A DNA stretch of 32,955 nt, taken from Patescibacteria group bacterium (GTDB lineage Bacteria > Patescibacteriota > Patescibacteriia > Patescibacteriales > VMTK01). The notes beneath the pieces are model-generated. The model saw only the letters and a list, made by a program, of their open reading frames with translations. It did no database searches and was not told the origin of the DNA. The position numbers and the translations under genes are program-made. The stretch covers positions 1 through 32,955 of the forward strand of contig JAYEOU010000141.1 of NCBI GenBank assembly GCA_034723335.1, in the 5' to 3' direction. Numbering within the stretch: the first letter of the stretch is position 1; each line of letters opens with the position of its first letter. Below are positions 1 through 32,955 of the stretch, piece by piece.

Positions 1-1
1 A

Positions 2-106
2 ATTAGATTTGTAAATTATTACAATACCGTGAAGCCACATAAAGGAATTGACAACATGACTCCAATGGAAAAACTTATTAGTTATTTTTACCCTGAAGAA
101 CTGTAA
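2..106 (+). CDS. DDE transposase/integrase (rve-type), C-terminal fragment truncated by the window edge
   Basis: Frame 2 reads IRFVNYYNTVKPHKGIDNMTPMEKLISYFYPEEL*. The YN..(K/R)PH..(L/I)....TP.E motif is the typical C-terminal end of IS3/IS481-type integrase catalytic domains. Stop TAA at 104-106. Confidence 0.55.
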   Translation: MRFVNYYNTVKPHKGIDNMTPMEKLISYFYPEEL

Positions 107-213
107 ACAACGCGAGGTATTCTTACAGTTTATTATACATCACGACCCTTGCAAAAGTCAAAAAATTAATATATAATACATTACATTAAATTTATATTAA
201 GACAACAGAAGAC

Positions 214-349
214 AGATACTTATAGATATTTATTGATATTTGCTCGCTTTGCTCGCGATATTAGTAGATATTAAATATCGCTCCGAGCAAAAGCGAGGAG
301 CAAATATCGCGACTGGAAGGAGCAAATATCTATAAGTATCAATAAATAT
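214..349. repeat. 10-nt-phased AT-initiated unit array with inverted symmetry, upstream of uvrA
   Basis: Units atacttatag / atatttattg / atattagtag / atctataagt / atcaataaat flank units containing gcgagcaaagcgag (ttgctcgctttgctcgcgat at about 240-259 is the reverse complement of the atcgcgagcaaagcgagc unit at 26541-26584). Same unit vocabulary as upstream of ftsH and gyrA. Confidence 0.6.
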
Positions 350-388
350 TTTGAATCTATCTTTTTTATTGTCGTCTGCTATCTATTT

Positions 389-3300
389 ATGTCTCAAACA
401 AATTCAATCAAAATAAAAGGCGCCCGGGTCCACAACTTAAAAAATATTAATGTGGAAATCCCGCGCAACAAATTTATAGTAATCACTGGATTGTCCGGCT
501 CCGGCAAATCTTCGCTGGCTTTTGATACTATTTACGCCGAGGGCCAGCGCCGCTATGCGGAATCTTTGTCTTCTTACGCGCGCCAGTTTATCAACTTAAT
601 GGATAAGCCTGATGTTGATCTAATAGAGGGACTGTCTCCCGCCATTTCCATAGACCAAAAATCCGCTTCTAATAATCCGCGCTCTACAGTGGGTACAATA
701 ACCGAAATTTATGATTATCTGCGCTTGCTTTTTGCCCGCATTGGAACGCCGCACTGCCCTAAATGCGGACAAAAAATTAAACAATACACGGTTGATGAAA
801 TTGTTAATCAAATTGTAAAATCCTTTGCCGGACAAGACATTCTTATACTTGCGCCTATTATTAAAGGCAAAAAAGGCGAACATAAAAATATTTTACAATC
901 AATTGCTAAGGCCGGATATTCCTATATCAGATTTGACAACAATATCTATGCATTGGAAGAAATTGAGGATATGCAAGTGGACAAACAAAAAAAACATAAT
1001 GTTGACATAGTGATTAATAGGCTAACCGTTGCAAAAAACAATAAAGGCGAAAATCGCCCGCCTTGCCAGCGGACAGGCGATCATCGCCTTTATTTAACCA
1101 AAGATATAAAAAAAGCATTGGATTTAGCTAACGGATTAGTAACAATTTCTCCCGAAAGCAATCGCAGGAATCATAATAGCGGGAACAAGGCAATACCTCG
1201 TTCCTATGATTGCCTTCGGGAAATAACCTATTCCAAGTCATTTGCCTGCCATAAATGCGGCATTCATCTGCCAGGGCTGGAACCGCGCAATTTTTCATTT
1301 AATTCCCCTTATGGCGCTTGCCCGGCTTGTTCTGGATTGGGCGCTAAACTAGAAATTGATTCCGGTTTAATAATCAACCCTAATTTAACTATTGCCCAAG
1401 GAGCAATAAAGCCATGGGCGCGAAATACAGCCGCTGATCAAGCGCTAACGCGGACGCTGGACGCAATAGCGCGAAAGCATGGCTTTAACATAAATACGCC
1501 TGTAAAAAATCTATCCGAAAAACAGCTTAATATTGTTTTATACGGCAGCAGCGATGGCGGCGCTAAATTTGAAGGTGTGATTCCTAATCTGAAACATCGC
1601 TATCAGCATACTGAATCAGATTGGACACGCCGAGAAATTGAGCAATACATGCACTCGCTTGTCTGTCCAGTCTGCCAAGGCAAGCGGCTTAAGCCGGAAA
1701 TGCTGGCGGTTAAAATTCCTAATCCTTTAAAAGACGGCTCCACCCCTCGCGAGGAGCGAGGCAAGGAGCAAAGTCGTCTTCTAAAGAATCTGTCAATTCA
1801 TGATGTCTGCGATAAAACCATTAACCAGTCCAAAAAATTCTTTGCTCAATTGGAAAACTCAAAAAAATTATCAGCCCGCGATAAAAAAATTTCAGCGCAA
1901 ATCATAAAAGAAATCCGCGCGCGACTGAATTTCCTCTCTAATGTCGGGCTTGACTATTTAACTCTTAACCGCGCGGCTAGCACCTTGTCCGGCGGCGAAG
2001 CCCAGCGCATACGGCTGTCCGCGCAAATCGGCTCTGCCTTGGCCGGTGTCATCTATATTTTAGACGAACCGTCAATCGGCTTGCATCAAATGGATAATAA
2101 TAAATTGATTAACACTCTGAAAAAACTTCGCGATTTTGGCAATACCGTAATCGTGGTTGAGCATGACCAAGCCGCTATGCTGTCAGCTGACTGGATTATT
2201 GACGCCGGGCCTGGAGCGGGAGAGCATGGCGGCAGAATTGTTGCGCAAGGCGCGCCGGAAAAAATCAAAAAATCAGCCAAGTCTTTAACCGGCCAATATT
2301 TATCCGGCAAAAAATTTATACCTGTTCCGGCAAAGCGCCGCCAAGGCAATGGCTGCCGGATTAAAATAATCAACGCCAGCGAGCATAACTTAAAAAATAT
2401 TAATGTTGAATTTCCTTTAGGAAAATTCATTGCCATAACCGGCGTTTCAGGATCAGGCAAATCCACTTTAATAACAAATACTTTAGCCCGCGCCCTGGCG
2501 CAAAAATTCTACCGGGCCAAAGCCCGGCCAGGCCGGCATAAAAGCATTAAGGGCATACAATATATTGATAAAGTAATTAACATAGACCAATCCCCGATCG
2601 GCCGCACCCCAAGATCCAATCCTGCCACTTACACCAACGTTTTTACTCCTATCCGCGAATTGTTTGCCGGCTTGCCTGAAGCCAAAATCAGGGGCTATAA
2701 AGCCGGCCACTTTTCTTTCAATGTGGCTGGCGGCCGCTGCGAAGCCTGCGGCGGCGGCGGCTTAGTTAAAATTGAAATGCAATTTCTGTCTGATATTTAT
2801 GTTAAATGCGAAGCATGCCATGGCCAACGTTATAATAAGGAAACATTAAAAATTTATTATAAAGCCGGCAACAGCGGAGCAGGCCTGCCTGACGGCGGAG
2901 CGGGCCGCTCCCGAGAATCTCTCGGGGGGACAGGCAAAAATATTTCTGATGTCCTTAATATGACAGTGGGAGAAGCTATGAATTTTTTTAATCCGACGCC
3001 TTTGAACCCATACAACGGATATGAAATAAAAAATATTCCCACAATTCACCAAAAATTGTCAACGCTTTACGAAGTTGGCTTGGGATATGTTAAATTAGGC
3101 CAGTCCGCTACCACGCTCTCCGGCGGCGAAGCCCAGCGGATTAAGCTCGCTGCTGAGTTGTCAAAAAGAGCAACCGGCAAAACACTATATATCTTAGACG
3201 AGCCGACTACAGGGCTCCATTTTGACGACATTAAACGGCTGCTTATTGTTTTAAACAAGCTTGTTGAAAAAGGCAATACGGTTTTAATCATTGAGCATAA

Positions 3301-3454
3301 CTTAGATGTTATAAAATCAGTTGACTGGATTATTGACCTTGGCCCCAAAGGCGGCAATAAAGGCGGCGAGATAGTAGCGGCAGGTACGCCGCAAGATATA
3401 GCTAGAGTAAAAAACAGTTATACAGGACAGTATTTGGCAAAAGTATTGAAATAA
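389..3454 (+). CDS. uvrA: Excinuclease ABC subunit A (UvrA), about 75 aa longer than canonical because of four GC-rich in-frame blocks
   Basis: N-terminus [12 protein letters not shown]...[25 protein letters not shown]. Two Walker A motifs ([16 protein letters not shown]), two LSGGEAQR signatures, and zinc-finger Cys pairs (CPKCG, CHKCG, CPVCQG, CEACGG...CEACHG). Confidence 0.97.
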
Positions 3455-3474
3455 AAAATCCGCTTACTAAATTA

Positions 3475-3526
3475 AAAACAACAAATGAAGGCGAGGTTTG
3501 CAAACCTCGCCTTCATTTGTTGTTTT
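3475..3526 (+). terminator. Perfect 26+26 nt palindrome after uvrA, likely a rho-independent terminator
   Basis: aaaacaacaaatgaaggcgaggtttg / caaacctcgccttcatttgttgtttt, ending in a T-run. The core atgaaggcgagg.ttgcaa.cctcgccttcat recurs at 31361-31408. Confidence 0.8.
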
Positions 3527-3858
3527 CGGTTGTTTTAAAAAATTCGCGCGGCAAATTAGCAACAAAAAAAAACGGCATTCACTAAATTGCATATTGTATA
3601 ATTTAGTAAATGCCGTTATATTGTGAAATAAGACACAATGCGAGAGGCTACATTCGCTCGCGCATTTTTTGTCGTATCCTACTTATATAAATACTACCAA
3701 TAATTCATACGTAAATCAACCCTAATAAATTACGCTAATATTAAATAAAAAAAATAAAATAATTTCAAATAATGCAATGATTATTAATAATTGTGGATAA
3801 CTTGCTATACTTTTGATAAAATTTTCTGCCTATCCCTATCGCAATAAAATAGGCCTAT

Positions 3859-4048
3859 TAGACTTGTCGCGTAATTATTTTTTACTGCTCCGCCAGCTGG
3901 CCCGCCAGTGGGCGGGCTGGCGGATTGGTCAAATTTTCCAAAAATTTTTTTAGCTTAGCTTAGGCTAAACCTCAAAAATTGTTTGAAAAATTATAACTCA
4001 TCCCGCAAAACTGCGGGACGTTACAAAACTAATTACGCGACAAGTCTA
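3859..4048 (+). mobile_element. MITE family 1, copy 1 (19-bp terminal inverted repeats tagacttgtcgcgtaatta)
   Basis: Termini are tagacttgtcgcgtaatta ... taattacgcgacaagtcta. Conserved core is ggtcaaattttccaaaaattttttt-agcttagcttaggctaaacctcaaaaattgtttgaaaaattataactca. No ORF. Carries an extra nested palindrome, cccgccagtgggcgggctgg. Confidence 0.85.
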
Positions 4049-4090
4049 TTGTATATTCTAAACGGTCCGCTGTCTTGCGGTTGGGCTGTT

Positions 4091-5656
4091 TTATTTTTTC
4101 CTAAACACCTGGGCTGTAAAAATTTTTAACTCCACATCCTTACCCTTATAACAATCAGGCGGCAGGCCGGCTTTCTGCGAACAAAGCTGTAACAAAAATT
4201 CTTCCTTGCTCCAGCCGGTTTCATTCGCGACTTGCGGCAAGAATACGCCGGAACGCAATCCTTTTTGCAATATTACGCCATGCTTGCCTAATTCAATATC
4301 CTGCCAATTATTTATTTTTTTTGGAACAGATAAAACACTTACTTCATAATCCAGCTTATCCAGCTCTTTTTTGCTGACCGGAACAAAACGATGGTCCTGA
4401 GTCGCCGCGGCAATCGCCATATCCCGCGCCACCTGCCATAATGGCTTATCACTTGGCGCAATCTGCCCGATACAACCGCGCAATTTGCCATTACTGCGCA
4501 AAGTAACAAACGCTCCCTGTTTCCACTTCAACCTTTCATCGCTAACATCAAACTCCGGCGCCTTGCCATCCTTAACATAACTTTCCACCGTGGCGCGGGC
4601 AATGTGTAAAAGCTTATTTTTCTGCTGCTCATTTAATATATCTATTATAGTTCCCCTCTTCTCTTCCACCCCGCCCCTCGCGAGGAGCGGGGTGAAAGAG
4701 CGGCAGGGGGTGAGGGCAAAAACAACTGCTCCATAACCCACCACGCTGCTTTTGTCGCCAATAGGCGCATCACCGCTATTTGCATATCTTAAAATTTCAA
4801 TCCTATCCCAATCCAATAAATTATACAATTCCAAAACCGTTTTAACTCCATCAATCCCGCACAGTACGGTTTGCTCATTAGGAATATTTTGGTTTTGGAC
4901 ATCTTTAAGATAATTTTCCAATTTAACAATATCGGCTAATTTTATTATTTCCAATGTTTGCTTATCAATCTTATTAGCATCTTCATAGCTTGGATAATGC
5001 GACATGTCAGTTGAAATTACCACAATATCATTCTCGCCTAAATTATCAGCTAATGCTTGGGCCAGTAAGGAACTAGGTTCTGGGTACCCAGAACTTAGTT
5101 CCTGTTTATTGCCAAACAATATTGGCACAATCTTAAAATCTTCAGCCAGCACAGTTTGCAAAAACGGCAGCTGCGCTTCAAGAGTGTGATCAGCCGCATG
5201 GACATTACTGTCAAATTTAATAACATCATCCCGCTTAACTAATTTGCCGGCCAGCTCTTTATCAACTTCCGCTAATCCTAATGGCGTTTGCCAAGCGTCG
5301 CTTTCGTCAATGGCAATGCCGTCAAAATAAGCGGTATGGGAATTGCAAATTATCACTGCTGTCCTAACTTTTTTGCCTTGCAATTGTTTATAGCTGTAAG
5401 CCGCAACAGGCGCGCTAAAAACATAACCTGCATGCGGGACCATAACAGCTTTAATATTGCTTTTAACTTTTGATTCCTCAACAGCTAATAAATATTTTTC
5501 AATTTCTGATTTTAACTCTTTTTTATCAGCCGGATAAAATTGCCCTGCCACTGCCGGCTGGCGAATATTTTGAAATTTTGGCTCCATAGATTTATCTGCT
5601 CGCTTTGCGCAGGCGGTTAATATTAAAAATAAAATTATTAAAATTAATTTTTTCAT
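4091..5656 (-). CDS. Fusion protein: MEMO1-family (AmmeMemoRadiSam protein B-like) N-terminal domain plus AMMECR1 (protein A-like) C-terminal domain, with a lipoprotein-type signal peptide
   Basis: N-terminus MKKLILIILFLILTAC has an LTAC lipobox. AGQFYPADKKEL and MVPHAGYVFS are MEMO-like. The C-terminal GAFVTLRSNGKLRGCIGQI...ATQDHRF is the AMMECR1 signature. Confidence 0.85.
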   Translation of the reverse strand: MKKLILIILFLILTACAKRADKSMEPKFQNIRQPAVAGQFYPADKKELKSEIEKYLLAVEESKVKSNIKAVMVPHAGYVFSAPVAAYSYKQLQGKKVRTAVIICNSHTAYFDGIAIDESDAWQTPLGLAEVDKELAGKLVKRDDVIKFDSNVHAADHTLEAQLPFLQTVLAEDFKIVPILFGNKQELSSGYPEPSSLLAQALADNLGENDIVVISTDMSHYPSYEDANKIDKQTLEIIKLADIVKLENYLKDVQNQNIPNEQTVLCGIDGVKTVLELYNLLDWDRIEILRYANSGDAPIGDKSSVVGYGAVVFALTPCRSFTPLLARGGVEEKRGTIIDILNEQQKNKLLHIARATVESYVKDGKAPEFDVSDERLKWKQGAFVTLRSNGKLRGCIGQIAPSDKPLWQVARDMAIAAATQDHRFVPVSKKELDKLDYEVSVLSVPKKINNWQDIELGKHGVILQKGLRSGVFLPQVANETGWSKEEFLLQLCSQKAGLPPDCYKGKDVELKIFTAQVFRKK

Positions 5657-5662
5657 TAAACT

Positions 5663-5796
5663 ACTTTGAGTTACGAAACACTATTTTTTTGTCATTCCTG
5701 CGAAAGCAGGAATCCAGATTCTGTGCATAAAAACTGGATTCCCAATCAAGTTGGGAATGACAAAAAATAATTTTCAGTCGTTTCGTAATTTAAAGT
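5663..5796. repeat. Nested palindromic element (gtcattcc...ggaatgac type)
   Basis: Outer arms are actttgagttacgaaac / gtttcgtaatttaaagt. Inner arms are tttttttgtcattcc / ggaatgacaaaaaa. Two internal hairpins: cattcctgcgaaagcaggaatc and ctggattcccaatcaagttgggaat. Confidence 0.75.
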
Positions 5797-5854
5797 AAAC
5801 TATATAAATTCCAAATCTACTGCGCCCAACTCTACAAATATTCGTAGATTTGAA

Positions 5855-6352
5855 TTAATTTGTAGATTTGAGTGTTTCTAATATTTTTAATTCTATCTTA
5901 TCATCTTCCATAACCGCAAAAGTCGCTTTGTGAAACATTGCGCTTAATGTGCCCGAATTTATCAACCTAACTCCATTTTTCTCTTCTTCCCATGGTTTAT
6001 GAGTATGTCCATAGAAAATTATATCATATTCATCTTGCTTAATCATCTTATTAATAAAATAAGGTTCGTGGCAAATGCCAATAACCTTTCTGTTTAATTT
6101 AACTTTACCAATTTTGCCGTAATATCTTATATTATCATACTGTTTAATTTCACTCTCGTCATAAGTCTCCGCATTGCCCTTAACTAAATGAATAGTGTCC
6201 TTAAAACGTGTAGCTAAAAATTGTAAGGTCTCGCTATTAGTCACATCGCCGCAACAAATCATCTCTTTGATGTCATTTTCACGACACCACTTTAAACATT
6301 TTTCTAAATTAACCAAATTATCATGAATGTCGGAAATGATTGCAATTTTCAT
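5855..6352 (-). CDS. YfcE/MJ0936-family metallophosphoesterase
   Basis: MKIAIISDIHDN, CCGDV, GNAE and YGHTH are metallophosphoesterase motifs. Start moved to the ATG at 6352, because the ORF-track start at 6421 is a TTG inside an inverted-repeat arm. Confidence 0.85.
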   Translation of the reverse strand: MKIAIISDIHDNLVNLEKCLKWCRENDIKEMICCGDVTNSETLQFLATRFKDTIHLVKGNAETYDESEIKQYDNIRYYGKIGKVKLNRKVIGICHEPYFINKMIKQDEYDIIFYGHTHKPWEEEKNGVRLINSGTLSAMFHKATFAVMEDDKIELKILETLKSTN

Positions 6353-6409
6353 ATCTTTTAGATGATAGACGGCAGACGATAGAATATGTCCACCGTATAA
6401 TTGTAATTT

Positions 6410-6710
6410 CGGCACTGGCAAGTGATTAAGCGCTTATTTGGAAAAATATTATCAACAAAACAATGTCCTTTTTTGTCATCCCATTCTTTCTGTCATCCCG
6501 AATTGCTTTGGCAATGAGGGATCTAAGACCGTAATAAACGCGATTAATCACGGTCTTAGATCCCTCACCCGCAAGCGAGTTCGGGATGACAAGAAAAACA
6601 GAATTGGCAATTAATGGAATTTTTACTTTCCGAAGCAATAATACCTTAATTTAAATTTATAGTTAGCATAAAATCAACTATTGCAAGCTCCCAATCACTT
6701 ACCAGTGCCG
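6410..6710. repeat. Large nested inverted repeat filling the intergenic region
   Basis: 18-nt arms cggcactggcaagtgatt (6410-6427) and aatcacttaccagtgccg (6693-6710) match 17/18. Inside is gtcatcccgaa (6492) ... ttcgggatgac (6590), enclosing the hairpin gagggatctaagaccgt / acggtcttagatccctc (6516-6566). Confidence 0.7.
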
Positions 6711-6759
6711 TAATTTTAATAATTCCCGCCGTCTATTATCTGCTATCCGCCGTCTACGT

Positions 6760-7908
6760 CTAACTAACCGCAAACTTATAAATCTCATACAACATCCCGC
6801 AGACAAATAAACTGATTAACAAATAAGTGATAAAATTTCCCGGCTTATATTTAAATAAAACCAATTTATTTTTTTGCTTTTTCATCTTTCTAAATACTAA
6901 TATCAACATTATGGCGCATAAGCCGCCGGCTATGGCGCCGGCAAAACTAATCACATTAATCAAATCTTTTAATCCTAAAACATATAACATATACGGCACA
7001 AACACGGCCAATGCCCATGCAAAATTTTTATTAAACTTATAATCCCACCATAATGTTTCCCTGACTGACTCAGCCACGCCCAAAAATGAAGTAATCATGC
7101 TAAGAATGCCGAACAATAAAGCAAATATGATCACGCCATTATTTAAAACCCTGCCTGCTCCCGTGAGCGCGTCCGGAGTTGTCTGGTTACTGGAAATGCC
7201 GACAATTACTATTGTAAAAACAATAATTACCGCAATCGGCAAAAATGTGCCTGCGCGCACAACGCTTTTTATGGCTTTTCTGTTTCTTTTTAATAATTTA
7301 GACACAATTGGCAAAGAACCGCTGCCGTCAAAAGCAAACAGCATGGCTCCATAAGGCAGCAAAAAATATTTCCAGTCCACTAAATTATAATGATTTATGT
7401 CAATCGCCTCCCAGCCCCTCCATGCTATTAAAATAACCGCTAAAAGAAGCAGCCCTGTCATAAATAATTCCAGTCTGGCGATCATGCCAATGCCAAAATA
7501 AATAACTGTCGCTTCAAGCGCGAATAAAATGGTAGCGTATAAAAACTCGCTGCCGCCGAAATAAGGGGACAATAATTGATGCAAAAAAATCCCGGTAATA
7601 ATAATATAAGCCAGCAAAGCGCCGTAATTGCCGATCATTTTGGCGATAAAAACAAGCCGCTTGCCGTCCTTGCCTAAATACATGCCGACATAACCCGGCA
7701 ACCTATGATAACCTTTAGTAACCAAGATTAAATTAGCGTAAATTAAATGAAGCAAGTGCTGGGCAAATCCTAAAATAATAACAAAAATAAAAAAAGTTAA
7801 TATGCCTGCTTTATTGATTAAATAAGGCAAACCAAACATGCCGACGCCGATTATATAACCAACCATTACGGCCATGGCTTTATAATAATTTTTTGGCTTA
7901 TTGAACAT
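6760..7908 (-). CDS. Amino-acid permease-like integral membrane transporter (Trp/Tyr permease-type fold likely)
   Basis: About 11 hydrophobic segments, with an N-terminal GYIIGVGMFGLPY motif typical of amino-acid transporters. ATG at 7908 preferred over the GTG at 7914. Confidence 0.65.
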   Translation of the reverse strand: MFNKPKNYYKAMAVMVGYIIGVGMFGLPYLINKAGILTFFIFVIILGFAQHLLHLIYANLILVTKGYHRLPGYVGMYLGKDGKRLVFIAKMIGNYGALLAYIIITGIFLHQLLSPYFGGSEFLYATILFALEATVIYFGIGMIARLELFMTGLLLLAVILIAWRGWEAIDINHYNLVDWKYFLLPYGAMLFAFDGSGSLPIVSKLLKRNRKAIKSVVRAGTFLPIAVIIVFTIVIVGISSNQTTPDALTGAGRVLNNGVIIFALLFGILSMITSFLGVAESVRETLWWDYKFNKNFAWALAVFVPYMLYVLGLKDLINVISFAGAIAGGLCAIMLILVFRKMKKQKNKLVLFKYKPGNFITYLLISLFVCGMLYEIYKFAVS

Positions 7909-8153
7909 ACACACTCAAATATATAAATTTACCCCGTTAAATATTCTTTCTAAACAAAGTAAATAATTTGATTTATGCGACATTAAAAAATTATCCCGCT
8001 ATTAAACGGGGTGAATTCAAATTATCAATCCATTGTTTTGTTGTCTTATTGTCCTATTGTTATGCTATGCTTGAAAATGAGATTATTAACAATTAAACAA
8101 TGAAATAATATAACCATTTTCCAGATCCACTGATCAACTGATCAACTGATTAA

Positions 8154-8723
8154 CTACCGCCTAATTTTAATCTCATAATTAATCTGTTCAATTTTTTTCA
8201 AGCTATTCCTTGCCTGGTCATATTTAGTGCGCAAATAACCTGTCATATCAAATTCCACTAATTCAGCCAAAATATCGCTAATGGCGCTTTTAATTTTTTT
8301 CACTTCATCCTGCTTGCCGGCCGCCGCCATATTAATCGCCCGCCTGGCTAATTCACCGGTTAAATCGCAAATCCCCCCCAAATAACTGTCCATATCTAAT
8401 TTAATCTTTTTAACCCTGTCAACTTTTTTTCCTGTCATTACCCGATAAAACATTTTCGCTTCAACATATTCTTCGGCCCCGGCTTTATACGCGCCTTCTT
8501 TATTTAAGCGATTATGTCCAAATTTTTTCTCCAGCGACTGCAGGGCTTTTTCCGCTTCATTAAGCAATATGCCTGCTTGTTTAATGTCATCCCTATGCAA
8601 AGCGAAAATTACCCGCTTAGAGCCGTGTAAAATTACATTAGACAAACTAATAATCTGCCTGCGTTCTGATACATTCTTCTCATAATCTTTCTTTAATTTT
8701 TGGATAAATTTTTTGTTAATCAT
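8154..8723 (-). CDS. Translin-family protein
   Basis: 189-aa helical protein with YLGGICDLTGELARRAIN, matching the translin/TRAX signature (G..DLTGEL.R) from memory. Confidence 0.65.
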   Translation of the reverse strand: MINKKFIQKLKKDYEKNVSERRQIISLSNVILHGSKRVIFALHRDDIKQAGILLNEAEKALQSLEKKFGHNRLNKEGAYKAGAEEYVEAKMFYRVMTGKKVDRVKKIKLDMDSYLGGICDLTGELARRAINMAAAGKQDEVKKIKSAISDILAELVEFDMTGYLRTKYDQARNSLKKIEQINYEIKIRR

Positions 8724-8726
8724 ATT

Positions 8727-9034
8727 TTTAGAATTACGAATTACGAATTAAGAATTACGAGTTTGTATTTAGGGGCTGGTGATCTTTGCCGTTTTTGCCC
8801 TAAATTCCCAAAATTCGGCAAATTTATAAAAATAATTTTTTCGCCTATATTAGCTCATATAAGCTTAAAAATTATTTTTAAAATTTGCTCAAATTTTGAA
8901 AATTTATGATCAAAAGAGCAAAAATCACCAGCCCCTATTTACAAATCAAGAGTTTAAAGATCTTAATTCTTAATTCGTAATTCGTAATTCGTAATTCGTA
9001 ATTCGTAATTCGTAATTCGTAATTCGTAATTCTA
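8727..9034. repeat. Intergenic inverted-repeat element whose arms are heptamer arrays (acgaatt / aattcgt)
   Basis: Left arm is agaattacgaattacgaattaagaattacg...aggggctggtgat (to 8783). Right arm is atcaccagcccct (8924-8936) followed by aattcgt x8 (8972-9027) plus aattcta. Confidence 0.8.
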
Positions 9035-9036
9035 AT

Positions 9037-10755
9037 CTATTCCGCTACTCTAAATACTTCTTCCGCGCTGGTGATGCCGTCAATAGCTTTAAGCAAACCG
9101 TCCTGCGCCATGGTAATCATGCCGTTTTTCATAGCTATATCGCGCATATCATATTCGCTTACTTTGCCGCTTAAGATTAATTGTTCAATATCGCTATTCA
9201 TGGCCATAATTTCATAAATGCCAATACGGCCCTTATAGCCGATTCTCTGGCAGGCTTCACAACCATGGCCTTGATAAAATTTAAGATTATCAATATCAAT
9301 TTTATTTTTTTCCTCCTCAGGCAATTTATCTAAAATTTCCCGCGCTTTTTTATAATCTTCATCGCTAAGTTTTATTTCCTCCTTGCATTCCTCGCAAATA
9401 CGCCTAACTAATCGCTGGCCGATCATAGCGTTAAACGCCGGGGCCAGCAAGAACGGCTTTGCTCCCATTGATAAAAATCGCGGCACAGTGCCTGCCGCAT
9501 CATTAGTATGAATAGTTGAAAGAACCAAATGGCCGGTTAAAGCGGCTTGTATAGAAATTTCCGCTGTTTCCAAGTCGCGAATCTCGCCAACCATAATTAT
9601 GTCCGGGTCCTGTCTCACAATTGAACGAAGCCCCTTGGCAAAAGTATAATTTTTGCTGATTTGGGATTGGTTAATTCCTTTCAACTGGTACTCAATCGGA
9701 TCCTCAACGGTTATAATTTTTGTTTCCTGCTTATTAAGCTTTTTTAGAATAGCGTAAAGCGTAGTTGTTTTGCCTGATCCGGTCGGACCCGTAGTTATAA
9801 TCATGCCATTTGGGCGTTCTACCTCGCATTTTAACTGTTTATAAGCCCGGCCACGAATGCCCAAATCTTCAAAGTCCAAGCCAATAGCGCTTGAACGCAA
9901 TAATCTCATCACTACGCTTTCTCCATGGGCTGTCGGCAAAAATGATGCCCTAATGTCAACCTTGTCATCTTTTAAGTATATTGATATGCGGCCGTCTTGA
10001 GGCTTGTCAGTAATATTAATTTTAACATCAGCCAACATTTTCATGCGCGCGATAAATTTTTTCCATACTTCCTTGTCTAAAATAGCCGCATCATGCAAAA
10101 CGCCATCTATCCTAAATCTTATCTTAATATCTTCTTCTTCTCCCTCAATATGAATATCTGAAGCATTCAACTTAATGCTTGCCGCCATAATCATTGTTAC
10201 CATATCAGTTATCTGCGCTTTCTTAATCTGCTCTTGCAAATCTTTAAAGCTGGAAAGCTTTGCGCTATATTTATTTAATTCTTGCTCATTTATTTTAACG
10301 CCTTTAATAATTTCCCGCGGGGCAGGTATGGTCTTATAAAGCTCTAAGGCAAACTCAAGGCTATGGCTGGAAATTAAATAAATCTCGCCGTGGCAGTAAT
10401 ATTTCTCTTTTAGCTGGATTAATAGGTCTTTAACTTTGTTATCATCAGGCTGAGTTGAAGCTAAACGCAAATTATTGCCATCGTAATAAAAACAAACAAC
10501 GGATAATTTTTTAGCGTCTTCTTCTTTAATAAGTGATAAAGCTTCTGGGCTGACAGGAAAACCAGCCAAATCAACATAAGAGACGCCTGATTGTCCCGCT
10601 TGTTGCTCAGTTAAACGCTCAATTTCTTTTTTCTTAATTTCTTCCTGTTTTTCAACAAATTTTGTTTGCGCGCTTTCATCGCTTTGAGATTGGCCTTGAG
10701 ATGGAATAATTAAATCCTCAATTGAAGTAAATGGCTTTTTATAGTCTTTGGGCAT
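9037..10755 (-). CDS. pilB: Type II secretion / type IV pilus assembly ATPase (GspE/PilB family)
   Basis: Walker A GPTGSGKTTT, VEDPIEY, RQDPDIIMVGEIRD, and the tetracysteine CEECK...CEAC. Length is typical of PilB. Confidence 0.92.
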   Translation of the reverse strand: MPKDYKKPFTSIEDLIIPSQGQSQSDESAQTKFVEKQEEIKKKEIERLTEQQAGQSGVSYVDLAGFPVSPEALSLIKEEDAKKLSVVCFYYDGNNLRLASTQPDDNKVKDLLIQLKEKYYCHGEIYLISSHSLEFALELYKTIPAPREIIKGVKINEQELNKYSAKLSSFKDLQEQIKKAQITDMVTMIMAASIKLNASDIHIEGEEEDIKIRFRIDGVLHDAAILDKEVWKKFIARMKMLADVKINITDKPQDGRISIYLKDDKVDIRASFLPTAHGESVVMRLLRSSAIGLDFEDLGIRGRAYKQLKCEVERPNGMIITTGPTGSGKTTTLYAILKKLNKQETKIITVEDPIEYQLKGINQSQISKNYTFAKGLRSIVRQDPDIIMVGEIRDLETAEISIQAALTGHLVLSTIHTNDAAGTVPRFLSMGAKPFLLAPAFNAMIGQRLVRRICEECKEEIKLSDEDYKKAREILDKLPEEEKNKIDIDNLKFYQGHGCEACQRIGYKGRIGIYEIMAMNSDIEQLILSGKVSEYDMRDIAMKNGMITMAQDGLLKAIDGITSAEEVFRVAE

Positions 10756-10768
10756 AAATGTTAATTAT

Positions 10769-10981
10769 TTAATTTGCATGATTCTCGCCTTTGTCATCAA
10801 CAATTCTTACAATGACCAACGAAATTGCAGAAGCGGCAAGAATAACACCTAATGTGCTTACTGCTTTCAATGCTATATCATTGTCAAACACATCCCATAT
10901 TGCAAGTATTGCTAATATGGCCATAAATATAACGGATATTGTAAGTATAATTGCTATCCATTTTTTAACTGTTTTTAACAT
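10769..10981 (-). CDS. Small two-TM membrane protein, 13 nt upstream of pilB
   Basis: 70 aa with two clear hydrophobic helices, an ATG start and tight spacing to pilB. No family recognised. Confidence 0.5.
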   Translation of the reverse strand: MLKTVKKWIAIILTISVIFMAILAILAIWDVFDNDIALKAVSTLGVILAASAISLVIVRIVDDKGENHAN

Positions 10982-11022
10982 AGTATTTATTGATTTATTA
11001 AATTACGCGTTTGCTCTATTTT

Positions 11023-11322
11023 GTCATTCCTGTAGATGTTTACTAATTCGCTGACAGATTTTAGTATAAATCCTACCTTTGTCATTCCTGAAAATTTTGG
11101 AGCGGACGCGGAAAAATTTATTAGGAATCCAGGAGTTAGCAACAAAAATGAGAATTTAAATATATAATTATTAGCTGTAGAAACAATTAATAATAATGCG
11201 CATTAATATCGTTTCCTCCTGGATTCCTGGTCGCGCTCCTTTCGCTTCGCTTCAGTCGCTTGCCAGGAATGACAATTAAGTGTAAATCCGTCAACGAATT
11301 ACCTAACATCTACAATTCCCAA
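11023..11322. repeat. About 300-bp nested palindromic element (gtcattcc type)
   Basis: Outer arms are cctgtagatgtttactaattcgctgacagattt / taaatccgtcaacgaattacctaacatctacaatt. Inner arms are tttgtcattcctg / ccaggaatgacaa and ttaggaatccaggag / ctcctggattcctgg. Confidence 0.7.
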
Positions 11323-11407
11323 TCCCGCCTCGGCGGGAGGAATCCATGATTTGGCAGTAAAGCCAAAAAGTAGGATGTTAATAACGGTTTGCATTATGGC
11401 TCCACAG

Positions 11408-11431
11408 CCCCGCCCCTCGCGAGGAGCGGGG
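11408..11431. repeat. GC-rich palindrome ccccgcccctcgcgaggagcgggg, intergenic copy
   Basis: Near-identical copies lie at 4667-4694 (inside a CDS) and 14807-14830 (inside a MITE). Variants lie at 12784-12807 and about 1741-1762 (inside uvrA). Confidence 0.8.
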
Positions 11432-11712
11432 ACTATGGAGACGTCTCAGGGATTGAATTTTCAATTTCTAATCCGCCAGCTGACGGATAAATTTCTATTA
11501 AATTTGAATGCCAATAATTAATTATAAAAAATAAATAGCTGGTCAAGGGTGTCTCACCCTTGACATTACCGCCTGCGGCAAACGATTATGCTGTGGGTGA
11601 GACACCCACAGCCAGCTTAATTCTTAATTTTTAATCCGCCAGCCGGCGGAGCGGACAAAATTGAAAATTCTCTATAATTTATTTCAAAATTCAAAAATAT
11701 TCTTAATAGTTT

Positions 11713-12717
11713 TTACTTCTTACTTCTAAATTCTAACTTCTTAAACATCCTCGCAATCCTGCTTGTCCCGCCTTTATTGATCAGTTCAATGAACAATCCC
11801 GTCCAAGACGCGATTTGAAAAGTGGATAGAGCAGCTCCTGTCAGGACAGTAATGGCTAAAAAAATAATTAAAGCTAAAATGGCCACAACCCAAAAACCGG
11901 TTGCTGAAAATATATAATAAAAAATTAAACCCAGAAACAAAAACGGCACGGCTAAAATTAAAACAGTTAAAACTAAGGCAAGGCCAACCAATAAATTAAT
12001 AAAAAATAAGATAAAAGCCATTTCAACGCTAACCAGCCAATTGCCGGCAAATAGTCTCCAGCCGTCCCTGATAGCCGCGCAAAAACCACTGCCGCGAATA
12101 ACAACATAAGCGATGGCATACTTAATGATAAAAGATAAAGCAATGGCTAATGGTATAAAAATTATAAAAGCGATAACATAAAACAAGTCAATTGCGGCCA
12201 TGCTATTTTGGGCAAGCGATAAAACAAACGGCAAGCTAAGCAAAATAAACAATAAATAAATAAATAATTTAATAACTATATTTAAGCCAAACACCGGCCA
12301 AAAATTTTTTATGCCAACGGCAACGCCATTCTGGATCCCTAATTTTCCTGATTTTTTTTCAGTAATAATATTGGCTGAATTATTAACCAAAGCCGCCTGC
12401 GATACTATAACCAGCCAAACCAAAAATCCAAACAAAATAAAGATTACTAAACCGACAGCTAAAATCATTGCTAAAGACAAGGGATCTTCATGTATTATCT
12501 GCTTAATATTATTTAAAGTTTGGCTGCTAAAAACGCCTGTCTCAACAAAACGCTGCCAACCGGGAAAAAAATTGGCATTGCCGCTTAAGCCGCGCGCCAA
12601 TATTTCATATTCGCCGCCATTTCCAAACAAAGCGGCAAACAAGCCAAAAAACCATAAATATTTGTTTTGCCAAGTAATTTTTAAGCCCTGTTTTAAAATG
12701 TTGCTATATAATTGCAT
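11713..12717 (-). CDS. Polytopic membrane protein of unknown function
   Basis: 334 aa with 7-8 hydrophobic segments. AAGGAGG Shine-Dalgarno about 7 nt upstream of the ATG. The C-terminus and stop lie in a cttctNa heptamer array (11716-11743). Confidence 0.7.
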   Translation of the reverse strand: MQLYSNILKQGLKITWQNKYLWFFGLFAALFGNGGEYEILARGLSGNANFFPGWQRFVETGVFSSQTLNNIKQIIHEDPLSLAMILAVGLVIFILFGFLVWLVIVSQAALVNNSANIITEKKSGKLGIQNGVAVGIKNFWPVFGLNIVIKLFIYLLFILLSLPFVLSLAQNSMAAIDLFYVIAFIIFIPLAIALSFIIKYAIAYVVIRGSGFCAAIRDGWRLFAGNWLVSVEMAFILFFINLLVGLALVLTVLILAVPFLFLGLIFYYIFSATGFWVVAILALIIFLAITVLTGAALSTFQIASWTGLFIELINKGGTSRIARMFKKLEFRSKK

Positions 12718-12827
12718 ATAGTTTCCTCCTTAAAATCGCGAATAAAACGCGAATGGTCAAGAATTAAGAATTAAGTCCGTCAGCCCCGCTACTCGCGAGC
12801 GGCGGGGCCAGCTGGCGGATTTTATAA

Positions 12828-12876
12828 GTTCCATGTTCCACGTTATGCGTTATGCGTTATGCGTTATGCGTTATAC
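12828..12876. repeat. Heptamer tandem array: gttccat x2, then gttatgc x4 plus a variant
   Basis: Read directly. 12857-12876 overlaps the ftsH 3' end, so residues ...CITHNA and the TAA stop are array-encoded. Confidence 0.9.
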
Positions 12877-14695
12877 AACCCTTCTCCCCCACTATTTTCT
12901 CAAATTCCTCTCTCTCTATAGTCTCCTTCTTGAGCAACACTTCAACTATTTTTTCTAAATCTTTGCGTTTTGCTTTAATAATGCCCTTGGCTTGATGAGC
13001 CGCTTTATTTATAAAATCAGAAATTTCCTTATCAATTTGTTCAGCAATTCTTTCACTATAATCCCTTTGTTCATGAATTTCCCGGCCTAAAAAAATCATT
13101 TCATCTTTACTGCCAAAAGTTCGCGGACCCAAAGTTTCGCTCATGCCAAAATCAGTAATTAATCTGCGGGCTAGACTTGTGGCTTGGCGCAAATCAGAAG
13201 TGGCTCCGGTTGTAATCTCGCCAAAAACTTCCTGTTCTGCTACATACCCCGCTAACAAAACCGCAATTTCTTCAATAAATTCATCCTTAGTATGCATATG
13301 CTTATCTTTAGTCGGCATTTTTAAAGTATAGCCGCCGGCCTGGCCGCGCGCGATAATAGAAATTTTCTGCACAGGATCAGTGCACGGCAAATTATGGGCG
13401 ACCAAGGCATGCCCTGCTTCGTGATAAGCGGTAATCTTTTTTTCTTTTTCAGTTAAAACCCTGCTTTTGCGCTCAGGCCCTAACATTACTCTTTCAATTG
13501 ACTCTAACAATTTATCCATTTCAATTATTTTTTTATTGCGCCGGGCGGTTAACAGAGCTGCTTCATTAAGCAGGTTAGCCAAATCAGCTCCGCTAAAACC
13601 AGGAGTGCGCTCGGCAACGCGGCGCAAACTAACTTCTTTGGCTAACGGCTTTTTGCGCGCGTGGACTTTAAGAATCGCTTCCCGATCGGCAATATCCGGC
13701 GCGTCTAAAGTAACGCGGCGATCAAAACGGCCGGGCCTGAGCAATGCCGTATCTAAAACATCCGGACGATTCGTAGCCGCCATCACAATCACATTGGTAT
13801 TTGGCTCAAAGCCGTCCATCTCCACTAAAATCTGATTTAAAGTCTGTTCCCGCTCATCATGCGAACCGCCCAAGCCGGCGCCGCGCTTGCGCCCCACGGC
13901 GTCTAATTCGTCAATAAATATAATGCAAGGCGTATTTTTTTTAGCTTTTTTAAATAAATCACGGACCCTGCTCGCTCCAACCCCGACAAACATCTCTACA
14001 AATTCCGAGCCGGAAATGCTAAAAAAAGGCACATTGGCTTCACCTGCCGTGGCGCGGGCTAAAAGCGTTTTGCCGCAACCAGGGCCGCCTAAAAGCAAAA
14101 CGCCCTTGGGAATACGCGCTCCTAATTCAATAAATTTTTTAGGATGCTGTAAAAATTCAACCACTTCTTTCAACTCTTCCTTGGCTTCTTTATCTCCTGC
14201 CACATCGCGAAAAGTAACTTTATCCTTGCGATCCTTGCTGATTTCACGGGCTTGGGACTGGCCGAACATCATTGCCCTGGTGTTAGCTCCCTGAACCCCG
14301 CGCATCATTAAATAAATAAAAACGCCGATTATTAAAAAAGGCAGTAAAAACGGCAAAAGAGCGGTAAGCCAATAATCCATGCCTGATTCTTCTTTAACCT
14401 CAATTTTAATAGCGGCGATTTTAGCCGAATCAACGCCAAAATTATTTAATAATTCAGACAAAGATTCGCCTACTTCTTTCTTAATTGTTTCTTCTCTGCT
14501 GTCTTTTAAAGCCACTTTTAATTCATCTCCTTCTATAATAATGCTATACACTTCCTCATTGTTAATTTGATTAATCAATGTTTCAATGCCAACTCTGTCG
14601 CTTTCTTGTTTACCCGCGCCAAAAGCGCTGAATAAAGCGGCAATCATTAAAAAAACAATAAAAAATATTAAGAAATTTTTAACCAAATTTTTCAT
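12857..14695 (-). CDS. ftsH: ATP-dependent zinc metalloprotease FtsH
   Basis: Two N-terminal TM segments, AAA+ Walker A GPGCGKT, Walker [12 protein letters not shown] region, and the zinc motif HEAGHA. Confidence 0.97.
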
Positions 14696-14711
14696 ATTTT
14701 TCAGAAAACAG

Positions 14712-15008
14712 ATATTTATAGATATTAGTGGATATTAGCTCCTCTCCCGCTAAAGCGGGATCGGAGCGATATTTAATAGACTTGTCGCGTAATTAGTTTT
14801 GTAACGTCCCGCCCCTCACGAGGAGCGGGATGAGTTATAATTTTTCAAACAATTTTTGAGGTTTAGCCTAAGCTAAGCTGAAAAAATTTTTGGAAAATTT
14901 GACCAAAATTTGAAAATTGCAATAAAAAATAATTACGCGACAAGTCTAATATCAATAAATATCGCGCGAAGCGCAAATATCAACAAGTATCAATAAATAT
15001 CTATTATC
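14712..15008. repeat. 10-nt-phased AT-unit array upstream of ftsH, interrupted by a MITE
   Basis: Units atatttatag, atattagtgg, atattagctcc..(hairpin tcccgctaaagcggga)..gagcg, atatttaa | MITE | atcaataaat, atcgcgcgaagcgcaaat, atcaacaagt, atcaataaat, atctattatc. Confidence 0.6.
14777..14948 (-). mobile_element. MITE family 1, copy 2 (opposite orientation to copy 1)
   Basis: Same TIRs and core. Its internal modules differ: it carries the tcccgcccctcacgaggagcggga palindrome, and aaaatttgaaaatt in place of tccgccagctggcgga. Confidence 0.85.
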
Positions 15009-15057
15009 AAAATTATATAACATTATAATTATTTTGGCAAATTATATAAAACAAAAA

Positions 15058-15248
15058 GGTTTAATGGTCAAAAATGGTTGCTGATTTTTTAATAGTTAAA
15101 CAAAATTTTTACTAAAATTAGTATAAAATTGAAGTTAAAAATAGCATAGAAAGTCATTAACTTTAAATCTATTTAAACTTAATGTTAGTTCATAGCTGAT
15201 GTTACAATAAAAACGCAATTTTCAGCAACCATTTTTGACCATTAAGCC
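15058..15248. mobile_element. MITE family 2 (27-bp TIRs, 8-bp target-site duplication)
   Basis: TIRs ggtttaatggtcaaaaatggttgctga / tcagcaaccatttttgaccattaagcc match 26/27. Flanked by the direct repeat aacaaaaa at 15050-15057 and 15249-15256. A second copy lies at 32832 onward. Confidence 0.88.
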
Positions 15249-15301
15249 AACAAAAATATCCTTCCTAAAAACAGCGGAGGATATTTTTTACTATGGTCTT
15301 T

Positions 15302-15559
15302 TTACTTTTTATTTTCCTTATCGCCTTTTTTGTCTTCTTTGCTAACTTCACTTTTTTTCTCTTCTGCTTCTTTTTCTTTATCTTCATGCTTGCGCGCAAC
15401 TGATTTTTTAACACCTAAAATCTTAGCAACGGAGAATAATTTTTTTGTTTTTGCCCGCCTTGGCTTATCGGCGAGGCAAATATCTTTTCCATCCTCATCT
15501 TTCTTATCTTTTTGCTTGTCCGCCACAGCTCTCTTGGCTTCCGTAGCTTCCGACGCCAT
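15302..15559 (-). CDS. Possible small Lys/Glu-rich protein downstream of rpsA
   Basis: 85-aa ORF with an ATG start and low-complexity K/E/D composition. Other frames are also open here, so coding status is uncertain. Confidence 0.3.
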   Translation of the reverse strand: MASEATEAKRAVADKQKDKKDEDGKDICLADKPRRAKTKKLFSVAKILGVKKSVARKHEDKEKEAEEKKSEVSKEDKKGDKENKK

Positions 15560-15659
15560 AGGCTTTGGCCGACGGCTGTCAGCGAAAGGGGCAGCACAGG
15601 CGGACTTATCCTCAGTAACTTCCTTGTGCTTGCTTTCAACTTTATGAACTTTATCACTT

Positions 15660-16778
15660 TTAACTTTTACTTCCGCTTGCCGCTTGCCGCTTGCCGATCG
15701 CCAGTCCCAAGCGATGTTCCTCCGGCTCTACTGAAGCAATAATAAATTTTTGCTTATCGCCAACTTTAAAAATTTGGTTAATTTTTTGGTCAGGCGCTAA
15801 ATTAAGCTGGCTTATATGAGCCAAGCCGTGAATGTCTTTATCTAACTTAACAAATAATCCAAAAGGGTTGACTTTAAGAATGTCGCAGACAACGGCCTGC
15901 CCTTCTTTATATTTTTTCCCCGCATCTTGCCACGGATCTTTAATTAATTTTTTAGCTGACAAAAAAATCTTAGGGCCGTCAATTGAAATAATTTCCGCGC
16001 TTAAAGTGTCGCCGCGCTTAAATAAGCTGGCGGGATTATCTATTCTCTGCCATGCAAGTTCGGAAATATGAATTAAACCCTCCAAATTTTCGGCAAAATT
16101 AATAAAAACGCCAAAATTTGTTATAGCGGTAATCTTGCCTTTAACCACGCTGCCGACTTTATATTTATTAATTATGTCTTTTTTATTTTCTTGCCAAGCT
16201 TCTTTTTCGCTAACAACCAATCTTTCCTCTTTTTGGTCCAACGCTATAATTTTTACTTCAAACTCATTATTAACAAAAGATTTTAATTTAGTTAAAATTT
16301 TGCTTTTATCGCCGCCGCTAATCCGCGGATAATTATCCGGAGATAATTGGGAAACCGGCAAAAAACCGATAATCTGTCCGTAACTGACTAACAAGCCGCC
16401 TTTATTGGCATTACTGACTTTAACTTTAATGATTTTTTTATTTTCATAAGCGCTAATTAAATTATCCCATGCTTTTTGCTCGCCGGCATGCCTGAATGAC
16501 AGCTCCAGCTCCCCATTTTCATTTTCCTCTTCAAAAACAGTCGCTTCAATCTTGCCCCCGGGTTTTAAATTAGCATATTCTTCCGCTTCATAATAAAGCT
16601 CGCGGCCGCGCACAACGCCGGTAATTACGCCGTTAATATCTAATCTAACTTCAGATTTTGAAGCTGATAAAACAATTCCTGTAACAGTATCGCCGATTTG
16701 GGGAATTTTAATATCATCATGTTTTAATAATTCAGCAAAATCATTGCTTGACGATTGATTGTTTTTTTGTGTTGCCAT
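15660..16778 (-). CDS. rpsA: 30S ribosomal protein S1 (four S1 domains)
   Basis: Repeated S1/OB motifs (G..V.G.V......G....I.....G..H.S....). The C-terminal GKRQAASGSKS is partly encoded by cgcttgc x3 (15674-15694). Confidence 0.92.
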   Translation of the reverse strand: MATQKNNQSSSNDFAELLKHDDIKIPQIGDTVTGIVLSASKSEVRLDINGVITGVVRGRELYYEAEEYANLKPGGKIEATVFEEENENGELELSFRHAGEQKAWDNLISAYENKKIIKVKVSNANKGGLLVSYGQIIGFLPVSQLSPDNYPRISGGDKSKILTKLKSFVNNEFEVKIIALDQKEERLVVSEKEAWQENKKDIINKYKVGSVVKGKITAITNFGVFINFAENLEGLIHISELAWQRIDNPASLFKRGDTLSAEIISIDGPKIFLSAKKLIKDPWQDAGKKYKEGQAVVCDILKVNPFGLFVKLDKDIHGLAHISQLNLAPDQKINQIFKVGDKQKFIIASVEPEEHRLGLAIGKRQAASGSKS

Positions 16779-16952
16779 AAAAATACTATATTAATAAAAA
16801 AATAGCATTTAACCTCCAATTACGGGAAGCTCTTTGGCCGCCTAACCAAAGAATTTATTATAGGCGTTTATTTAATTGTTTCTCTATTATACACAAATCA
16901 CAGAATAATACAAGCCCAATTCAACTATATGATAATATGACAAAATTAGAAA

Positions 16953-17663
16953 TCATATCTTAATATAATCCCGCCATCGCTTATATAATTCACAGGTTGC
17001 CGTTAAATCCCAGCTATTATACTCTGCGATTTCTTTATATTTTCTTTCTTTAAATAACCGTCCCACATCATCGCCGGCAATACCCTCTGCTTTTGGGGAT
17101 TTGATGCCGAACACGTTGCAATACAAGTGCAAATTGCCTTTGCGCCTGACCGCGCCATAAAAAGACAGCTGATCCAATAAATCAATATGCTTGGCGTTAA
17201 AATATTGACTGCGCAAATAACGGTTAGACATTAAATCTTTGGTCGGTTTTATTTTATGAACAGCTGATCTAATTAACATAAAAGGCACATCAAAAGACCT
17301 GCCGTTAAAACTGACAAATTCATTGTATTGCTTGGCGCCTTGCCAAAAATCTTTTAATATTTCCGCTTCGGTTCTTGGCTTAAAAATAAAATTGTCTTGG
17401 CTGAATTCTTCTGCTTTCTGTTCTAACGACTGATAATAAACCACTCCTTTATTGCGTTCGTCATCTAAAATTCCAAGCGCCACTATCTCGCCTGTCAATG
17501 GAGAAAAACCCAAACCCTCTTTCAAATCCTGCAGCATAACATTATATTTGCCTTGATCATCTCCTGCTTCGCGCTTAATCCAGCGAGTTAAGCTATGCTG
17601 TGTTGTCTCATCCAGCTTGTCAAAATCCGCGCCAATTGTTTCTATGTCAAAAATTAATGCCAT
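16953..17663 (-). CDS. RNase H-fold 3'-5' exonuclease (PolB exonuclease-domain-like)
   Basis: N-terminal ALIFDIETIG Exo I motif, a later FNG..FD motif and a C-terminal YN..D. Size is about 236 aa. Confidence 0.72.
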   Translation of the reverse strand: MALIFDIETIGADFDKLDETTQHSLTRWIKREAGDDQGKYNVMLQDLKEGLGFSPLTGEIVALGILDDERNKGVVYYQSLEQKAEEFSQDNFIFKPRTEAEILKDFWQGAKQYNEFVSFNGRSFDVPFMLIRSAVHKIKPTKDLMSNRYLRSQYFNAKHIDLLDQLSFYGAVRRKGNLHLYCNVFGIKSPKAEGIAGDDVGRLFKERKYKEIAEYNSWDLTATCELYKRWRDYIKI

Positions 17664-17788
17664 AAATTAATCTTATTAACTCATATTATGCATCTTATAA
17701 ATATTTGTGCCTTACTACATAGAAATACAGTAGAAATACAATTATATCTCTACTGTATTTCTACTATATTTCAATACATTCACAATTA

Positions 17789-18850
17789 TTATTCACAGCT
17801 GCCGCTAGAATTAGAGCTACTGCCGCTAAAACCAAAACCCGGAGTCGGGGTGTCAGCGGATAAATTTTCGTTGCATTCGTCTGGTGGATTATTGAAAGTG
17901 GCGCATATCGCTTGTTTTAAAGATTCAGGATTTCTTGGCATAGAGCATACTTTCCCGCTTCTTCCATTCACGCAAACTTCTCCAGTATGACAATCAGAAT
18001 CAGAATTACACGAAGATTCTCCCATCTTAACTCCATTAATTACAAAGCCGGGAGAACCTCCTATGCCGTATTTTTTATTATCTCCGCTGTCAACATTAAA
18101 TTGCGGAAATCGTCCGCTTTTCCATGTTGTTTTATCATTATACATTTCCGTAACTTTATACTGTCTGTCAGTTGCAACAACACAACTGCTTAACTTGTTT
18201 TTATTAATGCCTGTTTTAGATAAACAGCTTTCCGACTCTCCTTTTTCAAGAAAACATTTTAAGTAACTAATTAACTTGCCAGACTGCTCCTTTTGAATGC
18301 AATGCTGTATAAGCTGTTCATTAAGCTCTTTTTTATCATGCATGGCGTAATCGCAAAATTTAAGCTGAAAATCAATCTTATGTCCCAATATTTCTAAAAC
18401 AGGCAAAACGCCTTTTTCAATCTGCGTGCCAAAAGGGCAATGGCTCATTACAAAAATTTCCACGGTTGGCTTGTCTTGTTTAACAGACACAGCGCTTGCT
18501 GGCGGCTGGTTGCCAGCAGTATTATTATTTTTTTCCGCTGTCGCTTTTTCAATTTCCTCAATGTCCATCACTTGCGGAAAAAACTTTTTGCCGTCTTTGG
18601 TAATGTAAGAATCAATGTCTTTGCCGCTGCCAATGTCCACGACTACTTTATATAAATCCCCTTCATCAATAATTGTTTTAATACTTGCTTTCTTGCCTGC
18701 TTGCATTAAATTATTATTAATAAATCCCTCCACTTTTGCTTGGGCTTCTTCCGGGGCTAAAACAATTTTATTATCTTTAGTCCCAGAATAAGCATAGCCG
18801 GCTATGGCTAAAATAATTACAACTACAGCTAAAATAATTACTTTTTTCAT
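17789..18850 (-). CDS. Membrane-anchored/secreted thioredoxin-fold (DsbA-like) protein with a Cys-rich C-terminal tail
   Basis: N-terminal hydrophobic anchor. VEIFVMSHCPFG sits at the CxxC position but reads CPFG. GSPGFVINGV resembles the DsbA cis-Pro loop region. The C-terminus is CNSDSDCHTGEVCVNG...C. Confidence 0.55.
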   Translation of the reverse strand: MKKVIILAVVVIILAIAGYAYSGTKDNKIVLAPEEAQAKVEGFINNNLMQAGKKASIKTIIDEGDLYKVVVDIGSGKDIDSYITKDGKKFFPQVMDIEEIEKATAEKNNNTAGNQPPASAVSVKQDKPTVEIFVMSHCPFGTQIEKGVLPVLEILGHKIDFQLKFCDYAMHDKKELNEQLIQHCIQKEQSGKLISYLKCFLEKGESESCLSKTGINKNKLSSCVVATDRQYKVTEMYNDKTTWKSGRFPQFNVDSGDNKKYGIGGSPGFVINGVKMGESSCNSDSDCHTGEVCVNGRSGKVCSMPRNPESLKQAICATFNNPPDECNENLSADTPTPGFGFSGSSSNSSGSCE

Positions 18851-18958
18851 AGTTTTTTGAATTAATAATTTGTTAAATAATTAATAATAAAACCTTAGCA
18901 AACTTATTTAAAAATGTCAAAATTTTTCAAATCCCTATAAATCTGCTAAAATTAAAAT

Positions 18959-19801
18959 ATGCCTGAAGAAAACAAAACAATTCAAACAAAAAATAATCCT
19001 ACAGCGGATGGCGGCGGCAAGGCAGAAATGCCTGCCTCGCTTGCTCCAAAAGAAATGCCTGCTCCAAAAAAAGTAAAAACAACAAAAATCCCTGCGCCGG
19101 CAGAATCGAAGATAACAGAAGAAGCTGTTCCAACAGAGCAAAAAATAGCGGCAACGGAAACCCCATTGGATATAAAAAATTATCCGACAAGGCAAGCAGG
19201 ACCAAAGCAAAGTGTTGAATCAGAATCGCGGCCAGCCCGGGAAAAAACTAAACCAACAGAGGAAAAACAGCCAGAAGCTGCGGAAAAATTAATAGCGGAA
19301 AAGCCAGAGCCATTGGATGAAACAGAACAAGCTAAAACAGAAACAAAGTCCCTGCTTCCTGAATCAGCGCCAAGCCAAGCCTCAAAAACTCCTCCTACTG
19401 CTCCTGCGCCCATCGCCCAACAGCCAAAAACTCAGCCTGCTTCGCCGGCTAAAGGCGGACTTGCCGCGCCAAAACAAGACGGGCTTGCCGCGCCTACTCA
19501 AGCAAAGCCAGCGCAACCAGCCGTAAAGCCAACAGTGCCTTTTATAATTAAATTCCGCGACAAGCTAACCGAGCTAAGAAGGCAAGCTAACCAAAAACGA
19601 AGCCAAAAAGCAAAAGAAAACTTAGATAAAATTATGGAATATGCTTTCAAAACGCAAAAGGTTGTTAATGATGATGTGGAAAGATTAACAGGGGTAAAGA
19701 ATGCGCAGGCCAGAAATTATCTTCACAAATTAGTTAAACAGGAAAAATTAATCAAATTTGGCAAAAACATAAACACTTTTTATAAACCCGTTGTTCAATA
19801 A
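18959..19801 (+). CDS. Protein with an about 190-aa disordered P/A/K/E/T/Q-rich region and a C-terminal winged-helix-like domain
   Basis: The C-terminal VVNDDVERLTGVKNAQARNYLHKLVKQEKLIKFGKNINTFY looks like an HTH plus wing. An ATG start and a hairpin terminator follow the stop. Confidence 0.6.
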   Translation: MPEENKTIQTKNNPTADGGGKAEMPASLAPKEMPAPKKVKTTKIPAPAESKITEEAVPTEQKIAATETPLDIKNYPTRQAGPKQSVESESRPAREKTKPTEEKQPEAAEKLIAEKPEPLDETEQAKTETKSLLPESAPSQASKTPPTAPAPIAQQPKTQPASPAKGGLAAPKQDGLAAPTQAKPAQPAVKPTVPFIIKFRDKLTELRRQANQKRSQKAKENLDKIMEYAFKTQKVVNDDVERLTGVKNAQARNYLHKLVKQEKLIKFGKNINTFYKPVVQ

Positions 19802-19828
19802 TCGCTAATTTGCTCCAAATTAGCGATT
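19800..19828 (+). terminator. Hairpin terminator
   Basis: aatcgctaattt-gctcc-aaattagcgatt followed by atttta. Overlaps the stop codon of the preceding CDS. Confidence 0.7.
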
Positions 19829-19869
19829 ATTTTAATAAATTAAAGCAAGCGAATTTTTCGGCTTTGGGA

Positions 19870-19899
19870 TTGATTTTTGGTCGCGGAGTATGGTAAAAT
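19870..19899 (+). promoter_or_regulatory. Candidate sigma-70-like promoter upstream of the methylase/nuclease operon
   Basis: ttgatt (19870-19875), an 18-nt spacer, then tg-g-taaaat (-10 at 19894-19899, with an extended -10-like TG). Confidence 0.3.
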
Positions 19900-20025
19900 A
19901 TCTATAAGAAAAATAATCTTAATTTGTTATCTTACCTTATGCAAGCTGTAATATAAAATAAATTGTTATTTTGGTTGCCCGGCAAATTTCAAGTAGAATA
20001 ATTAAAAATTAAATTATAAAATTAC

Positions 20026-20160
20026 ATGGACACAATCACTGCTCAAATTAAATGTTCATCCGATTTTTGCGATGAGTTAAGGAAAGAAAGGTTGTTTTTT
20101 ATAACAATCGCAGAGGCATTAGGGATTGATCGCGAAGATGTTATAGAATTGGATGATTAA
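20026..20160 (+). CDS. Possible 44-aa ORF upstream of the operon (below the ORF-track length cut-off)
   Basis: My translation is MDTITAQIKCSSDFCDELRKERLFFITIAEALGIDREDVIELDD*. ITIAEALGIDREDV is HTH-like, but the ORF is very short. Confidence 0.2.
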   Translation: MDTITAQIKCSSDFCDELRKERLFFITIAEALGIDREDVIELDD

Positions 20161-20221
20161 ATAAATATTAATTCCAATCCAATTAGCATTTTTAATAAAT
20201 ACCGGGTTATGATTCAATTAT

Positions 20222-21502
20222 ATGACAAAAGCAGACACAATAAAGAAACGATTTTCAAAAATCAAGATTGACCCGTCTTGGGCTTTTGCTGATAAAACGC
20301 GGAAAGAAACATCATATCTTACACACGGCTACCATCGCTATCCGGCAAAATTTATTCCTCAAATTGTTTCTCGGTTATCTGAGAAATATACCAAAGAGGG
20401 TGATTTAATTGTTGATCCTTTTGGAGGATGCGGCACGACTTTAGCTGAAGCAAAGGTTATAGGCAGGCGTTCTGTCGGAGTAGATATAAATCCTGTTGCT
20501 ACTTTAATAACAAAGGCAAAAAAAACACCGATTAAACCAGCCGAATTAGAGGAGCAATTTCTAAAGATAAAAGAAAAAATTGATTTCTTTAATAAAAGTA
20601 CGAGAGTTAAAACGCCTGAACATGAAAGAATTGATTATTGGTTTAAGCAGGAAGAAAAAAGAAAACTTGCTTTTCTTTTTTCTGAAATTTCAAAGATAAA
20701 AAATAAAGATGCGCGAGATTTTTTTTATTGCGGTTTTTCTAATATTCTTAAAAATTGTTCAATTTGGCTTCAAAAAAGCAATAAACCGACAAGGGATTTT
20801 AGCAAAGAGCCGGCAGATCCATTTGCAGTTTTTGCGCGCCAGATTAGAGCAATGCTACGGGGCAATTTTGATTTTTATAATATTTTAAAAGAGCGAGGAT
20901 TTTTAAAAACTTCATGTAAAATTTATTGCGCTGACGCTAGAAAAATACCAACAAAAAATAATTCCGTAAGTTTAATTGTTACATCTCCGCCTTATGTTAC
21001 TTCTTATGAGTATGCTGATTTGCACCAGCTTTCTGCCTTATGGTTTAAATACGCAGATAATTTAAGCGATTTTAGAAAAAGGTTTATCGGCACTTCGCAT
21101 AACGGAGTAAAAGAGATAATATTAAATAGCGAGATTGCGGAAAATATAAAAAAAGATTTAGAGCAAAAAAATAAAAAATTAGCAAAAGAGGTTGCTATTT
21201 ATTTTAGCGAGATTAACCAGTGCTTTAAGGAAATGAAAAGAATGTTAAAAAAGAATGGCAGGGCTTGTATTGTGATTGGAAATACAAGTTTAAAGGGAGT
21301 GGAAATTTTAAACGCGGAAGTTTTTACTGAGCAGATGCAGAATTTAGGATTTAAGATTGATGATATTATTAAAAGAGAAATTCCGTCAAAAAATTTGCCG
21401 TCAACAAGAGACAAAAAAACAGGCAGATTTGCAAAATTAACTAATAAAAATAATATACAAGTTTATCCAACAGAGTATATTTTAATAATGAAAAAAATAT
21501 GA
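20222..21502 (+). CDS. DNA methyltransferase (N4-cytosine/N6-adenine family, motif order I...TRD...IV)
   Basis: YPAKFIPQIV (motif X-like), DLIVDPFGGCGTT (motif I), then IVTSPPYVTSYEY (motif IV, SPPY) about 190 aa downstream. Confidence 0.88.
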   Translation: MTKADTIKKRFSKIKIDPSWAFADKTRKETSYLTHGYHRYPAKFIPQIVSRLSEKYTKEGDLIVDPFGGCGTTLAEAKVIGRRSVGVDINPVATLITKAKKTPIKPAELEEQFLKIKEKIDFFNKSTRVKTPEHERIDYWFKQEEKRKLAFLFSEISKIKNKDARDFFYCGFSNILKNCSIWLQKSNKPTRDFSKEPADPFAVFARQIRAMLRGNFDFYNILKERGFLKTSCKIYCADARKIPTKNNSVSLIVTSPPYVTSYEYADLHQLSALWFKYADNLSDFRKRFIGTSHNGVKEIILNSEIAENIKKDLEQKNKKLAKEVAIYFSEINQCFKEMKRMLKKNGRACIVIGNTSLKGVEILNAEVFTEQMQNLGFKIDDIIKREIPSKNLPSTRDKKTGRFAKLTNKNNIQVYPTEYILIMKKI

Positions 21503-22248
21503 CCACCAAAAGAAAAATAATAAAAAAAGCGAAAAATTTTTTTACTATCAAGAATTTATTATTGATTTATGATAAGTATAAAGAAAAATATGGCGATGAT
21601 GCTTACAAATATTTAAGCAAAGTTTTTGAGGAAGCAAAACCGTTGCATAAAAAAAGTTTTTTGAAAAGTAAAACAGCTCAAGAAAAAATTCAAAAAGGAG
21701 GAACGCCTGACCACGAACAATCATGGAGAGCATTTAAAGGAAAAAATTTAGAAAAAATTATTATTTATATTTTAAAAGATGTGATCAATGGATTAGATTT
21801 AGAGGTTTTAGACGGCAATAAATTAGAAAAAACAAATGGCGCGAATTTATCAAAAGAATTAAGTTTAGTTAAAAGAAATCTTTTAGTTGATTATGGCGAG
21901 TTTGGCTCTCATCTTCCTGATGTTGATATTATTATTTATGATCCAAAAACAAGTAATGTCGTAGCTGTGCTTTCAAGCAAGGTAACTTTGCGAGAAAGAA
22001 TAGCGCAAACAGGATATTGGAAAATTAAACTTGCTTCTGACGAAGCGACAAAACATATTAAGGTTTATTTTGTAACGCCTGACGAAGATGGAACGCTGAC
22101 GATAAAAAGTCCAGCCAAAAAAGGTCGGGCAATTGTAGAAATAGACACAGACGGAAGTTATGTTTTAAGCAAGACGGATATTGAGGAAAGCGACAAAGTA
22201 AAAATGTTTGATAAATTTATTGAAGATTTAAAAAAGCTACTAATATGA
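21499..22248 (+). CDS. Putative PD-(D/E)xK restriction endonuclease
   Basis: PDVDIIIYD ... AVLSSKVTLRERIAQ is consistent with a PD...(S/E)xK core. The start overlaps the M1 stop (ATGA). It lies between two methyltransferases. Confidence 0.55.
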   Translation: MTTKRKIIKKAKNFFTIKNLLLIYDKYKEKYGDDAYKYLSKVFEEAKPLHKKSFLKSKTAQEKIQKGGTPDHEQSWRAFKGKNLEKIIIYILKDVINGLDLEVLDGNKLEKTNGANLSKELSLVKRNLLVDYGEFGSHLPDVDIIIYDPKTSNVVAVLSSKVTLRERIAQTGYWKIKLASDEATKHIKVYFVTPDEDGTLTIKSPAKKGRAIVEIDTDGSYVLSKTDIEESDKVKMFDKFIEDLKKLLI

Positions 22249-22448
22249 AAAATATTAAAACTACAATTTTTTCTAACGGTGTCATTTTACAAGCCGTTGA
22301 GTGTATAATAAATGGCAAGAAACAGTGGAGGTGGATTGTTAATAGTTTTGAATATGATAGTTTTTTGAATGGAAAATTAATCAATCCAGTGGAATATGGT
22401 ACAAAACAAGATAATTTAACCGAAAAATTTGAAAATGGATATAACTAA
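22245..22448 (+). CDS. 67-aa hypothetical protein, translationally coupled
   Basis: ATGA overlap with the upstream stop. No motif recognised. Confidence 0.45.
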   Translation: MKNIKTTIFSNGVILQAVECIINGKKQWRWIVNSFEYDSFLNGKLINPVEYGTKQDNLTEKFENGYN

Positions 22449-23112
22449 TATGCAAATAGAATCAACAACTCTTTGGGATTTTCCGAGGCAGAATTATGGC
22501 GATAAGTTGCACGGGAATAATAAATATAATGGCGTTACTCCTGCGTCTGTAATTTGGAATTTACTGCAACGATATACAAAAGAGGGCGATTTAGTAGTTG
22601 ACCCGATGTGTGGAAGCGGAACGACCATTGATGTCGCCAATGAATTAAACAGAAAAGTAATCGGTTATGATCTTAATATTGTAAGACCAGATGTTATAAA
22701 AAATGATTCTCGGAAAATTCCGCTTCAAGACAATAGCGTTGATTTTGTTTTTATTGATTCGCCTTATTCTGACAATATAAAATATTCTGGCAAGGAAAAA
22801 TGTATTGGTAAGATTTCTTGCGAGGACGAAAATTTTTATGACGAATTAGAAAAAACTGCCAGTGAGATTTACAGAATACTAAAACCAAACAAAGCAATGG
22901 GTTGGGTTATCGCCGACCAATGGATAAAAAGAAAATTTACACCAACAGGATTTCTCATCTGGCAAAGATTGGAAAAATATTTTGAACCAATGGATATAAT
23001 TTGCCTAACTCGTCATAACCAAACCTCAAACACTGGAGTTTGGCATAACAGAGCAAGGCAGTTTAATTTCTATTTGAGAGGCTTTAAATATTTATTTATA
23101 ATGAAAAAATAA
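22435..23112 (+). CDS. Small divergent DNA methyltransferase (motif I followed closely by an atypical motif IV, DSPY)
   Basis: LWDFPRQ, DLVVDPMCGSGTT and FVFIDSPYSD. The ORF-track start at 22429 is TTG, and ATGs lie at 22435 and 22450, so the start is uncertain. Confidence 0.8.
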   Translation: MDITNMQIESTTLWDFPRQNYGDKLHGNNKYNGVTPASVIWNLLQRYTKEGDLVVDPMCGSGTTIDVANELNRKVIGYDLNIVRPDVIKNDSRKIPLQDNSVDFVFIDSPYSDNIKYSGKEKCIGKISCEDENFYDELEKTASEIYRILKPNKAMGWVIADQWIKRKFTPTGFLIWQRLEKYFEPMDIICLTRHNQTSNTGVWHNRARQFNFYLRGFKYLFIMKK

Positions 23113-23133
23113 ATTTTTCTGTTTAGCGGTAAT

Positions 23134-23457
23134 ATGAAAATTAAAATTAAAAATGACAGGTATTATAAAAAAAGAAATGGGGCGGCCAAGATAATTAATA
23201 TTCAGTGCGCTAAATGCGGAAATTTCCTTTTTTCATATCAAAAAGACGGGCATGGAGAATTGATGCGGTGTTATCTAAACAGAATAATTAAGCCGGAAAA
23301 ATATTCGCGGATAAAAAATGAAGCGAACAATATAAAAGATATGGATAATTTAAAATGTGTTTGCGGAGAAATAATCGGAGTTCCGATGCAACATAAAGAT
23401 AAACGCTTGGCATTTCGGATGAAAAAAGGAAAATTTAAACGAAAATATAAAAAATAA
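23134..23457 (+). CDS. Basic zinc-ribbon-like protein, last gene of the operon
   Basis: CAKCG ... CVCG gives four Cys in CxxC...CxC spacing. Lys/Arg-rich N- and C-termini (KKGKFKRKYKK). Confidence 0.6.
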   Translation: MKIKIKNDRYYKKRNGAAKIINIQCAKCGNFLFSYQKDGHGELMRCYLNRIIKPEKYSRIKNEANNIKDMDNLKCVCGEIIGVPMQHKDKRLAFRMKKGKFKRKYKK

Positions 23458-23481
23458 TTTTTTGTAAATAAAAAAGCATGT

Positions 23482-23500
23482 TAATTACGCGACAAGTCTA
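23482..23500. mobile_element. Solo terminal inverted repeat of MITE family 1
   Basis: taattacgcgacaagtcta is a perfect right TIR, with no partner or core nearby. Confidence 0.7.
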
Positions 23501-23502
23501 AT

Positions 23503-23543
23503 AAAATAATCCCCTTGTTTGCACTAAATAAGGGGATTATTTT
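23503..23543 (+). terminator. Hairpin terminator after the operon
   Basis: aaaataatcccctt / aaggggattatttt, a 14-bp stem with a T-rich tail. Confidence 0.7.
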
Positions 23544-23559
23544 AATAAACAAAAAGCCA

Positions 23560-23596
23560 ACAAAACCAAAAACCGCCCCGGCAACCAAGGCGGTTA
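23560..23596 (-). terminator. Hairpin terminator downstream of gyrA
   Basis: aaccgcc...ggcggtt stem. On the minus strand it is followed by ttttggttttg. Confidence 0.6.
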
Positions 23597-23625
23597 TTTG
23601 TTTTAAATTCTCACTTCTACTTTCC

Positions 23626-26406
23626 CTACGTCCAAGTAACACACGCCACCTTATCATCATCCTCCTTAAACCGCATTAATTTTACTCCCTGCGTATCCCG
23701 TCCTGTCTGGTTAACAGATTTAAACGGCAATCTGATTACCTGGCCCTTTTGTGAAATCACGATCAAGTCTTTATCTTTCATGGTTTCAGTATTAACCACA
23801 TAAGCATTTATCAGTTTACCTGTCTTGGCTGTTACTTTAGCTGTTTTTAGGCCTGAACCGCCCCTGCCCTGCACTTTGTATAATCCTAAGGCGGTGCGCT
23901 TGCCAAAGCCTTGTTCCATAATAGTTAAAACCTGATACTTTTTTACTCTGTCTTTATCTGTTTTTATAACCCCCATACCCACAATCGCGTCGTCTTTTTT
24001 AAGGCGGATCCCGCGAACCCCTGCCGCGCCACGGCCCATATCGCGAATATCGGCTTCTTTAAAGCGGATTGCCTGGCCATTGGCTGTAATTAACTGAATA
24101 TGGTTAGAACCCCGGGTTGGCTTGGCCCAAATTAGTTTATCGTCATCTTTTATTTTCACGGCAATTAGGCCGGAACGCCACACATTGCCAAAAGCTTCAA
24201 TTTTTACTTTCTTAACCAGCCCTTTTTCAGTGGCGAAGAATAAATATTTGCTTTTAGCAATCTTATCTAACGGCAAAATTGAAGTTACCTGCTCGCTTCC
24301 GGTAAGCTGAAGAAAATTAACAATTGCCTGGCCTTTGGCAGTTCTTGTTGTTTGGGGAACTTCATAAGCTTTTAGCTGAAAAACTCTGCCCCGGGTGGTA
24401 AAAAATAGAATGTCAGTATGGGCCATGGTAGTAAACATAAATTCAACCATATCTTCTTCTTTAGTGGACAAGCCTATTACGCCTTTGCCGCCCCGGCCCT
24501 GCACCTTAAAAGTGTCTGGCGGCAAGCGCTTAATATAGCCGTCGCGCGTCATCACTACTATTGTTTTCTCATTAGGCACTAAATCTTCAGCGCTAAAATC
24601 CTTAACTCCATGCGCCACGATTTGCGTTTTGCGCTCATCGCCATGCTTGTCTGCAAGCTCCTGCAATTCCTGTTTAATAATCCCTTTTATTTTAGCTTTA
24701 GACTCTAAAATACCTGTTAATTCTTTAATCAGCTCGCGCTTTTCTTTTAATTCATCTTTAATTTTTTTGCTTTCCAAATTAGCTAAAACCGCTAATTTCA
24801 TTTCCAAAATAGCAACGGACTGGCGCTCAGTAAGTTTGAATTTTTTTATTAAATTAATTTTCGCCTCTTCGCGGTCGCGGGAAGCTTTAATTATTTTTAT
24901 TACCGCGTCAATGTTATTAAGCGCTATTATCAGCCCTGCCAGGATATGCGCCCGATCTTTAGCTTTGTCTAAATCATATTGCGTGCGCCACTTAATAACT
25001 TCCTCGCGGTGCTTAATATATTCTTCAAGCGCCATTTTTAAAGTTAAAACTCTTGGCTGGATGCCGTCGACCAAAGCCAGCATATTAACATGAAAAGTTT
25101 CCTGCAATTGGGTATGCTTATATAAATAGTTCAGAACTTTTTTTGGATAAGCGTCTTTTTTTAAGTCTATCACTACGCGCACCCCGTCTTTGTCCGACTC
25201 GTCGCGCAAATCTTTAATGCCGTCTAATTTTTTATTTTTTACCAACTCGGCTATTTTTTCCACCAAAGCCGCTTTATTAATCTGATACGGCAATGCAGTC
25301 GCTATAATTTGAAATCCGCGATTTTTACTTTCAACAATTTCCGCTCTGCCCTGCATAACAATGCCTGCCTTGCCTGTTGCGTAAGTTTGCAAAATATCCT
25401 TATTGTTGTAAATTATGCCTCCGGTCGGAAAATCAGGCCCTTTGATAAATTGCATTAAATCTTCAACCACCGCGTCAGGATGATCAATTAAATGAATAAT
25501 GCCCTGGACCAGCTCTCTTAAATTATGAGGCGGAATATTAGTCGCCATGCCAACTGCTATTCCCATAGCGCCATTAAGCAATAAATTAGGCAGCTTGGCC
25601 GGCAAAACTTGCGGCTCTTTGTGCGAGCCGTCAAAATTTGGTATAAAATTAACAGTATTTTTTTCAATATCATAAAGCAACTGCTCGGAAATCGCTGACA
25701 TTTTAGCTTCAGTGTATCTCATGGCGGCCGCGCGATCACCGTCCATTGACCCAAAATTTCCCTGGCCCTTTACTAAAGTATAGCGCATGGCAAAATCCTG
25801 CGCCATTCTAACCATAGAGTCATAAATCGCTGTATCGCCGTGCGGATGATATTTTCCAATTACCTCGCCAACAACTGTGGCTGATTTTCTGAATTTTACC
25901 CCTGAACGCAAGCCAATGCTCCACATAGCGTATAAAATTCTCCTGTGCACCGGCTTTAAGCCGTCCCGCGCGTCAGGCAAGGCACGCGAAACAATCACGC
26001 TCATGGCATAATCTAAGTATGACTTGCGCATTTCTTTAATAATTGGCTGTGGCTCAACCAAGCCGTATTCGGTTTTTTGTTTGCCATTGATCGGCTGTTT
26101 GGCTCCGTTTTTTTCTTCTTGAACTGTTTGTTTATTTTTTGGTTTAGAGCTTACGGCTATATCATCTCGCGCTATAGCATCCTCTTTTTTTGTCCCGCCA
26201 TCTCGCGGAACTGCGGGGAATAAATCCTTTTTCGCTGATTTTTCTTTCTTAACCGGCTTAACAGCTTTTTTAATCACCTGCTTCTTGCCAATAATTTTTT
26301 TAACAGCAAGCCTTTCAACCGCTTTTTTAACCACGGCTTTCTTTACCGGCTTTTTGGCCGGTGTTTTTATTGGTTTTTTAGATTTGTTTATTTTTTTCTT
26401 TGCCAT
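23626..26406 (-). CDS. gyrA: DNA gyrase subunit A with an about 118-aa Lys-rich N-terminal extension
   Basis: [32 protein letters not shown], the active-site region AAMRYTE, a GyrA-box-like QGRGGKG and C-terminal beta-pinwheel repeats. The extension is [28 protein letters not shown].... Confidence 0.96.
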
Positions 26407-26414
26407 ACCTGTGT

Positions 26415-32955: not shown

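Follow-up and report, generated by a model that had tools for sequence, protein, structure and literature searches.

Dispersed GC-rich hairpin repeats as the probable source of in-frame insertions in uvrA of a Patescibacteria group bacterium

The uvrA gene of a Patescibacteria group bacterium contains five in-frame insertions, at least three of which are recognisable from their sequences as copies of GC-rich hairpin repeats found between genes. These hairpin copies have become fixed within coding sequence; the surviving copies are triplet-length, stop-free and located in tolerant places, including the linkers of other proteins. At one hotspot (site 2), hairpins are nested within each other. 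We consider it probable that the uvrA blocks are dispersed GC-rich hairpin repeats, resembling REPs, RPEs and yeast mitochondrial GC clusters, that were fixed in permissive loops, became nested, and then decayed. On sequence evidence, blocks 3 and 2 are strongly supported as family members; support is moderate for block 1, where it concerns the basal stem only, and for block 4 it is weak.

Insertions in uvrA

The stretch of DNA analysed (hereafter, the window) consists of 32,955 nt of a Patescibacteria group bacterium MAG contig (assembly GCA_034723335.1, contig JAYEOU010000141.1). The features of its uvrA gene are as follows, with the evidence for each in brackets.

389–3454, + strand: uvrA coding sequence, host of the insertions (open reading frame list; solved UvrA structures matched at E = 0; homologues named UvrA)
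1040–1094, + strand: block 1 (site 1), a hairpin with basal stem ATAAAGGCGA...TCGCCTTTAT (inverted repeat, fold z -6.2, codon alignment, homologue census)
1150–1221, + strand: block 2 (site 2), a decayed type-A hairpin cassette with stem CCGAAAGCAATCGCAGGAA...TTCCTATGATTGCCTTCGG (inverted repeat, z -4.1, orthologue comparison)
1553–1561, + strand: site of a 15-aa deletion (alignment; relative to 107 of 115 homologues; 7 aa in the window versus a mode of 22)
1718–1783, + strand: block 3, a 66-nt insertion (+22 aa) found in the window only (codon alignment against L001 and L002; z -4.3; census)
1740–1759, + strand: F2 core of block 3, CCCCGCC.CTCGCGAG.GGCGGGG, 2 mismatches (pattern search, repeat family)
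2864–2935, + strand: block 4 (site 4), GC-rich, +23 aa relative to the clade mode, with three small hairpins (codon alignment, orthologue series, census)
2990–3028, + strand: fifth insertion, 39 nt, +13 aa (codon alignment, census 2/90, z -2.3)

The uvrA product is 1021 aa long, ~68 aa more than the ~953 aa that is usual among the 120 closest homologues. An initial annotation, made from the window sequence, ascribed the excess to four blocks. All four are indeed insertions; the full inventory additionally contains the fifth insertion and the 15-aa deletion, giving +83 aa (in-frame insertions of +12, +13, +22, +23 and +13) and -15 aa. Codon alignments with the orthologues at loci L001 and L002 (86% and 78% identical at the nucleotide level, respectively) show clean gaps of 36, 66, 30 and 39 nt. 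Among the 120 homologues, the modal length is sharp at site 1 (88 of 90), site 3 (81 of 88) and site 5 (88 of 90), and the window is an outlier at all three. A metagenome scan with conserved peptides that matched every UvrA gave, among the matches listed, relatives of ≤59% identity (L122–L201); these were left out of the analysis.

Each of the four blocks is a gap relative to both the solved UvrA structures and 25 Patescibacteria UvrA sequences, with conserved sequence on either flank; the earlier statement that conserved UvrA resumes beside the blocks is borne out by these alignments. When compared with the solved structures, as the initial annotation had suggested, the insert positions correspond to short turns. 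Insertion has occurred at the end of the UvrB-binding domain and, in both halves of the protein, at equivalent turns that follow the zinc-finger CxxC. The inserts are coil with pLDDT < 50 in an AlphaFold model that is itself poor (mean pLDDT 63.6, with other low-confidence stretches that are not inserts) and too weak to serve as a structure-search query. In the codon alignments, the lengths of all insertions and of all orthologue differences are multiples of three, and stop codons are absent. Triplet lengths and a lack of stops fit inserts that are translated, rather than bypassed by the ribosome, and hence we rejected the latter; translation is suggested by these frame and stop-codon statistics.

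The three longest short-range inverted repeats of uvrA are blocks 3, 2 and 1. Each block was folded as single-stranded DNA and compared with 200 dinucleotide shuffles. Blocks 1–3 gave z-scores of -6.2, -4.1 and -4.3, with none of the 200 shuffles folding as well in any of the three cases. For block 4 (folded as 2861–2940) the z-score is -2.25 and six of 200 shuffles are as good, indicating palindromy that is real but modest. Inverted-repeat arms had been described in every block; they are strong in the first three, and modest in the fourth.

The arms of block 1 lie at 1040–1058 and 1076–1094. Its net insertion is 36 nt (codons 1043–1078, +12 aa), found nowhere else among the 90 homologues that could be scored. 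What block 1 has in common with other copies is its 8-nt basal stem alone; one of these copies is the intergenic hairpin at 8529–8571 of L002. The centre of block 1 contains TTGCCAGC, and the closest orthologue has TTGCCAGC at the same spot, in another frame. A BLAST search of the blocks against all DNA collected gave no convincing ectopic match for the block 1 apex, or for blocks 4 and 5. The arms of block 3 (1722–1750 and 1761–1789) form a nested hairpin, CTTTAAAAGACG[GCTCC[ACCCCTCGCGAGGAGCGAGG]..GGAGC]..CGTCTTCTAAAG, the inner stem of which is bounded by GACG...CGTC.

Block 4 grew in a stepwise fashion: the only part that is new relative to the closest relative is the newest 30 nt (2885–2914), and these look like an inverted copy of the adjoining older sequence. 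The fifth insertion is common only to the closest relative, L001, where it is GC-rich; in the window it is AT-rich. Some insertions elsewhere in the clade are of a different nature. Those of L001, L002 and L118 at a further position, "site D" (33–48 nt), have z-scores of +0.4 to +1.5 and are not hairpins, and the folding of 12 inserted segments outside site 2 does not differ significantly from that of 36 controls (Mann-Whitney p = 0.10). Palindromy is therefore not claimed for every insertion in the clade.

Hairpin families in and between genes

Further hairpins and repeats are located in the remainder of the window.

3475–3526, no strand assigned: uvrA's own bidirectional terminator-like hairpin, AAATGAAGGCGAGGTTTGCAAACCTCGCCTTCATTT (repeat search, z -12, terminator scan)
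4661–4700, - strand: F2 within an older hairpin, in-frame with the Memo-AMMECR1 gene, at its interdomain linker (pattern search, orthologue comparison)
5068–5103, - strand: 36-nt near-perfect palindrome, in-frame in the Memo-AMMECR1 gene, +6 aa relative to orthologues (orthologue comparison)
11408–11431, no strand assigned: intergenic F2 copy nested in CTCCA...TGGAG (repeat search, pattern search, fold)
12786–12805, no strand assigned: intergenic F2 variant CCGCTACTCGCGAGCGGCGG (pattern search)
14807–14830, no strand assigned: F2 copy in one copy of a ~190-nt MITE-like repeat (repeat search, pattern search)
31359–31412, no strand assigned: second copy of the terminator-like hairpin, 85% identical, between trpS and tig (pattern found twice versus 0.05 expected)

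We distinguish the following hairpin families: the GAAGGC stem with each of its apices, F2, and TCCGCCAGCTGGCGGA. The basal stem of blocks 1 and 2, (A/G)AAGGC...GCCTT(T/C), recurs in terminator-like intergenic hairpins, including uvrA's own at 3475–3526. Both this hairpin and its second copy at 31359–31412 combine a GC-rich hairpin with a T-run on both strands, as an intrinsic terminator does. The coding blocks were rejected as intrinsic terminators: they lie inside an open reading frame, and the terminator-like scan picks up only the block 1 sub-hairpins that precede TTATTT (on both strands). The hairpin at 3475–3526 lies within an 84-nt segment that has AAAAAAT direct repeats at its borders, and this segment is present in the window and in L002 (source assembly GCA_030641105.1). 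It is absent from L118 (GCA_030641205.1), yet the uvrA genes of L002 and L118 are 94% identical. This pattern of presence and absence suggests that hairpins are both gained and lost.

The initial annotation treated block 2 as an insert of its own. It is instead a decayed copy of a cassette that is common with the 78%-identical orthologue: at the same position, L002 carries a perfect 27+27-nt palindrome, while the window copy (arms 1150–1170 and 1201–1221) is imperfect, with a 15-nt bulge (TCATAATAGCGGGAA) in the left arm. Of the proposed comparison with relatives lacking individual inserts, what stands is that blocks 1 and 3 are unique to the window. Together with insert 5, AT-rich here and GC-rich in L001, the imperfect block 2 points to the decay of hairpin copies. 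Intergenic hairpins homologous to block 2 lie at L002 8144, L002 8529 and L118 9326. The site-2 cassette and the intergenic hairpins of L002 and L118 have the same basal stem and a 29-nt core that is identical at 27 of 29 positions. The apical module, GTAGGAAC.AGGCAATGCCT.GTTCCTAC, is 29 nt long and, like F2, has a significant fold z-score; it is bounded by GTAG...CTAC in L002 and L118, mutated to GCAG...CTAT in the window. Three copies of the type-A module occur in 18 kb of L002.

Site 2 varies in length from 27 to 84 aa across homologues. Folding gave a nested hairpin at this site in each of seven long-loop orthologues (z -3.9 to -13.1) and no hairpin in two short-loop orthologues. The same stems carry different apices, with nesting of up to ~150 nt at one site. 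The composite GAAGGC-[F2]-GCCTTC of the L001 uvrA has a near-identical second occurrence at L118 14738.

The core of block 3 belongs to F2, a 24-nt palindrome. Copy numbers and the coding to non-coding ratio given here are rough, coming from 33 kb of genome. The CCGCNNCTCGCGAGNNGCGG pattern, with ≤2 mismatches, has five matches in the window (1740, 4671, 11410, 12786 and 14809) versus 0.00 expected; two of the five are coding. The intergenic copy at 11408–11431 and that in the MITE-like repeat at 14807–14830 had both been assigned to the block 3 family previously, and the pattern search finds both. It adds a coding copy in the Memo-AMMECR1 gene (4671–4690) and the copy at 12786–12805. In the Memo-AMMECR1 linker, the orthologues of L002 and L118 have the outer hairpin only, and that of L121 has none.

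The ~190-nt MITE-like repeat has four copies in the window. The copy at 3999–4020 has a different apex on the CCCGC/GCGGG stem of the 14807–14830 copy. One MITE-like copy is interrupted at 3892–3911 by a 20-nt palindrome, apparently a variant of the palindrome that hosts it; the other copy is uninterrupted. MITEs are also not an adequate description of the blocks themselves, which are hairpins throughout, instead of terminal repeats (15–30 bp) around a non-palindromic body, and have no consistent flanking direct repeats.

Hairpins are concentrated outside genes: 28 lie in 6.8 kb of intergenic DNA versus 17 in 26 kb of coding DNA. GC-rich hairpins number 3.0–7.3 per 10 kb at long-uvrA loci versus 1.1–2.3 at short-uvrA loci (n = 9). 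Rfam returned only tRNA-Glu in the window and only tRNAs in seven palindrome loci; the hairpins match no curated RNA family. In species-representative genomes, the strict F2 pattern is found in at least 115 stretches, 67 of them in loci with a GC content below 0.5. The majority of these low-GC loci are titled as Patescibacteria or candidate-phylum MAGs, and the F2 matches are mostly intergenic. F2 is nevertheless found in-frame in other Patescibacteria, in genes for ATP synthase alpha (AtpA), Fe/Mn SOD, UvrD/PcrA and a Mg-chelatase-type protein (ComM). The near-identical F2 copies of distant classes need not be related by descent: they could have converged on a terminator hairpin of very high stability.

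Possible origins of the insertions

The reading that we favour, of dispersed repeats fixed in coding sequence, can be laid out as a series of steps. Hairpin repeats in this AT-rich lineage reside chiefly between genes, as terminator-like hairpins. Selection would purge copies that lack triplet length, an open frame or a tolerant site, and the rest would survive. A resident hairpin may then be a preferred landing place for more palindromic DNA, at or near its apex. Arms may at times be re-symmetrised, probably via template switching within the palindrome, and cassettes may be swapped between related populations by homologous recombination. AT-biased mutation would erode the older copies. The inserts would be translated as hydrophilic loops rich in Pro, Ser, Gly, Arg and Glu, presumably as passengers rather than functional parts of UvrA. 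The window contains no transposase or other mobilising gene, and there is no consistent target-site duplication around the coding copies.

The hairpins may alternatively have formed and grown in place by template switching in the course of replication or repair (quasipalindrome formation and correction), which copies adjacent sequence in inverted form, with similar GC-rich cores recurring and no element moving. In block 4, the newest 30 nt can pair with older sequence downstream of them (TGCCTG/CAGGCA, CTCCCGAGA/TCTCGGGGG). In block 3, the left outer arm, TTTAAAAGACGGC, is similar to the ancestral ..TTAAAAT(A)GACGGC.., with the right arm an inverted copy of it. Inverted-copy arms of this kind are suggestive of templating on the spot, as opposed to DNA brought in from elsewhere. 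At its centre, block 1 retains the ancestral TTGCCAGC, with the frame shifted. The L002 palindrome is perfect even though the cassette dates back far enough to be common to L002 and the window, and two arm positions differ between genomes on both sides. The variant-like palindrome within one MITE-like copy, the other being intact, also favours a local origin. What such an origin cannot account for are (i) identities of 16–29 nt between the coding inserts and unrelated loci or other genomes, and (ii) the occurrence of GAAGGC-[F2]-GCCTTC at two loci. We thus regard it as unlikely that local templating is the sole process, and consider that it probably contributes to the growth and symmetrisation of hairpins.

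A quite doubtful extension concerns a possible autonomous partner. In at least eight loci, from different classes, an F2 palindrome lies 25–50 nt upstream of a small (~82 aa) GIY-YIG open reading frame. At these loci F2 is embedded in a partial tRNA gene copy, mostly of tRNA-Trp, and the same tRNA is present intact after the open reading frame. An ARAGORN intron search of nine palindrome loci called no intron-containing tRNA; the tRNA-like flank is part of a copied gene and not a split gene. Conceivably, the palindromes are Patescibacteria-wide mini-elements, with the GIY-YIG nuclease cassette (~82 aa) as their autonomous partner. A putative nuclease acting on hairpin or cruciform DNA would break resident hairpins, and repair would copy palindromes in or beside them. 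If true, this would explain the nesting at apices, the recurrent hotspots and the spread into coding loops, and the hairpins would represent a continuing supply of new loop sequence for essential proteins in reduced genomes.

It is improbable that the uvrA hairpins are maintained for a function of their own, whether in attenuating or terminating transcription internally, in providing RNase sites, or in pausing translation at domain boundaries. A strong site-2 hairpin is indeed found in all seven long-loop orthologues though its sequence varies, some paired positions have changed on both sides, the inserts are located at domain boundaries, and the block 1 sub-hairpins before TTATTT are caught by the terminator-like scan on both strands. 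However, blocks 1 and 3 occur in this genome alone, sites 1, 3 and 5 are empty in 81–88 of ~90 homologues, and the short-loop orthologues have no hairpin at site 2. Furthermore, the copies in the window are decaying, and the same hairpins occur in unrelated genes and in MITE-like repeats.

Ordinary lineage-specific loop expansion with incidental palindromy, or a MAG assembly artefact, is highly improbable: UvrA loop length does vary in many lineages (27 to 84 aa at site 2), relatives have some insertions that form no hairpin, and the MAG contig of the window is the sole source of blocks 1 and 3, but incidental palindromy is contradicted by fold z-scores of -4 to -6 with 0/200 shuffles as good and by F2 membership (five matches versus 0.00 expected), and an artefact by the presence of blocks 2, 5 and part of 4 in independent assemblies from other samples and by indels that are all triplet-length and stop-free, a rule to which assembly errors would not keep. 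Inteins and introns were rejected, the blocks being too short and without splicing features.

Patescibacteria genomes are small and streamlined, and translated repeat DNA throughout essential genes is therefore unexpected. If dispersed hairpin repeats are the source of the uvrA blocks, such repeats can regularly feed protein-length variation in this phylum, with UvrA, AtpA, SOD, UvrD and the Mg-chelatase-type protein as examples. Length outliers and odd loops rich in Pro, Ser, Arg, Gly and Glu should accordingly not be taken for functional domains there, and insert segments should be masked in marker-protein alignments and phylogenies; annotation pipelines could spot them by their DNA palindrome. 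The hairpins also offer a compact system for studying the spread of palindromes without an obvious transposase: apices are swapped on one basal stem, sites are filled or empty in genes that are 94% identical, and a nuclease is a possible partner. None of the papers searched describes such insertions in Patescibacteria.

Comparison with known palindromic elements

Several known systems share features with the uvrA hairpins. The very small dispersed repeats (SDR) of Nostoc and other cyanobacteria are reportedly hairpin mini-elements of 21–27 nt, said to be nested mutually and in MITEs and to occur occasionally in genes (Elhai et al. 2008, Genome Research). They are not known to have a transposase. 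Their sequences, and the phylum of their host, differ from those here.

RPEs are roughly 100–150 bp long and belong to Rickettsia-specific sequence families. The elements described here are 36–72 nt long (the blocks, 53–72 nt), and they double as terminator-like intergenic hairpins; the likeness is one of description and not of family membership. RPEs are dispersed palindromic repeats that lie in-frame within genes of apparently retained function; they are translated and probably occupy tolerant, surface-exposed positions, in an AT-rich reduced genome (refs 13, 14 in PMC3733652), and the uvrA inserts are similarly in-frame. The 36-, 66-, 30- and 39-nt inserts all leave the open reading frame intact and occupy tolerant positions. 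The resemblance to RPEs proposed in the initial annotation is upheld as such: the blocks are in-frame, stop-free and in tolerant turns, and three belong to dispersed intergenic families.

The GC clusters of yeast mitochondria are GC-rich palindromes of 30–80 bp in a very AT-rich genome, with classes and subclasses defined by internal indels (PMC4464245). Most are non-coding, but they also occur in rps3/VAR1 and rRNA genes, altering product size; they form tandem or compound arrays, are recombination hotspots, and spread by a mechanism described as unresolved (PMC4464245). Translational bypass elements derive from GC clusters, and the ribosome skips the insert, leaving frame and stops unconstrained (PMC4464245). 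Unlike the uvrA repeats, GC clusters belong to an organelle genome, and their sequences are unrelated. Coding palindromes with both arms translated are also known from the mitochondrial genes of Nematomorpha where they are reportedly perfect, up to 284 bp long, and located in conserved genes (PMC6649704).

Close parallels are also found with REPs. The survey by Di Nocera et al. (2013; PMC3733652) describes intragenic REPs in uvrA of Thioalkalivibrio and Opitutus terrae, in uvrB of Rickettsia conorii, and in recB. These lie wholly within the open reading frame, adding 20–30 aa, and in Xanthomonas recB, independent REP inserts occur at about one site in related species (PMC3733652). REPs and the uvrA repeats are alike in being short (20–40 bp), GC-rich stem-loops of high copy number that lie mostly downstream of genes and are probably transcribed, in pairing or clustering into larger hairpins, and in repeatedly hitting DNA-repair genes, particularly uvrA (PMC3733652). 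The window, with five F2 copies and two of the terminator type in 33 kb, likewise has many dispersed, mostly extragenic copies. REP and REPIN elements are mobilised by RAYT, an IS200/IS605-like Y1 transposase whose gene often has REPs on its flanks. No RAYT or TIRYT transposase was recognised among the open reading frames of the window or the genes of L001, L002, L118–L121, L202 and L203. REPs carry a GTAG or CGTC tetranucleotide conserved at one end (PMC3733652). F2 and the GAAGGC stem are without such a tag, whereas GTAG...CTAC is found on the apical module of L002 and L118, and GACG...CGTC in block 3. Two features, swapped apices on one basal stem and deep nesting (~150 nt), are not described for REPs in the portions of the survey considered, nor do these cover a Patescibacteria host (PMC3733652). 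Palindromic repeats in uvrA and other repair genes are already published for other phyla (PMC3733652); what is new here is the phylum, Patescibacteria.

Palindromic insertions in uvrA

The window has a G+C content of 37% over 32,955 nt, and its ORF 389–3454 encodes a 1021-aa UvrA (from a genome labelled Patescibacteria group MAG by NCBI) that matches every solved UvrA with E = 0. The initial annotation proposed that four GC-rich palindromic blocks had been inserted, in frame, into this gene. A short-range search ranks blocks 3, 2 and 1 as the top three inverted repeats by length within uvrA: block 3 (arms 1722–1750/1761–1789), block 2 (1150–1170/1201–1221) and block 1 (1040–1058/1076–1094). 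Each block was also folded as a single strand and compared with 200 dinucleotide shuffles. The resulting z-scores indicate that the palindromes are real, with blocks 1–3 far beyond chance; block 4, read as nested inverted repeats, is a series of three small hairpins whose fold is much less exceptional. A sliding fold scan of the window gives coding peaks that are almost confined to uvrA and a Memo-AMMECR1 fusion gene, and hairpins of ≥9 pairs number 28 in 6.8 kb of intergenic versus 17 in 26.2 kb of coding DNA.

Sites of length change in the window uvrA: spacing of conserved anchors across the 120 closest UvrA homologues, and fold of the block
1040–1094, block 1 (site 1): mode 21 aa (88/90), window 33 aa; z −6.2, 0/200 shuffles as good
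1150–1221, block 2 (site 2): variable, 27–84 aa, mode 34, window 47 aa; z −4.1, 0/200
1718–1783, block 3 (site 3): mode 10 aa (81/88), window 32 aa; z −4.3, 0/200
2864–2935, block 4 (site 4): mode 2 aa (80/112), 9 aa in 23, window 25 aa; z −2.25, 6/200
2990–3028, insert 5 (site 5): mode 9 aa (88/90), window 22 aa
near 1553–1561, deletion (site D): mode 22 aa (107/115), window 7 aa

HMMER alignments to the Geobacillus and Thermotoga UvrA proteins open a gap opposite each block. The length changes (+12, +13, +22, +23, +13 and −15) sum to +68 aa, which accounts for 1021 aa versus ~953 aa. The four blocks, to which the whole excess had been attributed, thus contribute to it, but two further events are needed: a fifth insertion missing from the original list and common only to the closest homologue (P0002), and the 15-aa deletion.

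In codon-level alignments to the DNA of L001 (86% nt identity) and L002 (78%), the two orthologues nearest to the window gene, inserts 1 (36 nt) and 3 (66 nt) occur in the window only. Site 4 is 30 nt longer there than in L001, where it is in turn ~33 nt longer than in L002. Insert 5 (39 nt) is common to the window and L001; in L001 it is GC-rich (CCCGCGCC..CCCGCGCGGCGG), whereas the window copy is decayed and AT-rich. All insert differences among the three genes are multiples of three, without stop codons. As proposed, then, the blocks are in-frame insertions, individual ones of which are missing from close relatives.

The inserts had also been expected in surface loops. Inserts 1 and 2 follow the match to the UvrB-interaction domain (query 133–215 versus 3FPN) and come before the zinc-finger motif FACHKCG. 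Inserts 3 and 4 lie in turns that correspond between the two homologous UvrA halves, about a dozen residues past the second CxxC of each zinc module and, as read from the translation, ahead of LSIHDV and GKNISDVL, respectively. Gaps against the solved structure 2R6F lie at chain positions 442–445, 798/799 and 817/818. In an AlphaFold model that is poor overall (mean pLDDT 63.6), all five inserts (217–230, 258–276, 449–465, 825–848 and 871–881) are coil with pLDDT < 50, and their peptides are rich in Gly, Pro, Ser, Arg, Glu and Asn. Position, gaps and coil are consistent with tolerant, putatively surface-exposed loops.

Hairpin families within and between genes

Block 3 carries a copy of a 24-nt palindrome, CCCCGCC.CTCGCGAG.GGCGGGG, here named F2. 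A search of the window with the pattern CCGCNNCTCGCGAGNNGCGG (≤2 mismatches) gave five matches versus 0.00 expected, extending the family from the intergenic and MITE copies already noticed to two further places.

F2 copies in the window
1740: in uvrA
4671: in frame in the Memo-AMMECR1 gene
11410: intergenic
12786: intergenic
14809: within a MITE-like repeat

With one genome per species, the strict F2 pattern is found in at least 115 stretches; our rough estimate of the chance expectation in AT-rich genomes is far below one match. Among the stretches listed, 67 are loci with G+C < 0.5. These are mostly titled Patescibacteria, of many classes (Parcubacteria, Falkowbacteria, Saccharibacteria, Collierbacteria), and about a dozen come from MAGs that bear the label uncultured Gammaproteobacteria. 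The majority of the matches listed are intergenic, several with A-runs and T-runs like those of bidirectional terminators. In other Patescibacteria, F2 also lies in frame in (i) the N-terminal barrel of ATP synthase alpha, (ii) Fe/Mn superoxide dismutase, between its two domains, (iii) the UvrD/PcrA linker ahead of the tudor domain, and (iv) a Mg-chelatase C-terminal domain. Depending on the frame, F2 translates as PASRE(K/R)RG or PPLASSG. One ATP synthase alpha copy (L057, 3930–3990) has an 8-nt direct repeat, AAATCCGA, on both sides. Judged from its sequence this could be a target duplication, though the lengths do not fit a simple in-frame event.

Blocks 1 and 2 belong to a second group, with the shared basal stem (A/G)AAGGC...GCCTT(T/C). 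Site 2 of L002 is a perfect palindrome, CCTGAAGGCAATCGTAGGAACGAGGCA-A-TGCCTCGTTCCTACGATTGCCTTCAGG, and the window carries this cassette in imperfect form, with a bulge of 15 nt plus several mismatches. The cassette is homologous to three intergenic hairpins flanked by an A-run and a T-run: one directly 3' of the L002 uvrA stop codon (AAAAAATGAAGGCTGTAGGAATAAGGCAATGCCTTGTTCCTACAGCCTTCATTTTTT), one 380 nt beyond it, and one in L118, another uvrA relative. The window uvrA terminator (3475–3526) and its twin (31359–31412) have this base (ATGAAGGC/GCCTTCAT) with another apex, GAGGTTTGCAAACCTC, which recurs in locus L120. In L001, site 2 combines the base with F2 as apex (GAAGGCAACCCCGCCTCTCGCGAGAGGCGGGGTCGCCTTC), and a near-identical copy of the composite stands at another L118 locus. 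Block 1 has the base variant ATAAAGGC...GCCTTTAT, as at L002 8529; no relative of its apex was found in a search of the blocks against the DNA fetched. Given these shared modules, the inserts within genes and the terminator-like hairpins between genes are one kind of element, assembled from interchangeable parts. The centres of the hairpin families are 6-bp palindromes (TCGCGA, CAGCTG, GGTACC).

At loci from the F2 scan, the palindrome often lies 25–50 nt upstream of an ORF of ~82 aa that is a GIY-YIG catalytic domain (PF01541, E 1e-13 to 5e-16). The order is a tRNA 5' fragment (mostly tRNA-Trp) ending in the palindrome, the GIY-YIG ORF, and an intact copy of the same tRNA. Such ORFs lie directly downstream of GC-rich palindromes at loci L114, L024, L038, L039, L040, L072, L081 and L051. 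Among the ~115 loci listed, eight have one ≤320 nt from F2, versus ~1 expected from ORF density there; two GIY-YIG ORFs not near the F2 pattern have GC-rich palindromes of other kinds at the equivalent place. The arrangement looks like a mobile nuclease cassette targeting tRNA genes. Neither the window nor any of the uvrA loci holds one, so a link between such cassettes and the uvrA inserts is only hypothetical.

Nesting and turnover

Site 2 is occupied by two unrelated cassette types. In all seven orthologues with a long site 2 for which DNA was obtained, it folds as a long, often branched hairpin (RNA MFE −29 to −103 kcal/mol, z −3.9 to −13.1, 0/200 shuffles as good); no hairpin was found there in the short-loop orthologues L202 (941 aa) and L203 (958 aa). 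The uvrA genes of L002 and L118 are 94% identical, yet the hairpin cassettes that they hold at this shared codon position (5919–5967 in L002) are unrelated. Only a short patch upstream of the site differs (LTKDI versus LTENV), which hints at a short recombination tract.

The Memo-AMMECR1 linker has no insert in locus L121 and a hairpin with an 11-bp stem in L002 and L118; in the window, F2 is nested in a diverged form of the latter. Another palindrome of this gene (36 nt, 5068–5103) adds 6 aa. Of the MITE-like copies, one has its TCCGCCAGCTGGCGGA interrupted by a 20-nt palindrome not present in the sister copy, and two others have differing apices on one CCCGC/GCGGG stem. Downstream of the uvrA stop, the window and L002 share a hairpin segment of 84–95 nt, enclosed by AAAAAAT direct repeats; L118 lacks this segment. 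GC-rich hairpins number 3.0–7.3 per 10 kb in long-uvrA loci versus 1.1 and 2.3 in two short-uvrA loci (n = 9); hairpin load thus roughly tracks uvrA length. Hairpin inserts recur at few sites, nest, and are gained, lost and decayed on the scale of close lineages.

Other repeats and loci observed
4091–5656 (−): Memo-AMMECR1 fusion gene, palindromic in-frame inserts at 4661–4700 and 5068–5103; the L002 and L118 orthologues have other GC-rich inserts (e.g., PTSSRLRGAS), absent from the window
3856–4056, 14769–14951, 28465–28661, 30116–30312: four copies of the MITE-like repeat (~190 nt, ends TATTAGACTTGTCGCGTAATTA...TAATTACGCGACAAGTCTAATA), differing via small palindromes inserted or swapped internally; two inverted copies flank tRNA-Glu and tsaD
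29575–29638: two perfect tandem 32-nt AT-rich repeats (ACAAATTCCAAATATCAAATCACAAATTACAA) in the tsaD coding sequence, with a third, diverged copy at 29732–29763; read as QISNHKLQTNSKYQITNYK, non-palindromic, another kind of coding repeat
32440–32469 (−): GC-rich hairpin and direct repeat TGCGGCTGGCCAACCGGCTGGCCAGCCACA inside tig, encoding VAGQPVGQPQ; from its sequence, may be another small coding insert
26418–26547: ~13 tandem copies of the 10-mer TATATCAATG directly upstream of the gyrA start; by sequence, candidate iterons, or else a candidate origin-like or regulatory array
26552–26620: hairpins GCGAGCAAAGCGAG, after that array
216–349, 14694–15018: related motifs, ATATTTATTGATA / GCTCGC...GCGAGC
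8962–9034, 12827–12878, 27305–27356: heptanucleotide tandem repeats (CGTAATT, CGTTATG, CGTTACG) at gene ends, the second extending into the final ftsH codons
20222–23457: a 249-aa ORF between two DNA methyltransferase-like ORFs, plus a 107-aa Cys-rich ORF; from the translations, looks like a restriction-modification locus

Origin of the inserts and known systems

We conclude that the inserts are hairpin-forming members of dispersed families, inserted with the reading frame kept. Copies and genes were searched within 33 kb of this genome only. There is no transposase in those 33 kb, and no consistent target duplication was found beside the coding copies. The insertions of relatives at site D are not hairpins, and when 12 inserted segments from outside site 2 were pooled and tested against 36 controls, the difference was not significant (p = 0.10). 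Most probably, coding copies would survive only in tolerant loops and at lengths divisible by three. Resident hairpins would attract further palindromic DNA at or near the apex, where templated correction inside the palindrome would maintain or create complementary arms; cassettes would move among related populations via homologous recombination, and the peptides would be passengers.

Three observations suggest that local template switching contributed. In block 4, the youngest 30 nt repeat the adjacent older sequence in inverted form; in block 3, the left outer arm resembles ancestral TTAAAAT(A)GACGGC and the right arm is an inverted copy of that arm; and in block 1, the centre has retained ancestral TTGCCAGC, shifted in frame. 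Identities of 16–29 nt with hairpins at unrelated loci are beyond what this process alone would produce. The hairpin at site 2 may have a selected function, and the wide spread of F2 might reflect convergence on a stable terminator hairpin. A selected function is unlikely for blocks 1 and 3, both of them private to the window genome.

The classic translated palindromic repeats are the Rickettsia RPEs, and the small dispersed repeats of cyanobacteria include nested elements of ~24 nt. The likeness to RPEs drawn in the initial annotation stands as an analogy, but the insert sizes do not fit RPEs. No description of the phenomenon in Patescibacteria was found in the papers searched on that group or on comparable prokaryotic elements. 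The GC clusters of yeast mitochondria are GC-rich palindromes of 30–80 bp in an AT-rich genome, with classes that differ by internal insertions and some members in rps3/VAR1 (PMC4464245). The closest precedent is intragenic REPs: Di Nocera et al. (PMC3733652) describe GTAG-/CGTC-tagged REPs within ORFs, strikingly frequent in repair genes, including Thioalkalivibrio uvrA (two REP dimers), the two uvrA genes of Opitutus terrae (each with a double insert), uvrB of Rickettsia conorii, and recB of two Xanthomonas species (independent REPs at about the same site). In the present hairpins, some modules only have the GTAG/CGTC tag, and no RAYT was seen in the loci examined. The window hairpins appear to work like all four systems, to which they are akin by resemblance only. 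Translated hairpin repeats are thus known; what is new is the case in Patescibacteria, modular, nested and shared with terminator-like hairpins, with uvrA as a conspicuous sink.

Follow-up and report, generated by a model that had tools for sequence, protein, structure and literature searches.

The tandem heptanucleotide arrays scattered through this genome probably belong to a family of palindromic elements between genes, either as their repeat-built stems or as arms that have survived singly. In its complete form, such an element would run from an upstream stop codon through a 5' arm of three to ten heptamers, a loop and a reverse-complement 3' arm to an ATG a few nucleotides further on, and its loop would sometimes bear a gene of the PF05635 family (23S rRNA intervening-sequence protein, S23p). 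Stop codons that fall within the arrays look like a side effect of these selfish-looking hairpin elements and not like their purpose. The window analysed here is one whole contig of 32,955 nucleotides, taken from a genome of 979 kb (146 contigs, 35.5% GC, 91%-complete assembly). The closest GyrA proteins (72-77%) belong to Candidatus Falkowbacteria and other Patescibacteria MAGs.

Heptamer arrays in the window

The array that drew attention lies at the 3' end of the minus-strand ORF at 12857-14695, whose product is FtsH by NCBIfam TIGR01241. Three repeats occur at this gene end and in the gap to the neighbouring gene:

12828..12874, minus strand: compound heptamer array, on the gene strand (TAACGCA)x4.9 followed by (TGGAACA)x2 (TRF and sequence)
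12778..12820: GC-rich hairpin, CCCCGC...GCGGGG with CCAGCTGGCGG, separating the ftsH array from the gene that follows
12759..12775: (AAGAATT)x2.4, a short array whose unit family is the commonest (TRF and unit-family counts)

TRF called positions 12841-12874 as (CGTTATG)x4.9 with 100% identity, preceded from 12828 by (TGTTCCA)x2. The TAA of ftsH (12857-12859) is located within the third unit, and the array also spans the codons of the tail (...GCITHNA), confirming the earlier note that both the stop and the last residues ITHNA originate from a heptamer array. The FtsH proteins of four same-family genomes extend 4-6 residues past IVG (GKKKS, GKKPA, GRKVS and GAKKINN). The tail here is about 4-5 amino acids longer than in those four genomes, and the array therefore adds about 4-5 residues as well as the stop. 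Folding of the ftsH spacer is not above chance (z -1.4), and the spacer contains no inverted partner, so that the flagged array is solo and its assignment as a hairpin arm is unsupported. The neighbouring hairpin at 12778..12820 is a member of a different, REP-like repeat family; palindromes resembling it (CCGCCAGCTGGCGG) are found at 11636-11654 and, at other loci, form the tips of heptamer hairpins.

The other arrays and related repeats of the window are as follows:

200..388, plus strand: hairpin upstream of uvrA, ending at ATG 389
6353..6385, minus strand: (CGTCTGC CGTCTAT C)-type units directly upstream of ATG 6352 of a YfcE-family phosphodiesterase
8731..8760, minus strand: 3' arm of the pilB-spacer hairpin, gene strand (GTAATTC)x4.3
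8770..8935: inverted repeats (AGGGGCTGGTGAT ... ATCACCAGCCCCT) nested inside the loop of the pilB-spacer array hairpin
8964..9036, minus strand: 5' arm of this large hairpin, gene strand (GAATTAC/CGAATTA)x10.6, directly after the pilB TAG
11616..11635: (CTTAATT)x2.9 array adjoining the GC palindrome at 11636-11654 (TRF)
11713..11743, minus strand: (GAAGTAA/GAATTTA)-type array x4.4, coding for the last residues and the TAA of a 334-aa gene
15633..15696, minus strand: two arrays at the rpsA 3' end, (CCGCTTG)x3.4 at 15673-15696 and a degenerate (CTTTTAA)x4.9 at 15633-15669
27309..27351, plus strand: (GTTAYGC)x6.1 array in a divergent spacer, 48 nt 5' of ATG 27399
29575..29950, plus strand: three in-frame repeat blocks in tsaD, at 29575-29639, 29740-29783 and 29921-29950, the last being (TGTTCCA)x4.3
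31417..31433, minus strand: short (TGAGAAG)x2.4 array holding the tig TGA at 31428-31430 (TRF)
32718..32750, minus strand: (CTGTTAT CTGCTGT CTGTTAA) units immediately 5' of ATG 32717 of tig

Most of the gene-end arrays named in the earlier note could be recovered. The TAA of the 334-aa gene (11713-12717) lies inside its array, as called by TRF, and the pilB TAG (9037-9039) directly adjoins (TAATTCG)x10.6 at 8964-9036. The (CCGCTTG)x3.4 array is translated as the C-terminal tail of RpsA, the stop codon of which (15660-15662) lies within the degenerate second array, and the TGA of tig is within an array, though a short one. At gyrA, in contrast, the three proposed units (23608-23628) are only about 4/7 alike and gave no TRF call. 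The units claimed before ATGs 389, 6352 and 32717 amount to only two or three imperfect copies, yet they are members of a genome-wide CTGTCTG/CTGTTAT family. ATG 6352 is supported as the true start by the NCBIfam YfcE profile, which begins at residue 24 of the long ORF.

Two of these loci fold into hairpins beyond chance. In the pilB spacer, the two arrays constitute the outer stem of an RNA fold (8715-9045, minus strand) of -138.5 kcal/mol with z -18.9, and the 3' arm stops 7 nt before the ATG of a HAD-family gene (8154-8723). In the uvrA leader (196-394, fold z -6.8), short heptamer arms (AGACAAC AGAAGAC ... GTCGTCT GCTATCT) enclose decamer and 22-mer units. A perfect decamer array (TATATCAATG x12.6) and 22-nt GCGAGCAAAGCGAGC units are found upstream of gyrA, uvrA and ftsH, at 214-349, 14712-15008 and 26418-26616 of the window, and also at C35:6480-7220 on another contig. 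The array at 27309..27351 displays the start-side orientation of the TAACGCA family described below. An Rfam search of the window returned a single match, a tRNA.

Abundance, placement and pairing across the genome

Exact period-7 arrays of at least three copies occur 75 times in the genome and 0 times in five dinucleotide shuffles; exact arrays of at least three copies with periods 6, 8 and 10 number 6, 6 and 8, respectively. With TRF (at least three copies and at least 80% match), 243 period-7 arrays were obtained compared with 6-12 in the shuffles. The heptamer arrays are real and much too common for chance. The dominant unit families are AAGAATT (28), AAAATTC (23), AACGCAT (16), AAATTAG (13), AAAAATT (12) and AAGAAGT (10), and near-identical loops occur at separate loci, for example C89:3022 and C10:19082. 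We also observed a conserved stretch of about 36 nt, ATAATTTTGAATGAYTTAATTTTGAAACATTAAATC, after (GAATTTT)n arrays 3' of stops at four or more loci (C6:2893, C19:10616, C13:576 and C118:1462), which represents a dispersed unit.

Such an excess might be expected from plain microsatellites, produced by a slippage bias to 7-nt units, purged from genes and left behind in spacers and tolerated tails, with neither an element nor a function. The slippage-bias hypothesis is credited to Mrazek et al. 2007 in PMC4692102, and in many bacteria no other long repeat unit is as over-represented as the heptamer (PMC4692102), in line with this explanation. It also accommodates the imperfect and compound arrays, the absence of a detectable inverted partner for about two-thirds of them, and the raised TRF counts for periods 6 and 8 (37 and 48, against 4-9 and 1-6 in the shuffles). 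Slippage alone does not explain why few units recur at many loci with shared loops, nor the inverted pairing, the strand rule, the depletion in convergent spacers and the association with PF05635 presented below. We consider plain microsatellites an unlikely explanation.

Arrays inside genes bear on the same question. Seventeen exact arrays of at least three copies are located inside confident genes, in frame and away from the 5' ends; an (AAAATTC)x4.7 array, for instance, codes for KFKIQNSKFKI in 1041-aa proteins. Four copies (1+3, +21 nt) are favoured within genes (9/17 vs 11/47 intergenic), as a frame filter acting on microsatellites would predict. In orthologue alignments, the in-gene arrays fall in variable loops where relatives have their own repeats, and one of them is nearly length-neutral against genome G007. 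The first tsaD block corresponds to about 17 extra residues in a loop when aligned with T. maritima TsaD, a distant reference. The stop-free orientation of arrays inside genes, noted earlier for tsaD, is automatic there and does not support stop supply as the explanation. In other genomes of the same family (G001:C50, G001:C44 and G003:C90), we noticed that the same housekeeping proteins have in-frame repeat insertions of their own at the loops that bear KFKIQNS-type arrays in this genome; an example is the KHENTKT-type runs of G001, with a 7-aa period equal to 21 nt or three heptamers.

We compared 239 merged arrays with random placement, relative to genes that we called ourselves from ORFs and codon scores (850 genes, 79% coding), with the first start codon in the ORF taken as the start. 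The arrays are intergenic in 135 cases (expected 40), lie over a gene 3' end in 33 (expected 6.5, sd 2.5) or over a 5' end in 13 (expected 5.2), and are inside a CDS in 58 (expected 187), leaving genes about 8-fold poor in arrays relative to non-genic DNA. The claim of non-random placement at gene ends thus held, as did the claim that some arrays supply the stop codon in use, which concerns about 33 genes among roughly 800 with a complete 3' end. Over the 40 nt that follow a stop, arrays cover 60-74 per mille of the sequence, and over the 40 nt that precede an ORF start they cover 38-75 per mille; the values are about 20-30 per mille farther out and 3 per mille in genes. The start-side peak is partly an artefact, since starts were defined as the first start codon after an in-frame stop, yet recognisable proteins, L20 and S13 among them, begin at many of these ATGs. 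The clustering at gene ends is not merely due to short spacers: among 137 arrays in tandem context, 43 hug the stop with the next start more than 30 nt off, and 36 hug the start with the stop more than 30 nt off. Tandem spacers hold arrays in 94/429 cases and divergent spacers in 11/46, whereas convergent spacers do so in only 3/46 (Fisher p 0.012).

A role as intrinsic terminators was rejected because arrays are rare in convergent spacers, where classical GC hairpins with flanking A/T runs are found instead. These hairpins have the shape of bidirectional intrinsic terminators and are found, for example, at C102:1952-1986, C20:1973-2045 and 23457-23625 of the window; a GAAGGCGAGG palindrome is reused in several convergent-spacer hairpins.

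The accumulation of arrays where a downstream start exists, and their rarity where there is none, could be taken to suggest that they serve as cis-regulatory sites, in RNA or DNA, through which a repeat-binding factor would influence translation initiation of the downstream gene. A repeat-binding regulatory role has been proposed for the TAACTGA repeats of Beggiatoaceae, which have the same placement together with scarce ribosome-binding sites (MacGregor 2015, PMC4679880). Here, no more than 10 nt separate the array from the next start in 45 of the 137 tandem-context cases, with no Shine-Dalgarno motif between array and ATG. However, such motifs precede only 9-17% of called starts genome-wide, the start calls being crude, and the start definition itself pulls starts towards stop-rich arrays. 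Moreover, the units vary by locus and by genome, so that there is no single binding motif, and the downstream genes follow no visible pattern. A regulatory function of this kind is quite unlikely in our view. The organism may rely little on Shine-Dalgarno pairing.

The arrays follow a strand rule. Within 1-30 nt past a stop, stop triplets are found on the sense strand only in 16 arrays and on the antisense strand only in 2, while the corresponding numbers for arrays more than 30 nt past a stop are 11 and 20. The sense-strand sequence of arrays beside stops is (TAAGAAT/TAAGAAG/TACGAAT)n, (TAACGCA/TAACACG/TAACATG)n or (GAATTTT)n, and start-side arrays are their complements, (CTTAATT/CGTAATT)n, (CGTTAYG)n and (TTCAAAA)n. 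In phase-variation (contingency) repeats, changes of copy number turn a gene on or off through frame or promoter spacing and are polymorphic within populations; here, the in-gene arrays are in frame in variable loops away from 5' ends, and at 3' ends the protein tail is unchanged whatever the copy number. Genome-wide, we therefore found neither random placement nor a lack of orientation bias.

Much of this orientation is a property of a palindrome, and a single hairpin often has the stop-side array as one arm and the start-side array as the other. For 63-80 of the 239 arrays, compared with 1-18 in controls, the reverse complement is present within 150 nt, and 47 arm pairs within 450 nt have a median loop of 52 nt. 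Many spacers consist of a stop, (AAGAATT)n, a loop of 10-50 nt, (AATTCTT)n and an ATG. Among the 47 pairs, stop-bearing frames are more numerous in the 5' arm of 28, fewer in 11 and equal in 8. Because an arm-loop-inverted-arm arrangement presents the same first arm on both strands, this stop-side polarity reflects the type of palindrome and not the direction of insertion. Whole-spacer folding hardly separates spacers with TRF arrays (median z -3.4) from those without (median z -2.8); the latter fold almost as strongly owing to other palindromes, which are GC-rich or have arms of period 8-19. RNase III is encoded in the genome.

PF05635 genes between inverted arrays

Of the three PF05635 genes in the genome, two contain an internal stop; each of the three lies between inverted arrays:

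C25:9793-10107: PF05635 gene with (GAATTAA)n over the upstream stop and (TTAATTC)n ending 4 nt before the next ATG
C50: PF05635 gene between (AAAATGA)n and (TCATTTT)n
C35: PF05635 gene between decamer/22-mer units shared with 214-349 and 26418-26616 of the window

All three loci are situated between protein-coding genes and not in 23S rRNA helix 25 or 45, and the unit types that bracket them occur also as gene-less arrays. Since the decamer/22-mer units form inverted arms around the gene on C35, the decamer elements belong to the same class as the heptamer hairpins. The best PDB match of the intact copy is 2RLD.

The same layout was observed beyond this genome. PF05635 genes are bracketed by inverted arms at about 38 of 43 loci in 41 genomes, including 11/11 loci in genomes of the same order and most of 29 loci phylum-wide. 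The best period is 7 at about 31 of the 43 loci, with a unit that is specific to each genome, and stop-bearing frames are more numerous in the 5' arm at 19 loci, fewer at 6 and equal at 18. The family is present in 16 of 21 same-order genomes, this one counted, and in 85 of 151 sampled genomes of the phylum.

PF05635 and heptamer arrays also co-vary. Based on samples of 13-40 kb from each of 49 genomes, PF05635 copy number correlates with heptamer arrays per 10 kb with a Spearman coefficient of 0.79 (p 2e-11, uncorrected for phylogeny; related genomes among the 49 are not independent), and the mean density is 0.15 arrays per 10 kb without PF05635 and 1.8 with it. GC content is unrelated to array density (rho -0.16) and hence no confounder. 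The relation holds within families f23, f39 and f42. In f23, G052, which has no PF05635, carries 0.25 arrays per 10 kb, compared with 1.5 and 11 in G023 and G079, which have it; in f39, the values are 0 for G068 without PF05635 and 1.75 for both G040 and G159 with it. Exceptions are G118, with three PF05635 genes and 0 arrays in 40 kb, and G033, with no PF05635 and five arrays. The first 40 kb of one G079 contig (G079:C1:1-40000) contain 44 period-7 arrays, about five times the density of the present genome, and G079 has seven PF05635 genes. A general tolerance of selfish repeats could also be the source of the correlation.

Together with the inverted pairing, the bracketing of PF05635 genes points to a palindromic element as the origin of the arrays. 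Gene-less copies would occupy co-directional spacers and some divergent ones, and slippage would then shift both copy number and unit sequence. A copy over a gene end could persist only if the reading frame closes at once, a filter that would enrich 5' arms with TAA, TAG or TGA in all frames, and some arrays would thus give the stop in use; in-gene copies would persist only in frame and within permissive loops. By analogy with S23p-bearing 23S rRNA intervening sequences, RNase III probably cleaves the stems once they are transcribed. We found no target-site duplication, transposase or excision footprint for the heptamer elements, and mobility is therefore inferred. As a counterweight to the element reading, three PF05635 genes stand against 239 arrays, and no copy with a PF05635 gene is present in this 91%-complete assembly for four of the abundant unit families.

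The earlier note stressed that arrays at 3' ends present stops in all three frames, which can be read as selection for barriers that would terminate translation whatever its frame. Its orientation bias near stops holds, and the excess over 3' ends and the stop-richer 5' arms of independent genomes (19 loci vs 6) agree with it, as does the arithmetic by which all-frame stops hold the tail constant while copy number varies. Stop supply as the driver is nevertheless very unlikely, because only about 4% of genes have an array at their end, arrays are scarcest in convergent spacers, each of which has two stops, starts are hugged as closely as stops, both arms of the commonest family (AAGAATT/AATTCTT) contain stops, the GGGAATC repeat of Xanthomonas has the same layout with a unit that contains no stop triplet (PMC4692102), and survival of frame-closing insertions would explain the bias equally well. 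We favour reading the coupling to stop codons as the outcome of a survival filter acting on heptamer-armed palindromes that resemble intervening sequences, and of the structural polarity of these palindromes, and not as a device for supplying stops.

We also entertained a broader proposal, in which PF05635 is a trans-acting partner that recognises, propagates or maintains arms with 7-nt periodicity, and the heptamer repeats of Patescibacteria, Xanthomonas, cyanobacteria and Bacteroidetes would constitute, together with rRNA intervening sequences, one class of mobile elements with common machinery. This generalisation is speculative and, on balance, unlikely. PF05635 (S23p/Avd-like) proteins are nucleic-acid-binding pentamers of four-helix bundles, and we know of no role for the family outside diversity-generating retroelements. 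Resemblance of PF05635 to the accessory protein Avd of these retroelements has been reported (PMC10053308).

Relation to known repeat systems

Heptamer microsatellites have remained an unexplained oddity of several bacterial groups since 1990. In the Patescibacteria, the heptamer puzzle and the PF05635 puzzle are physically joined and co-vary across genomes, which provides a testable common frame. The elements fix some protein ends, insert in-frame loops into housekeeping enzymes and occupy spacers that would be expected to hold ribosome-binding sites; consequently, gene callers and operon models for candidate-phyla genomes should account for them. Our searches of the full-text literature gave no paper on heptamer repeats in Patescibacteria.

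Heptamers of the STRR type were reportedly described by Mazel et al. in 1990 in heterocystous cyanobacteria (Calothrix PCC 7601), and to our knowledge no relation of STRR to stop codons has been described. The arrays presented here are likewise dispersed intergenic tandem heptanucleotides of several sequence families, but their units are AAGAATT, AAAATTC, AACGCAT and others, and the host is a member of the Patescibacteria instead of a heterocystous cyanobacterium. The presence of STRR-like microsatellites in a non-cyanobacterium, pointed out in the earlier note, is borne out by 239 dispersed period-7 arrays with about 8-fold enrichment outside genes. As an analogue, STRR fits the dispersed heptamers; it is not unique, since heptamers of Xanthomonas have been published as a case outside the cyanobacteria (PMC4692102).

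Among published systems, the heptamers of Xanthomonas and Nostoc and the intervening sequence of Coxiella come closest to the present elements. GGGAATC occurs on the sense strand within 50 bp after stops and on the antisense strand within 50 bp before starts, and overlaps stop codons (Rehm et al. 2015, PMC4692102). Heptamers of Xanthomonas and Nostoc (GGGGAYT) number hundreds per genome, lie mostly between aligned ORFs and occur less often than expected inside genes; 70-75 inverted pairs are present per Xanthomonas genome, with lengths that differ between close species, while inverted pairing is rare in Nostoc (PMC4692102). The same placement, strand rule and inverted pairs between aligned ORFs were found here. 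As the GGGAATC layout arises with a unit that has no stop triplet, stop content is not required for such a layout. The Xanthomonas and Nostoc units are G-rich and quadruplex-forming and have no stop triplet, whereas those described here are AT-rich, fall into many families and usually contain TAA or TAG; no unit family has a G-run, and G4 formation is not possible. A PF05635 link for the Xanthomonas and Nostoc repeats is not reported in PMC4692102.

S23p intervening sequences share the central feature of the PF05635 loci. In Coxiella burnetii, the 23S intervening sequence carries an S23p ORF in its loop and a 28-bp stem that is cut by RNase III (Warrier et al. 2016, PMC4990558), and GACAGAT is repeated two to three times, depending on the strain, just before the S23p start (PMC4990558). 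In this genome, the PF05635 ORF is likewise enclosed by a stem of terminal inverted repeats in 3/3 cases, and both systems have a poor or absent Shine-Dalgarno motif and an S23p gene that is often decaying. Stem cleavage by RNase III is known for the intervening sequences, and a gene for this enzyme is present here. S23p intervening sequences are single-copy and located in 23S rRNA helix 25 or 45. By contrast, the elements of this genome lie between protein genes, are many and mostly gene-less, and have entire arms made of heptamer arrays.

Direct TAACTGA repeats occur in marine Beggiatoaceae, cyanobacteria and Bacteroidetes (MacGregor 2015, PMC4679880). They resemble the present arrays in their two to six tandem copies, in their position mostly a few nucleotides 5' of starts and in a unit with TAA and TGA. 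They differ in having one unit sequence, which is inverted in only 1/170 sets.

The elements are similar to REP/REPIN sequences in being abundant intergenic palindromes in co-transcribed spacers. REP stems are not built of tandem repeats. Membership of the heptamer arrays in a REP/RAYT system was rejected, as 0/6 Y1-transposase (PF01797, RAYT-like) genes have a heptamer array within 900 nt; these genes are flanked by GC-rich palindromes instead of heptamers. The PF01797 matches are:

C58:5743-6084: Y1-transposase match
C47: Y1-transposase match
C94:2275-2898: Y1-transposase match
C37: Y1-transposase match
C46:3003-3584: Y1-transposase match
C29:88-726: Y1-transposase match

Several of them are flanked by GC-rich palindromes of the GAAGGCGAGG...CCTCGCCTTC or GGCTATGG type, hinting that the genome's GC-rich hairpins belong to a REP/RAYT-like system of their own.

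Finally, contig C46 carries at 1361-2518 a 385-aa reverse-transcriptase ORF (PF00078, 85 bits) with small ORFs upstream and no PF05635 on the contig; it could represent a diversity-generating retroelement or a retroelement of another type.

What the first reader, a model, noticed from the sequence alone, without database searches (positions are those of the whole stretch)
19870..23543. Repeat-free accessory block: five-gene coupled operon (MTase, PD-(D/E)xK nuclease, 67-aa ORF, divergent MTase, basic Zn-ribbon protein)
Five same-strand ORFs have overlapping or abutting junctions. ATGA overlaps occur at 21499-21502 and 22245-22248. The 67-aa ORF stop at 22446-22448 overlaps or abuts the M2 start. 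A 21-nt gap precedes the last ORF. Hairpin terminators bracket the block at 19800-19828 and 23503-23543.

M1 has motif I (DPFGGCGTT) far upstream of TSPPY. M2 is half that size and has motif I (DPMCGSGTT) followed within about 45 aa by DSPY. The middle ORF has a PD...SxK core.

Two methylases with one nuclease fits an asymmetric-site or DpnII-like Type II system. The 67-aa ORF and the 107-aa CxxC...CxC basic protein are not standard R-M components; neither looks like an HTH controller protein.

By eye, this about 3.6-kb block contains none of the heptamer, palindrome or MITE repeats that saturate every other intergenic region and several genes in the window. It ends at a solo MITE terminus. 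Together these suggest recent acquisition.
Basis: partly seen in the sequence, partly recalled or inferred. Interest (0 to 1): 0.65.

Follow-up and report, generated by a model that had tools for sequence, protein, structure and literature searches.

The report
Mobile CCGG-type restriction cassette plus rider gene
The block is an ordinary, widely travelled restriction-modification cassette (two DNA methylases flanking a BsaWI-type nuclease); its 67-residue gene belongs to an undescribed small-protein family found at the end of many unrelated restriction systems, and the zinc protein is an unrelated neighbour.

Summary
In detail: the five same-strand ORFs, both ATGA overlaps, both hairpins and the solo MITE end are all real.

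The core is M1 (20222-21502), R (21499-22248) and M2 (22450-23112). R matches Pfam RE_BsaWI (E 2.7e-33). It keeps the E/PD/K catalytic residues and the contiguous R-E-R motif that reads CCGG. The same M1-R-M2 cassette occurs in 61 of 80 genomes sampled, across CPR bacteria, DPANN archaea and many other phyla. Variants with M2-R only (10 loci) or M1-R only (5 loci) suggest either methylase alone protects.

The 67-aa and 107-aa proteins are absent from all 80 related cassettes.

The 67-aa gene is still not random. Its homologues (59-71% identical) sit directly downstream, same strand, of at least eight unrelated Type II R-M systems. It occupies the R-M2 spacer, which carries inserted cargo in 26 of 62 cassettes.

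The 107-aa protein is probably a Yippee/Mis18-like beta-tent zinc domain. Its relatives neighbour nucleotide-metabolism genes, not R-M.

Low GC supports acquisition; repeat-freeness does not single out this block.

Verdict: a known kind of system with one unannotated accessory family worth a follow-up.

The parts
19797..19831 (+). Hairpin terminator of the upstream 280-aa gene. It marks the left edge of the low-GC block, and its 3' arm and tail carry GATTATTTTAATAAA (19825-19839).
   Evidence: 16-bp perfect stem with a 3-nt loop (I16). dG -18.2, z -7.9. The stop codon of the 280-aa ORF lies at 19799-19801.
19832..20221 (+). AT-rich leader (about 27.7% GC) with promoter-like sites at 19870-19899 and 19975-20002 and an unsupported 44-aa ORF at 20026-20160. 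It is not conserved in related cassettes.
   Evidence: Promoter scan (the number of sites is not above shuffle expectation). GC. No tblastn or blastn homology in 80 loci. No Rfam match.
20222..21502 (+). M1: amino-DNA methyltransferase, 426 aa. Motif I (DPFGGCGTT) is followed by an insert of about 190 aa and then SPPY (alpha-like order). SPPY suggests N4-cytosine chemistry.
   Evidence: Pfam N6_N4_Mtase E 1e-20. PADLOC MTase_II E 1.2e-63. Present upstream of R in 66 of 80 loci. SPPY kept in 60/64.
21499..22248 (+). R: BsaWI/CCGG-family PD-(D/E)xK Type II restriction endonuclease, 249 aa. Its start overlaps the M1 stop (ATGA).
   Evidence: Pfam RE_BsaWI E 2.7e-33, 114.6 bits against a cut-off of 26.2. 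4025 homologues. E85, PDVD140-143, SSK159-161 and RER165-167 kept in 79-80 of 80 loci. Motif roles are taken from PMC4652773.
22245..22448 (+). s67: 67-aa accessory gene inserted in the R-M2 spacer, with an ATGA overlap with R. It belongs to an unannotated small-protein family found at the 3' end of many unrelated Type II R-M operons.
   Evidence: 11 homologues at 58-63% identity. 32 metagenome loci. 169 clusters by profile search. Codon-position differences of 0.26/0.18/0.45. Neighbourhoods. Absent from 80 related cassettes.
22450..23112 (+). M2: compact amino-DNA methyltransferase, 220 aa. Motif I (DPMCGSGTT) is followed about 45 aa later by DSPY (gamma-like order). It is the second methylase of the cassette.
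   Evidence: Pfam N6_N4_Mtase E 1.3e-23. PADLOC MTase_II. 62-91% identical copies next to R in 72 of 80 loci. DSPY kept in 71/72. Its 90%-identity cluster has 206 members. The start is fixed by homologues.
23134..23457 (+). Zn107: basic (pI 10.1) zinc-binding protein, probably a Yippee/Mis18-like beta-tent fold. It is a neighbour inside the same low-GC stretch but not a component of the R-M cassette.
   Evidence: 42 homologues, none in 80 cassettes. Relatives sit beside GTP cyclohydrolase II, nucleotide kinases and nucleoside/nucleotide enzymes. AF2 pLDDT 91. Foldseek top hits are MDA5 CTD and Mis18. Sub-threshold Pfam beta-tent hits.
23461..23503 (+). Solo right end of the window's MITE family (core 23482-23500), lying 3 nt after the Zn107 stop codon.
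   Evidence: Exact 19-mer match. The other 8 copies pair into 4 elements. No left end lies near 19800-20200 at up to 3 mismatches.
23496..23550 (+). Hairpin terminator closing the plus-strand block. Its 3' arm and tail carry the second copy of GATTATTTTAATAAA (23535-23549).
   Evidence: dG -24.2, z -7.7. Inverted repeat I2 and direct repeat D16. The gyrA terminator lies on the other strand at 23595-23571.

Best explanation
The block is a horizontally acquired Type IIP restriction-modification cassette of the BsaWI/CCGG family, with gene order M1-R-M2.

How it works:
- R is a PD-(D/E)xK nuclease. It reads a CCGG-core palindrome through its contiguous R-E-R motif and cuts unmethylated copies. 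The exact flanking bases are not determined.
- M1 (SPPY, probably N4-cytosine) and M2 (DSPY) each methylate that site. Either alone is sufficient protection; this is inferred from natural M2-R and M1-R cassettes.
- The genes are translationally coupled and read from a promoter in the AT-rich leader (inferred).

The 67-aa gene:
- It is not part of the ancestral cassette. It is a separate coding module of about 195 nt lodged in the R-M2 spacer, a spot that holds varied cargo in about 40% of related cassettes.
- It belongs to a conserved, unannotated small-protein family. Members ride as the last or near-last co-directional gene of many unrelated Type II R-M operons.
- Its action therefore cannot depend on a particular recognition sequence, nuclease fold or methylation chemistry.
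- My preferred reading (about 55%) is a generic, co-expressed helper of R-M operons. It would act on something common to them, for example tempering self-restriction damage during establishment. The alternative is a hitch-hiker that exploits these mobile, hard-to-lose operons.

The 107-aa protein is an unrelated beta-tent-like zinc protein. It shares the low-GC island but not the R-M function.

The confidence given applies to the identity and composition of the cassette and to the non-membership of the two small genes, not to the biochemical role of s67.
For: Nuclease identity:
- Pfam RE_BsaWI, E 2.7e-33.
- E85, PD141, K161 and R165-E166-R167 at K+4, the same spacing as K165 / R169-D170-R171 of BsaWI (PMC4652773).

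Cassette conservation and mobility:
- 396 tblastn-confirmed stretches in GTDB species genomes; 80 loci were read, from CPR, DPANN, Bacteroidota, Nitrospirota, Omnitrophota and others.
- Architectures: M1-R-M2 61, M2-R 10, M1-R 5.
- No synteny outside the cassette.
- GC is 27-34% against 37-44% for flanking genes.

s67:
- It is a real gene. The third codon position varies most, and the motifs GxKQWRW and EY are invariant.
- It is absent from 80 cassettes, including the closest one, L003, whose R is 93% identical.
- Homologues lie directly downstream of ThaI+MTase, a SacI-like R, NotI, a second BsaWI-like R, PADLOC REase_II models 03491 and 03534, Eco57I-type, N6_N4 and m5C methylases.
- In L098 it again sits between a BsaWI-family R (only 33% identical) and an M2 that is 89% identical.

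Cargo hotspot:
- The R-M2 spacer is at most 70 nt in 36/62 cassettes, 263-311 nt in 12/62 and 575-2311 nt in 14/62.
- Cargo includes an OLD-family ATPase-TOPRIM, Z1+ResIII, Schlafen/AlbA_2 and MBL genes.

Zn107.
Against: - The recognition site is not measured.
- CCGG and WCCGGW are not depleted in the window: 112 observed against 117 expected. This fits recent arrival but gives no positive support.
- The acidic residue that BsaWI and AgeI place at K+10 (D175/D178) is T171 here. The catalytic set is therefore only partly matched.
- Sequence search of the PDB finds no BsaWI or AgeI hit. The link rests on the Pfam profile.
- The function of s67 is wholly inferred. Its AF2 model is poor (pLDDT 58) and Foldseek finds nothing significant.
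- A few s67 homologues sit outside R-M contexts: L100, L107 and phage locus L132.
- Zn107 shares the low GC. It also lies inside the pair of 15-nt direct repeats, so it may have arrived together with the cassette.
Confidence: 0.8

Rival explanations
1. All five genes form one functional, non-standard R-M or defence system, in which the 67-aa and Zn proteins are obligatory subunits or regulators.
For: - Junctions are tight: ATGA overlaps, a 1-nt gap and a 21-nt gap.
- GC is uniformly low across all five genes.
- A hairpin closes each end, and both end in the same 15-mer.
Against: - s67 and Zn107 are absent from 80 of 80 homologous cassettes. Most of these have only 10-66 nt between R and M2, and unrelated genes follow M2.
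- Zn107 relatives have nucleotide-metabolism neighbours in 4 of 4 contexts read.
- R keeps all its conserved motifs without these partners.
Confidence: 0.07
2. s67 is a purely selfish passenger with no role in R-M. It is a small gene that accumulates at the 3' end of mobile, addictive operons because that position gives it free expression and linkage. R-M dominates its neighbours only because R-M dominates the mobile gene pool of CPR bacteria.
For: - It sits in a spacer that also collects unrelated cargo in 26/62 cassettes.
- Homology stops at the ORF ends, so it moves as a bare gene.
- Some copies are orphan or in housekeeping or phage contexts: L107, L100, L132.
- No fusion to R-M domains appears among 169 clusters.
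Against: - It is under strong purifying selection and about 60% identical across contexts whose R-M partners are unrelated.
- It is always co-directional and within 1-14 nt of, or overlapping, an R or M gene in at least 17 distinct contexts.
- Partners cover three methylase classes and at least 6 nuclease families.
- That is tighter than simple island co-residence.
Confidence: 0.35
3. The two methylases serve an asymmetric or hemi-specific site, one per strand, as in Type IIS and other asymmetric-site systems.
For: There are two methylases of different architecture, and they share only the AdoMet-binding region (D1).
Against: - R belongs to the CCGG family, whose characterised members recognise palindromes and cleave as dimers or higher-order oligomers (PMC4652773, PMC5389614).
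- 10 loci have M2-R only and 5 have M1-R only. That would be lethal if each methylase protected only one strand.
Confidence: 0.05

Closest known systems
[quoted passage not shown]
   Same: - The Pfam RE_BsaWI domain covers residues 119-223.
- Catalytic residues E...PD...K are present.
- A contiguous R-(D/E)-R sits four residues after the catalytic lysine.
- Size is about 235-250 aa with an N-terminal helical part.
- A DNA methylase lies adjacent.
   Different: - Sequence is too far for phmmer or a family profile to reach any PDB chain.
- The K+10 acidic residue (D175 in BsaWI, D178 in AgeI) is threonine here.
- PDVD has a second invariant Asp instead.
- Flanking-base specificity is unknown.
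- This subfamily is flanked by two amino-methylases.
Two-methylase, one-nuclease Type IIP systems for palindromic sites (DpnII, MboI; from general knowledge)
   Same: One nuclease with two methylases in one operon, with the methylases apparently redundant for protection.
   Different: - Here the two enzymes differ in motif order (alpha-like against gamma-like) and probably in target base (SPPY against DSPY).
- No evidence exists for a single-strand-specific methylase like DpnA.
- The natural single-methylase variants are an unusual direct hint of redundancy.
Controller (C) proteins of Type II R-M systems
   Same: Small proteins (about 70-100 aa) encoded inside R-M operons and shared among unrelated R-M systems.
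   Different: - C proteins are HTH_3 DNA binders, usually upstream of R, with a conserved operator (C-box).
- s67 has no HTH match and is predicted to be mainly beta-strand.
- s67 is near-neutral rather than basic.
- It lies downstream, and no conserved non-coding DNA travels with it.
Defence islands and cargo hotspots (embedding of defence genes next to R-M; from general knowledge)
   Same: The R-M2 spacer carries OLD-family, Z1-helicase, Schlafen-like and other genes in related cassettes.
   Different: The hotspot is a single intergenic spacer of 10-66 nt inside an R-M operon, not a chromosomal island bounded by core genes.
Yippee/Mis18, RIG-I-like receptor C-terminal domain and other beta-tent zinc domains (comparison for Zn107)
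   Same: - Two cysteine pairs lie about 47-50 residues apart.
- The fold is predicted to be all-beta.
- The best Foldseek and sub-threshold Pfam hits all belong to this fold.
   Different: - All matches are below significance: Foldseek E 0.03-0.2, TM about 0.45.
- The second pair in the window copy is CxC, not CxxC.
- It is prokaryotic and stand-alone, with nucleotide-metabolism neighbours.

Membership tests
BsaWI/CCGG-family Type II restriction endonuclease | Significant match to the family profile (Pfam PF18643 RE_BsaWI) | tested here: met
   E 2.7e-33, 114.6 bits against a cut-off of 26.2, covering model positions 2-105 of 105. All 120 listed homologues carry PF18643.
BsaWI/CCGG-family Type II restriction endonuclease | Permuted PD...K active site with an upstream Glu (E92, D145, K165 in BsaWI) | tested here: met
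   E85, P140-D141 and K161 are invariant in A1 and in 79-80 of 80 loci. The assignment rests on motif order and spacing, not on structural superposition.
BsaWI/CCGG-family Type II restriction endonuclease | Second acidic residue on the helix after the Lys (D175 in BsaWI, D178 in AgeI at K+10; E at K+12/13 in NgoMIV-type enzymes) | tested here: not met
   K+10 is T171, and K+12/13 are Y173/W174. An invariant D143 (in PDVD) may substitute, but this is untested.
BsaWI/CCGG-family Type II restriction endonuclease | R-(D/E)-R motif that reads CCGG, contiguous as in BsaWI | tested here: met
   R165-E166-R167 sits 4 residues after K161 and is present in 80/80 loci. Compare R169-D170-R171 after K165 in BsaWI (PMC4652773).
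BsaWI/CCGG-family Type II restriction endonuclease | Cleavage at a CCGG-core palindrome leaving a 4-nt 5' overhang | not testable with these tools
   This needs an enzyme assay or a methylome. Site counts in the window show no avoidance.
Type II restriction-modification system | Nuclease gene adjacent to and co-conserved with a DNA methyltransferase gene | tested here: met
   78 of 80 loci have M1 and/or M2 beside R on the same strand.
Asymmetric-site (strand-specific) two-methylase system | Both methylases are required, one for each strand of a non-palindromic site | tested here: not met
   10 loci have M2-R only and 5 have M1-R only. R belongs to a palindrome-cutting family (PMC4652773). This is an inference, not a biochemical test.
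Controller (C) protein | Helix-turn-helix (HTH_3/Xre-type) DNA-binding domain | tested here: not met
   s67 and Zn107 have no HTH hit in Pfam, NCBIfam, PADLOC or PHROGs. The s67 model is strand-rich.
Controller (C) protein | Gene upstream of R, with a conserved operator that travels with it | tested here: not met
   s67 lies downstream of R or M in every context. Homology ends at the ORF borders.
Yippee/Mis18-type beta-tent zinc domain (Zn107) | Two Cys pairs about 50 residues apart that bind one zinc | tested here: met
   C25xxC28 and C75xC77 in the window protein; the second pair is CxxC in most homologues. C25, C28, C75 and C77 are invariant in A3.
Yippee/Mis18-type beta-tent zinc domain (Zn107) | Significant sequence or fold match | tested here: inconclusive
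   - AF2 pLDDT 91.
- Foldseek: MDA5 CTD E 0.033; Mis18 probability 0.85, TM 0.45.
- Sub-threshold Pfam hits: Yippee-Mis18 in 7/23 members, At4g08330 beta-tent in 6/23, RIG-I_C-RD in 4/23.

The most novel reading that the evidence does not exclude
s67 may define a new class of sequence-independent R-M companion protein. This would be a roughly 65-aa factor that Type II R-M operons of any specificity recruit as their last gene. It would act on a shared step, for example buffering self-restriction during establishment or loss, handling restriction-generated DNA ends, or countering phage anti-restriction. On this reading, the spacer inside the BsaWI-type cassette is a dedicated docking site for such accessories and for other defence genes.
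Probability: 0.3. Interest if true: 0.65.

Novelty: new variant of a known kind. Interest (0 to 1): 0.42.

Why it matters
The cassette itself adds little; it is one more copy of a very common, already annotated BsaWI-family R-M unit. Three things are worth keeping.

1. There is natural-variation evidence that the two flanking methylases are each sufficient. This explains a widespread two-methylase layout without invoking an asymmetric site.

2. One short spacer inside this R-M operon repeatedly captures other genes, including recognised defence domains. This makes it a cheap place to look for new defence or regulatory genes in CPR and DPANN genomes.

3. A conserved, unannotated 65-aa family follows unrelated R-M systems. 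Apart from C proteins and Vsr, few generic R-M accessories are known. A sequence-independent one would bear on how R-M systems establish themselves and avoid killing their host.

Tried and rejected
- PDB sequence searches with R alone and with its family profile found nothing relevant. Family assignment therefore rests on Pfam.
- The AF2 model of s67 from a 12-sequence alignment was poor (pLDDT 58). Foldseek against the PDB gave no hit better than E 0.34; the top hit, the immunity protein EsaG, is not significant. I make no fold claim for s67. My recalled resemblance to Sso7d/SH3-like barrels is unsupported.
- I considered a DNA-mimic or anti-restriction reading for s67. The wider family is acidic (median pI 4.3), but the R-M-linked clade ranges from pI 4.2 to 9.7, so I did not adopt it.
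- s67 and two distant relatives have no match in cultured phages or plasmids. Only 3 loci turned up in IMG/VR.
- A search for fusions found that the longer members among 169 clusters carry no informative Pfam domain.
- I looked for a second MITE end to make the block a composite element. None exists at up to 3 mismatches.
- CCGG-site avoidance as a clue to specificity showed no signal.
- Rfam gave nothing for the leader or the junctions.
- The 44-aa leader ORF as a possible controller has no homologue in any cassette.
- Coordinates printed are one base too low. This was found and corrected.

Full report
**1. Observation**

- M1: 20222-21502.
- R: 21499-22248.
- 67-aa ORF (s67): 22245-22448.
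- M2: the mechanical ORF starts at a TTG at 22429.
- 107-aa ORF (Zn107): 23134-23457.

Both ATGA overlaps are there. Homologues of M2 begin MQIESTT or MEIESTT, so M2 really starts at the ATG at 22450, one base after the s67 stop.

Both hairpins are real and much more stable than shuffled sequence (dG -18.2, z -7.9; dG -24.2, z -7.7). The first belongs to the upstream 280-aa gene, whose stop codon lies inside the stem.

The MITE terminus at 23482-23500 is the only unpaired copy of nine in the window.

The repeat-free argument is weaker than it looked. No 18-mer of the block recurs elsewhere, but neither does any from 15246 onward, which is 4.6 kb of ordinary genes upstream.

The compositional break is solid. 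The leader and all five ORFs are 27-34% GC, against 37-44% for the flanking genes.

**2. The core is a standard, highly mobile R-M cassette**

R matches Pfam RE_BsaWI at E 2.7e-33. M1 and M2 are N6_N4 amino-methyltransferases and hit Type II methylase models in PADLOC.

R has 4025 homologues in the protein collection. Many are annotated as BsaWI-family enzymes from Patescibacteria.

A scan of one genome per GTDB species gave 396 tblastn-confirmed stretches. I read 80 loci, from CPR bacteria, DPANN and other archaea, Bacteroidota, Nitrospirota, Omnitrophota, Ignavibacteria and others. Their R proteins are 64-93% identical to the window's.

tblastn with the window proteins gave these gene orders:

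| Gene order | Loci |
|---|---|
| M1-R-M2 | 61 |
| M2-R | 10 |
| M1-R | 5 |
| R alone | 2 |
| Other, cut by contig ends | 2 |

Nucleotide homology to the window is confined to 20217-22260 and 22441-23113. It does not extend into the leader, s67 or Zn107. Nothing outside the cassette is syntenic.

The conserved, transferable unit is therefore M1-R-M2.

**3. How the cassette works**

BsaWI cuts W/CCGGW. Its active site is E92, D145, K165 and D175, and it reads CCGG with a contiguous R169-D170-R171 (PMC4652773). AgeI (A/CCGGT) is its closest relative (PMC5389614).

The window enzyme has E85, P140-D141-V-D143, S159-S-K161 and R165-E166-R167. The spacing from K to R-E-R is the same as in BsaWI. These residues are kept in 79-80 of 80 loci.

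One feature does not match. The K+10 acidic residue is threonine; the invariant D143 may replace it.

I infer that R cuts a CCGG-core palindrome. The flanking bases are unknown, and the window shows no CCGG avoidance (112 observed against 117 expected).

M1 carries SPPY (kept in 60/64), which is typical of N4-cytosine enzymes. M2 carries DSPY (kept in 71/72). In the best PDB alignment, DSPY lines up with the SPPY of an N4-cytosine methylase.

Cassettes with only M2 or only M1 exist. Each methylase is therefore probably sufficient to protect against R. This argues against the asymmetric-site idea and for a DpnII/MboI-like redundancy.

**4. The 67-aa gene**

s67 is absent from all 80 cassettes, including L003, whose R is 93% identical and whose R-M2 spacer is 66 nt.

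It is nevertheless a real gene.
- It has 11 protein homologues, 58-63% identical across the alignment. Invariant residues include I8, F9, S10, G12, C20, G24, K26-Q27-W28-R29-W30, and E50-Y51.
- It has 32 metagenome loci.
- Differences concentrate at third codon positions: 0.26, 0.18 and 0.45 per site for positions 1, 2 and 3.

Its neighbourhoods are the notable result. In at least 17 distinct contexts it lies on the same strand, overlapping or within 1-14 nt, directly after R-M genes of unrelated families:
- ThaI nuclease plus an N6_N4 methylase (L083-85, L102, L109).
- A SacI-like nuclease after a HEAT-fused methylase (L088-90, L122).
- NotI (L127/128).
- PADLOC REase_II model 03491 (L116, L126).
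- PADLOC REase_II model 03534 (L106, L108, L120, L121).
- An Eco57I/TaqI-type methylase plus a 228-aa protein (L105).
- An N6_N4 methylase plus a 419-aa protein (L113-117).
- A 319-aa methylase (L086).
- The C-terminus of an m5C methylase (L112).
- The C-terminus of an amino-methylase (L110).

In L098 it again lies between a BsaWI-family nuclease and M2. That nuclease is only 33% identical to the window's, while M2 is 89% identical and s67 is 71% identical.

A few copies are orphan (L107), follow a membrane protein (L100), or lie among small phage ORFs (L132).

Homology between contexts stops at the ORF ends. No operator or element travels with it.

A profile search of 1.84 billion representative proteins finds 169 clusters. 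Nearly all are stand-alone proteins of 50-90 aa. The consensus is IYTTGAFLxP...WxWVV..FEDDSYxDG..NPxE.A..E.LL.

No library annotates the family. Cultured phages and plasmids lack it.

Structure prediction was poor, and no fold match is significant.

s67 is therefore a generic 3' companion of Type II R-M operons. Its role cannot depend on a particular site, nuclease fold or methylation chemistry. Whether it helps R-M or merely hitch-hikes cannot be decided here. I lean to the helper reading, at about 55:35.

**5. The spacer is a cargo hotspot**

Among 62 cassettes with R followed by M2, the spacer lengths are:

| Spacer length | Cassettes |
|---|---|
| 10-66 nt | 36 |
| 263-311 nt | 12 |
| 575-2311 nt | 14 |

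The mid-sized spacers hold one of two recurrent small-ORF families, of about 75-100 aa, with no Pfam match. One family starts MKYLLFISFN.GLKHNAVYEN. The other contains QIKLAW.KV...RELLL..QV.LGKI.

The long spacers hold varied genes:
- an OLD-family AAA_15-TOPRIM protein (L043);
- a Z1-ResIII helicase (L068);
- a Schlafen/AlbA_2 protein (L012);
- a metallo-beta-lactamase-fold protein with a membrane partner (L008, L023);
- an HNH-like protein (L035);
- others.

s67 occupies this same slot in the window.

**6. The 107-aa protein**

Zn107 has 42 homologues at 38-57% identity. Invariant features include C25, C28, C75, C77, YQKDG, and RLAFR. None occurs in any of the 80 cassettes.

Four neighbourhoods of relatives all involve nucleotide metabolism.
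- GTP cyclohydrolase II is adjacent in three of them.
- These three also carry cytidylate or guanylate kinase, and one carries OMP decarboxylase.
- The fourth has nucleoside 2-deoxyribosyltransferase, NTPase_I-T, Ham1-like ITPase and NUDIX.

AF2 gives a confident all-beta model (pLDDT 91). The best Foldseek hits are the MDA5 C-terminal domain and Mis18 Yippee domains, at E 0.03-0.2 and TM about 0.45. Sub-threshold Pfam hits across the family are Yippee-Mis18, At4g08330 beta-tent and RIG-I C-RD.

It is probably a beta-tent zinc domain rather than a zinc ribbon, and it is not an R-M component.

It does share the low GC. It also lies, with the MITE end, between the two copies of GATTATTTTAATAAA. 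It may therefore have arrived in the same event.

**7. Verdict**

Its own refutation criterion is met: the nuclease belongs to a characterised family, and the small proteins are absent from homologous cassettes.

The block is a known kind of system. What lifts it slightly above ordinary is the s67 family's repeated association with unrelated R-M operons, together with the cargo-collecting spacer. Both are leads from comparative data, and neither has a demonstrated mechanism.

Noticed in passing
L003-L082, the spacer between R and M2 (e.g. L043:6157-7935, L068:6686-8548, L012:846-1403, L008:914-1819): In 26 of 62 related cassettes the R-M2 spacer holds inserted genes. These include an OLD-family AAA_15-TOPRIM protein, a Z1+ResIII helicase, a Schlafen/AlbA_2 protein and an MBL-fold protein with a membrane partner. 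It behaves as a cargo hotspot inside an R-M operon.
   Followed up: partly
L019, L056, L058, L061, L067 (e.g. L058:6669-6944) and L018, L037, L040, L055, L065 (e.g. L037:6233-6463): Two further recurrent small-ORF families, of about 75-100 aa and with no Pfam match, occupy the same R-M2 slot as s67 in other cassettes. They may be functional analogues of s67.
   Followed up: partly
L092:5001-7554, L094:4036-6029, L096:5001-6857, L091:2602-5495: Relatives of the 107-aa zinc protein sit in conserved clusters. Partners are GTP cyclohydrolase II, cytidylate or guanylate kinase, OMP decarboxylase, nucleoside 2-deoxyribosyltransferase, NTPase_I-T and Ham1-like ITPase. This looks like an uncharacterised nucleotide-metabolism or nucleotide-sanitising module.
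   Followed up: partly
window 19825-19839 and 23535-23549: The same 15-mer, GATTATTTTAATAAA, forms the 3' arm and T-tail of both bracketing hairpins. It could mark the junctions of a single 3.7-kb insertion (leader, R-M cassette, Zn107 and MITE end), or it could be convergent terminator design.
   Followed up: partly
window, whole: The four-base palindromes TCGA (3 observed, 38.7 expected), CTAG (9, 39.8), ACGT (11, 31.7) and GTAC (11, 25.2) are strongly depleted, while CCGG is not. The host lineage has probably lived long with other R-M specificities, such as a TaqI-like one.
   Followed up: no
window 26388-26641: A perfect 10-nt tandem array, TATATCAATG repeated about 13 times with further degenerate copies, lies immediately upstream of the gyrA start (26406, minus strand). 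It is iteron-like and might be regulatory or origin-related.
   Followed up: no
window 3856-4056, 14769-14952, 28465-28661, 30111-30312: There are four copies of a MITE of roughly 185-200 nt with termini TAGACTTGTCGCGTAATTA...TAATTACGCGACAAGTCTA. The pair at 28470-28661 and 30116-30307 is inverted (96% complementary) around 1.45 kb that includes the tRNA-Glu gene at 28785-28857.
   Followed up: no
Their function is unknown.
   Followed up: no
window 18959-19801: The upstream 280-aa protein has a long Pro/Ala/Lys/Glu-rich low-complexity N-terminal part and a C-terminal winged-helix-like end. Its hits are weak (FaeA, DUF977, and a PHROG Ren-like exclusion protein at E 0.0013). Its GC (43%) is host-like, so it is not part of the island.
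   Followed up: no
L098:180-1406: A second BsaWI-family nuclease subfamily, only 33% identical to the window R, is paired with an M2 that is 89% identical and with an s67 homologue. Nucleases appear to be exchanged while s67 and M2 stay linked.
   Followed up: partly
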